A DNA stretch of 61,690 bases, the filler included, from Globobulimina sp. (taxonomy: Eukaryota), in assembly GCA_003354225.1 (NCBI GenBank). It is 22 parts of 22 records of this genome, joined end to end, with 100 filler letters (N's around TTAATTAATTAA, not from the genome) between each part and the next. Parts side by side here need not be neighbours in the genome. Positions count along the whole stretch, not along the records: positions 30,911 to 33,619 come from PIVH01005248.1; 21 more parts are not named here. One strand, given 5' to 3'. Within the stretch, counting starts at the first letter, position 1; each line of letters opens with the position of its first letter. Below, piece after piece: positions 1 to 61,690 of this stretch. A program made the translations under genes and the position numbers. The notes beneath the pieces were generated by a model. The model did not search any database and was not told where the DNA came from. It worked only from the letters and a program-made list of their open reading frames with translations.

Positions 1-2375
1 AACTCGCATATAACTGCCAGTACATACAATCATAATCATAATCATAATCATAATCATAATCATACTCACAATCATAACCATCACCAATATCACCATCATA
101 ACAGTATCAACCACCATAAAAAACAATTACTTCGCATGAACGGACACTATTTAATAAAATGCAAACCTTGTTTTCGGAAAACAATGAGAAACGAATATAT
201 GACACAAAAAGATATTCTATTTCTCATTAAATATTCTCTAAAATTATTCATCCAACACAGAGGTCAATACGTACATCAACACAATAACAGCTATCATAAC
301 CATGAAATAGCACAGTTTCAGTCCAATTTTAAATATTCCAAACCATTATTACCAAACTTACAGCCACCATCACAACATCAACAGTCATTCTCTACGGATA
401 TCGATATAGTTCACTGCATTGAAGAAGATATAAATTGTACCTCATCAGAATATGTGACTGGTAATGGTAAGAATATGGATATGAATATAAAGATGAATGC
501 CGAGGATGATATTGTATCAAAATCAAATGAAGCGTATCATGACAAGAGTAATACGTCCAATTCACTATCAACATTGAGTGGGATACCAATAATTCGACAT
601 AGTCACAGCGACAGTAATGATGACATTATTACTCATGACATTAAATCTGATGTAAAATCTATAAAATCTACGAAATCCAAGAAATGGAACAAAAAAAAAG
701 AATTAAAACAGGAATTGAATAGAATACAAAAAGATTACAGGTCAATGTTGAAAGATTATAATAATTTGCAAAATTTTATTATTAGGAAAGGTATATACTA
801 TGATCCACTCGCTATAAATAAAGAGAATGCACAGCATCTTAGTTATAATCCATATTCATTGCCGATTAATGGGAAAATACGCAATGTGGATACATTGCAG
901 TTGGAAAATGAGAATTTGTTGATGCAAAATTTGCAAATCAAGAAAGAGAGAGATGAATTTGCAAATAAATATATGTTATTACGCAATGAAAGAAACAGAT
1001 TAAAAACGGAAAATATAAATTTAAAAGCACTTATTCAAGAATTGAAACAAGAAAAGTTGTTAAATATATATGGTGACAAATCAGTATCAAATGATTCCAA
1101 CGCTTCCATTGTTATCCATGATACACCGATCTCTGCGTCGGACGATGATGAGGATGACGACGACGACGATGAGGTGAAAATGTTGCAGCGGATATTACCA
1201 CAAAGTGATAATAATACATTTTATACAGAATTAACGACATTGTATGATATTAAGAGTCTCAATAATAATGAATTAAGGTCCAATTCGTCTGTTTATTATT
1301 ACATAATAATGTTGTTCAGATACATAATTTGCAAAATATAAAGTGTTGATCAAATATTTGTTTTCCAATTTGATATATTTTGCAGATATTAATCTGAATA
1401 AACATTATAATATTAACTAGCTTGCCAGAATTGGATGAAAATGAATATGACTCTGAAGAAGACACAGCAAAGAAACATACCTCCTCTATATTGGATATAT
1501 TAACATATAAAAGGAAATCAAACAAAAAACAAACAGTGCAAAGAGGTCGAGGTCGAGCTCGCTCCCAATCCAATTCTTTATTGCCAGTAAACAGTGTGTT
1601 TGAGTTACGGAGAGAGGAAGACGTAATATTACAAAATGAATTTGATTTATTTCGGTTATTAATTGATGATAGAAATGACGAAGAAACGTTAAATTTAAAC
1701 AGTGTCATCAAACGAAGGCGCGGTTCTTTTAAAATTATTAATTATTTAGGTATTGATGCATTAATTGATCATGTTACTTCGCCCAAAATCTTTAATATTG
1801 AAACGTTGTCAAATTTCTTACCGTTAATATTATTTAAAGCGAGTAAATTTGAAAAAGAAATTCAAACAAAAACCAAAACAAACAAACCAGCGTCAAAAAC
1901 CAATTATGCATTAATATTAATATCGAGGCTCTCGAAAGTAAACAGGTTATGGCAAAATGATGATATTCGACAAAAGTTGCAGTTTCTATCAAATTCATTT
2001 TGTAAACACGATAAGAATGCGAAGCAAATTAAAAACATATTTAATAATTCTTATAAAATATATCAAAATAAAGTGAATAAAAATGCATCAAATAGCAATG
2101 GTAATGGTTATAGTAATGATTTGATTATTTTTTGGCAAAATATTATGAATTTAACGGAGAACGAAGCCCAAAATGTAGATTATAATTTATTTTATCGTGA
2201 TCCAGTCATATCAAACTATCCGCCTTTACGTAGAATAAAAGTATGTCGCGAGCTAAAATCAGCAAATAAACCGATTTTATGCGAGTTATGGGTTGAAAAT
2301 GAAGAATATAAAAATAATTCTGAATTAAACTTATCGTATATTGTTTCTGTACATTGTAATAGGAATGAATTATAA
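1..2375 (+). CDS. Partial multi-exon low-complexity/coiled-coil protein; last exon weakly resembles the lead-in to a PI3/PI4-kinase-like domain
   Basis: Frame 1 is open from base 1 (His-Asn repeat) to 1341 and a second ORF runs 1422-2375, separated by AT-rich intron-like DNA ending AACTAG. KSANKPIL resembles the PI3K S-x-x-x-P motif, but no GDDLR motif is visible. Confidence 0.5.
28..80 (+). repeat. (AATCAT)n coding hexamer repeat
   Basis: Tandem AATCAT units encoding Asn-His. Confidence 0.85.
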
Positions 2376-2711
2376 AAATGTAATGCAAATATATACAAAT
2401 TAAACATATTACATATACATACAATTGAATTGGTAATCGGAATATAAATTGTTGCGAAGATTGTGGTACTTTCCATGGTATGTTACACTGCTTTCTAGGG
2501 AATGTAATATGATACACCTCCCAACTGGCTACAGTGTGTAACATATCTTTAACTTTAATCTTTTGAGCAGTAAATTGGATGATTGGTTTATTTGAAATTG
2601 TCATAATTAATGCTTTTTGATCAGCAAAATCTAACTCTTCAATAAATTGCGCATTTACGCTGTCCAAACTCATTAAACTCAAATTATCCGTCCTCGTATG
2701 TTGTGCAGGGG

Positions 2712-2811
2712 NNNNNNNNNNNNNNNNNNNNNNNNNNNNNNNNNNNNNNNNNNNNTTAATTAATTAANNNNNNNNNNNNNNNNNNNNNNNNNNNNNNNNN
2801 NNNNNNNNNNN
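2712..2811. other. Artificial contig-joining spacer (first of 21 identical spacers, recurring every ~2.81 kb; last at 58885-58984)
   Basis: N44-TTAATTAATTAA-N44, with stops in all six frames. Contig lengths fall monotonically from 2711 to 2706 bp, so neighbouring contigs are unlinked. Confidence 0.99.
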
Positions 2812-4924
2812 TATTTTCAATAGTTTGCGCCAACTCATCATCAAATTGCAATTGTTGATATTTGTCCTCATTCTCTTCATTTTCATCATTTTCTTCATTT
2901 TTGCCTCGAATTTCATTCATATTTTCATTCTTTTGATGATTAACATTATGCTCAATAATATGAACGTTGCTATTTTTTGTTTCCCCTTCATTTTTATCTG
3001 TAATTTTATCCACATCCATATGCTCCTCATTATCATCCATATTGTCTATAATTTCATTCTCATTTAAAATATCAATCTCATCCAATTTTATGTCATAATC
3101 AGTTTCTGGGATTTCTTCATCATTATTTTCACCCATTTCCTCCTTTTCCTTTTCCTTTTCATCCATCTCATGTTTGCCAGTTTCATCCACTTCTTCCAGT
3201 TCCACTGTGTTATCTGACGCAACAATGATCGCTAATAATTTTCCAATCTCTTTCTCGCTCATAATCTCACATTCAATCTCAGTCAAATCAATCAATACTG
3301 TCTTATGTCTGACATTTATGGCATTACCAATCACTTCAATCTCTAAATTATTATCCTGCGCAAATATAACCTGTCCATATTGCCATTTGTCCCCAACTGC
3401 CTTACAACGATAACGAATATATTCACCACATTCTGGATATTCAACACTTAAATCAATATCACAAGATTTTATTCTCTCTCTTTCTGACCATATTATATGT
3501 GACTCTGCCAATATTTCTTTGTTTGCTTTCTTTTCTGACGATATTATATGTTTTGATTTATTTTCTTCTTTTTTGTCATTCCTTCGCTTTGATTGATATG
3601 ATTTATATGTTTGGGTAACTTTTTTAGATTTCGTTTTTGCTTTTTTTTTGCGTCTTGCTATCATATTAACAGTGGCGGTCTGAGGCAAAATCGAGACAAT
3701 ATCTTGTACCAAAGTAGCAAAATCAGCATCATTATCAGATTCAAATTCAAATTTAATATGTGATATATTATCATAACTCCCATCATAGATTACAACATCA
3801 TTTTTACTCTCAAACTCAATAAAATGAATACAACATTGCATGCTATTCGCATCCGATTCAAATCTAGAGACACCATCCCATAGTACAGAGGCCTCAAATG
3901 ATAAATCGATGTCACATGTTACATACAATAATTTCGTACCAATATGTACTTTAAAATTGCCATCAAAATGTCGCAATTCGTCGGTTCCGCGGCCGGATCC
4001 ATTGTAGATCCATGCTTTTCCAATGTGTTGTAATGTCCACACTGAATTTTCTGGATATATTTGGTCATTATAATCCAATAAAATATCTGCAATATCAATA
4101 TGTTTTGATTCTGTATGTTCGGAGTCGAATAATTTATCATTTACTTTATTTTTGATCAGTTTTTTAATGGTTGCTAATGAAATGGTGGCATCCGATACAT
4201 TTTTGACGTCTGTAAATAATCCCTTATAAAACTGCGATTTTATTTTTTTTAAATAACTAATTTTATTGGAACAGGATTTAAAATGCTGAAAATAGGAAGA
4301 TATCCACTCAAATAATATATTTTGTAGATACCAATCACCGCACCCATTGATTCTATAACCGATTGCTTTGATTTTATTGGAATCCAAATAATATTTTAAA
4401 TCATTGAACGTCATTCGATCCAATAAGGTCTGGCAATGTTTGGTTGACGCTCTGTTTAATACAAAGTTGAAATCATTGTTCAATGCGTTGTCGATAAAGA
4501 TACGGCCCATGGAACAGATGGAAGGCAATAATTTATTATTTCTTTTTTCTTTTTCAGTCCATGATACTAATATTTCCATACATTCCTCATTGTTTTTAAA
4601 TGTATCTGCTGCGCCGCACACCGATTTTGCAAATTTTTTTATTTTTTGATTGGAGGCCAGGTCGATGCTATGTAAACATTGAAATAATATTATCGATCGA
4701 TTTGTGTTTGTGCTACTTTGTGGTTTTTTAACGCGTGATAATTCAGTAAAGGCATTGATTATTCCCGTCAATGTGTTCTCGTCATCACCGGCAATTTCTG
4801 TAGGTTTATCATTTGTGTCTTGCGCTGTTATGGAGGCGTCTAAATTCTTCCACCATTTAGTTCTTTCACTTCTTTTCGCGGTTTGATTAAAAGATTGAAA
4901 CAGTTCAGCGATATCTTGTGACAT
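2812..4924 (-). CDS. 3'-truncated >700 aa protein; N-terminal half resembles the SYCP2 ARM-like plus PH/Spt16M-like module, followed by a basic patch, a possible Tudor-like segment and an acidic tail
   Basis: Long uninterrupted ORF. IGYRINGCGDWYLQNILFEWI resembles the SYCP2 G-x-R-I-x-x-x-G-D-Y-x-L-Q-x(4)-E motif as I recall it, and a beta-rich segment follows. Confidence 0.55.
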
Positions 4925-5622
4925 TGTTTAATGACTAAGCTCACTTCAAGAAAACTTCGAAGAAATTAACAGAAACGAATCGACCATGTCAGCACGATTC
5001 ATTATCTTTATTATATCCATGGCATGTTCTTGTTGCGATGCATTGCCGCAAAGCCAAACTATTGTCTTCCTTCAGACAATTGCTGGCCTTCTCCGACAGA
5101 GATCCTATACAAACCCCTTTAGAGATCCTATACACTCGATCATAGGCTCCAAGCACTCGAACAGTCGAACTCAAGGCGAATTCGACCGGATAAATTGCAA
5201 AGGTCTATTACAATTATACAATTAACGCATAAACTATAATTTGAATGCTTTAAATCCGCACATTAAATTTCCCATTTTGATATATTGTGAAAATACATCT
5301 CTTTCTTTCGCATTCAAAGTACTCACATTTGAATCGTAAACAAAGTCCCAGTTTTTAGGATCAATAAACTCAACATTATTAAGGTATTGTATTACAGGGT
5401 GTTAAATTTGATATTCTCTAAAATCTCCGTCTGTTTGTATGCATAAAACGAAAAGTTTTGATTCTGTGCAGCTAAAATATTAATAAATAGTGGCTGCATT
5501 ACCGTCTCTCCAATTTGAATGCNNNNNNNNNNNNNNNNNNNNNNNNNNNNNNNNNNNNNNNNNNNNTTAATTAATTAANNNNNNNNNNNNNNNNNNNNNN
5601 NNNNNNNNNNNNNNNNNNNNNN

Positions 5623-7551
5623 AAAATCCGTGAATGCGGTGAGTTATCCACGGAGCCAAACTGACTGAAATTGTTTTCAATTTGTCCGGATTCCCCCATC
5701 AATCCATGATTTCCGTGCACTTTTTCCTCATAAGTAGGCAATGCAGAAAACTCATCATTGCCATCACTGTTCATTTGGATCATTTGTGATGCATTGGTAT
5801 GGGAGGCAGCCACCGGCGAATTGTTATCCGTTGGCAGAGTCATTGTGTTGTTGTATGCATGCAAGTGCTTAATAGGCGAATGAATGACTTTTGTTTCAAA
5901 TAAATCCTCCTTCGAAGAAGCAATAATGTTAATATTTATTTTTTTTTCTGGCAAATTAGGTTCAAACATTGTAATATTGTCAATATTGGCATAATCATCG
6001 ACCGATGATGTTGCAGTAATTGCCGGTATTTTGGAATCACTATCTTTAAAATGAATAATTTTCGGGATATCCACCATTTCGATATCAATGGCGGCCTGTT
6101 TCTCATTTTCAGCACAAAGCAAATGTAGACATGGACAGCAAAAACAAAATGTACATTTGCAGCAACAATGGGCATACACCTGATATCCAATAGAATCAAT
6201 GGGTGCTTTCTTACCGTATAAGTTATCAATGGCTAACCAGTAATATATGATAATCGCCACCAATAAACGTGACAGCACAGACAATATGTAATTAAATGTT
6301 GTATAAAATAGAGGCTGTTCATTGTATGGTGTATTCAATGTTGTTTTTTGTCGTATCGCTCGTGACAAAGTTGAATATATATCAAAGCATGCCAACATTA
6401 CCACAAATACTGTTATTTTAACAAATTTACGTTTGTGATTCGCTAGGTTCTGTGTATAATATTTATTTTTATATTTATACGCAAATTTACACAAATCGCA
6501 AGCAAAACATGTACAAAATCAGTGTAATGTGTTATTTTCGAGTACACCCAACACAAAAATGAACCGCACGAATTAAAATGTTGCATCTGACTGATATCGA
6601 TATATATTTATTTTCGCTCCATTAAAATTCATCAAATCATACAACAAATATTTTCTGTCGACATTCATTTTATGTACATAGAGATTGCGATAAATGCTCA
6701 GAAACGATTTGTTGTATGATTTCATTTGAAAATATGTAGCAAAAACATTCTAACCGCAATCATCAAATAAGCACAGAAAAGAACAAAATGAACATAAAAT
6801 TAACTTGAATGACTTCTTCATTTTTCTGAATTGCATGAATTTGAGGAAATAAATCGTTGTTAGGAATGTGAGTGGATACAGAATTATCGTTTTTGTGTGC
6901 AATATTTCTCGATTTCTGCAGATGAATGAATGATTTTTGTACTTTATTGACTTCGCGATATAAAGAAATAAAAGATATGGCCACAAATAATGACATATAG
7001 CTCATCCACGCCGAGGTAATATATTTATATAATATCTTCCTATAAAAAGAATCGTTTTTATACCACGAGAATATCTGACAAATAATAGTCGCGCTCCAAA
7101 ATAGAAAGGTGAGCAAACATACAAATACTTTGCTAAATGTTGGGCTTTGACATTGATTTTTGTTTTGATGGTCGATGTCGCTGTTTTGCGGTACAAGGGA
7201 TAGTTTATTTGATTCGTATTTAAGCACAGATATTTGTGACGCAGTTTGTGCTGCGGATATTATGTTATTTATAAAAGGGACCGCCAATGGTATGACAAGC
7301 AATAAATGGAACCAGTCCAGGAATATGCACAATGTCTTTATTTCGAAGGATAAGCTGTGATGAATGCCATTGAAATTAATGATGATATTGTATAGCAACA
7401 ATAGTAAACCTGCGAGGATCATTAAATAACGATAGAATATCAATGGGGTGTCATCCGATGATGATAATAATGTATGCGGCACGAATAAAAGTAATGAGAG
7501 CAATGTTACCAATGATATTAAAGTGTACGCAAAATACTCTATGTAACGCAT
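5623..7551 (-). CDS. Multi-exon multipass membrane protein, GPCR-like (7TM) with Cys-rich juxtamembrane tail; 3'-truncated
   Basis: ORF 6763-7551 has about five hydrophobic helices. ORF 5623-6494 has two more, then CCCKCTFCFCCPC and a disordered tail. Exact splice sites were not resolved. Confidence 0.6.
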
Positions 7552-7889
7552 TTGTTTTGTAGAGCTGGTTTATTTTCTGGGCTCTGAAAAAAGTTTAAAT
7601 TACGCCATTCGCATTTATTCTGCCGCTTGAAATACTAAGAAACAGCAGATAGAGGCAATTAAAAAAATGTTTGGTTTAACTATAATTACTGTATATAATT
7701 AATATTAATAATTAATCACAAGGGCACCCAAGGATAGAATGTGTAACAATGCAATACACAATGCAATAGAATTAAAATTGCAAACTTTCAAATAAGATTT
7801 TGACTATTTTGCGGTTGCAATGGTTGATTTTGTTCATTTTCTGGTGTGCAACATACGCAAACTAATGTGGTATTAAATAATTTATATTT

Positions 7890-8333
7890 TTATTTAAACA
7901 CTCGAATATAACAAATACATCCAATTATATCTAATGACAAACATATGCCACATACAATTATTATATTTTGTTTATTTCCATACGGCGCAGCTAACCCCCA
8001 ATTAACCCATTGAATAATATGTGCAAAAACTGCCAATATCATAGTGATTTGTCGTAAAGGAGATGTAGTATCATATACACCGCAAAAACGCAAAGATCCC
8101 CTCCAAAACCAAAAAATAACCAGAAAACGTAATGAAGTCAGGGTCACCGAAAAAAAAAGAAAAAACCATGAATGCGCTGAAATTGCATCTCCTTTTAAAA
8201 TATTCATCGGCTTTAACCATATACCACTCAATGCGCTGGGAAGCACCAAAAAAAGCAACGCAACCGTATCCCACCAAATATACTTTCGTTCATAATCAAC
8301 TCCTAATTCATAAACAACTATTTATTGATGAGA
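7890..8333 (-). CDS. 5'-truncated small membrane protein
   Basis: ORF with three hydrophobic segments, ending at the stop at 7890. Confidence 0.45.
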
Positions 8334-8433
8334 NNNNNNNNNNNNNNNNNNNNNNNNNNNNNNNNNNNNNNNNNNNNTTAATTAATTAANNNNNNNNNNN
8401 NNNNNNNNNNNNNNNNNNNNNNNNNNNNNNNNN

Positions 8434-10413
8434 CGAATCTGGAGATATTGGATGTTATCTTTTGCTAAACACGGCCAGGTCAAGTCATGTTTGTTATTTT
8501 TAGATAAAATGGACCGGTCCAACAATATCGCTGCTATTCATACGAGACATTTTAATGGTTTGCTGTATGCCTATTATAAGAATAATGATTTAGATGGACT
8601 GCGGAAAACATATGAATATATGATCAATGTTACCAAACAAAAACGTGATAAGAGTAATATTTATAAATTACAGAAAATGAAAATTCGACCAGATATTAAA
8701 TCATATCATATCATCGCCAGAGCATATTTAGAAAATGAGAGCAATTTTGAATTAAATAATTTATTGGAATCGATGGAATATAATGATATTGGATTAGATT
8801 GGAAGATGTATAGCATTGCACTGCAATCGATGTTGAATGAAAATGAAACAGATTCCATTGCAGTAAAATGGGAAAATATTTCACAATATTTGTCATCAGT
8901 AATTTCATCAAAAAAAGTGTTCCCTCGACAACCAATGGTCGATGACATATTATCGGCATCCATTCAACTTAATGTATTGAGTCACGGTTTAAATTTTATT
9001 CATCAGATATTTGACGATCCCGATTTGAGAACTTCGACATTGCCAACTGAACAGAAACTGGGTGAATTCATTGCGGTTATGTTTATAAAGACATTTAACA
9101 ACAATGAGTACCATCAATTATATCGCGGACTGTTTGCGTATTTGCAAGAGGAATACCAGCAGATTTATAATATTTTGAATAGTACAAAAACGCCTGAAAA
9201 CGAAGAGAAAAAGAAATATCTCTCAAATTTTCGATTTCGACCAAAAAGGTTATTACAAAGTGCATTATTAACATTGAATCAATATTTTGATCCAAGAATA
9301 TGTACATTAAATATCTATGATGAGGATGATACAAATAATAAATTAGATTGCAGACAATTGTTAATTGACATTCTAAGACATTTGTTTGTTCCGATTGAGG
9401 AATTAAAAGTAATTAAAATGAAGAAAAACACAGCAAATAACAGCCACAATAAGAATAATAATATTCTGTCCGACGAGGAGTTGTTGGGCGCATATTATTT
9501 CCCAATGATTGAGCAAATTTTGAATGAATCAGTCAAGCAATATCCAAATTTGATATTATTGGCAAGCTCAGAATTGTCAATGCCAATAAAACCCGCTTTG
9601 TTTACAAAAATGATACATTCGTTTGTATTTAACGGCAATGTGGAAACAATAAAAGCAATTTCCGATGTCATTGATGAATATTATAATTCGAATGCAGCCA
9701 ATCCGTACATTGAATATTTTCAATATGAATCAACAAAGACAGATATAACAAATACTAAACCTATAAAACCATGGCTAATATCAGCAAAAACAGAATGGAC
9801 ATTTTTGCCCTATCAAATGATCGATACTCAAGAATTAGAAAGAATTGATATGAAAATTTCTGATTTAATATTATTTGATGCGTTATTATATGATAAAAAA
9901 TTAAACGATGCATTAAAACATTTGTCACAATTGCATTACGAAAAAAAAATATCATTTATTATTATTAAACAAATTATACAAAGAACACTAAATTATATGA
10001 AAGAAACAAATGAATTGATAGCTATTAATGATAAAGAATATGTGTCAAAGGTCATATATACGTTAACGCAAATTTTAAATCAAACCCCAACCACAAATAA
10101 TGATGATATGATTGATATCGATGATAATGAGCAAGATATGAAAAATAATTATAATAAAAAAGATGTGCAACAAACAAATGAATTGTTTGAATATATTTGG
10201 AATGAGAGTGGATTTACGCGGGGAGCTATTATATTGCAAGGATTGTTAATCAAATTGGATAAAAATCATTGTCTGAAACCATACCTGCAAACATTTTGCA
10301 TCAATGAATTTTCTAAATTGACACAATATGGATTATTGCAACCAGAAACAGACGAACAATCAACAATGTTATTGGATGATTCATACCAAAAACAATCATT
10401 GCTTGCAAAATAA
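8434..10413 (+). CDS. Pentatricopeptide-repeat (PPR) protein, 5'-truncated
   Basis: PPR-like units: SFAKHGQVKSCLLFLDKM, HFNGLLYAYYKNNDLDGLRKTYEYM, IRPDIKSYHIIARAY, LDWKMYSIALQSM. Confidence 0.75.
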   Translation, partial: RIWRYWMLSFAKHGQVKSCLLFLDKMDRSNNIAAIHTRHFNGLLYAYYKNNDLDGLRKTYEYMINVTKQKRDKSNIYKLQKMKIRPDIKSYHIIARAYLENESNFELNNLLESMEYNDIGLDWKMYSIALQSMLNENETDSIAVKWENISQYLSSVISSKKVFPRQPMVDDILSASIQLNVLSHGLNFIHQIFDDPDLRTSTLPTEQKLGEFIAVMFIKTFNNNEYHQLYRGLFAYLQEEYQQIYNILNSTKTPENEEKKKYLSNFRFRPKRLLQSALLTLNQYFDPRICTLNIYDEDDTNNKLDCRQLLIDILRHLFVPIEELKVIKMKKNTANNSHNKNNNILSDEELLGAYYFPMIEQILNESVKQYPNLILLASSELSMPIKPALFTKMIHSFVFNGNVETIKAISDVIDEYYNSNAANPYIEYFQYESTKTDITNTKPIKPWLISAKTEWTFLPYQMIDTQELERIDMKISDLILFDALLYDKKLNDALKHLSQLHYEKKISFIIIKQIIQRTLNYMKETNELIAINDKEYVSKVIYTLTQILNQTPTTNNDDMIDIDDNEQDMKNNYNKKDVQQTNELFEYIWNESGFTRGAIILQGLLIKLDKNHCLKPYLQTFCINEFSKLTQYGLLQPETDEQSTMLLDDSYQKQSLLAK

Positions 10414-10513
10414 ATATGTTCATATTTGTAAAAAATGCAAAAACACTGAGTCAAAAACGTGTTAGTAAACTAGTCACCGAAAACGTGATATATTGCCTCA
10501 AATATAAAAATGA

Positions 10514-11144
10514 TCAGAGTTGTTTAGTCTCTCTCAATATCCTATTGATATGAGCTTGCTTCTTAATACCAATTTGTCTCAAATCATTCTCGTTTATATA
10601 TTTTAAATCATCCAATGTCTCATATCCTTCGTGTTTAAAAGTATCCAAATATTCATTTAAATTTATTTTAGTTAAGAATTTTTGTATAATATTTTGGTCA
10701 TTATATGTATTACCATCATTTATATTGTTATCATTATATTTATTGATACCATTGTTATTTTTAATTAATTTTTGCAATGAACAATAAACCCCTTCAATGT
10801 CATTTAATTCTGTAATACCAATATTATTTATTGATTTTTTTGTAAATTTTAATAAATACTTTCCATCAAAATATGAATTTTTATTGATATCATGATCACC
10901 TTCTTTTGTTTCATATGCATCAATTAAATTATTTTTAACATAATTTTCAATTTTTTGTTTACATTCATTATCATTGGAATAATACTCATTATATGATTTT
11001 TTAACATATTTTACTCGTTTTAAATATTGCATAAAACAAGATACATTCCAATTTTTCCACTCATTTAAAAATTTAATCCATATTTTTTGTCCCTCAATCC
11101 ATTTTTGACTGTTTTCTTTTTTTGATTCAAGTTCATATTTTTTT
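10514..11144 (-). CDS. SAM-domain protein, 5'-truncated
   Basis: The C-terminal FLTKINLNEYLDTFKHEGYETLDDLKYINENDLRQIGIKKQAHINRIL is a canonical SAM domain, preceded by a second degenerate SAM-like segment. Confidence 0.85.
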
Positions 11145-11244
11145 NNNNNNNNNNNNNNNNNNNNNNNNNNNNNNNNNNNNNNNNNNNNTTAATTAATTAA
11201 NNNNNNNNNNNNNNNNNNNNNNNNNNNNNNNNNNNNNNNNNNNN

Positions 11245-12112
11245 TTTACAAAAAGTTACCAATTGATTGGAAAACGGAATATGCACTGTTGAATTTATCA
11301 GAGTTGATGGATATGTGGCCACTGGTAACTCACATTGATTATATAATAATTTCTTGTTATTTGCAACATCCAATGTATAATCATAAAAATACGGTGAATA
11401 GAAATACAACATTTCCAATCGTTGTTGCCTTATAATACAATTAAACGGTTGCCATAAACCAGCTGTATGTTTTGATGTAGTTAGCAAACCTGATTCCAGC
11501 TGTTGAATAAGCTCTAAATACAGCACTTAATGGAATATCATTTTGTTTGTTATCCATAGTTAATGTTTCGGCAACGTTTTTGGATAATGTTAATTGTGGA
11601 ATATATGACAGTATATTAGGAATGTGAGGTGGATATATTTTATTAACACTATTGATTGAAACTTTATTTACATGGCTACCTGCGGTTAAATGTTTAATTT
11701 GTTTCGATAAATCTTTGTTTGTTCTTTCAATATCATTTATACCCAACATTTTTATGTCTAACATTTCATTCGAATACATACTTTTTGAATAAATCAATAG
11801 AAGATAATATTTAAATTGAGTGCAGAATTTATAGCATAAATGTATAATACCAACTGGTATAATTTGAAATAAGGTGGTTTGTGCGTTTGCATCTTGTTGA
11901 ACTTCCCGCAGATATCCTTCAATGATACGTACTGTAGATATTCTCGTTAGTTTTTCAATATATAATTTGAGTTTCTTTAGTTTCTTCTCTTGCTCGTCGT
12001 CATATCGTTTTGATACTCCCAATAGCAATGGAGGTGCCGTGGGTATATCAGTTGATGTTGTATTTGTTGAGGGGGAAAGAGCAGATGTTGGGACTGGTGC
12101 AGGGGCAGCCAT
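11245..12112 (-). CDS. Hypothetical protein with GYLR...IIP..IIHLC N-terminal module; frame break near 11440-11525
   Basis: ORF 11441-12112 overlaps a second-frame ORF that runs to the contig end. Confidence 0.5.
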
Positions 12113-12152
12113 GTTCAGAAAAAAAACTTGAGTAATATGATAATATGTTAAT

Positions 12153-13571
12153 ATGTCTGCCCTAACAGTATTATTATGTGCAGGATTACAATATACAGCA
12201 TCAGGTTTTACAGCATGTAACGATTATCGTGCATGTGCTTCGCTTGATATCGGAGATAAACAATTTGCTGTATGTGATACTTTTGCAAACGTATATATTA
12301 ATATTGTATGTAATATTCAGTGCTGGGGTCATGAATCATGTACTAACGCAGTATTAACAGGAACAGATTCAATGCCAAGATATTTAGATTGCAATGGTGA
12401 TAGTTCATGTAAACATGCAATATTAGATGGATTTCAATATGCATACTGTCAAGGAAAAAATAGTTGTGATAATGCTACATTATCAGCTGATCATATTGAA
12501 TGTGGTGGTTTTGGATCTTGTCAAGATATTAACAAAGAAACTATAAACACGCGAAATATGTATTGTGAAGGCAGTTTTTCATGCTCAGAAAGTGATATAA
12601 ATAGTGGTGTCACAGTAAATTGCAATGCACATAAATCATGTTTGAAATCACAGATACAATCAAAAGATGGTATACTATGCAATGGAATCAATTCTTGTTC
12701 AGATGGTTTGTTACAATCAAAAATGGGTGAAATTGCTTGTAATGGTAAAGCATCGTGCCGTAATTCCAGAATTATTGCCATGGATATTAAAGCCTATGCA
12801 CATTTTAGTGCAGCATTTAGTGATTTAAATGCAGAAAAAATCCATGCAATGGGATATTATTCATTATTATATGCAAATATTGACAGTTTGAATAGGGAGG
12901 AAATTAATGTTACAGCATACGGTGCGTTGGCTGGATACGGTGCTACATTTTTGTGTGAAACTGGATCAAAATGTGTTTTAGATTGTAAAGGCAGTGGGTG
13001 TCAGCATATGGAATTTATATGTTTGCAAGGCGCTCAATGTAATATAATCCCATCTGATTGTTCCATTGATGATGATGTTGATTGTCCTTTTTTAAGGTAT
13101 ATATATTGCACTAATTGGAGATATGAATGGTTATTTCATGTGATTGCTGGTACAATGCCAAAGAACATTTCTCACCAAATTAAATATCAGATGTTTGATG
13201 AGAAACGATGCTTTGAGGCTAATTGCAATTTGACAAAATCACATGAAATCGCATTCATATCTCCATTGCATATGTACCTATATACCGAAAGGGAGAGTGT
13301 CTCATTGCAGCAAGATATTGATTTAAGGGAATATATTAAACAAAAAAAAAGTGATCAAATACAGTTATCACAGTTGTATATTGATGAAGATAATGATCGG
13401 TTGACAGAAATAGGAATAAAAAAAGAATATGGTTTATTTAATAATATACTTAAATATGTTTTATATTCGAATATATTTCCATCATTCATTGTATTTCTGG
13501 TTACATTGATATTATCCATTTATTATTATTCAATGAAATATAAAAATAGTATTTATACACAAATTCCCTGA
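12153..13571 (+). CDS. Secreted/type I membrane Cys-rich repeat protein
   Basis: Signal peptide, many C-x-G-x-x-S-C repeats of about 20 aa and a C-terminal TM helix. A probable in-frame 51-nt intron lies at 12270-12320 (GTATGT...ATTCAG). Confidence 0.75.
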   Translation: MSALTVLLCAGLQYTASGFTACNDYRACASLDIGDKQFAVCDTFANVYINIVCNIQCWGHESCTNAVLTGTDSMPRYLDCNGDSSCKHAILDGFQYAYCQGKNSCDNATLSADHIECGGFGSCQDINKETINTRNMYCEGSFSCSESDINSGVTVNCNAHKSCLKSQIQSKDGILCNGINSCSDGLLQSKMGEIACNGKASCRNSRIIAMDIKAYAHFSAAFSDLNAEKIHAMGYYSLLYANIDSLNREEINVTAYGALAGYGATFLCETGSKCVLDCKGSGCQHMEFICLQGAQCNIIPSDCSIDDDVDCPFLRYIYCTNWRYEWLFHVIAGTMPKNISHQIKYQMFDEKRCFEANCNLTKSHEIAFISPLHMYLYTERESVSLQQDIDLREYIKQKKSDQIQLSQLYIDEDNDRLTEIGIKKEYGLFNNILKYVLYSNIFPSFIVFLVTLILSIYYYSMKYKNSIYTQIP

Positions 13572-14340
13572 ATATATGCAAGTAATGCAACAATATGTTA
13601 ACGTTTTTTGCAATCTGTTTTGATGGCAATTAAACATCGAAATTGAATTGTTACTAACAGTGTTGTTCTATCATTGTAATGAATTTTTGATCTAATTTCA
13701 GTTTATAATTGCCTCTCCTTCGAAGTATTAAATTTGTTAACCCCAAAGTTTTACTTTGTAGCAAACAAAACTATCAAAACCATGCAGAATTCAAAATCCC
13801 CGCCAGTGCTGATGGAAGTAATTACTCCCATAACTCCATTCAACCCAGCAACGCGATTATTACCGCCGAATAAAAACAATAATGCTTTAAGCACCAAATG
13901 TTTATTAATCTATGCCTTTATTCACTTGTTCATTGCAGTAACATTGATTGTATTNNNNNNNNNNNNNNNNNNNNNNNNNNNNNNNNNNNNNNNNNNNNTT
14001 AATTAATTAANNNNNNNNNNNNNNNNNNNNNNNNNNNNNNNNNNNNNNNNNNNNGTTTCGTTAGCTAGAGTGGTTTTCAACTTCGAATACAAGTAATTGC
14101 TAGGAATACATGTGTACGTGTGTCATTGTGTGTGTTTTCCCTTTTTTCCATTGCTAAATCACTCATTCCCATTGATGATGATGCAGGCTTTTACATCATG
14201 TTTCTCGAGACAATTGTGAGTTCATTGTGCGGTAAAAGTTAACTCCTCACTCTCTTCTGTTCCTTGGTGAGCCTCACTTTTTTAGTAGTGGCACACCTCT
14301 GAGATACTAGTTTACTTGAAAGTTTTTGTGTTTTTTTGCC

Positions 14341-16764
14341 ATGTCTCTGTTTCAGGTACGTGAATGGTGGGCTATTAAATGTGGTGAGAATGAAGAGTTT
14401 GATCAAAATCACCTTATTGTCGGAAATATTGACAATGATCCAAATAATGCAGATAAAATAATGACTGCTAGTTTAGAAGGAATAATTCGAATTTATTTAC
14501 CGACACAATCCGAGTATAAAGTACAGGATTTAATATTAGAGCTAGATCTGAAACAACCAATTCTTCAAATCGCTCTTGGCAAATTTTTATCGTTACGCAT
14601 TTATTCTAAAATATAAATACAAAAAAATATCATGATTTTTTTTTCAATTCGTAGCAATGATAAAAGTAATTTTTTAGCAGTACTACATTCCAGGCAATTA
14701 TGCGTTTATTCAGTAAACGCAATCGGTGGATTTGGCGGAAAAGCTCAATATTATGACTTAATAAAAAAATATAATCATAATTTAGATCGAAATGCATTTA
14801 ATTTTATTCACGGACCATTCGGGGAAACACAAGAACAGTATGTTGATAGAGACATGTTTTCGGACAGTATTTGTGTCCAATCATTAGATGGTAAATTTTG
14901 GGTTTTCCAACAAGAACATTTCCTGTTCGCAAGAGATTGGAACAATTTCCTTATTCCTGGCTGTATTGTTTATGTTCAATGCATCGATTCTATCATCACA
15001 ATGACCGCTGACATGAAACTGTATTCGTACAGGTATACAATTTATAACTCTCTCGGAATTTTAATAATTGTTTTTTTGAAGTTACGCAGTTTTATCTACG
15101 TCCGAACCACGAAAATTACAGAATTTGTCTTTCGATGAAGAAAAAGAAAACAAAAACGAAAATGAAAGCAATTCCAAATCATTTCATAAAAATTGGTGTA
15201 TACATCTATGCGATCATGGCATAAAAATAATTTGTGCGCAATTTACAGATACATTATCGAGATCAGACGTAGATATTATAGTTTTATGTGAAAAAAGTTT
15301 ATTTGTTGTAGCGACCAATGGGAATATAAAATGGCAAAAGAAATTAGATTACAATCCATCGACAATGACACCGTATCAATATAAAAATAATCGTATGGAT
15401 AATCCAATGGATAATGTGATTATCGGTACTTTTCAAGATTCAATATCAATATATTCAAATTGTAAACTGATTTGGTCGTCGCGATTAATGTACAGTCCAA
15501 TTGATATTAGAATTGGTTCGTTTGGCGGCATTGCTGGCTTTCAAATAATATTAGCAGATGATGGGCATTTAATGATTGGTTATTTAGGCACAGACCCATC
15601 GGGTTACAAACCCATTCATGTTGAACATGATTCGAATAATATGGATTGGCAGCAAATGGAAAAAGACATGAAGTGCAGCAAAGATACCATAGAAATGTTG
15701 GAAACTAATAATAAGAATAATGAATCGATTGAAAATTATATTACATTGGATATTGATCACAATCATTCAAAAACAGAATGGGTTGAAAACGGATATATAT
15801 TGAATGAAAAATATAATAATGAATTAATTTGCGATTCAATGAAACGCGTAAAATCGTTTAAAACATTATTAATAATTAAATATGAAGGAAGAAGACGTAT
15901 ATCGGACATATCTGACATACAAATTACTATTCATACGGATGACGCATTTATTTGCAATCAACCATTTATACGCATCACTTCCATGAATAATGATTGTGTC
16001 GAATTTGAACTGGTGTTTTACTGCAAAAAAGCTGTCATTGCCAACAGTCGCGAATGTAATATATATGTCATATATTTGAGCGGTGAAAATGATATAATTC
16101 AAACAAATCAACTCTTATTTGAATTGCCATTTAATTTACTTTTATATGCATCGAAGTCGCCAATCAAAAATACAAACCCATATAGTATCACATTAGAAAT
16201 ATCAAATCAATCAATCAATAAATCATTATTACCAACACAGCTATTTTCAGATATTGTGCTTGATGATAATGACAAGGAAAACAATCCAGATTCGCATGCA
16301 TTAACATTAATATTTTATTGTCACAATTATGATATTACATTATTATTATCGCGGAAAGGAAATAGAATTAGAATTCAATGTGGTGATGACAACAAGTACA
16401 TAATTTCAATGCTTTTAAATGAATTAATACGCAGATTGAATAAATTAAACATAAAAACAACATTGAAAGAGACTCAGCTGCCATCGGCAATGGATTATTA
16501 TTTTGAAAGTATGAGAAATAGATATGATATATTCCAACAAATAAAAGGTTTCGAAAATAATTTAGAAAAATTATCAAATCAATTCCGAGTCATTCAAAAA
16601 CGTTTATTGATGAGATATAAAAATAAAAACCCAACGCCATTAAATGAAATGGACACTTTATTAAAATTAACATATGAGAATATAATTAATGATACCAATG
16701 AATTGGAAAAATTAAACAATAATTTTCTTGATATAAGCGCGAAATTATGGCATTGGACAAAATT
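14341..16764 (+). CDS. BBS9: Bardet-Biedl syndrome 9 / PTHB1 (BBSome subunit), 3'-truncated; exons 14341-14591, 14655-15032, 15082->16764
   Basis: MSLFQVREWW N-terminus, ICVQSLDG, YLGTDPS and QFRVIQKRLL motifs. Two GT-AG introns (63 and 49 nt) restore the frame. Confidence 0.95.
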
Positions 16765-16885
16765 NNNNNNNNNNNNNNNNNNNNNNNNNNNNNNNNNNNN
16801 NNNNNNNNTTAATTAATTAANNNNNNNNNNNNNNNNNNNNNNNNNNNNNNNNNNNNNNNNNNNNCAACAACAAAACGCTAAGAAC

Positions 16886-17110
16886 GACTCAGTAGCTCAA
16901 TAATAGAGCGTGTGTCTGCAGCTTCGGCTGTTCCACCCACAATTCTCTTTGAATTAACATTTCTAGTTTTCAGAAACGTTAATGAAGATTTGCACAACCT
17001 GCAAAACTAAATTTAATCCTCATTATTCATCAATATGTAAATGTTTACAGCTAAATTAAATGTTGTGGATATAACTCACATAGATGCAGGTTTAAATCCT
17101 GCCTGAGTCA
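16886..17110 (+). tRNA. tRNA-Cys(GCA)-like gene or pseudogene with a 153-nt insert (16922-17074) after position 37
   Basis: Acceptor stem GACTCAG/CTGAGTC, D-stem GCTC/GAGC, anticodon arm TGTGT-CT-GCA-G...C-TCACA, T-arm GCAGG-TTTAAAT-CCTGC and a downstream T-run. The D-loop lacks GG and the T-loop lacks TTC. Confidence 0.6.
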
Positions 17111-17309
17111 TTCATTATTTTTTCCATGTTTATAATTGTAAATTCTGTCTCAAATTGAATTAATCTTAATTTGAAGTTGCGTTAAATATTGTAAAATAAT
17201 TGTGATCAATGACAATAACAAAAAGACAGCAACTGGAAGTGTCGAGGAGTTCGTCATGATTTTTGTAACATTTTTAATTCAAAAACTACAAACTACTCAA
17301 ACTTTCATC

Positions 17310-18015
17310 ATGAACGATACAGTAAATGTAAAATGCACAGTGGTTGGTGATGGTGCTGTTGGTAAAACATGTCTTGTTAATTAAATTATGCATTCAGACA
17401 ATAATATATATAATAAATATTAAACGCAATTTGATGCAAATATACAGTTAGTTTGCTATACCAAAAATGAATTCCCATCGCAATATGTTCCAACAGTGTT
17501 TGACAACCATTCAACAATGGTTATGTGTGACGGCAAAGTAGTCAGCCTTCAGTTATGGGACACTGCCGGCCAGGAAGATTATGATCGATTGCGACCATTG
17601 TCCTATCCAGGAACGCAAGTATTTTTATTATGTTATTCAACAATAAGTAGAACATCATATGCAAATTGTGAAAATCGATGGATCCCTGAATTAAAACATC
17701 ATTGTCCCAATGTACCAATAATACTCGTTGCCACTAAAACCGATATTCGTGAAGAAAATAACCCAAACCATATAAGCGCACATGAAGGACAAAAATTAAT
17801 TAAACAATTGTCTGCTGTGGCTTATGTTGAATGTTCTGCCAAAACCATGAATAATATCAATGGTGTTTTCGATGTCGCCATCAGGTATAATCCGTAACAT
17901 CACTCTCAAAAAAATCGCCAATGCGAAACAGCGCTATTTATTTTTCACACACAGAGCTGTATTAAATCCAAAGAAAAAGAAAAGGAAAATAAAAAATCCA
18001 TGCACCATATTGTAA
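17310..18015 (+). CDS. RAC: Rac/Rho-family small GTPase; exons 17310-17375, 17448-17884, 17955-18015
   Basis: GDGAVGKT, YVPTVFDN, LWDTAGQEDYDRLRPLSYP, TKTD, ECSA, a polybasic tail and CaaX (CTIL). Introns of 72 and 70 nt splice in frame. Confidence 0.95.
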
Positions 18016-18499
18016 AATTGCATCAATACAAATAAAATTATAAAATGCAATAATTTTTCAAACTTTGAGTGTGTTTTAAGTAAGTTTTTGCTTTTTTAAA
18101 TTCTTTTTTTTAATTTTTCGTTTGTGTCTGCTCAGATAATAAATTGTTTAAGGAATTGAGATCCTTCTCTTATTATTACTACATACTGTTTTTTAATAAT
18201 TGTTTGCTGAAACACAATAAAATAAACAGAGGGAACAAAAAATTAAATTTAAACAGGACGAAACCATAAAAAAACAAACATACAAGAGATTGAAGAAAAC
18301 ATGTGAGAGAAAAAAAGGTCATATAGAAAATTCTAAAATTATAACGAAAAAAAAAAGATAAAAAGAGAGTTACAAAAAAAAATAAGGAGAGATAAAATAT
18401 AATTTTACAAAAACAAAAATATTCCATGCACATAAAATAGAAGAAAGGTGTCAACAATCTCGATATATGCCGCCATTGCCATATATATTGAATTCAAAA

Positions 18500-19111
18500 C
18501 TACTCATAATACTTATCATTATCCTCCGGTTTATTAACTTGTTTGTTCGGGTCATACATTAAATCATTTTCACCAAACTGTTCATAATTTGACTTATTAT
18601 GCTTAATCCTATTTTGTCTGCGTTTATACATTTCATTATATCGTCGCGGATATTTGGGATGCAATCCATTGTTGTTTTGCTGTCCAATAAGATGAGCAAT
18701 GGCAGCAAAGGGCTGTGCATAGCACGGTATACTCATTGGATTCTGTGTATATGATTTTGTTTTCGTTCTGCCACTCCCACCGCCGGTCAGCCCCATCTTC
18801 AACGCCGTCAATCCTTTTGTTACTCCTTTTAATCCTTTCACATTGTTCAAATTGTTGGTGCTGTGCGCGTTCAATGTCGACGCATACTTCGAGATCATGT
18901 CTGAAAATATGTTTTTTTAGTTTTTACACACAAACAAAGCAATATAGAGTACTAAACAAGCAACCACCGTCCATCGAAAATTCCTAGCTTTCTGGTTCAA
19001 GTGCTTGAGATGGCACAGTCCCTTGGCCCACATGGTGCGGTCCGAGCAGTTGGCCAATTGCAAGAGCGGGATCGATCGGAGATTTTTGTCCAGCTCGAAG
19101 AGACGATCATC
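18500..19111 (-). CDS. 5'-truncated gene; penultimate exon resembles the C-terminal part of a ubiquitin C-terminal hydrolase (peptidase C12)
   Basis: Exon 19111-18958 reads DDRLFELDKNLRSIPLLQLANCSDRT...FRWTVVA (compare UCH L-Y-E-L-D-G...RF-x-x-x-A). A 57-nt intron (18957-18901) joins it in frame to ORF 18500-18898. Confidence 0.45.
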
Positions 19112-19530
19112 CTATGCGCTGGTCAAGCAAAATTCGGGCAACAATCGGTTTCATTGGCGTGGTACCGTGGTTACGCTATGTAGCTGTCGTGAGCTCGTAA
19201 CCGATTGGGTTACCCGATTATTAGAAATCCTTATAACCCATTTGATTGGTGTTTTCAGCTGCCATAACCTGTTGGATTGGTGTTATCATCTCGACGAAAC
19301 CGATTAGGTAGTAATTATGAGCATGCACAACGTGTTCGATTGCGATACCCGCGAACCTCAAATCGATTTGATACCGATTAGCGCATGTCAAAACCGATTC
19401 GATTGTAATTGGTCCAGAGGTCGAACCTGTTGGGTACCAATTTTACTGATCTCGAACAGGTTAGATTATGCGTGATAATCGTAATTAATCGATTAATCGT
19501 AATTGTCCCAACAATTGATTCCGAGCCTTG

Positions 19531-19574
19531 ATGTCAATGTCAATGTCAATGTCATGTCAATGTCATGTCATGTC
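19531..19574 (+). repeat. (ATGTCA/ATGTC)n microsatellite at contig end
   Basis: Tandem units are directly visible. Confidence 0.9.
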
Positions 19575-19674
19575 NNNNNNNNNNNNNNNNNNNNNNNNNN
19601 NNNNNNNNNNNNNNNNNNTTAATTAATTAANNNNNNNNNNNNNNNNNNNNNNNNNNNNNNNNNNNNNNNNNNNN

Positions 19675-20250
19675 CATGTAGTAGGACATAGTCGAATAAA
19701 CAACTCAAGTAACTAACTAAGTAGTTAAATGTATAGAAACGAATTCCTACTTAACATGTCACTTTGTAACATTTTTTGACTCGTGGGAAAAACGATATAT
19801 ATTAATAAAAAAAAAATTTCTAGTACTCAAAATGAGCACGATTGGTGATCTCGCGACGGTGGAGTTATTAAGTTCAAAATTTTGGTGTTGAATCATTTTT
19901 TGTCGTATCGAATAATATTCCTCCGTACACCCAAGTGCATAAATATCTTAATAATTGTTTATAGATAGATTATGACACTAGATTAGCATACTAAGCGAAA
20001 TATTCAGACAGGATACTTAATGATACAACGCTATCGCACTCGAAGGTGGCCTTTTGGCATAACTCTCGGTAACCTCCCCCTGGTAAGAGGGTGCACGTGG
20101 GAAACGGTAGCATCTACATTCATGTAGTGAAACATAGTCGAATAAACAACTCAAGTAACTAACTAAGTAGTCAAATGTATAGAAACGAATTCCTACTTAA
20201 CATGTCACTTTGTAACATTTTTTGACTTGTGGGAAAAACGATATATATTA
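19675..20250. repeat. ~130-bp direct repeat (19675-19804 and 20121-20250; period 446 bp)
   Basis: Both copies read CATGTAGT...GGGAAAAACGATATATATTA with only a few substitutions. Confidence 0.95.
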
Positions 20251-20335
20251 TCTAGTCCTAAGGGAATGTTTGGTAATATATATATTAATTGAATATTCCC
20301 TAGCGAATATTCCCTTAAGACTAGATAATATATAT
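20241..20335. repeat. 27-bp inverted repeat (1 mismatch)
   Basis: ATATATATTATCTAGTCCTAAGGGAAT (20241-20267) versus ATTCCCTTAAGACTAGATAATATATAT (20309-20335). Confidence 0.9.
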
Positions 20336-20379
20336 ATTAATTGATTGGCGGAGTTGCATAACTATGAGGCTTTTAGCAT

Positions 20380-20561
20380 AGCCAGACAGCCAGACAGCCA
20401 GACAGACAGACAGACAGACAGCCAGACAACCAGACAGCCAGACAGCCAGACAGCCAGCCAGACAGCCAGCCAGACAGCCAGACAGCCAGACAGCCAGACA
20501 GACAGCCAGACAACCAGACAGACAGCCAGACATCCAGACAGACAGCCAGACAGCCAGACAG
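20380..20561 (+). repeat. (CAGA/CAGC)n compound microsatellite
   Basis: About 180 bp of tetranucleotide units. Confidence 0.97.
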
Positions 20562-20681
20562 TGCTAGAAAATGAGCGATCTATAGCTCGCCATTATTTGC
20601 AGCCAAATATGCTATTTATTCACGACATTTTATCATCCAAATTTATTATGGTATCTGTGGCGGCGAAGCCGCCTCATCATA

Positions 20682-21212
20682 TTATTTTGCTATCTCTGGC
20701 GGCTTGGTGACATAGGAGTTAAGGTCAGTGGTCTCGTAGGTATTCATTGCTTTATAGTCGGAAAGATAGTGTTGCATGACACGGAATGGGTGGTAGGGAT
20801 TTAATCTGTTTACAATTTGCATGTGTTGTTTTTTGACAATGATGGGACGCAGCTCAGAGGGACTGGTTACAGTGTCAAAGGGATCAACAATTGTTTCTTC
20901 ATTGTTATGCATTTGTGGAGCTGGCGGCAGCCATTTTGTTTTTAGATCGGAGTATTGTTTGAAGAGCGTGTAATTTAAGCGGTTGTCGGATTTGTTCCAT
21001 ATGTGCATATAGGATATTGGCTCTTTTTTACAAAGCTTCCAATAAAAAGATAATTTTAGGACCGTCCATCTTTCAATCGGCGATGGGATGCCCGCAAATA
21101 TCGAGAATTGGTCAGGAATGAAATTTTTTATGCCAGTATTTCGAGTTATTGTTTGTGTTTGTTTCTGTGCTGCTTCTTGTAGATTAATTTGTGTACCGTC
21201 AAGCTGACTCAA
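20682..21212 (-). CDS. Hypothetical ORF
   Basis: 176-codon open frame in AT-rich DNA; no motif recognised. Confidence 0.35.
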   Translation of the reverse strand: MSQLDGTQINLQEAAQKQTQTITRNTGIKNFIPDQFSIFAGIPSPIERWTVLKLSFYWKLCKKEPISYMHIWNKSDNRLNYTLFKQYSDLKTKWLPPAPQMHNNEETIVDPFDTVTSPSELRPIIVKKQHMQIVNRLNPYHPFRVMQHYLSDYKAMNTYETTDLNSYVTKPPEIAK

Positions 21213-21309
21213 GGAAGATGTTTTTACATTTATGTCATGGAATTAACAATAATCAGCAGATAGTGTTTTTACAAGTGCAATGACTGCGCAATATAAGAGC
21301 GGATATTTA

Positions 21310-22023
21310 TTATCCTTTACACCGAAAATACATTTCAAAAAATTTGACATATTGAGTTGTAGTTTGGTATTTTGTGGATGGATACCAAAACACAGTAGAA
21401 CAGAATTTTAATTTGCGAAGAATTGCTTTGTTTTCTTTTTTTTCCCGATCCACTAAGCTGATACAAATTCCTTTTGTAGCCTTATTTTGTTCAATCTGTT
21501 TGATAAAAAATAAATATGATCCATGGCATTTTAATTCAACATCAATTGACAACTTACAATGATACACTTTTTCGTCATTGACACTATGACTGTTCTCAAA
21601 ACTGTTCATAACCTCACTTTTATAGATAATGTTTCCTTTCCCTGGTTCCTGACAATTATGTTTGTCAAATAATTGAATTGCTACATAATAGTCTCTCGCC
21701 GAATGATGTATGCCTCGAAAGGGAAATGTTATTTCAGTTAAAACATATGCTTTATTTGGCAATGATGTTGTTTGCGGCGTATTTATTACAACACATAATT
21801 CATACGATTCGTGTCCCGGTGAAAATGTACATACGTTTGACTTCGCAGTCCCTTCCATTGTGGTTTCCAAATAATATAAATAAGAGCATATTTTTAGCAT
21901 AATTTCCTGCGGGATATTATTTTTTGCAATCATAAATGAAGAACGTATGGCTGTGAATATTGTTGCTAATGGATCGGAACTATGCGACAATGCATCAAAA
22001 TCAAAATCTACTGTTTCAGCCAT
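21310..22023 (-). CDS. Hypothetical protein with F-box-like IPQEIMLKICSYL segment
   Basis: 237-aa ATG-initiated ORF. Confidence 0.6.
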   Translation of the reverse strand: MAETVDFDFDALSHSSDPLATIFTAIRSSFMIAKNNIPQEIMLKICSYLYYLETTMEGTAKSNVCTFSPGHESYELCVVINTPQTTSLPNKAYVLTEITFPFRGIHHSARDYYVAIQLFDKHNCQEPGKGNIIYKSEVMNSFENSHSVNDEKVYHCKLSIDVELKCHGSYLFFIKQIEQNKATKGICISLVDREKKENKAILRKLKFCSTVFWYPSTKYQTTTQYVKFFEMYFRCKG

Positions 22024-22100
22024 TGTCCTTATATTTTACGAAAAATGTTGAAGTGAAAATCTTTTTTTCTTCACTCAAACCAATCCCGCACACTAAAACA

Positions 22101-22383
22101 ATGAAATTCGGAGCGGGAGTGGCAGCATACACAATCATAGCAATAATCCTACATTGCTTGTTCATCGCCTACTGTTTCCTCCAACGCCGAATCGACTGCG
22201 TGGGCAACCGCACCGATCCAATCTCCAAAGAGTTTGAGCTATTCCTGGTTTGGGCCATCATCTACTTCCCTTTCTTGCTATTATGCGCTTTCTACACATT
22301 GCTATTCCGAATGTGTCGCTCTTTCTTGTGTTCCTGTTGGGAATGCTGCGGTAATAACGTCAACGGCAAACATGCCACCAAAT
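22101..22383 (+). CDS. 3'-truncated membrane protein
   Basis: MKFGAG start, two hydrophobic helices and a Cys cluster. Confidence 0.5.
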
Positions 22384-22483
22384 NNNNNNNNNNNNNNNNN
22401 NNNNNNNNNNNNNNNNNNNNNNNNNNNTTAATTAATTAANNNNNNNNNNNNNNNNNNNNNNNNNNNNNNNNNNNNNNNNNNNN

Positions 22484-24551
22484 ATATATATCTCATAAAA
22501 CAGTTTGCAACAGTCATACAATCCTATGTGATACATTTAGAAAATGCTATCAAGATGGAACATTACAATGCATTGATGATGGGTATGATTGTACTCTGTA
22601 TTGTGGAACTGTAGACAATGAAGGATGTGCATCTGCCGTATTTAACTGCGTCAATGGGAGAGGATGTACAGTGTTCTGTGAGAATTTTAAAGCGTGTGAC
22701 AACATGATAATCAATGCAAATTCTGCAACATTTCTCAGCGTTGAAATGCCTTACAATCCCGCTGCATCGAGTGCGCTATCGTACGCAACTATAAATTGTG
22801 ACAATACACCAATATGCAGTGTAGAATGTGCTGACCGATTTCAGTCATGTTGGAATACAAATATTAATGCAGAAAATGCTGGGCGTCTTAATGTACATTG
22901 TGATGTTGGGAATGCTAATGAACACTGCAGTTATTCCACCATAAAATGCCCCAAATATACACCAACGTGTTATATATATGCGGATATGGCCATGCGTTCT
23001 ATGTCAATATATTCTCAAATGGGATTCAATGGGGTTGAAATATGTGGTGGAAGTGTGCCATATATATCTATTGGAACATTATATTGCCAATCAGGCTATA
23101 CACAAAGATGTGTGGTTGATGCAACGCTCCCCAATAAATGTCAAACTGCAAATTCATGCGATGACAGCGACGGAGGAACAGTGATGAGTTGCCCTCCCAC
23201 ACCACCACCAGCCCCACTTCCTACAGTCGCAATACCTTCAGCTACTCCTAATCCAACACCGTCCCCAACGCCTTCACCAACGCCTTCTCCAACGCCTTCA
23301 CCAACGCCTGCTCCAATCACGCATGCTCCAACCGGATATCCAACGCCTCGACCAACACCTTCTCCAACTCCTTCACCAACGCCTTCTCCAACTCCCTCAC
23401 CAACTCCTTCACCAACGCCATCTCCAACATATCAGCCAACGCCTTCACCAACACCCGCACCCACTAAAAATCCAACCCCTGCTCCCACATCGGATCCAAC
23501 TAGAAATCCCACGCTATCCCCAACCAAAAACCCCATTATATCACCAACTAGAAATCCCACAGTATCCCCAACTAAAAATCCGACCATACCTCCAACCAAA
23601 AATCCCACACGGTTTCCAAGTACAAGTCCGACCACTTCTGCCCCAACGACCATAGCGCCCACTACAGATCCCACCAAATCTCCCACTAAAAATCCCACCG
23701 TATCTCCCACTAAGAATCCCACACTGTTTCCCAGTCAAAGTCCGACACTTTCCCCAACGACATCGCATCCGACAACATCCCCAACAATTAATCCATCCAC
23801 GTCGCCAACAAACGATCCAACCCATATACCATCATTAGAACCAACCACATCACATCCCACAGTCAATCCGACCACGGCTACACCAACGATGACCACAATG
23901 AATCCAACATTTTCTCCGTCGAATGCACCAACAATGGCACCCACCGATAGCGAGATGATAGTACATACAGATACAGTGTCGACAATGGTGACGAATAGCG
24001 ACAGTAAAAGGGGCGCGGAATCAGACACTTTGTTGTCGACAATCACCACAAGCACGATATTATCAGTCATGGCTGTGGTGGTTATGTGTTTATTGTCATT
24101 GGTGTGTGTTTTGTTAATATTGATGTATGTTTGCAGAAGGAAGATGAGATTGAAAAAAGAACGCGAACGAAAGGAAATGTCGACGGCCGTGGTGGTATCG
24201 ACAGAGATGGAGAGAGTGCGTAGTGTCAGCAGTCGCGAAATTGGTCAGGGCCGCGGTCAAAGTTTAGGATTTACGGACGGCGGATTTATTCGCAGTAATT
24301 TCAGTTCAGAGGCGTTTGGCACCAATCATCATATCAATGTCTTTAATGATGATTCAGATGATGAGAATGAGGATATTTATGCGAAAGGCAATAATACTGC
24401 AGCTACGACACCTGGCGCTACCACCATTGGCCATGGATGTATTACCATTAAGCCTGAGGTGAATACGTTTATTCATGGCCATGGCGAAGAGTTTGAGGAG
24501 GATGATGATGATGCGATGTATGATACAATGCATGTGACCACGGCTCGTTAA
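22484..24551 (+). CDS. Type I membrane protein: Cys-rich ectodomain, Pro/Thr mucin-like stalk, TM helix, acidic cytoplasmic tail; 5'-truncated
   Basis: 626-aa ORF with (PTxx)n repeats at about 23190-23945 and a TM helix [26 protein letters not shown] followed by RRK. Confidence 0.85.
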
Positions 24552-25414
24552 TTAATTAAAGTGTATTATTTATTATTATAAACAATTATTATCTGCAGTG
24601 TATATAAATAAATTTATTACAGTACTTATTTTTGTGTCTCATTATTTTCCGATGTTTCAAAGACATTAATTTCGAGGGGTTTCAAATATAGGTTATCACA
24701 AAGGCTTTGTATTCCTTTTTTTTCCTTTGTCATAAAACCAAGCCTAAGTATTTGAAAAACCCTAATATTTGAATTTAATACTAAATCAAACTGACTTTGT
24801 TATATTTTCTTTTTTGCGTTTAGGTTAAACTGTAATTGTAATTGTAATTTTTTATTGATGACTAGTTCAACAACACGTTTTTGAAAATCTCTTTCGGAAA
24901 CACTGTATATGTGCCATTTCATATACAAGCATTGACTCACGTTACTGGTCAAGTGTTTTTGTGTTTTATCGATCGGATATCACAAAAATAATTAATTAAT
25001 TAACACAATAAAGCACAAATTTAATCACAAGTTTATATAATTTATAACACATCCAACAGAAACACACATTTATATCACTTCCTCGCCGTCGGAATTAATG
25101 GACGGATCCCGATCCGCGTCAATATCCGAACATATTCTGTCCGATATCATCGTAGTAACATCAATATCAATCAGTCCAATGCTCATTTCCGANNNNNNNN
25201 NNNNNNNNNNNNNNNNNNNNNNNNNNNNNNNNNNNNTTAATTAATTAANNNNNNNNNNNNNNNNNNNNNNNNNNNNNNNNNNNNNNNNNNNNGATGACTA
25301 TTTTAATAACAGAAACACTAAGAATTGAAGAGGTGAATTTCGGTCTGGTGTTACGGAGATTCGTTTCCCCCAAATATAGTAATGTCGGGTTTTAAAATGG
25401 AACTTTTCGACCAT

Positions 25415-26068
25415 TTATGTCTTTTTCTTTTTCTGTATGAACTTGACAATTGAAGGGGTTATAAACAATGTCAACGGTAATCTTATAACTTCGCAAACTT
25501 CCGTGATAATCAAAGCCACCGTTGCTTCCCCTAAAGAATGCGACAATGCATTGTTTAATCTTTCTTTTGCGAATGGAATGGTATTTGCAATGTTTGTAAT
25601 ATCCATAAATTTCCAATGAATGGCACAATAAAACATTCCGAACATTCCAAACCACAAAGACGTATATATTGCCATTCCAGTCGGCCCATATTGTTTAATT
25701 TGTGTTTTTAACTGTTTCCAATGATTAAATATTCCGTTTGCTGGTTTCGTTGAATCATTTATTTTGGATGGTTGCACTTGTGATGTATCATAATATATGC
25801 TTGATTTTGCGGGTCTTGGTGATGATGAATTGGATTCTTTTGATTTGGTGTTTTGATTTTCATTTGTTGGATTCACACAAAATTGATGCATACTATTTAG
25901 CAATATTGTATTATCAAAGCAACGATGCGTTTTGTTATTATACACGGTTGTTATTATAAAAGGTGATAGGAATTGAGTGTTCTGAGTATGTGTCATTGTT
26001 GACAATGCCCGTTTTGATGCATGACTGATAGTATGAGCATTTCGGAAACATGTTCCAACAAAAGACAT
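25415..26068 (-). CDS. FAM210/DUF1279-like mitochondrial membrane protein
   Basis: Presequence-like N-terminus; LKTQIKQYGPTGMAIY...FYCAI and IRLPLTLFITPSIV motifs. Confidence 0.8.
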   Translation of the reverse strand: MSFVGTCFRNAHTISHASKRALSTMTHTQNTQFLSPFIITTVYNNKTHRCFDNTILLNSMHQFCVNPTNENQNTKSKESNSSSPRPAKSSIYYDTSQVQPSKINDSTKPANGIFNHWKQLKTQIKQYGPTGMAIYTSLWFGMFGMFYCAIHWKFMDITNIANTIPFAKERLNNALSHSLGEATVALIITEVCEVIRLPLTLFITPSIVKFIQKKKKT

Positions 26069-26105
26069 GAGGCAGTTAGGTTTTCTGAGTTAGGTTTTCT
26101 ATACT

Positions 26106-27651
26106 TTACAAATTATTGTTTATCGCAGTCACAACACTTCTATCAATTTTATAATGCGGTCCATCCCTCAATATATTATTGGTAATAATGGCTTTCTTGG
26201 CGCCAGACTCAAGTTGTATTTGTGTCCCATTCTGCTGAAACTCGCAGGCCTCAACAATCAGATTTCCATTGTTTGCATATATCGCCGCAGCATCTTGTTT
26301 CTTTGGCAAATCCCATTGGACAAATTGCGAGGATTGGAAAGTTGTGGTGCTGTCACCATATAAACGAGCAATGTTTTGACTGGGACCTGGCACCAAAATC
26401 AATAGATATTTCATTTAAATTTCAAACAATGCAGAATCATACAACAAAACATACCCCAAAAGGACGAGGAAGAAATGACAACCGGTCCTTTGTTATTTTT
26501 ATTGACAATGATCTGCGCAGAGTTGAAGGTATTATTTGGCGCAAAGTCAGAGTTATGAAAGCTGGTAAACTCTCCATTTGTGATCAATAAGCCGGGAGCC
26601 TGAGATTGGTCCACTTGGATTGAACAATTGCAGGCGTAGTCGGCGCCAATCCCTAAGAAGTTGCCATTCATCGATCCGGTGCTGGTCTCTATGAAATGGT
26701 ACGCCACGGCATACGCAAAGGAGAATGTATTGAATACATATTCCCAGTCACTGCGGCCCAGAACAAAGGAGCGACCAAATTGCGTCTGCGTATACATATA
26801 ATTTATCTGCGTACAAAACCATGGATTGAAATGAATGTCCTCCATTCTGCCAATGTCATAGGTCTCATCCACATATATTCCAATATATAACGGCTGTCCT
26901 TGAATCCTGGCAATATAATGTCGGTGAGCCTTGACAGCCCAAATTCCAATGTAACTGTTTAATAATTCAACATCTCGGACGGCACTGTTTTGAGCATTCA
27001 TGTGAATGGATGGTGGATACGCCGTTGGTATGGTATTTGTGCATAGCTGTTCCGGGTAATATATCACCACACCTTTCAATGTCGCATCTTCCGTAATTGT
27101 CAAAAATGAGTCTGACACATCGGTTGAGCCACGACCATAATATGGCATTAACTTTGTTTTTATTTTTGTGGCATTGCATATTTATATTTATATATTAATA
27201 TATTACCAAACTACGGTGCCATCTGTTGGTGCCTTCGTATATAATATGTATTTAATTATTTTGTTGTTGTATTATTATACTTATATTTATACATAAATAC
27301 CGTTTTTGGAAACGAATGAGAAGGCACTGTGACATATGAACCGATTAATGAAACACCGGAAGGAATTGTCAGTTGAGCGCGGAACACATATCTGCCACTT
27401 GGCGCAAATACGATGGCGCCGCCTTCTTCTCTCGCCGCTGAAAAGGCAGAGGTGAATGCTGCGGAATCATCAGTGGTTCCATCGCCTTTAGCACCGAAAT
27501 CTAACACATTCAAAGTCATATTGACAGCAGCTGACAAAGTCACTGCATCGTATTTAATGTTGTCATAAGATTGTTGCAATCCAATTCGAGCAACTCTTTG
27601 AAATGCGTTGGCTATAAAAACAAAGCAAAGCAGGAAGCAAAACGTTAACAT
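26106..27651 (-). CDS. Secreted right-handed beta-helix carbohydrate-active enzyme (Pectate_lyase_3 / GH55/GH28-related); exons 27651-27301, 27232-27212, 27151-26455, 26386-26106
   Basis: Signal peptide and the NVLDFGAKGDGTTDDSAAFTSA...VFAPSGRY motif. Three GT-AG introns (68, 60, 68 nt) give a continuous frame. Confidence 0.85.
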
Positions 27652-28509
27652 TGTTGATTTGTGGAAAGATGAAAGTTTTTTTTTGAAATTAGCAGAATGA
27701 ACCACGGCCATGATATGCCATTAACTTTGTTTTTATAATTATGGTTCAAAACGTTTTGAAAAATTAGAAAATGGGGTTACATTTATTAAATGTATGTATT
27801 AAATAAAACCGCAGCTGATTAATGTGCTTCGATTATGTACGTGATTATGAGTATATTATTGTTATTAATATTTTTATACATTTTAGTTTTATACAAATTC
27901 ACTAGAGTTAGTGCATTTAAGTGAAAAGAAAGTAAAGTCACTAATTCAGTGCCATTTCATTCGTTCAGCAACGATATCAATGTTTTCAACTCAATTAAAA
28001 ANNNNNNNNNNNNNNNNNNNNNNNNNNNNNNNNNNNNNNNNNNNNTTAATTAATTAANNNNNNNNNNNNNNNNNNNNNNNNNNNNNNNNNNNNNNNNNNN
28101 NCATCGATCGCTATATGATCAGACGAAAGACGGTACGCATTTTGTATGTGATGTCGTTATTACTAAGATTCAACATATAATGCAAATGATTACAGAACAT
28201 AACGATAAGATATTTTGAAATCATTCCAAATTGTTTTTCCATCCACTTTGTCCAAAATGTGTCAAGATCTGCTCTGCAGAAATTTGTATGAAATGTAGTG
28301 CCAATACATTGATAATCGAATATTCTGCGAATAACGGATTATTCAATATTGTCAAATTTTTTCGCACACACTTACTTATTTGCGATATGTTTTCTGAGTG
28401 CACGACATTGTCAAATCTAGTAAGGTTTTTTCATGAATTTACTAAATAACTTTGAAGCATTTAAATTAACACAAACGTAAATTAATATAGCTGGTAGGGA
28501 AAAATGCTC

Positions 28510-29500
28510 CTAACGACGCCATTTGAAGGCAGTATAACCTACAACACATCCTACAGCAAACCCAACAACTAAAGATGTCAAATCACTCACCTTACGTTGA
28601 TGAGTACCATTAATTTGTTTGTCTGAGTCATTAACACGCTGATAATCACCATAATTATCATCACCTAACACGGTAACATACCATTTTCCATTGCTAGGAT
28701 TTCTTTGTACAATATTTATAGCACAATTCTTGCAATGAAATGTTCGATCTGCGAGGCAATTACGCACTAAAATGTCATTAAATATTACTTGCAAAACACC
28801 GCCATGACACACCACCAATACTCTCTTCCCATGATGTCTTGATGCTATTTCCGCTAAAAATCGAGTCGCTCGATTTGTAACATCCAACATACTTTCACCA
28901 TCACCGGGCGGTCTATACTCGATATTTGAATGCATTGTATCATATATTTTTGGTTTATTTTTTTTTATTTCATCCACTGTTATTCCTTGAAAATCACCAA
29001 AATGTCTCTCTATAATTCTATCATCATATTGTATCTCCAATTTGTCATTACAATTTTTAAATTGTTGTAAAATAATTTGAGCAGTGTGTTTAGCGCGTTT
29101 TAATGGGGACGCATAAAAAAAATCAATTTCCCGATCATTTTCATGTAACCAATTTAATTTTTTTCCCACTTTTAAAGCTCCACTTTTTCCAACCTCTGTC
29201 AGTTCGCTATTTCCCTGTCCCTGCAGTCTATGGGTCAAATTCCATTCGGTCTGGCCATGTCTGACTAATATGATCTCAGTGGTATTGGCATCTTCATGCA
29301 ATAAATCACTGTATGTTGCGTCTAATATACTTGACAATTTTGAAGGCCTTGAGACTTGCCGTAATTTTTCTGTTTGTTATTGATTGTGCTTTTATGCAAT
29401 GTATTGTATGATTATAGACAACAAAAGAAGCACCTTCCACCATCTTATTTTTATTTAGTAGTTCATAATTGTCTTTTTGAAGTTGTTCTAAAGAAGCCAT
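28510..29500 (-). CDS. Histidine phosphatase (phosphoglycerate mutase family) with C-terminal tail anchor; intron 29433-29370
   Basis: LVRHGQTEWN, SPLKRA, GES and VVCHGG motifs; hydrophobic C-terminus followed by KWRR. Confidence 0.92.
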
Positions 29501-29724
29501 GATAGTTTGAACTGAACGATATATTGATCGATATGTATACTAAGGGGGTTATATATCAAAACTCATCGTTAACTTACTTAGTTTGTTAACAGTTTACACT
29601 GCAAATAACATGTACAGCAGTGGTGTGATCCAGTAAAATGACGTCAAATTATGAGTGCAGATTGTATTTTGAAAAGCATAATATTTTTCTTTTGTAACGT
29701 ATAAAAATACATATAAGAAATAGA

Positions 29725-30810
29725 ATGTCAAGGAATAAGATCCAACGAGTTGATGCAGTCCAAGCAGAATTGGATGCCATTCAACGCCGTTTCCGTGATA
29801 TGGAGGCGAAACATCGTTTATCCAATGATGATAGCATTCAAACCATCCGCATGCAGCGTACAAAGATCGACAAATTGAAGACTGACAATGACAGATTAAA
29901 GGAAGAATTAGCTTTAGAGACAAGACAAGCAAAAATGTCATTGACTTCGGAGAGTGGCGGTGTTGGACCAACCACAAACATGAGAAACAATAATAATTTA
30001 TCATCCATTCAAGAATCGGGCGAAATATATCTTCGTAAAATTGAGATTGAAAAAAAGCGAATTTCCGAATTAGATTCACAAATTAAAAAAATGGAAGAAT
30101 CGATACTTCAGCAAAGGTCGGATATGGGCGGAATTAATGCAAACCGCGAAACCAGTAAAACCATACAAAAAAATATCAGAATGTTAGAAAATCGGTTGGA
30201 TAAAGCGTTGGTAAAATACAATGAGGCATTAGGACATAATAAAAAATTAAGAACAAATATTGATAACTTAAGGCGAGAACGAATTGTCTTTGATGGGATT
30301 TATAAAAAATTAGAAAACGATTTATTAACAATCAAAAACGAAATGGCATCGATTATATCTGAAGCAAATCAAGCATATATTTCAAGAGATTATGCGCAAA
30401 AAGAAATGTTACGATTAAAATGCGACGCTGACAGTGAACAGAAACAATTTGAAGGCGAATGGAAAGAATTAACCAAATTAATAGATCAAGATAACAAAAT
30501 TAAAGATTCGTTGATAAATAAAGATCGCGAGAACATGAATGATGCGGTGGTTACATCTGTGTTGGAGCAAGAACAGAATTTAAGGAAAAAACTCTCGAAA
30601 GGCACGTGGCAAATTGTTAAAGATAAGGCGCATATTCATATGGCTCAGGAAAAGGTCAAAGTATACAAAGAATCTTTCGATAAAATAAGTAATGCGACAA
30701 AGATAACTGACATTGATATTTTAGTGAATACATTTATTTCGTCGGAACAGGCCAATTTTAAATTGTTTAATCAAGTGAATAAATTAAGCAATGAGTTGGA
30801 AAGAAATGAG
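29725..30810 (+). CDS. ODA1: Outer dynein arm docking complex subunit DC2 (ODA1/CCDC114/CCDC63 family), 3'-truncated
   Basis: Coiled coil with MGGINA, IRMLENRLDKALVKYNEAL and LRTNIDNLRRERIVFDGIYKKLE. Confidence 0.88.
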
Positions 30811-30910
30811 NNNNNNNNNNNNNNNNNNNNNNNNNNNNNNNNNNNNNNNNNNNNTTAATTAATTAANNNNNNNNNNNNNNNNNNNNNNNNNNNNNNNNNN
30901 NNNNNNNNNN

Positions 30911-30951
30911 GTTGAACTGAACCGCTCCGCGGTAGTTTTTTTCCGTTAGAC
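30911..30951 (+). other. Right half of an attC-like recombination site (truncated by contig start)
   Basis: Hairpin AACT-GA-ACCGC-TCC-GCGGT-AGTT with bulged bases, followed by the GTTRRRY core GTTAGAC (30945-30951). Confidence 0.6.
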
Positions 30952-31048
30952 ATCCAAAAAACTCCAGCCATCATCTCCTATTTACTACCCTTGTAAAAAA
31001 ATATAGTTTACCTCCAATGTAACCATTATTTATTAACCATTTTTAACA

Positions 31049-31055
31049 AAGGAGG
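31049..31055 (+). promoter_or_regulatory. Shine-Dalgarno site
   Basis: AAGGAGG six nt upstream of ATG 31062. Confidence 0.85.
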
Positions 31056-31061
31056 CAAACT

Positions 31062-31934
31062 ATGTCAGAATTACGTACCAGAATGATCAGAGACATGCAA
31101 CTGAGGAACTTTGCACTATCCACTCAAGAGGCTTATCTCAGAGCTGTAAGAAATTTAGCACGGCATTATCGCAAATCACCTGATCAGATTACCCAGCATG
31201 AGGTTGAAGACTATCTTTTATACCTCAAGCATGACCGAAAGGTGAGCTGGAACACATGCAATGTTGCTGTATGCGGCCTGAAGTTTTTCTACAATGTCAC
31301 ACTGGAAAACAAAGCCATAGCTCTGGAACTGCCGCCGGCAAAAACACGTAAAACCCTTCCGGAGATATTAAGCAAAAAGGAAGTAAAGAAAATCATCAAT
31401 TCAGCAAATAACCTTAAACACCGTATTGTCTTGATGACAACCTATTCAGCAGGGCTTCGGGTAAGTGAAGTAGTCCGGTTGAGACCCGAGCATATCAACA
31501 GTGAGCGGATGATGATCCGGATTGTTCAGGGTAAAGGCAATAAAGACAGGTATACGGTTCTGGCGGAATCGCTTTTAGAAGAGCTCCGTCAATACTGGCA
31601 GAAGTGCCGTCCCCGCATCTGGCTGTTTCCATCAAAAATTACCGGCCGTCATATAACCATCCGAACTGCTCAGAGGATTTATGAGATTGCAAAACAGAAT
31701 GCTGGAATAACAAAAGGCAGCGGTATTCATACGCTCAGGCATTGTTTTGCAACCCATCTTCTTGATGCCGGATATGACATCCGTAAGATCCAGATTCTTT
31801 TAGGGCATCGCTGGTTAGCCACCACAATGAGGTATCTGCATGTGACCCAAAAGTCCATTTCGTTGGTGAAAAGTCCCCTTGATTCCCACAGACGCACAAT
31901 TTCAAAGGGGGATACCGATGACACAGATAATTAA
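31062..31934 (+). CDS. Tyrosine recombinase (phage integrase N-terminal SAM-like domain plus catalytic domain)
   Basis: Complete R-K-H-R-H-Y set: AGLRVSE, GKGNKDR, HTLRH, LLGH, TTMRY. Confidence 0.95.
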   Translation: MSELRTRMIRDMQLRNFALSTQEAYLRAVRNLARHYRKSPDQITQHEVEDYLLYLKHDRKVSWNTCNVAVCGLKFFYNVTLENKAIALELPPAKTRKTLPEILSKKEVKKIINSANNLKHRIVLMTTYSAGLRVSEVVRLRPEHINSERMMIRIVQGKGNKDRYTVLAESLLEELRQYWQKCRPRIWLFPSKITGRHITIRTAQRIYEIAKQNAGITKGSGIHTLRHCFATHLLDAGYDIRKIQILLGHRWLATTMRYLHVTQKSISLVKSPLDSHRRTISKGDTDDTDN

Positions 31935-33156
31935 TTTTGAGGCATACAAGAAGCCCACTATCGAAGTAGCTGATATTCTGCGGGAACACATTGTGGATTA
32001 TCAGAAGCAATACAGGATGCCGCCGGAACACCACAAAGTGGTGTATGATATTCTAAGCTGCCGCACCCCTTACCTTGGCGGGCATGTTGAAAGGTGTGAT
32101 ACCTGCGGAACTGAACGCCATGCCTATAATTCCTGTCGCAATCGCCACTGTCCCAAATGTCAGGTGTTGACAAAAGAACGATGGCTTGAGGCACGCAAGG
32201 CGGAACTGTTGCCGGTGTTGTATTTTCATAATGTGTTTACTTTGCCCCATGAACTCAATCCGGTTATCCTGTGCAACAAAAAAGTAATGCTGAGTATTCT
32301 TTTTAAATCCGTATCCGCAACCCTTCTTGCGTTTGGAAAAAATCCAGAGAACGGCCTTGGCGGCAGACTGGGTTTTATTGCCTTTCTGCACACCTGGGAC
32401 CAGAAGCTTAACGCCCATTTTCATCTGCACTGTCTGGTTCCGGGCGGCGCTTTTAAGCCGGATGAAAATCAGTGGATTTCATGTGAAAACGGCTATCTGT
32501 TTCCGGAAGCGGCTTTATCAAAAGTATTTCGCGGAAAGTTCATGGAATATTTGAATCAGGCGTTTGACGATGAGGAGCTGATTTTTCCGGGCAGTATTGA
32601 AAAAGACGGTACACCAAACGGGTTTAAGAAACTTGTCAATCAGCTATGGTCCAAAAAATGGCTGGTACATATTGAAGATCCCATAGACAGGCCGGAACAT
32701 GTTCTTGAGTATGTGGGCCGCTATACGCACCGTGTGGCCATATCCAATAATCGAATTGTTTCCCTTGAAAACGGCAACGTCACATTTACTTACAAAAATC
32801 GTGAGACCGGTAAAACAGAAAAAGAAATCATTGATGCTGTTGAATTTATCAGGCGGTTTTTACTGCATAGTCTTCCAAAGGGATTCATGCGCATCCGGCA
32901 TTACGGCTTTCTGGCCAATCGCTGCAAAAGGGACAATATCAGAAGATGCCGGAAGTTGCTGGGAATGTCACCTGATCTTCCTGTTGCAGTGGAAAAAACA
33001 GTTCAGGAAATGATGTTTCTGCTTACAGGCAATGATATTACAAAATGCCCATGCTGCAAAAAGGGAACAATGAGAAAGATTGCAGAAATTCCGGAGATGA
33101 CGGGACAAAATCCGTTTGACCTTATTCATTCTCCGGAATTGCGCAATACAGGATGA
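31918..33156 (+). CDS. IS91-family Y2 HUH (rolling-circle) transposase with N-terminal Zn-binding domain
   Basis: CDTC...NSCRNRHCPKC, HNVFTLP, HTW, HFHLH (HUH), YVGRY (YxxxY) and a C-terminal CPCC. ATG 31918 has an AAGGGGG SD and overlaps the recombinase by 17 nt. Confidence 0.95.
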   Translation: MTQIINFEAYKKPTIEVADILREHIVDYQKQYRMPPEHHKVVYDILSCRTPYLGGHVERCDTCGTERHAYNSCRNRHCPKCQVLTKERWLEARKAELLPVLYFHNVFTLPHELNPVILCNKKVMLSILFKSVSATLLAFGKNPENGLGGRLGFIAFLHTWDQKLNAHFHLHCLVPGGAFKPDENQWISCENGYLFPEAALSKVFRGKFMEYLNQAFDDEELIFPGSIEKDGTPNGFKKLVNQLWSKKWLVHIEDPIDRPEHVLEYVGRYTHRVAISNNRIVSLENGNVTFTYKNRETGKTEKEIIDAVEFIRRFLLHSLPKGFMRIRHYGFLANRCKRDNIRRCRKLLGMSPDLPVAVEKTVQEMMFLLTGNDITKCPCCKKGTMRKIAEIPEMTGQNPFDLIHSPELRNTG

Positions 33157-33490
33157 CATTCGTTATTGTTTTCGTTTTAACGTATCCTGTCCGGCAGTGA
33201 TGGTTTCATTTTCTATGAAGCAGTCACTTTCGGACAGGTGTTTTGTGTGATTTTCAAAAAGCTCTGTTGAGAGTGATTGGATCAGTGCGCCAAAAGCGCG
33301 GTATTTTAGAGAAAATTGAGCAACACAATTAACAGAATGGCAAATAAACCCGAGTTAAAAATGACATTTGAAGCAAAATAACGGTTGTTTTTAAAACGAC
33401 ACCCCGTTTAACCATAATAAAATGGAAGAAACAGCTCTTTACAATCCCCATATATACTGATAAGCAACAAATCAGCGTTGTTACGGCTCC

Positions 33491-33619
33491 GTCCAACGGC
33501 ATTTTATCCATCATCCCGCTGAGGGATAACAAAATAATTTAAAATCAAAAATCGAAAAACTGGCTGGGCCGTATTTGTATTTATGTTGTGCGGGACGACG
33601 GATAAAATACTAAACGTTA
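33491..33619 (+). other. attC-like long imperfect palindrome (last bases lost at contig end)
   Basis: RYYYAAC core GTCCAAC, arms ATTTTATCC-A-TC-A-TCCCGC / GCGGGA-C-GA-C-GGATAAAT-type complement (33590-33608), ending CGTTA. Confidence 0.7.
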
Positions 33620-33823
33620 NNNNNNNNNNNNNNNNNNNNNNNNNNNNNNNNNNNNNNNNNNNNTTAATTAATTAANNNNNNNNNNNNNNNNNNNNNNNNN
33701 NNNNNNNNNNNNNNNNNNNATGTTACTGCGCGGTTTATACCATCAAATAATATATGTTACAATCTCAGTGATGAACTGCACAAGATTACCCATCCTTTCA
33801 GTGATGCGATAAACGCTATTGAG

Positions 33824-35214
33824 GGGACCATGAAGATCATTGGAGCGCAGATTTCAGAGACTTTATCACGTGCTGCACCATCAAGAACCCATTGCAACGG
33901 CCCACGGCCAAACAGTTGCGACACCATAAATGGATCAAACAAGCCGGAAATATGAGCATATTACAAAACTGGGTGCGCCAAGCCATGCCTTTATTGGACC
34001 AATGGCGGCAACAACAACGCGATCTGGAACTCGGCGTATCGCCCTCATTGACGCCAATGCCGGCACCGCACGCCGACGACACGCAGGCCGATGGCAACGG
34101 CGATGCAGACGAAGCATACGATGCCAGCACCATGATCTCACCCAATGAGGAGGATACGATGGATGATAATTACGACCCCTTTGATGGCAATACCATGATA
34201 TTAGACCATGGGGATAACGGTGTCAATAAGGATGACAATTACGACCCGGACGAGTATGACCCGACGGCGGAGTATGACTCTCAAGACGGCTACGAATATG
34301 ACGGCAATACCATGGTGAACGAGTACGACGATAACACCATGGTGTTTGACGAGGATATGGTGGATAATGTCGACTCGCAGTACGCGCAGTATATGCAGGA
34401 GAAGATCAAAGAGGACAATAAGCCGAAATATGCGGCCCAAACGCAGGTGAATGTGAATGGCAATGTCAACCCAAAGGCAAAGAGGAAATACAGCCACCCC
34501 ATGCCGCAGATACATGTGGCGACCAACGGGTACATGCCCGCGGGCTACGCGCCGCAGATAAGTGTGTCGGTGACGAATATCAACAATATCGTGGCCGCGT
34601 CGGTGAACACGAGCCAGCACAGCGTGCCCTCGCAGCATATTGTAAACAACAACGGCTTTATGAGCAATGATGGAAAGAGCACTGTGATCAATCAGCAGTA
34701 TAACAATCAAACGGTGTACAACATCATACCCAAAAAAAGACGAGAATCGCAGCACAAAGCAAAGAAATCCTTTGCTCAGTTTGCCAAGAAACCGCTGCCG
34801 CCGCCGCAATATGTTGGTGGTGGAGGTGGCGGCTATCGGCATGGCAAAAAATTGTCGTCGGGTCGGACTTCGCCGAGGAAAATAAATCGGACTTTTACGA
34901 AGCCGACGTGGGGGAATTCGAAGGTGACTCATAATAAGAAAAATAGCAAGCAATCGAAATCTGTGTATAAAGCAATCGAGACGCCATTGGAAGCGGTGAA
35001 GGAAAATAAAAATAACGGTCGCGCGCTTGGGTCGTTATTTGAGAGTAATGATTTGTTGAAAGTTAATTTTGCAGTTCCTCGGAATGCATCGAAACAGGAA
35101 ATACAGAAATTGAGAGAGAAAGTGAATAATTTGTATGATAATGATGTGGTGGCATTGGAAACTTTCTATGACGATCAGTTAAGAATATTGGATGATAAAT
35201 TAGCTCAAATGTGA
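33824..35214 (+). CDS. C-terminal part of a STE20/MST-type Ser/Thr kinase with a long low-complexity linker and SARAH-like terminal helix
   Basis: The frame upstream of the listed ORF reads WSADFRDFITCCTIKNPLQRPTAKQLRHHKWI (kinase subdomain XI). The C-terminus is EIQKLREKVNNLYDNDVVALETFYDDQLRILDDKL. Confidence 0.75.
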
Positions 35215-35532
35215 TATTTTTGTTTTAAAATGATTTTTTAAGAATTTTTTAAGGTGTTTATATTGTTGTACTTTTTTGTCTGTTTTATTGTACTCCATTC
35301 GTTGATCTTTTTTATATATCAATATATATTGAGGAAGAAAACTGTAATTATTTATTTTGTCACTTTTATTGTCTTATTTTGTTTTTGTGAGTGGATGTGA
35401 TGGATCCTCTCATCCTTTGTTTTTATTGTTTTCTTTCAGTTTGTGATTTTGTTTATTAATTTGACATTTATCATTTGATTGATTTCTTAAAGTTTTGAAG
35501 AAAGTTTTTGAAGTAATTATTACTTTTGAACC

Positions 35533-36159
35533 ATGGAGCTTACTTTGAAAAATATTTTTTTGTTGCTCTGGAGTTTGCTGTCAGGATATGGAATTATATT
35601 CGCTGTTTTATCTTTTTGTTACGAGTTATTCGGAATAGATTCAAGTTTATCCATCAAACTTAAAGGAATTCTTGCGATTTTAATAGGATTTACTATTGGA
35701 AGTATGCATTTTTATATTACAACAATGAATGGTTTAGAAAATATATTATCAAAAAACGAAAATGTATCGACATCCATGGAAGTTACACAGTTAATGTCAT
35801 CGATTGCAGGTCGAATTGAAAATGAGTTATCTGATATTGACACTGATGTGGAAGAAAAAGAAGCATTGTTAACAAAAGATAAAGACGAGGAGAGGTTAAA
35901 TAAAACAGATCAAACCATCTCATTACCTCCAAAAATAGACAAAGCTTTGGATGTTCCAGTTATTGAATTGGTTAAATCGAAAAATAAGAAGCTAAGCAAA
36001 TGGCAAAGATATCCATCGCCAAGTGAATGTTATAAATTTTTCGAAGAAGCAAACCTTACGCCGCCGAGATTTTTATTACCAGCAAGTGACGGTAGGCACA
36101 TACCGCCGCATATTGTTGCTCTAAAATTCGTTTCTAAATATAATAAAAAAACTAAGTAA
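35533..36159 (+). CDS. Hypothetical protein with two N-terminal TM helices
   Basis: 208-aa ATG ORF. Confidence 0.6.
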   Translation: MELTLKNIFLLLWSLLSGYGIIFAVLSFCYELFGIDSSLSIKLKGILAILIGFTIGSMHFYITTMNGLENILSKNENVSTSMEVTQLMSSIAGRIENELSDIDTDVEEKEALLTKDKDEERLNKTDQTISLPPKIDKALDVPVIELVKSKNKKLSKWQRYPSPSECYKFFEEANLTPPRFLLPASDGRHIPPHIVALKFVSKYNKKTK

Positions 36160-36179
36160 AGTAAAATCAAACTTGCATC

Positions 36180-36427
36180 ATGTCACCTTTTAGTGTCATC
36201 GTCCTAATAATCTATCTATGGATGGATATAGCTGCTGATGATATCCCTTCATGTAATAATGAGACAGAGTCTGCTCATAACCTATTTGTCAGAGAAGAAT
36301 TTGGTCGACAATCTCAATCCTTTTATAAAGCAGCAAAAAAACACGTTTCTGATAACCTAACACCATTAGTAACAGCCGCAAATATTACAGCAAATGATAT
36401 TGTTTTAGATCTAGGTTGCGGACCAGG
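36180..36427 (+). CDS. Class I SAM-dependent methyltransferase with signal peptide, 3'-truncated
   Basis: Motif I IVLDLGCGPG and a hydrophobic N-terminus. Confidence 0.75.
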
Positions 36428-36539
36428 NNNNNNNNNNNNNNNNNNNNNNNNNNNNNNNNNNNNNNNNNNNNTTAATTAATTAANNNNNNNNNNNNNNNNN
36501 NNNNNNNNNNNNNNNNNNNNNNNNNNNTCGTATTCATTT

Positions 36540-37136
36540 TCATTTTGATAAATATAAATTAACTGTTCTTAGTTTGTATAAAAATAAGCAGCACACAAAC
36601 GTGAAGCATATAAAATCCGTCAAAACTATGAATCCAATACATAATTTTAATTGGAAGTAATTTCTCAAATTAGGTATGGTACAAAAGCCAAAAGAAGTAT
36701 CTCCAAATGAAATTACCTGTAAATGTACCAATTTCGATGAAACTGATATATACCAAGTGGTGAATGAAAAAGTTACAATACTTCCGGCTAAAAAAACAGA
36801 TTGTAAAAATTTTGTTGAATATGCCAATTGCGATGAACCAAATGAGAGATGAACCCGACATAAAAATATGGCAAGCAGTAGCAATTTAGCTGTGGGATAA
36901 CCTTGTAATGTTAAATAATAACCAAAATGACAACTGATGGATGTACCCATAGGAAATATCCAATCAACTCTAAAAAATGCATATCCAACACAAGTGATGC
37001 AACTTACTATGGAAAAGATAATTGATAAGCACCTTGAAAAAGTTGAACCAATGTCATCTCGTTGTTCGTGATATATTGTGTGTATTCCAACTATTGTTAT
37101 TACGATTGCGCCCATTGCACCAGATGCAACAGACAT
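36540..37136 (-). CDS. First exon of a GPCR-like multipass membrane protein
   Basis: Five hydrophobic helices with Cys at the start of TM3 and in the following extracellular loop; probable donor GTTAAT near 36564. Confidence 0.65.
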   Translation of the reverse strand: MSVASGAMGAIVITIVGIHTIYHEQRDDIGSTFSRCLSIIFSIVSCITCVGYAFFRVDWIFPMGTSISCHFGYYLTLQGYPTAKLLLLAIFLCRVHLSFGSSQLAYSTKFLQSVFLAGSIVTFSFTTWYISVSSKLVHLQVISFGDTSFGFCTIPNLRNYFQLKLCIGFIVLTDFICFTFVCCLFLYKLRTVNLYLSK

Positions 37137-37169
37137 GTATACAAATTCAGGAGAGTAAGATTTTTGTAA

Positions 37170-38618
37170 TCAAACAGTTGATTTATTTTTCTTGTTATTT
37201 CTTTTGTTGTTGTATCCCAATGCAATCATATGTCTCCTTGCAGTACAAATCTGTTTTATATAAACATTATTTTCATCCAATAACTCTACTTTTGTTGGTT
37301 TACTGACATAAAATTTATAAACCTGTTTACCAGCACCACATGATCCATCAACATACGCTCTTAACCCCATTCTCCCATCACTCCCACATCCAAAAGTATA
37401 CAATTTACCATTATCATCAATCACTGCACTATGAATTGCACCAGCTACACATGCCACAATCTTAACATCTTTAAAATACTCAGTATTCACATCGCCCTTT
37501 TTATCATAAGCTTTCCCGCCAATACAATACGGTTTCTTTATATCCTCCGCACCATTCAAATGAAACCCCCATTTTTCCAACAAATTACCACATTTTCCTT
37601 TATGGCCAGCACCCCAACTATAAACATGTCCATTTTCTGTGACACACATTGTATGCAACCCTTCTTTACCTTCTCCCTTAACCGGAGTCAACATTGATTT
37701 TGTACAAGAAACCAAGGCAACTTTCTCATCATTAAAGTATTTCCCTTTCGCCAACAATTGCGGTGTACAATATACCGCCTTATTTCTGTTATTTCCCAAT
37801 CCCAAATTATGCCATGAATTATTCCCCCAACAATATACATCACCAATATCAGTCACTGCCGCTGCATGATGCGACCCAAAGGATATATTTACAATTTTTA
37901 TTCTGCCACTACTATCATCCAATTTTTGTTCATTGTTTTTAAATTTGCTGTCATTTTTCACCTTCATGTGACTGAAATGTATCTTCTTTGGATAACAATA
38001 GTTTTTTGAAATATTAGCATGTCCCAATACTTTATTTGTAGAACAGCCCCATGAATATACACAGCCATCGCAGGTGAGTATGGCACTGGTTTTCCAACCT
38101 AAATCAATATCAATTGGATATATGTTATCATTATCCATTGGGACCTGGTATGGTAACAATACATGATGTTTTTTAGCGTTTCCATCACCAATGCAGCCAT
38201 TTTCTGATTTTCCCCAAAGATATAAATGGTTTAGTTTTGTAATGACACCCATATGGCATTCACCGCAGGATACTTTGGCTATATATTCTTTTTTGTCGAC
38301 AAAATATTGTACTAACTTTGGTATCCTTTGTGTTTCGTTGGGTTTGCCAATACCGAGTTTATATTTTAATCCCCATGTATACAAATGTTGAGTTGAGGTG
38401 ACTGCGCATGAATATCCTTCACCGCAGGCAATGTAATCAATTTGGATATGTTTGTCCGAGAAATATGTTATTGGCGACGGCAGTAAACAATTTAGAGATT
38501 TGTCTACGTGATTGTGTCCAAGTTCACCTGATCTACCTGTACCCCAGGTGTATATTATACTGTTACGTTCATTATCTTTGTGTTCTTTTGTTTCTGTAGA
38601 TTTTGTCTCCTCTGCCAT
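37170..38618 (-). CDS. RCC1-repeat beta-propeller protein
   Basis: Seven repeats of type YTWG...GxLG...IACGxxHS; probable start MAEETK at 38618. Confidence 0.93.
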   Translation of the reverse strand: MAEETKSTETKEHKDNERNSIIYTWGTGRSGELGHNHVDKSLNCLLPSPITYFSDKHIQIDYIACGEGYSCAVTSTQHLYTWGLKYKLGIGKPNETQRIPKLVQYFVDKKEYIAKVSCGECHMGVITKLNHLYLWGKSENGCIGDGNAKKHHVLLPYQVPMDNDNIYPIDIDLGWKTSAILTCDGCVYSWGCSTNKVLGHANISKNYCYPKKIHFSHMKVKNDSKFKNNEQKLDDSSGRIKIVNISFGSHHAAAVTDIGDVYCWGNNSWHNLGLGNNRNKAVYCTPQLLAKGKYFNDEKVALVSCTKSMLTPVKGEGKEGLHTMCVTENGHVYSWGAGHKGKCGNLLEKWGFHLNGAEDIKKPYCIGGKAYDKKGDVNTEYFKDVKIVACVAGAIHSAVIDDNGKLYTFGCGSDGRMGLRAYVDGSCGAGKQVYKFYVSKPTKVELLDENNVYIKQICTARRHMIALGYNNKRNNKKNKSTV

Positions 38619-38851
38619 ATGTATGCCACAGCAGTTGGGTAAAATTCTTAATTCGAAAAATATTTGCCTCAAACAGAAACTGGTACCGGATATGTCATGT
38701 AAACAAAAGAATGGAAGCACTGACAAGCAGTGTTAAAAAAAGTGAGAAAACCTTGAAGTCACACAACCCATTTACCATAACATTTCAGTTTCCAGCTGAC
38801 AGCATCTATATATTTCCAATCACGGACAAAGTTCCTTTGAGTTCGCCAAAA

Positions 38852-39235
38852 ATGCAAAGCTGTGCGAACATCATATTATTTTCCATTTTGGGATTAACCA
38901 AATGCAGTTGGGTTCGTCGATGGGCAGTTGGCTCTCCACAAGCTCATTATGATATCAATGGGATTACCTTTCTCGACGATTCAAAAGCTATGACATTTGA
39001 TACGTTTACGTTGGAGGGAATGGAACAGAGTTTAAAAAGTATGGGATTTTCCACACAACATATCAATTTCGCACGTGTCAAAACGGCATTATCATCATTT
39101 GAAGCAGCTGAGTATAATTCAATAAGGTTATATTTTGAACCTACACAACTTAGCCATTCATATGTTTATGGTTTAATTGGTTTGCATATTGTTTTTAATA
39201 TTAATAAAAATGAATTGTTTTATTGGGTTATTCAA
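38852..39235 (+). CDS. Secreted hypothetical protein, 3'-truncated
   Basis: MQSCANIILFSILGLTKC signal-like start within an open frame. Confidence 0.4.
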
Positions 39236-39549
39236 NNNNNNNNNNNNNNNNNNNNNNNNNNNNNNNNNNNNNNNNNNNNTTAATTAATTAANNNNNNNNN
39301 NNNNNNNNNNNNNNNNNNNNNNNNNNNNNNNNNNNAATTTCTTTATGTGTTGAACGGACCGCTTTATTATGCAATGAGAAATACGTACATTGCCAATCGG
39401 GTGGATTGCTATGATTGTAAATCCTTGACAGTATACAGCAGCTGAATTAAACAATACTTGTAATAATTATGTATCTGCTATTTTTAGTAATAATTCGCAG
39501 CTTTAATACAAAAATAACACTAAATTAAACGTACAAAATACAATTAACA

Positions 39550-41403
39550 ATGATGGAATATAGTCTGCTCAACGATTTACAAAATGAGGAAGAAGAAGTA
39601 AAATATGACAACAATCTAAAATGGGAGAATATTAGTTTAGAAATATTGGGGAATAAAAAAAATCCCAAAATTGAGATATTGCATAATATCTCCGGATGTG
39701 CTGAAGCTGGACAACTTTACGGTATTATTGGCTCATCGGGCGGTGGCAAAACAAGCTTATTATCCATTTTAAGTGGCAAAATACAGAGTATTTCATCTCT
39801 GTCATCAACCAATTCAAAAAGTAGCGGCATCATAACATTAAATAATGTGACAGTGGATTGCAGCAAAAAAAAAGATTTTACTTTTTTAGCAAATAATATT
39901 GCATTTGTAATGCAAGCTGGCTTATTATACGCAACCGAGAAATGTAAAGAAACCATTCAATGTTCAGCCTTATTACGGTTATTCTCGCTGAGCAAAGATG
40001 AAAAATTAGAAAGGGCTCAACAAGTATTGGCTGATTTGGATTTACTTAAATGCCAAAATACTTACATTGGCAATTTAGAAATGCGCGGATTATCCGGCGG
40101 TGAAAGAAAAAGAACGAGCATAGGAACAGAATTAGTGACCAATCCAAACATTTTGATACTCGATGAGCCGATTTCTGGCCTGGACTCTGTCAATGCACTC
40201 TCAATAATTTCATTATTGCACAAATTGGCAAATGAAGGAAAAACGGTCATCACTTGCATTCATCAGCCATCCTCGCAGATATTTGGTATGATGGACAAAA
40301 TATTAATATTGGCCAAAGGCAGAGTGGTTTATGAGGGCAAAATTAAAAACGATTTGTATCAATATTTAGAAAGTATTAAGTATCCGTGTCCCAAATACTG
40401 TAATGTTTCCGATTATATTTTACAACAAATCAGTAACAATCCCGATTATTTTATAAATAAATGGCATGAGCAACAAAGTCGCAACCATATTAATGACAAA
40501 TTGCATATACGTACCATTGCAACGCAAGTCCGTCCACTTCGAAAGATGTCTAAGCCAAAAATGCTTTCTCTCTGTGGCCAACTTCGCGTTTTAGTACCAA
40601 GGCAGTTTGGAATACTGTTACGTGATAAAGTTGCGACAGCAAACCGCATTCGAATAATTGTATCGATGTTGATTTTTATGAGCATTATTTGGTTTCAATT
40701 GAAGCCAATCAATAAAGAGGATTTTATTTTGCATCCAATTGAATTACAGACAAATTTACAAAATCGGTTTGGCGCATTATTTCTATCCATGTGCTTTTTG
40801 TCAATGAACGCAATGAACGTCTCAGCATTCACGTTTCCATCACAAAAGTTAGTGTTTGAAAAGGAGAGAAGCAGCAATTGGTATTATTCGATCTCATGGA
40901 TTATCTCGAAAAGTTTGGTGGATATTCCATTTATTTTGATTTTACTCATTCCATTTGCAGTCATTACAAAGTTTATGATCAATCTCCATGTCAATGTATT
41001 TTATTATTATGCCGCTCTTTGTTTAACCACATTATGTTCGGATTCGTTTGCTTTTTTCATTGGATGTTTTGCGAAAAATGAAAAAAGTGCAGCACAATTA
41101 GCCAATATGTTAGTTTCGCCATTCCTGTTATTTTCTGGTTTTTTTGTTTCAACGGAGACCATCCCAGAATTTATTCGATGGTTTCGATATATCGATGTGT
41201 TTTATTATGGCGGTGAACTTTTAAATATTTTGGAATTTGAAAATGTTAAAGATAAAAATGGAGTAAATGCTGGTAATGAGTTTTTAAAACAATGGGGTAT
41301 GGAGCCATCGAACAAATTCAGAGATATCTATGTTTTGATCATTTTGTTTCTTGCACTTCGCACACTGTCTTTCGCATATTTGATGCGTAGAAATGGATTA
41401 TGA
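39550..41403 (+). CDS. ABCG (White-family) half transporter
   Basis: Walker A GSSGGGKT, signature LSGGERKR, Walker B ILILDEP, H-loop CIHQPS, then six TM helices. Confidence 0.96.
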   Translation: MMEYSLLNDLQNEEEEVKYDNNLKWENISLEILGNKKNPKIEILHNISGCAEAGQLYGIIGSSGGGKTSLLSILSGKIQSISSLSSTNSKSSGIITLNNVTVDCSKKKDFTFLANNIAFVMQAGLLYATEKCKETIQCSALLRLFSLSKDEKLERAQQVLADLDLLKCQNTYIGNLEMRGLSGGERKRTSIGTELVTNPNILILDEPISGLDSVNALSIISLLHKLANEGKTVITCIHQPSSQIFGMMDKILILAKGRVVYEGKIKNDLYQYLESIKYPCPKYCNVSDYILQQISNNPDYFINKWHEQQSRNHINDKLHIRTIATQVRPLRKMSKPKMLSLCGQLRVLVPRQFGILLRDKVATANRIRIIVSMLIFMSIIWFQLKPINKEDFILHPIELQTNLQNRFGALFLSMCFLSMNAMNVSAFTFPSQKLVFEKERSSNWYYSISWIISKSLVDIPFILILLIPFAVITKFMINLHVNVFYYYAALCLTTLCSDSFAFFIGCFAKNEKSAAQLANMLVSPFLLFSGFFVSTETIPEFIRWFRYIDVFYYGGELLNILEFENVKDKNGVNAGNEFLKQWGMEPSNKFRDIYVLIILFLALRTLSFAYLMRRNGL

Positions 41404-42142
41404 TCGGACAATTTGTTTTGTTTGTGTTTGTATATATATTTTATTATGATGTTTTTATATTATATGCCCACGTTTATTTTTACCGTGCTGTGCTTTCCGA
41501 TCCTGTATACAATTAAATGAATTTCGCAACTATAAACATTTGTATGTTACAATAAATATACTGGGATATTGTCTACATTTTGGTGGGAAATTGGTGGTGA
41601 ATATGATTTGTTGCATGGTAATATATCTTTTGGTCACGGCAGCTTTCAAGTAATCAAAATGCGGTGACTAATTTGCCCATAATGGCTGGATCCTGGTTTA
41701 TAGAGAATGTTGTTGCTGCTCTGAAATGTGTGCAATGTGCAACACCCATATGCGTCAATGTTGGATCTGGATATGGTCGCATTTTTGTTATTTTACAAAA
41801 TGGTCAGATCTTTTTTATTATATTTTGATGCTAGTTTCTTCTTCAATAATTTCCATAAAATAACCAAAAATGGAACAAAGAACGTAATGATCATTGATTC
41901 AAACAATATCTTGATCCATGAATCAAAAAACGCATTTATACATTTCATCATGTTTTGTGATGATGGAATATGAATATCGCAAACTTGTGAGGATGTCAAT
42001 AATTGCTTAAATTGAAATAATTGAGGTGCTTGAAAAGAATTANNNNNNNNNNNNNNNNNNNNNNNNNNNNNNNNNNNNNNNNNNNNTTAATTAATTAANN
42101 NNNNNNNNNNNNNNNNNNNNNNNNNNNNNNNNNNNNNNNNNN

Positions 42143-44690
42143 GTTAACTCATTTGGATATGCAAAATATTTTGGAAAACATTGAATATAGATATTGCAAA
42201 ATGGAAACAAAGCATCCATATACCTGTATATCAACAGTTTTGTTATCAATCAATCCGTATGAAGAGTTGTCAATATTTGACGAACGTACAATAAAAAAGA
42301 TCTATGAAGAACAGAAACGATCTTATATATCCATTAAAACACCGCATCTATACACTGTGGCGGCCAGATCATACACGAGCATGATACTTAGAAAATGTAA
42401 TCAATCACTTGTCATATCTGGTCAATCTGGAGCAGGAAAGGTATGTCTATTAATATTTATATGCGTAGAATATAATAAACATGCAATATATAACAGACAT
42501 ATGCCGCTCGATTAGTCGCTAAATATTTAGTGTCGACAGCACATTTTAAATCAACGGAAGCGGACATCATTGGAAAACAAATTATGGCATCATACTCTAT
42601 TTTGGATGCATTTGGAAGTGCTAAAACAACATTGAATAATACAGCCTCACGGTTTGGTCGATTCACCAAATTATTGTATGATGTTCCATTTAACGCCGCA
42701 GAAGGCTCACTTTTAGGATTATATTTACAAACGTATTTGTTGGAAAAGACACGTGTTGTATTTCAAGCAAAAAATGAACGTAATTACCATATTGCATATT
42801 TTTTATATGCTGGGATATCAAAAAAAGATCATTATAAATTTGGGATAAAGCATCCCTCCCAATGGCATTACACAAACCAAGGAGAGGTTTATGAGGTGCC
42901 AGGTTTAAATGATGCAGAACAATTTAAACAATTAAAAGTTAATTATTCTAAAATAGTATTAATATTAATATGAAAAATAAATAATATTCTATGTAGGAAG
43001 CACTAACAGTCACAGGAATTGACGATGTTTTACAAGAAAAAATATGGAGGATACTTGGTGGTCTGTATAATTTAGGAAATGTAGTTTTTGGTAAAGACTG
43101 TTCGGGCTTCGCTGCGATAGACACAGAATCACATTCTTGTATTGATACAATATGCCAATTATGGGATGTTAATAAAAAAGATTTTATGAATCGATTAACA
43201 ACATCGACTTTAAGAGTGTTTAGGAAACAGATTGTTAAAAAAATAAGATTTGATGATGCGGTGATAAATAGAGATAGAATTGCTATGGCAGTTTATGATA
43301 AGTTATTTTTACATTTATCTCAACTGTTTCAATCGGGAATTGATGACTGTGATTACCAAATTAATACTAATATTTTATACATTGGCATTTTGGATATGTT
43401 TGGTTTTGCCAATTTTGCTGTAAACTCATTGGAACAATTTTGTATGAACTTTGCAAACGAAAAACTGCAACAATTTTTTAATTACCATATCATTCGAAGT
43501 GAACAAGAAGAATATATCAAACAAAATACGTTTTGGACACCGCTGACTATTTCTGATAATCTACCATACATCAATATGATTGAGGATCGACGTTATGGAT
43601 TTTTTGCGTTGTTGGATAGTGCTTGTAAAGCACCGAAACCATCAACTGATTCTTTTTTACAAGCTTTATTTAAGAGACACGGAAAGAATTCGACAATGAG
43701 AAGGTCCAATCAACCATGTTCTGGAAGTGTCAGTAAGAGAATAAATAAAGTTGAGGAAATATTTTGTAACTTATAACTTTTGCTATATACTAGTACATAA
43801 AATACAAACTCAAAATGTAGAGAAACACATTGTTAATGGGTGGTTATTTGCGTCAATTTGAGGCCAAAGGGAAATATATTCCAAATGATATTAAAAGATT
43901 AATTTTTAATATTACGTTTCAGGTTTAATTTGTTAATGCATTCATTCTTTGATACGTATAGAAATACAATATATAAATTAGATGGTTTCTGACTCATTTG
44001 TTGGTATTGAAATAAATCATTTTTCAGATGTGGTAACTTATGATGTATCTGTTTTTGTGGATAAAAATATGATTGCAATGCATTGGGATACCAGGAAAAT
44101 GCTAAGAAAATCAGGATGTGCTTTATTGAAAGAATTAGGCAGTCACTGTAAAAGACGGAAAAAAGTATCGGAAACTGGCGCATTTCGTAAAGGAATCAAA
44201 ACATTAATGAAAAATTTGCAAGCCACAGAACCACACTTTATAAAATGTATAAAACCCAACAATATGCAATCACAGACTATATGGGATAGGCAATTAATTG
44301 AACAACAATTAAAAAGTAACGGAATAACCGAAGCATTGAAAGTATTAAAATTAGGATATCCGACACGTGTTCCATACACCACATTATATGATCAATATAG
44401 AGCAATGATAAATGTGTTTGGCAATCAGGCAATGATAAATATGGAGCCAAAAGAATTCAGTACAACGTTACTAAAAGCATTTAATTTACAGGAAAATGAT
44501 TATGAATTGGGTTTAACCAAAATATTTTTTTAAGTCATCTAAAGCTGCGGTATTGGATACAATTATGATGAATGCATCAAAACCTCTCTCTCAAGTACAA
44601 AATAATAAAATTGTAGAACATATTTGTCAAAAATTGCGGAAGATGGTGAGGTTACATAGAGCTGCTTTTAGATTTCAATATGTTGGCTGA
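42143..44690 (+). pseudogene. Myosin motor-domain gene with degenerate catalytic motifs and a frameshift at 44525-44531
   Basis: SINPY, PHLY, GQSGAGKT, SRFG, YLLEKTRVV, ERNYHI, SLEQFCMNFANEKLQ, PHFIKCIKPN and GLTKIFF. Introns at 42441-42496, 42938-42996 and about 43750-43960. An extra T gives TAA right after TKIFF. Confidence 0.75.
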
Positions 44691-45107
44691 AGTAATTGCG
44701 TATGAATGCGGTAAACCGATGAAAGTGTTAACTTGCTCAGAATTGTTACATTTACATCGGACTACATTTTCATTGAAGAGCGGGAATGGAAATGATTCTG
44801 TTTTCAGTGATTTGAACAGCGGCGCTGTGTTAGTGATTGAAGGCTGTGANNNNNNNNNNNNNNNNNNNNNNNNNNNNNNNNNNNNNNNNNNNNTTAATTA
44901 ATTAANNNNNNNNNNNNNNNNNNNNNNNNNNNNNNNNNNNNNNNNNNNNATCTCAAACCACCTTTTTCCAACAAAAAATATTTTGATTAGTCATCAAAAT
45001 TATCATTTAAAAATTAAAAAATAACTACGCAAAAAACTTTGAAGTTCTTTGTCGAAAACCTCTGGGTCTATCGACCCGCAATGCTACTGTGTTGCCCCCT
45101 ACGATTG

Positions 45108-47370
45108 ATATAATATTTACAAATGATTTTAATATTAAATTTCCTAATTATGTACATTTTGCGTGTTTTGCTGATGATACTGCTTTTTGGACCAGTCCTG
45201 GCTCCAAAGATCAACTCCGATACAAATTCCTCCAAAAAGAATTAAATAATTTCAGTAATTGGTGCGATAAATGGCAATTAATGATAAATCCTTCAAAATG
45301 TCTATCCATAAACTTTTCACACGGAAATCCCCTAAAATTTCACCCAAAATACACAGAAATAACTGATCCAATAACAAATAAACAATCTAAAATTAGCAAA
45401 TATAAAATCCACGATATCCCAATCCAATATAAAAGCAATGCAAGATATCTGGGCCTTTGGTTTGATGAGAGATTGAATTTCCATGCCCATTTTGCTAAAA
45501 TTAAAGCAAAAACTATGCGCAGTTACTGGCGCCTTTATTTCACAATGAAATCAGGCGTAAAACTCTCCCCATTATCCATTGCGATTCTATACAAATCATT
45601 GGCCAGATCAAGAATTGAATATGGTTTAAATCATTACTTTCCATACGATTCCAACAAATTATTGAATGTATTACAAAATAAATTCCTCCGCCTTGCCATT
45701 CCATGCAGGCTAGATTCACCAATAGATATCCTCCAATTTATTCTAAAAATTGAACCAATTAAAGAAAAGGCGCACTATCTAACCATGAGACAGCTCGCCA
45801 GAGCTTACTACAACGACAGCTACCATCCATTAAACAAAACCTATAAAAATCTCCAGAATTACCAACAAATAATCGAATCCAATAAATACCGTAAATCCAA
45901 TAAAAACAAACCAAATAAATTCGTAAACCTAAATAAAAATTCATTAATAATTGCCTCAAAAAACGCAAAACAAAACAAAGAAATAAAAGCATTAACCCAG
46001 GATTTCAATAAAATGAAGAAAAAACAAATTACATCCTCTCCTACATACAATTTAAAAACATTCCCAACAAACTACAAAGTAATAACGGAACCGGCTAACC
46101 CTTCAACCCCATCAGACACCAAAATAACAATCGCATTTACAGACGGCTCATGTGTCCCAAATCCTGGTAAAGGAGGAGCTGCGATATATATTCCTCCCCA
46201 ACCTTCACATAAATCAGCATACAAACAACAATACTTCTTCCCAATTCCAGTAACAATAACTACTGCAGAACTGGAGGCCATCCATATGTTACTAAACTAT
46301 ATTATAAAATGCCCAAATAATCCACAAAATCATTATAAAATTTACATTGATAATTTATCTGCTCTTCAATTTATAAATGGACACAATTACCCAAAATATA
46401 ATGAAACTAAAATTTTAATGGAAAATATCTTTATTAAATTGACACAAATCCAACAAATAAAGCCAAATAATTTAATATCATTTATCAAAATTAAATCTCA
46501 CAATAATAACAAATTTAATGATGAAGTAGATAGATTGGCTAACTTTGCAGCAGAACATACAAAGTACAACCAATCTCTATATAAAAATATATCATATAAT
46601 ACTACAGTGACTCAATTACATAATCAAATAAGATATAATTGGAGCAAATCCTGGCTTGAAAGAAACACAAAACCAAACCAGGATAGCTATAAAATGTACA
46701 AATATAACCCATCCCTCAATAATAAATTAAACAAAATAACCCGTTATATAAATAAAGATGAAGCTGCATTAATGAATAGAATGATTTCAGGCCATATAGA
46801 ACTAAATGCCTTTCTATTTAAACATAATTTTACAGACTCGGACAAAACAAGAATAAATTCTCCAAAATGTGTTCAATGCAAAAATAATTCTCCAGAAACA
46901 ATATACCATTACTTTGCAAAATGTAAGGCGTATACTAAGCAACGTCGTCGAATGAACCATACTCTCAAAGAAACTTGGATTGGATTCAAAGATGGATGCC
47001 AATATAAATTGGAGGAACTCTTCTTCCCTTACACCATACGGAAACCTCCAGACATTGAAAAAGAACTAAATATTGAGACTCAAGTTAAAATTTGGAAAAC
47101 CCTTCTCCAATTCATCAAAGAAACAAAAAGATTCAATTACCTGTACCAAGTGGACCTATTAAATTTATCCCCAATCCTTTCGGATTAGGAAACTATAGTA
47201 CTTTGTACTTAGTTCCAAATATTTTTATTTACCTTTGTTCATTGGCCTCAACTCCAAATAAAAGGGCCTATATCCTTGTTGTGTGTTTACTATTTATTTA
47301 GTGTCCCTCACTTGTGTATCAGGTGAAATCTTTAATTGATTTCTTAGTGTTTTGAAGAAAAAAAAAAAAA
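45108..47370 (+). mobile_element. 5'-truncated non-LTR retrotransposon (RT - RNase H - CCHC, I/Ingi/Tad-type architecture) with 3' UTR and poly(A)
   Basis: FADD and YLGLWFD RT motifs; RNase H AFTDGS, AELEA, IYIDN, KSH...NDEVDRLA; C-x2-C...ETIYH...C; stop at 47188; A-tract 47357-47370. Confidence 0.93.
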
Positions 47371-47756
47371 TTAATCATTTATTTCAAACAAAGAGCAAGA
47401 AACAGATATTTGGTGAATTATTTGGTTTAATTAAAAAGAAAAAAAAACTAACCACATAACGTCACATAACCACAGAACTCACATAACAGAAATTGAGTGA
47501 TCGGTCTATTCGGGCAACCAAACTTGTACATGATTGCAGTTTCAAATGCCAAATCGCCGATCATTTTTATTACTAGAATCAATTTACAACAAAACCATGG
47601 CAAAAGCAGATGCGTAATATTTAAATTCTTCAAAACACTAAGAAATCAATCTTGTANNNNNNNNNNNNNNNNNNNNNNNNNNNNNNNNNNNNNNNNNNNN
47701 TTAATTAATTAANNNNNNNNNNNNNNNNNNNNNNNNNNNNNNNNNNNNNNNNNNNN

Positions 47757-48926
47757 CTGTCGATGCCGAGTGGCACCATCCTGTATTTTAACAGAATCAA
47801 ACCCGGTGTTTGCAAATACAGTCACTGTTATTAATAATATCCAGGTGGATATCACGCGATATATCCAAAATATGTACGTCATTTTTATGCCCCATCCTTT
47901 GTTTTTCGTTGAACTCGCGGCCACTAAATACATAATATTACCGATTGCATGAACACTGTTTAACAATAATGCGGTTTATTAATAATATGTTTTAAAATTA
48001 TGTAAAAGATAAATAAAGGACGTAACGTTCCCAATCCATAGCATAACACGGATAAATATATGAATTCAACACTTAATATGACAAAAATAGACACACCGCC
48101 CAAGTTTATCCAAACTAAACATAAGAAGACAATTCGTGATGACATTTCTAAGAATCTCCAGCAAAATACGCGTATAATCCATCTGATGTTTATGAACGGA
48201 CAGCCTTTTACTTTTGATCTTTTCCATTCGTCGCTAAACATCAATTTATCATCACTCGACACTCTGGCACTCAATGACCATAATGATGTAATTAATGATA
48301 ACAAAACAATCGGTGATGAATCGCTCGTTGCTTTGGTCAAAAATGCTGCTGAGATTAATATTTGTGGCGCGCTCTGTAATTATATGTATATTATATTATA
48401 TTATTAAGTGTTGCGAAGAACGAAAAACGAAAATAACCTCGAATGTGGCTTCAAGTATTTGTAAATATCTTTGACAATTTGAAGGCTCTGTTGATCCCAA
48501 TACGTAATTGGTCCAAATACAACGAACCATCAACACATCAATGAACTGTAAGAAGGAGAATCGTATATTGTGAGTCAATTGGTATATCGCAGCAGTTGAT
48601 ATAACACGATGTAAACCTAAGATAAACAGTGATACTACAAATAAATACATTGTTTCAATGCCAATCTCTTGGTTTCGTAGTTGGTAGTATTCAATCAATA
48701 CTCCAAAATCTGTTGCTTGATCGAAGAAATGGGGGATTAAATGTAAATATACTCGCTTTTTTTGCCATGTTAACTTTATCCATTCCATAAAGAGTTTACC
48801 TTTTGATTTTCCTTTGTATGTCTCTTTGTAAATTTTATATGCACATACTCCTGATACAAACAAAAACATCAGACAATAGACGCTAAAATAAGCTAATGTG
48901 ACAGCAAGTGAGTAACTAACCGCCAT
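47757..48926 (-). CDS. XK-related-like multipass membrane protein, 3'-truncated
   Basis: HFFDQATD. Intron 48437-48374 splices to give EATFESAPQ; further TM exons follow. Confidence 0.65.
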
Positions 48927-49305
48927 TATGAAGAAGTTGTTCCTAAGAACTAAGTTGAAAGTAAAAAAAAACTTTGCATTTGCATGTTGACTTCGTCTAT
49001 CAAATTGTAGCAACACTTGTTGCCAGCTACTAATTTAATTTAATTTAAACACTTTCTGACTCCAATAAAACAATTATGAATTGTCTACAATCCAAAATTA
49101 CACTCAGATAATAAAAATACATCGCATACGGGAAGAGTGAAACAAATAGTTCCATTATAAAAGATTATTACTGTCACAACTCCGATTATATTCATAATCC
49201 TATTTTTTATACTTGTATCATTCTATTATTATCTTTTACTTTACCTTTCTCCTTTTACCTTATTAAGACATACTACAACACAGTACATAATTAATTAAGT
49301 ATACG

Positions 49306-50235
49306 ATGGCAAAACCATGTGAATACAAAGACAATCAGCAAGCAACAGAATTGAAGAGTGGTTATGCCATTGAAAAACCGCCTGAAATCATACAATATGA
49401 AACTGAGTATGATGAAGTTGATGAAAAGTTGGAAAAATATCTTGCTGAAAAATATCAAGATACGATTAAATCTTTGGAGTTATTTCCAAACGATATCCTC
49501 GTTCGTTATGTATTTGCGTTTAAACGAAGTGGAAAGGATAAATACGATAAAAGAGTACAAAAGACAGAAAAACATTTTTCAGAATATTTAGAGTATCATA
49601 AAAAATCTGAACATTTTTTGTCAACCATATCCGAACAAGGAATGGTTGAATGGGTGGCCAAAGCGGGAATGTATTTTTATGGACATAACAAATATGGACA
49701 TCCTGTGATCTATGCTGATAAAAAAGTGAATGGCAAAAACGCTGATGTGTCCATATGGAAAAATCCAGAAACAGGTTGTGTTGACACAGAAACAATTGAT
49801 CAGTTCATGGCGTGTTTCAGCAAAACATTATTGGCAATAAAAATGAAGAATACAGAGATATCTAAATTAACAGATACCATTGGAATATATAAACATTGTC
49901 TTATCTCTGATTTAGCAGAATTTAGTTGGACACAAATTTTTGATTCCGTTAAGCAACAGATTGTGAAGCATGTGTTGATGGTAATGAAAGAGTTTAGTGT
50001 TGAAATGGCGCATAAGCAGTATATTATCAATGCACCACTCGCATTCGTTGCAACATGGAATCTTATTAAGCCGCTTATGGATCCGGTTACTGTGGCAAAG
50101 ACAGTCATTTTGGGAACAGATTATTTGGATACACTCACAGAAGAGATTGACATTGCTATGATTCCAAAAGAATATGGAGGAAAAGGACAATGGGAAATCA
50201 AAAATGGAGATGTTCCTGAAAACTTTTATGACTGA
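49306..50235 (+). CDS. CRAL-TRIO/Sec14 lipid-binding protein
   Basis: GHNKYGHPVIY, YIINAPLAF..TWNLIKPLMDPVTVAK and IPKEYGG. Confidence 0.92.
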   Translation: MAKPCEYKDNQQATELKSGYAIEKPPEIIQYETEYDEVDEKLEKYLAEKYQDTIKSLELFPNDILVRYVFAFKRSGKDKYDKRVQKTEKHFSEYLEYHKKSEHFLSTISEQGMVEWVAKAGMYFYGHNKYGHPVIYADKKVNGKNADVSIWKNPETGCVDTETIDQFMACFSKTLLAIKMKNTEISKLTDTIGIYKHCLISDLAEFSWTQIFDSVKQQIVKHVLMVMKEFSVEMAHKQYIINAPLAFVATWNLIKPLMDPVTVAKTVILGTDYLDTLTEEIDIAMIPKEYGGKGQWEIKNGDVPENFYD

Positions 50236-50563
50236 GAGGTCCATCAACATGTTTCCTTTAATTTTTTTTTTTCCTTTACTAAATAATAATTTTTTTGATC
50301 ATTGCACTAATGAAGACATGTGCCTATAATACAAATTAAATAATACAATAATATAATAAAAACAAATACAATATTAAATACAAAAAATAATTATGCTTTT
50401 GATATTAACAAATCATTGAATGATGTTGGATGTTGTGTGACCATTAATTCCCAGTCTTTATCCNNNNNNNNNNNNNNNNNNNNNNNNNNNNNNNNNNNNN
50501 NNNNNNNTTAATTAATTAANNNNNNNNNNNNNNNNNNNNNNNNNNNNNNNNNNNNNNNNNNNN

Positions 50564-52069
50564 ATCACATCTAAGTAAAGATTTTGAGCCCCACGGGGAT
50601 TGAAAATCACCTAATAATCCGCAAGTAGTACATCTGTAACACTCCGGTGGTGTCTGTATATTATTAATTATTCGGACATGCATAATGTAAGTATTAAACA
50701 TGGAAAAATACCATGCAAAACATAGACAAACATACCATGGCAAAATAATGCCAATACCAAAGTGGACTGCCAGTTTGGCCCTCCCTTCGAAGACGTATAG
50801 TAACCACACACGGAGGCGTTGCCACGTCATCGTCATCATCGATATACAAAGTAATAGTACGGTCCGTAGCTGAGCCTGATAACACAATTTCAAACATCTG
50901 ACCAATACTGGTCGTTCCTGCATTGTACACGGTAAGCCCCGCGGCATTCGGATCCCATACACTCGTCACGCCATCAGCCTCTCTGCCATAATAATTAGTG
51001 TCGGCCCGCGTATCTAAAAACACATAATACGTATCCGGCCCTTCATACAACGCGATTGTGACATAGTGGAGTCCGGTCACTTGGGTGTTGAAGGGATAAA
51101 ATGTGCCAATCACACTAAAGGGCTGATTCACTCTATCATTGGTATCGCACGAAGTGGACAAATAATATTGCCGCTCCTCTTCAGGCACATTGGACGGCCC
51201 TTGGAAGTTATTCGTAGCACCGTTAAATGTCCAAAAATGAGGGTCGCCCGACATCCACGCAGTTTGTCCATTGGTTGCTATCTGACATGGTCTTTTACAA
51301 AGGATCTGCTCCGGTCCCCACACTTGATTTGCCGCAGTCGTGTCGTAGATGGTGCACACTTTCTCGCCGTCGTGATTTTTATCGCCGTCCAACGGCGCCC
51401 AACTATACGACGCGCAGCGAGCGTCACTCGCACATCTTTGCATACATTGCGTAATCGTATCTAAGTCGTAGCGCGTGTCGCATGCTGCTACTCCACAACC
51501 TCCAATATCGGTGTTTAAGCCACCAATTTGATGCGAACCCGATGGGCACCGTAACAATCGACACATGATTTGTTGTCCATGGCCCCAGAGTTGATTTGGT
51601 ACATCAGAATTGTACAAAGTGCAGACACTTTTGCCCGGATGATTTGTGTCGTCATCCATCGGTGCTGTATATATATAGATATATAGAAATGTGCTTCATC
51701 GTTTGTATACATGTACTTCGTGCTCGTGCATACCCCATGTGAATGATACACAATCTTTTCTGGCCTCGCAGCCAGCCGCGCACTCTGCAATACTTGCATA
51801 GTTATCCTGGTATCTGGCCTCACAGCCTTCTAATCCACAGCCACCAATATCGGATCTTAAAACACCAACACTTTCGGTTTTGAGAGGACAGGACGCTGCT
51901 GACGAAAATGATGCTAAATTGGCGGATTTTATGAAATGATGCTAAGGTGGACAGATATCTGAAGGAACAGATGGGAACAGATGGAAACTGGGGAACATAT
52001 AAACATTGGAAACATGTATATTTTACCTTGGCCGGCTAATGCTAATAATAACAACACGGCTTCCATCAT
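50564..52069 (-). CDS. Secreted protein with two tandem PAN/apple-like Cys modules and a von Willebrand type D-like domain; 3'-truncated
   Basis: Signal-peptide exon MMEAVLLLLALAGQ, duplicated DIGGCG..C..RY...C...C...C.S..WAP.D.D.NH.G..VCT.Y module, then SGDPHFWTFNG. Confidence 0.7.
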
Positions 52070-52327
52070 TAACCTACTTTGGTTTAGAATAACCGTATGT
52101 TTTTTTTTTTTAAATTTGCGGTCCTCGAAGGATAGAAAAGGCAGAAGGTTTTGAGTAAGGTTTTGTTTTGAAGAAACTCAAACTTACATGAAATCATCAC
52201 AGATCCGGAAAAAAGAGTGCGTGTTGATTGGTGACATTTGCATTTGGTGTTTCAAGGAGCAACCTGGTCATCGCAAATCAACACATTTTTGTAAATTGTA
52301 AAAATTAATGATCCGAAAATAAATATA

Positions 52328-53270
52328 CTAACAACGTTCAAATACTTTATATAATTGTTTGGTGCACGCAATTTGTACAACACTGCCATCATTGCATAAA
52401 AACTTTGGTGGATTAAACGAATACTTTGTACATTTTCTATTCATACTCCTAAATAGAACATGCTGCAAAATCCATCCTAAATCATCCTTATTATTAACAT
52501 TATCTGTTTTGTTGAAGTATCCTCCAAATCTTTTCTTTTTCGTCTCCTTTGTTTCAGCCAATTTAAAGTAAAATTGCGACGGTCGAATTTGGTAAAACCT
52601 TGCAATTTCCATCGAGATTTGTTTAAATAAACTGCTATCAAACACAATCTCATTTGTATCGCTGTCATCCTCTGCTTTAAACCATGTAATCTCTGTCACC
52701 AAACGGAACAAAAACATTGGCAAATATAACAGTCCCGGGATATATCCATCAATTAAACACGGAATGGACTGAATTGTTTTGTTTTCAATGTCAATTTCTA
52801 TGCTAAAATAGTCAAATAATAGTTTTGCAATCGATGGTTGACACAATGTGTCTGTCACTGACTGCGCAATCTCTTCTTTTGAGCCAGCCACATTCTCATT
52901 CTGTCGAAAATCGCTCTCTTCCAACTCCAATGCCAACATTATCAAATCGTATATGGTTGGAATGGAACCCGATGGATTGGCAATTAATTTGTAAATACAG
53001 CGGAATTTACCAATGTTTTTCACACAAATTTCAAAAAAATATACCCGAGATATCCGATGGATATTACAGAGGAATAATTTCGTGTCGTATTGAAACACCA
53101 CCCTTTCGAATGTATCATTATCGACACAACCGACATAGACATTTTCTTCAAATAGTTTTTTCAAATTTGGATCCGAATTCTCATCGATCATCGATATTAA
53201 TTCATTCATACATTCGGGAGCTTTAATCACTTTCTTTTGAATTTCCTTTTTTGCTAAAAAAGTAATTGCA
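52328..53270 (-). CDS. MLH1: DNA mismatch repair / crossover protein MLH1, C-terminal domain (5'-truncated)
   Basis: Ends in the diagnostic LYKVFERC*; YVGCVD, QYDTKLFL, DYFSIEID and LPMFLFRLVTEITW. Confidence 0.95.
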
Positions 53271-53370
53271 NNNNNNNNNNNNNNNNNNNNNNNNNNNNNN
53301 NNNNNNNNNNNNNNTTAATTAATTAANNNNNNNNNNNNNNNNNNNNNNNNNNNNNNNNNNNNNNNNNNNN

Positions 53371-53489
53371 CGATCTGTGGAGGAAATATGGGGGTTTTAT
53401 GTTGGAAATAATTCGAATTCGGATGAACCATTTGATATAACTTTGTTTGATGATGACGAATTGCAAAATAATCATAATAAGAAGCGTAG
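53371..53489. repeat. 119-bp exact terminal direct repeat (second copy 55959-56077)
   Basis: The contig starts and ends with the identical CGATCTGTGGAGG...GAAGCGTAG. Confidence 0.97.
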
Positions 53490-53655
53490 CTTAATAATGG
53501 CGGAAGATGATAATTCGAACAACAATAATCATAACACAAATAATTCGTCTTCTCGTAAAAAACAACGTGTCCGTTAATTTGTAACATTATAGACATTTTT
53601 GCTTTTTCCAATATTTATTCAAAATAACGCACTTTCCCCGATCCTTTCGAGCAAC

Positions 53656-53806
53656 ATTTAACTTTTTTGGCTTAGCTTCGTTTCGGTTCATTTCAACGAT
53701 TATAAAAGAGTGGTTAGGTCATCGAATACTAGGTTGAAAACTAGCTACAAAAACTTTGCTAATCGTTGAAATGAAATGAAACGAAACTAAGCCAAAAAAG
53801 TTAAAT
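53656..53806. repeat. 151-bp palindrome: 47-bp arms (44/47 complementary), 57-bp spacer
   Basis: ATTTAACTTTTTTGGCTTAG...CAACGATTA (53656-53702) versus TAATCGTTG...CTAAGCCAAAAAAGTTAAAT (53760-53806). Confidence 0.95.
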
Positions 53807-54014
53807 CTTATTCTGCACACTTCACGTATTGATCAAAAAACAATGCATTATCGACAACGAAAATTACAAAAAGAATTAAATTATTTAGCACATTTTCTAG
53901 AACTCACTAATGCATGAACCGCGCAGCCGGCTATATAGTACTTAAATTAAAGTTTTCTGTAAATATCTTCTATCTTCTATGTGAAATTATATCAGTTAAC
54001 TGTCAAAAGTGATC

Positions 54015-56077
54015 ATGGCAGGTTCAACTGGTACATTTAAATGGAAAATCGAGTCTAGATTATTAACCAAAATATTAAATGCTAAAAATGGTGATGAATG
54101 GCCAAGTGATACATTTACAATATCAAATTTACAATTTACACTGGATGTGTCTGCAAATACTGATGGAGCAAAGAACTCATTCCAATGCTTTGTAACATTA
54201 AAACCATGGCCATCTGGGACAGAATCGATTGTATTATGTGTATCACAATTTTGTAAAGAAACCATGATGAGCCATACCTTCATTGACACATTCACTGAAA
54301 ATGATAATAGTTTGGGATTGCCTGACAATAAATTATTAATGTCAGAATTAAATAAAAATATGAAATCTTTGACCATTGGCGCCCGCATTAATATATTAGC
54401 AATAAATTATAAACAATCATCATTATATTTCAATAAAATATTAAGTAATATCAATAATAAATATAGATGGTTCAATAAATATAAATTATATATTTCCTGG
54501 AATATCAATAATAAATTATTAACACAATGGAAATGTGCTCATATTGGAAAATCTTTTGAAAGTGAAACATTTGATAATCAGTGGGTGATTACGTGTTATC
54601 CTAATGGAGAGAATGAAGATTGTGAAGGATTTTTGAGTGCATATATTCAATTATGTGGATTACCAACAACCATAAAACAAATCAAAGTAAAGTATAAAAT
54701 AAAATGTATACAAACAAATGACGAATGGGGTGATACTGCAGATTTTAGTTACGATATCACGTATGACGGCACCGTGAAATTTATGAAATCCACAAAAATG
54801 AACGCCTACTCATCATTGAAATTGATAGCAACCATTGATATCATAGAAGCAAAGAGGAACATTAATCAAATTAATCAACAAACAAATATTTTGAATGCAA
54901 AAATTGTGTCATTAACAAAAGATATATCACATTTACAAAGAGATACTGATGAAGTGAGAAAACAAAATAAATCACAGATAGAGTTATTGAAAAATGAGAA
55001 TAAGAAATTAAAACAAAATATAAAAACATTACTGAGACTGCAACAGAATGATAAGAATGATATCGATGAACTGAGAAAAGAAAATAATTCATTGACAAAA
55101 GAAAATAACAAAGTTCGGTTTGTAGCGGCAACATTAAAGCGCATTGCCCAACATTTACAACCAGCTCGTCTCAGTGATATTGAATGGACAAAAACATTCT
55201 CATTCAAACAACTGACAATCAGATCTTTGTCAGTTCAAACATATCGTATTAAAATTCAACAACAAGCAAAATATGCAAAGTTACAACGCGGACAATATTG
55301 TGTTGAAAATAATCCATATGACAATTATAAATATATGCAAACAGAGGACACTTTAAAATTAATCAACAAATTCGTTGAACGCAATCATATCGGAAATGCA
55401 AATCCAAACATTGAATATAAAAAAAATAAATGTTTATCGATGGAAAAGATATTATCGACGAGGAACATTAAAGAATGTAAACATTTGCCTTTATTGATTG
55501 GTCAAAGAGAAACGTATACAAACGTTAATATTGGTAACGGTGTTATAATTGGACAGTATGTTGGTTCTGAATTATTACAAGAAGAGTATCTTAATATTTA
55601 TAATGGAACCACGGATGAATTGGACCATTTAACTTTTATGCATAGTGATATATTGACATTGGCGAATGGTGAAACTGTTGAGATTTATATTGATGCATTT
55701 GCAGCGAATAAAAGCTCGCCTTTATTGTATATAAATGATGGGAGGAAAGATATGCGGAATAAAGATAAACTATCATCAGATGAAAAAAGAATTAATACGG
55801 AGTTTGTAATGGTTTTAGTGAATGGATGGCCGATGATATTGATAAGGACAACAAAAAAGATTAAGAAAGATGCTTCGTTATGGATCCATTATGGTGATCG
55901 ATATGGGTTGGTATTGGATGAAAAGGCATTGATTTATGATCAAAGAAAGAAAGCAATGCGATCTGTGGAGGAAATATGGGGGTTTTATGTTGGAAATAAT
56001 TCGAATTCGGATGAACCATTTGATATAACTTTGTTTGATGATGACGAATTGCAAAATAATCATAATAAGAAGCGTAG
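54015..56077 (+). CDS. Intronless MATH-MATH-coiled-coil-SET domain protein; continues through the terminal repeat to the stop at 53577 (716 aa in total)
   Basis: MATH-like FKWKI...SDTF and ISWNI...SETF..QWVITCYPNG; SET-like IGQYVG, YIDA, LYIND, LWIHYG. The frame is conserved across the overlap. Confidence 0.8.
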
Positions 56078-56177
56078 NNNNNNNNNNNNNNNNNNNNNNN
56101 NNNNNNNNNNNNNNNNNNNNNTTAATTAATTAANNNNNNNNNNNNNNNNNNNNNNNNNNNNNNNNNNNNNNNNNNNN

Positions 56178-57774
56178 TGATATCCGATACAAACCCATTC
56201 CCGAAATTGTAACATTTTAAAACAATTTTTAGCGAATTGTTGCATATCGGCTTCGGGGCCAACAGTATTTTTTATATTTTTTGATTGTTTGTCTTTGTTA
56301 ATTGATAATGGAAACCAATGCTGATTTGGTGGCACGTTGAATGTTTTTGGTTTTATACAGTCGATCCCATTGGTTTTAATATATTGGCTGCCATTTAATT
56401 TAAGTCTTTTCCTTCAATTATTATCAATATTTGTAGTTGCCTCAACTTTTATTTTTTTCGTATTATCATTAATATGAATATGAATATCCATATCACTGTA
56501 ATCGCTTTGTGACGGTTTATAATCATCGTCATCGTCATCGCATTTATGTTTTCTTTTTGATTTATTTTTTTTGCGTTTTTTATGTCCTTTTCCCGATTTA
56601 CTTTTGCTTTTACTCTTATTTCGATGATGCATTTTATGATAACCATTGTTGAGATTATTATTGTTGTCATTGTCATTGTCATTATAATAGGTTTTGTTTT
56701 TTGTGCGCCGCTTTTTTGAAGTATCTTGTTTTTGTGTTTGTATTTGTTGTTTTTTTGCATTATTTTTAGAAATTTCTAGAAATTTCAGACATACGCTGTG
56801 AGTTTAATTTTTCGGGCGATTTGGATTTGACAACAATTTTGCTCGACGTACATTGATAAACCTCGCATAAATGTGGTAATTTTTCAACATTGGCTTGTAT
56901 CACGACATGGAAGCCCTGGTTTTTATGATTTTGTGAGACGTCGTTTATTCGAAATTTAACAATACATTGACCCGATAAACTGGTTATTTTTGGTGAGGTA
57001 CAGTCTTCGTGCAATTGCAAATAATGCAATGGAGGACGCGATTTTGTATTGCAGTCATCTTTTCTTTTTTTCATTGTGCCACTGATTTCTTTGCCATCCT
57101 CGGTGATTAGTTTGCATTGTAAGGGCACATTTATTTTATTGTTGTTGCTGTTGCTGTTGCTGTTCTTCTTGTTATTGTTCAATGGATTGAACAATTCCAC
57201 CTTTACAGTCATGTGGTTGTTGCGCATTCCACCATCGTCTTTAAAAAATATGCTCGGCGGTCCAGAGGATATACGTAATTGATAGCGGCTAAATATCAAT
57301 AATCAATAATCAATAATCAAATAAACGCAAATTCGCGTTTCTAAAACACAAAAACACAAAAACAAAAAACATTACATACACAACACGAAATGGCCTGGTT
57401 ATAAATGGTTCGATATCGGGTATTTTTGGATTGTTTGAATTGGATTTGAATCTAAATCGTAATGGTTGGTCGTAATAAGGCGGCAATGAATCAAATTTTA
57501 TTGAAAATTCACAATACGAATGTTTAATTTTAAAATCAGTGGAAGCATTGATTATTGTCCATAATTTCTTGTATCGTCTGCTGTTTGTATTACTTTCGCG
57601 AATCACTTTATTTTTACTGTTTAACAATTCAATTGAAACAGGATATGCCTCTTCGTCGCTAGTTACACAATATAACGACGGATGTTGTTTTTTGGGATCT
57701 TTATGATATATACAAATTTTAAATGTCTTTTTTCGAGAAATAAAGATATGATCAGGCCATTTACATTCAGACAT
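56178..57774 (-). CDS. Multi-exon putative DNA-binding protein with two beta-sandwich-like domains and a basic low-complexity tail
   Basis: Exon ORFs 57310-57774, 56766-57299 and 56414-56632; motifs FFKDDGG, FRINDVSQNH and IVVKSK; NLS-like Lys runs. Confidence 0.55.
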
Positions 57775-58032
57775 TTGCAGAAAATATCTATTTATTTTTT
57801 ATCATCAAACAATGTATGGTCAATGGTCAATGGTCAATGGTCAATAATGTAGGTACAAACTTTTCATTTGACATAATGATTCAAAGTGTTTCTTTTCTCT
57901 GACAGTCAGACACATGCAAAACTAGTAAGTATTTGATATTTGATTATTAGTTGAGTGAAGCGAGCTGGTCATCTAACATCTAACAAGTAACTTGACCTCA
58001 ATCCTCCTCTTTGTGTCAGTGCCCGTATCATA

Positions 58033-58884
58033 ATGATAAAGAAAGCAAGTGATGAAGTATCCGATGCAGAGTTATTAGCAGAGATAGAAAATGATGTTTT
58101 GAATGGAACAATCAATGCAAATCTTACAAACAATGAGAACATTCCAATAAATAATAATGAAACCAATATGAATTTAAATGATACAATAAATGGCGCTAAA
58201 ATGGAGTATGAAGGGGCTCAGTTAACAACATTTCAGGACAATATAATTACCACAGGTTCAGATGTCAGTATTTTATTAATGGTTATATTATTAATCCTAT
58301 TTCTAATCCAAATGGTTCGTAAAACATACAATTATTTTACATTACAATCAAAAATACAAAAAGTTGTAAATCCATTGGATGATGCAAAGCCAATGGCGGC
58401 GGAGCATTTAACTCCAATTAATCCAGGATATGATCATAAATCGTATGCAGTGTATAATACAGGTATGATTTGTATGATTTGTATGATTGTGATGATGTGG
58501 CATTAATTAAATTATATATTATTAATTATAATAAATAGAATTTGGAGACAGGAACTTATATTTACAAAAGAGGAATGGCGGGGCACCGGCATCCATTTTG
58601 AAAGAGATATTATTAAAAAGAGCAGTAAAATGCATCGAGAAAGCAAGAGCAATGCAACGCGATGGCGTCGGCATTCGCAAGAATTGGAATATGGATTTAT
58701 TGCCACGTGATGTGTGGGATGATTTTAACGCGGCACAAAGAAACATTCAAGCCGAGATTGAGTGCGTTGTGCAGGAAAACCAAAGACTTCAATTTCAATG
58801 GGGTCCGCCGCATAAAAATAACATATTCTCCAAAGCCAAACAACTTCATCAACAAAAAGTTATTATTCAAAATAAAGTATTTCA
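58033..58884 (+). CDS. Hypothetical single-TM protein (two exons, 3'-truncated)
   Basis: ORFs 58033-58506 and 58598 onward, separated by a GTATGA...AG intron-like stretch. Confidence 0.45.
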
Positions 58885-59053
58885 NNNNNNNNNNNNNNNN
58901 NNNNNNNNNNNNNNNNNNNNNNNNNNNNTTAATTAATTAANNNNNNNNNNNNNNNNNNNNNNNNNNNNNNNNNNNNNNNNNNNNTCTTTTACCAGCTTCT
59001 GCATATTTCGAGCGACGGGCCCTTGCACACCAGCCGGGAAGTAGAACTCAATT

Positions 59054-61231
59054 TTGGTTTTAGCAGCAACTGCGTCGACCGTTCCAAACGTTACGGCCAA
59101 AACAAATGCAATGGTTAGCTTCATTAGATTTATCATTGTGGTCTCCCTTTTCATTGTGAAACAAGTTGGTCTATTTAAACTTCTACCAACAGAGTGTGAT
59201 GTCTGCGACAAGCCTTTTGACAAAACAAGCAAGGAAGACCACATGACGTGGCGAGTTGCTGTCAATGAGGAACTGTCCATTGAACAGTATAAAGCAAGGC
59301 TGCATGCAGCAAAGTTAAAAATTAGTAAACTGGAACAGGAAAATACTGTGTTAAAGAAAAAAGTGCGGCAAATGATGGTCATTTCTACAAAGTCATCGGA
59401 CAAACAGTTGTTGAATAAGTTCGAATCTCTGGTGAAGAATATTGATTTGAAGGCGAATAAAGCTACGACGCCGCGTAGAAAAGGACCAGTTCCGATACAT
59501 ACGAAAGGATGTAAAAAGCATAAAAATAAACGACATAAAAGCAGCTCACTCACAAGAAGCAGCAATAAGAAACAAAATAAGAGACTGAATCGGTCCATGT
59601 CCGTCCAAATCAGTGCTGAATCATTGGTTGGATTGCAAATGGAACACGACATTGCCAATGATGAGGAAGAATATTTATTGAATGCGAGTGATAATTCATT
59701 GGAGAAAGATGCTGAGATATTAAGGTAAACAGTGCGTATTTACTGAATTGTTTTATATGTTTTTGTACATCATATTCGAAACAGAAACAAATGATACAAT
59801 TTTTTATGAATTGCACGTATCTGCAATATACTTTATAACAAAATGAAAAAGAAATTATGTCATTTGTTTCTGTGTTAGTTCTGAATATCATGTACAAATA
59901 CATAAAAATATCACAATTGTTTATAATTAGAATTCAGTAAATACTCTGTGTATAAACTTAATAATTCCGATATATGCTTAAGTTTGAAGGCGAAATTGAG
60001 TGAAATTGAAGAAGAATTAAACAGAGCAGAGAATGCAGAGAGGATGATAACTGACGCAAAGTCTGAATTATATGAAGGACACTTACAACTACGAGAGGAA
60101 TATATAGAATTATCCGACAAATTTGCCACAATGGAACTGGTTAACGACGCCTCGCAAAGTAAAATCGACGCATTGCAAACATTATTAAATGACTCAAAAT
60201 TACGGCAGACCCAAAAACAGCAAGAATTTATATGCAAAGAGAAAATTTATATTGCCAAATGTCAGAAATTAGAAACAGAAATTTCAATGCTAAAAAAGAC
60301 GAATATTAATCGCGGATTGATACATAGCATACGGAGAGCAGCGGGAAACCCAAAAAATAAGAAAGAAGACGACAATAAAATGGACACTAATAATAATGCT
60401 GCGAACATAACGGAAATGTCTTCCAAATTAGTATTCGAATCGGGAGATAATAGGAAAAAACATGAATGGCAGCAATTTGTAAACAAAACCAAAGAACAAC
60501 ACGAAAAACACAAGTTATTACAGAATCGATATAAGAAAATGAGTGAGATATTGAACTGTTATAAAGAGAGAGATGAGACAAACTATGCATTGCGGAAAGC
60601 GTGGGCCAAACACATCAATGCATTGGAAAAGGCACTGTGTCAACAGGACGCAGCCACCCTTCGATGGAGGGAACAGACAAAGACACATCAACAGATATTA
60701 AAGACAGAAGTTGACAGATTGAGGAATAATATTAAGCATTTCCAGCAGTATAAACGCTACGGATATTCATACGCGGCGTCGCATGCGAGCTCACCGTCTG
60801 CGCCGATCACAAATACAAATCAGAATATGAATATTAATAATAATGAGCAGCTGCAGAATGATAATACTTCTGTAACCTCTGCGCCTTCCTATGCATTGCA
60901 ACAAGCACAGATTATTCAGTCTGCGCCTCAGCAATTTGTGCAATCGTATTCGCAGCCAACGTATATACATAGTGGCGGTGGTGCGAGACTAGCAAATCCA
61001 ACCTATGTTATACCAAATTATCGATTAATACAACAGCCAATGCAGGCGATACCACAGACTGTTAATTTTATACCGACACAAATGTCACATCAACCACCAC
61101 CACATCATCAAATTCGAACTGCGCATCATCCGACACCTACATATCTTACATCTTCTGCACAGCACCAACACATACAACAACAACACATACAACAACCACA
61201 ACCACACCAATATAATCTAGATCTGCAATGA
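59054..61231 (+). CDS. Coiled-coil protein with an N-terminal CxxC...H motif and Gln/His/Pro-rich tail; intron 59725-59982; start uncertain
   Basis: Two long ORFs are joined in frame by AG|GTAAAC...TTAAG|T. Confidence 0.65.
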
Positions 61232-61437
61232 ATTGCATGACTATTTCTAATTTTGCATTGTATTTTATCATGGAATTGATTCTTTTTTTTTCCATTTATT
61301 ATTTTATACATTTTTTTTGCTTTGTTGTGTATTGAATTAAAATGGTGAGGGCGGGTTCTATCGAAAATAGTATGGTCGGCTAAAAGTGATACTGCCATAG
61401 TTTTTCTTATCAAAAAAAAACGTTTCTCTGCTCTAAT

Positions 61438-61690
61438 ATGTCAAGTCTTAATAAAACGAAGTCATTCCAGCAACTAGATTCAGCAATGAATTGTTATTAT
61501 CTCTCAGTTGGACGCAACGATTATTATGACAGTAATAAACATGGTAAATTATCGACATATTGCAAATCAAATGGAATTATTTTCGATGATATATGCAACG
61601 AATTAGAGTATGATGCATTGGACTGTTTATTAGTTGATTTCGATACAACATTTCCATTTCATTCAACACATTTGATACAAAGTAAAAACG
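61438..61690 (+). CDS. 5' end of a hypothetical protein
   Basis: Open frame from ATG to the window end: ...YYLSVGRNDYYDSNKHGKLSTYC...CLLVDFDTTFPF. Confidence 0.5.
   Translation, partial: MSSLNKTKSFQQLDSAMNCYYLSVGRNDYYDSNKHGKLSTYCKSNGIIFDDICNELEYDALDCLLVDFDTTFPFHSTHLIQSKN

Follow-up and report, generated by a model that had tools for sequence, protein, structure and literature searches.

A probable IS91-family element with an integron-integrase-like recombinase gene and cassette-like ends in a Globobulimina assembly

We conclude that the contig at positions 30911–33619 of the window (the whole 61,690-nucleotide stretch of Globobulimina sp. DNA analysed here, filler included) is probably one intact rolling-circle insertion sequence of the IS91 family, of the subgroup in which the Y2-HUH transposase gene is directly preceded by a gene for an IntI/Xer-like tyrosine recombinase. 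We favor this reading because the protein domains and family scores, the ends defined by relatives and the published layout of IS91 ends all match it. The original prediction had described a recombinase–transposase pair between two attC-like sites, acting as a self-mobilising parasite of cassette arrays. Its observations were borne out in part, and its interpretation found partial support.

The 2,709-bp contig is a single free-standing one, with spacers of the form N44-TTAATTAATTAA-N44 on either side, and the neighbouring contigs in the window, which are sorted by size, are unrelated to it. We collected relatives in two ways, by protein similarity and by a DNA pattern. Homology among the relatives begins exactly at the first base of the contig and ends exactly at ...ACGTT, one nucleotide short of the contig end. 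These limits show that both contig ends are the true ends of the element. With its boundaries set where homology to relatives starts and stops, the complete IS91-family element covers 30911–33615 on the plus strand (2,705 bp), and full-length relatives measure 2,490–2,708 bp. It is arranged as a left core with a hairpin, the recombinase gene, the transposase gene and a structured right end. The two reading frames, ORF1 (31062–31934) and ORF2 (from the ATG at 31918 to 33156), overlap by 17 nt. A promoter scan of the contig was uninformative, with 8 sites against 5.5 expected. Searching plasmids with blastn gave short coding matches only, with coverage of at most 7%, and scanning viral contigs with the right-end DNA pattern gave no match.

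The downstream gene (31918–33156, plus strand) encodes an IS91-family Y2-HUH transposase of 412 aa, as identified by Pfam, NCBIfam and motifs. The protein exceeds the cutoffs for Pfam Y2_Tnp (1.3e-61, 208 bits, cutoff 20.9), Pfam Zn_Tnp_IS91 (2.5e-32, 111 bits, cutoff 26.3) and NCBIfam transpos_IS91 (441.5 bits, cutoff 125). HFHLH (aa 167–171) is the HUH motif, and YVGRY (aa 265–269, within YVGRYTHR, aa 265–272) holds the pair of catalytic tyrosines. A tblastn search with the transposase matched 416 plasmid records, and a recombinase is often annotated alongside among the top matches listed. Protein identity is about 45% to the plasmid copies and 70–72% to the nearest MAG copies.

The upstream gene (31062–31934, plus strand) is intact and encodes a tyrosine recombinase of 290 aa with the Pfam domains Phage_integrase and Phage_int_SAM_4. 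Pfam, NCBIfam and structure alignment characterize it as IntI/XerA-like without the IntI-specific insertion. It scores below the cutoffs of NCBIfam XerA (199.5 bits, cutoff 220), the integron integrase model TIGR02249 (197.1 bits in two stretches, cutoff 265) and PRK15417 (146.1 bits, cutoff 435). Its closest solved structure is VchIntIA (2a3v, E 3.5e-37), and the absence of the insertion is visible as a split in the alignment to 2a3v, where 18 query residues (178–195) face 60 residues of IntI (180–239). The segments GLRVSE, HTLRH, LGHRW and MRYLH align with the matching positions of IntI4 and XerA and contain the catalytic residues of a tyrosine recombinase. Together with the overlap of the two genes, these domains and family scores confirm the predicted pair of tyrosine recombinase and IS91-type Y2 HUH transposase. 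According to the accessible part of 10.1101/542381, recombinases borne by IS91 elements fall in an integron-like subgroup next to IntI and are devoid of the IntI insertion. Almost every relative still carries the recombinase gene, even at identities as low as 38%. One relative, L016, has no recombinase gene, yet it keeps the same left core, hairpin and overall end plan. Since its transposase gene has an in-frame stop, L016 could be a degenerate deletion product and not a lineage that naturally does without the recombinase.

The left end opens with the core GTTGAAC (30911–30917, plus strand), which is supported by conservation and pairing; in 22 loci the element begins with GTTGRAC. It would correspond to a terIS-type cleavage sequence and, in a circle junction, to an R'-like box. 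A subterminal bulged hairpin, AACT-GA-ACCGC tcc GCGGT-AGTT (30915–30937), is supported both by folding (-6.2 kcal/mol, z -2.2) and by covariation. Across 21 relatives, 100 of 105 stem cells are paired, the outer pair occurs as A-T (10), G-C (6) or C-G (2), and none of 500 shuffles reached the covariation score. The bulged hairpin noted at this end is thus confirmed, but the core assigned to it was misplaced. GTTAGAC (30945–30951, plus strand) is without conservation and aligns to CGTAA----TTTC in L003 and L004, the nearest relatives with a left end, and the real core, GTTGAAC, lies 5' of the hairpin instead of 3'. In the window, the left hairpin together with the T-run 3' of it resembles a terminator by its score; relatives do not keep the T-run.

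At the right end, a conserved box is followed by a small hairpin that closes with GTCCAAC, then by a large hairpin, a linker of 6–7 nt and finally the target GTT. The module starts with the invariant box CTTTACAATCCCCATA (33437–33452, plus strand), unchanged in the window copy and in five relatives found by protein similarity. A search pattern including this box matched at least 119 metagenome contigs as well as 12 of 401 genomes, against 0 with a reversed-pattern control. The GTCCAAC box (33491–33497, plus strand), which is of the RYYYAAC type and R''-like, forms part of an inverted copy, about 15 nt long, of the left end. The large hairpin (33502–33607, with 18-nt arms at 33502–33519 and 33590–33607) is supported by its fold and by the relatives. 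On the bottom strand it folds with -21.5 kcal/mol (z -4.6, equalled by none of 200 shuffles) and on the top strand with -17.3 kcal/mol (z -2.3), and the bottom strand is the more stable right-end fold in 67 of 80 distinct relatives. The linker from the hairpin foot to the terminus reads TACTAAAC (33608–33615, plus strand), with the family consensus nCTATAC. The GTTA that follows (33616–33619, plus strand) is, from junctions and flanks, a target-derived tetranucleotide that adjoins the right end and lies outside the element. The palindrome proposed to run from GTCCAAC to GTTA at the contig edge was thus recovered, with the 18-nt-arm hairpin between them. We also found 26 truncated copies, with breakpoints scattered 42–1889 nt from the right terminus and no common motif at these breakpoints; all of them have the right end because the search pattern sits in it.

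As the original prediction had it, the two ends together form one cassette-like site. It follows the order RYYYAAC, hairpin, GTT, is 56–130 nt long (87 relatives) and has cores that pair, and its right-end part folds better as bottom strand. On the top strand, 6 of the 7 positions of the left GTTGAAC and the right GTCCAAC pair; on the bottom strand all 7 do, one of them as G.T. Such 7/7 pairing on the bottom strand recurs in 17 of 18 rows with compensatory changes, and the boxes of L016 are perfectly complementary (ATTGGAC/GTCCAAT). The earlier count of 6 complementary positions out of 7 is arithmetically correct for GTTAGAC; GTTGAAC gives the same count, and it is with GTTGAAC that GTCCAAC co-varies in the relatives. 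The two-bulge extrahelical pattern of attC, sought on either strand, was found in 0 of 84 right ends by a test that is strict because it required perfect stems.

Beyond the GTT the right flanks of the relatives diverge. At 84 junctions of relatives the flanking GTT is followed by A 54 times, by G 19 times, by C 10 times and by T once, and the ensuing consensus of A, G/T, G/A and C gives GTTAGGC. Strict RRRY follows GTT at 24 of the 84 junctions, compared with 6% expected, and the target information spans 7 nt, compared with the 4 reported for classical IS91. The used targets also pair better with the GTCCAAC box than other GTTNNNN sites do (5.44 versus 4.42 of 7). Four plasmid relatives from four bacterial classes keep the end plan, and within each of them the trinucleotide at the left end and that after the right end are identical. 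End-to-end joining, which had been proposed as a check, was seen in the relatives: contigs of three of them (L125, L134 and L138) contain head-to-tail junctions in which one GTT is common to the right and left ends, and a fourth contig, L136, begins inside such a junction (TATAC|GTTGAAC). The sequencing run with a share of 0.95, analysed as contigs and not as reads, covers the 2,709-bp contig in two pieces but contains no such joints. The same run holds two other diverged right-end pieces, one of which continues GTT|CGGTAATG..., and contigs from four small-share marine and sediment runs gave short conserved coding pieces only.

These ends can be compared with the IS91 family as described in the accessible part of PMC13181058. 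Its members insert without target duplication beside a tetranucleotide adjoining oriIS (CTTG, GTTC or GTCC). A single palindrome adjoins their terIS cleavage site, which is GTTC in IS801 and IS1294, and one or two lie subterminally at oriIS. Their circles, in which oriIS is joined to terIS, occur in both single- and double-stranded form. The end plan of the contig maps one-to-one onto this published scheme of terIS, oriIS and flanking tetranucleotide. The 'attC-like' ends would accordingly be the family's own terIS on the left, with GTTG followed by one hairpin, and oriIS on the right. We infer that the transposase would be the enzyme that cuts, nicking the bottom strand after ...AAC at the junction of target and right end. 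Replication would then displace the bottom strand up to the GTTCAAC of the left end, and the displaced strand would close into a circle with the junction ...TATAC-GTT-GAAC.... At this junction the left core would form base pairs with GTCCAAC, next to the folded hairpin, and the circle would insert next to GTT[A/G][G/T][G/A][C/T]. As this target is the integron core consensus, part of the family would land at cassette boundaries of arrays, always in cassette orientation. In this scheme our best guess for the recombinase is an accessory role on the double-stranded circle or on tandem copies. It counts against a mere accessory role that it leaves the kinship of the recombinase to IntI and its retention in nearly all relatives without explanation.

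The integron context of the relatives is consistent with occasional residence in arrays. Nine of 117 loci lie in canonical cassette arrays, all in cassette orientation, and the 13 canonical attC sites at these loci are all co-oriented with the element and all have the two-bulge pattern. In seven flanks the first attC lies 351–1254 nt past the GTT of the element; therefore, that GTT heads a cassette. The right flank opens with a hairpin, as would an attC at the GTT, in at most 4 of 77 cases (L074, L103, L032 and L135), and 10 full copies yielded no split attC in their left flanks. A search of 33 loci from 12 Desulfobacteria-class genomes detected no canonical attC either. A strict consensus scan for attC showed no enrichment (11 versus 11 in shuffles), whereas geometry-based scans did (9 versus 0–3 and 38 versus 12–18 in shuffles); the two-bulge test discriminated cleanly, unlike the strict consensus scan. 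Most insertions lie outside attC hairpins and arrays. Of the proposed parasitism of cassette arrays there remain the nine co-oriented array loci, set against a majority of copies that are not beside attC. The original prediction had named three findings that would speak against it, namely ends unrelated to the hairpins, insertion at classical IS91 tetranucleotides and a lack of enrichment next to attC. Our results come close to two of them: the target is of the GTTN kind known from classical IS91, and the majority of copies have no attC next to them.

The foremost alternative is a self-integrating cassette, in which the transposase makes the single-stranded circle and the IntI-like recombinase joins the folded junction (GTCCAAC, hairpin, GTTGAAC) to GTTRRRY cores, including the R' boxes of attC sites, attI and secondary sites elsewhere. 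We consider it unlikely, even though several observations speak for it: an integron integrase is the closest solved relative of the recombinase, IS91-borne recombinases belong to the integron-like subgroup mentioned above, the junction site has the geometry and length of attC, the boxes pair with compensatory changes and bottom-strand bias, the flanks show the GTTAGGC consensus with its excess of strict RRRY, and all nine canonical-attC loci are co-oriented with the element's GTT heading a cassette. The co-orientation in 9 of 9 array loci fits recombinase-type integration and the transposase reading equally well. Against the alternative, published IS91 ends already account for the plan, the recombinase-less L016 shares it, the extrahelical-base pattern is missing from all right ends tested, the recombinase is without the IntI insertion, and the majority of insertions are outside arrays. 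The specific claim that the element is inserted by its own recombinase is not upheld by L016, by the insertion-less recombinase or by a site without attC bulges. Because the end plan is of the IS91 type, L016 is recombinase-less and attC contexts are few, the data do not demonstrate the recombinase rather than the transposase as the inserting enzyme. A much less probable explanation is capture by host integrons, in which the right end would be attC-like enough for host IntI to insert the circles, with ordinary IS91 movement elsewhere. The strict co-orientation in arrays agrees with this explanation, as does the structure-based attC finder, which in L035, L083, L108, L121 and L145 picked out the right end of the element itself as a site in line with true attCs. 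However, IntI needs extrahelical bases to choose the strand and the right ends are without the two-bulge pattern, no intI gene turned up on the short array contigs available, and arrays account for just 9 of 117 loci. The last explanation, that chance palindromes or plain transcription terminators lie next to arbitrary assembly breaks, draws on the terminator-like score of the left hairpin with its T-run and on modest single-sequence fold z values (-2.2 to -2.3 on the top strand), and we give it practically no credence, as it is refuted by ends that match the homology ends to the base in dozens of relatives and by covariation, and is further opposed by the strand bias and the unconserved T-run.

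IS91 relatives with an integrase gene were already catalogued. Here one element combines an IntI-like recombinase, co-varying boxes, bottom-strand folding, a GTTRRRY-like target and occasional residence in arrays, which makes a question testable: does a rolling-circle transposase supply single-stranded substrates to an integron-type recombinase? The resemblance of ends and target to cassettes hints at a link between IS91-type and integron systems. It is a rather doubtful proposal that recombinase-carrying IS91 elements are self-mobilising proto-cassettes, in which an HUH-made circle with an attC-like junction without extrahelical bases would be recombined with GTTRRRY cores by an insertion-less IntI-like recombinase. 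If it were true, integrons (IntI and attC) and these elements would have a common origin, and arrays would house a third, enzyme-autonomous class of residents besides IS1111-attC elements and group IIC introns. If the transposase acts alone, IS91 biology would be extended by a target of 7 nt and by a box whose base pairing may direct cleavage, and annotators would be alerted that the right ends of these elements can pass for attC sites.

With IS91, IS801 and IS1294 our element shares the transposase family and its domains, the lack of any sign of target duplication, a target tetranucleotide adjoining the end downstream of the transposase gene, an upstream palindrome beside a GTTN cleavage sequence, and two palindromes downstream; the head-to-tail junctions on contigs of some relatives may reflect circle or tandem forms here as well. 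It differs by the added tyrosine recombinase gene, by a target preference of GTTA > GTTG > GTTC with 7-nt information (GTTAGGC) instead of GTTC/CTTG, and by the 7-nt box complementary to the left core with a strong bottom-strand fold bias. IS91 members with an upstream tyrosine recombinase bear ISfinder names such as ISSod25 and ISShvi3. Elements of this kind share the gene pair and its order, for which PGAP uses the labels 'IS91 family transposase' and 'tyrosine recombinase/integron integrase', but their plasmid copies are only about 45% identical to the window transposase. We found neither the box complementarity nor the bottom-strand bias described for IS91 in the accessible part of PMC13181058, and in the literature on recombinase-carrying IS91 we found no account of ends, target consensus, box pairing or array association except a sentence on ISShvi3 in the accessible part of PMC9229058; the supplementary tables of PMC13181058 and Figure S2 of PMC9229058 may contain the ends or the ISShvi3 context.

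Integron cassettes resemble the element in the RYYYAAC-hairpin-GTT order with complementary boxes, in the better folding of the bottom strand, in a boundary GTT followed by RRRY-like bases and soon by an ORF, and in the array residence of some copies in cassette orientation. The length of attC sites is 57–141 nt, next to 56–130 nt here. Unlike the 13 neighbouring attC sites, the right ends have no two-bulge pattern, and their 3' linker is 6–7 nt instead of 3–6 nt; unlike cassettes, the element brings two mobility genes of its own, and the majority of its copies are found away from arrays. Two known kinds of attC parasite, IS1111-attC insertion sequences and group IIC-attC introns, insert inside attC hairpins. 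Both are mentioned as attC-associated in the accessible part of PMC9229058. Like them, the element is mobile and occurs in cassette arrays in a fixed orientation, but their enzymes are a DEDD transposase and a reverse transcriptase/ribozyme, and the end of our element replaces or abuts the GTT core, with attC association in a minority of copies. In IS200/IS605 elements (Y1-HUH), a short guide lies 5' of the foot of the hairpin and corresponds in sequence to the cleavage site or the target. These are likewise strand-specific, single-strand elements with subterminal hairpins, and the GTCCAAC box, a short sequence 5' of a hairpin foot, is a candidate for such a guide here. The transposase of our element, however, is a Y2 enzyme with a zinc finger, and the predicted pairing would be Watson-Crick or G.T over 7 nt.

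The 61,690-base window comprises 22 size-ordered contigs of 2,706-2,711 bp, joined by N44-TTAATTAATTAA-N44, and the element's contig is exactly one of them (30911-33619, 2,709 bp, G+C 0.43). The adjoining contigs (G+C 0.28-0.41) are rich in A+T and contain long reading frames of coiled-coil or low-complexity type. They seem to have no relation to the bacterial-type element, so that its surroundings within the window carry no meaning, and the element may derive from a contaminant or an associated bacterium. Its limits were taken from relatives. A protein-based scan found nine, the best with 70-72% identity in MAGs of Desulfobacterales, Syntrophales and Planctomycetota, and at the DNA level the window copy and these relatives have a non-coding block 3' of the transposase gene in common. 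In the alignment, right-end homology reaches ...CTATACGTT and then breaks off 1 nt short of the end of the window contig, and the first bases of the contig, GTTGAACTGAACCGCTCCGCGGTAGTT, correspond to GTTGGACTAAGCCGCTTCGCGGCAGTT in the relatives at loci L003 and L004. The left core of the original prediction, GTTAGAC at 30945, faces unrelated bases and a gap in both loci and is replaced by GTTGAAC at 30911-30917; the observation was otherwise mostly correct. In these two loci, from different MAGs, the similarity also continues for about 95 nt past the left core (AATATTGAAAACAAGC...ATATGTAAAT, two palindromes) and is lost further out, a pattern that may reflect read-through (one-ended) mobilisation or a left end of a longer type.

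For wider sampling, we used a DNA pattern consisting of the invariant box (33437-33452) and the GTCCAAC box (33491-33497). It matched at least 119 metagenome contigs and 12 of 401 genomes of one class (reversed-pattern control, 0). The GGATAAAACnCTATACGTT-type terminus was present in 104 of 130 pattern-bearing records, giving 90 distinct right junctions, and was not found in 26, many of which end at a contig edge. Twenty-two loci showed a left end of the form GTTGRACTRARCCGC-N-GCGG. At L125, L134 and L138 the right end runs directly into a left end with one GTT in common (...TATAC-GTT-GAAC...), and L136 begins with TATAC/GTTGAAC; these junctions are circles or tandem copies. The homology limits together with the GTT-sharing junctions place the element at 30911-33615 and GTTA (33616-33619) in the flank. 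The likely source run also contains further diverged right-end pieces, one flanked by GTT/CGGTAATG..., which fits the earlier suggestion that the contig broke at both ends in repeated sequence. The object, complete and apparently intact, adds a new member to the IS91-family branch with a recombinase gene.

Most pattern matches (L027-L145, for example L034, L043, L050, L069 and L090, and also L173, L174, L176 and L177) are right-end remnants, in which neither a recombinase nor a transposase gene is present even where 3-8 kb of sequence lie upstream. In 26 of them the breakpoints are spread between 42 and 1889 nt from the terminus and have no motif in common; because the search pattern sits in the right end, these data make no statement on left-end remnants. 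The remnants L173 (G192:C29) and L176 (G350:C14), from different genomes, have near-identical right flanks (GTTATTTTCTTAATGTATAT... and GTTATCTTCTTAATGTAGAT...), apparently an old insertion retained at one locus in two species. At L002, a relative with a truncated recombinase gene, three successive, weakly related tyrosine-recombinase genes (about 1170-4340, minus strand; 24-44 bits to ORF1) lie upstream on the opposite strand. This set resembles a recombinase trio, and L175 has a similar one.

The terminal hairpins, already part of the original prediction, are real. On the left, 100 of 105 stem cells are paired in 21 sequences, the outer pair varies among A-T (10), G-C (6) and C-G (2), and none of 500 shuffles matched the covariation score. 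In the window's copy, a T-run comes after the left hairpin, and together they score as an intrinsic-terminator-like site (30921-30943); the T-run is not kept in relatives. On the right, 87 distinct ends were measured: GTCCAAC and GTT delimit 56-130 nt (median 112), the stem begins 0-4 nt past the box in 84 and stops 4-7 nt ahead of GTT in 81. At L040, L047, L060, L093, L099, L113, L116 and L119, about 23 additional nt (GTTCCTTCGAC.AGGCTCAGGAC-type) lie between the box and the large hairpin, and L100 carries a second partial right-end module about 1,270-1,040 nt 5' of the main motif, with GTTCAAC rather than GTCCAAC as its box. The right end of the window's copy folds better on the bottom strand (-21.5 kcal/mol, z -4.6) than on the top strand (-17.3 kcal/mol, z -2.3), C.A mismatches on the top strand being G.T pairs on the bottom strand. 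Among 80 distinct right ends the bottom strand was the more stable in 67, the top strand in 12, with one tie; the sequences are related, and the Wilcoxon p of 1e-10 therefore overstates their independence.

Left core and box are fully complementary in four combinations (GTTGGAC/GTCCAAC, GTTGAAC/GTTCAAC, ATTGGAC/GTCCAAT and ATTGAAC/GTTCAAT). With G.T pairs counted on the bottom strand, the left core pairs with a GTCCAAC-type box at 7/7 positions in 17 of 18 tabulated rows, six of them read by eye, and at 6/7 in the remaining one. Outside this table, L015 and L148 pair at 5/7 on the top and 6/7 on the bottom strand, and L006 and L008 have a left end that is either missing or degenerate. The box is part of an inverted copy of the left end of about 15 nt, so that pairing is hard to tell apart from an inverted repeat bound by one protein; the mismatches run in a consistent direction, which favours bottom-strand pairing.

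Target preference was counted at 84 of the 90 junctions, excluding doubtful termini (L052, L092, L099) and the end-to-end junctions L125, L134 and L138. After GTT, the bases were A 54, C 10, G 19, T 1 at +1; A 3, C 0, G 55, T 26 at +2; A 25, C 11, G 41, T 7 at +3; and A 9, C 49, G 8, T 18 at +4, resulting in the consensus GTTAGGC. Strict GTTRRRY occurred at 24 of 84 junctions against 6% expected, and the classical GTTC at 10 of 84. Twenty-one more genome termini, three of them duplicates of earlier loci, had A 15, G 4, C 1 and T 1 at +1. Used targets pair with the GTCCAAC box at 5.44 of 7 positions, compared with 4.42 of 7 for 2,809 other GTTNNNN sites in the same flanks, and left flanks terminate in A/T-rich bases. 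Bottom-strand rolling-circle transposition by the transposase into GTTRKRY-like sites is the best-supported mechanism.

As a general habit, insertion into folded attC sites was not borne out. For 10 full copies the empty site was reconstructed, and no attC body was found in its left flank. Of 77 right flanks, no more than 4 open with a hairpin that a complementary box closes. The 33 loci from 12 Desulfobacteria-class genomes had no canonical attC within reach, and the two-bulge stem pattern occurs in 0 of 84 right ends of the element. What stands of the integron link is that a minority of copies reside at cassette boundaries. In 67 right flanks, the same strict two-bulge pattern (box, spacer, 4-6 bp, bulge, 5-6 bp, bulge, at least 3 bp) picked out 11 sites, which fall in 7 of the flanks and all lie on the element's strand; the other strand and 10 shuffles gave none. 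Applied to both strands of 117 distinct loci (549 kb), it detected 13 sites in nine loci, all co-oriented with the element (nine of nine loci, one-sided p ~0.002); looser detectors added L053, L123, L139 and L141. The sites are textbook attCs (e.g. GCCTAAC...GTTAGGC, 57-66 nt) and come after open reading frames that share the element's strand, spaced as in cassettes, four consecutively at L121. The first attC lies 351-1254 nt past the terminal GTT in seven flanks, so that the element's GTT heads a cassette. Cassette arrays are generally rare, and on that ground the element may be enriched in them. The L121 array extends 351-3372 nt past the GTT with four attC sites and open reading frames of 100-293 aa; those at L145 and L083 (two attCs of 108 nt) are likewise well-formed. 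No integrase gene was seen on these three short contigs, and no full-length copy with its left flank inside an array was among the loci found. According to PMC9229058, three Shewanella integrons have IS91-like elements in their variable regions. Literature searches returned no account of the ends, target or array habit of the recombinase-carrying IS91 subgroup.

We consider it unlikely that the recombinase acts as the integrase of the element, as a cassette model would have it. ORF1 (31062-31934, 290 aa; Phage_int_SAM_4 and Phage_integrase domains) has as its closest solved structure the Vibrio cholerae integron integrase 2a3v (E 3.5e-37), and in NCBIfam it scores highest against archaeal XerA (199.5 bits, cutoff 220) and the integron integrase model TIGR02249 (197.1 bits over two stretches, cutoff 265). 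The alignment with 2a3v is in two pieces, with 18 residues (178-195) opposite 60 of IntI (180-239), indicating that the IntI-specific insertion is missing from ORF1. Parts of 10.1101/542381 likewise report IS91-borne recombinases without this insertion, placed in an "integron-like" subgroup. ORF2 (ATG 31918 to 33156, 412 aa) is an IS91-family transposase (NCBIfam 441.5 bits, cutoff 125; Y2_Tnp 1.3e-61, Zn_Tnp_IS91 2.5e-32) with the motifs HFHLH and YVGRY. It shares 17 nt with ORF1; among four plasmid relatives, the gene pair has either an overlap of 8 nt or a gap of 5-8 nt.

According to sections of PMC13181058, the IS91 family lacks target duplication, inserts adjoining a tetranucleotide next to oriIS (CTTG, GTTC or GTCC), has one or two subterminal palindromes at oriIS and one at terIS next to the cleavage site (GTTC in IS801 and IS1294), and produces circles, both single- and double-stranded, in which oriIS is joined to terIS. 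Each of these features has a counterpart in the element's family. The relative at L016 (39% identical) has no recombinase gene but the same left core and hairpin, 136 nt 5' of its transposase gene, and a right box complementary to the left core without mismatch; an in-frame stop in the transposase gene means that it may be a decayed derivative. At about 45% identity, the plasmid copies (Clostridia, Alpha- and Betaproteobacteria) still show the entire end plan, and in 4/4 the left-end trinucleotide equals that 3' of the right end (ATT, ATT, CTT, ATT). Together, these comparisons make integron logic unnecessary to explain the ends: the cassette-like plan is genuine, yet it is also the usual IS91 plan.
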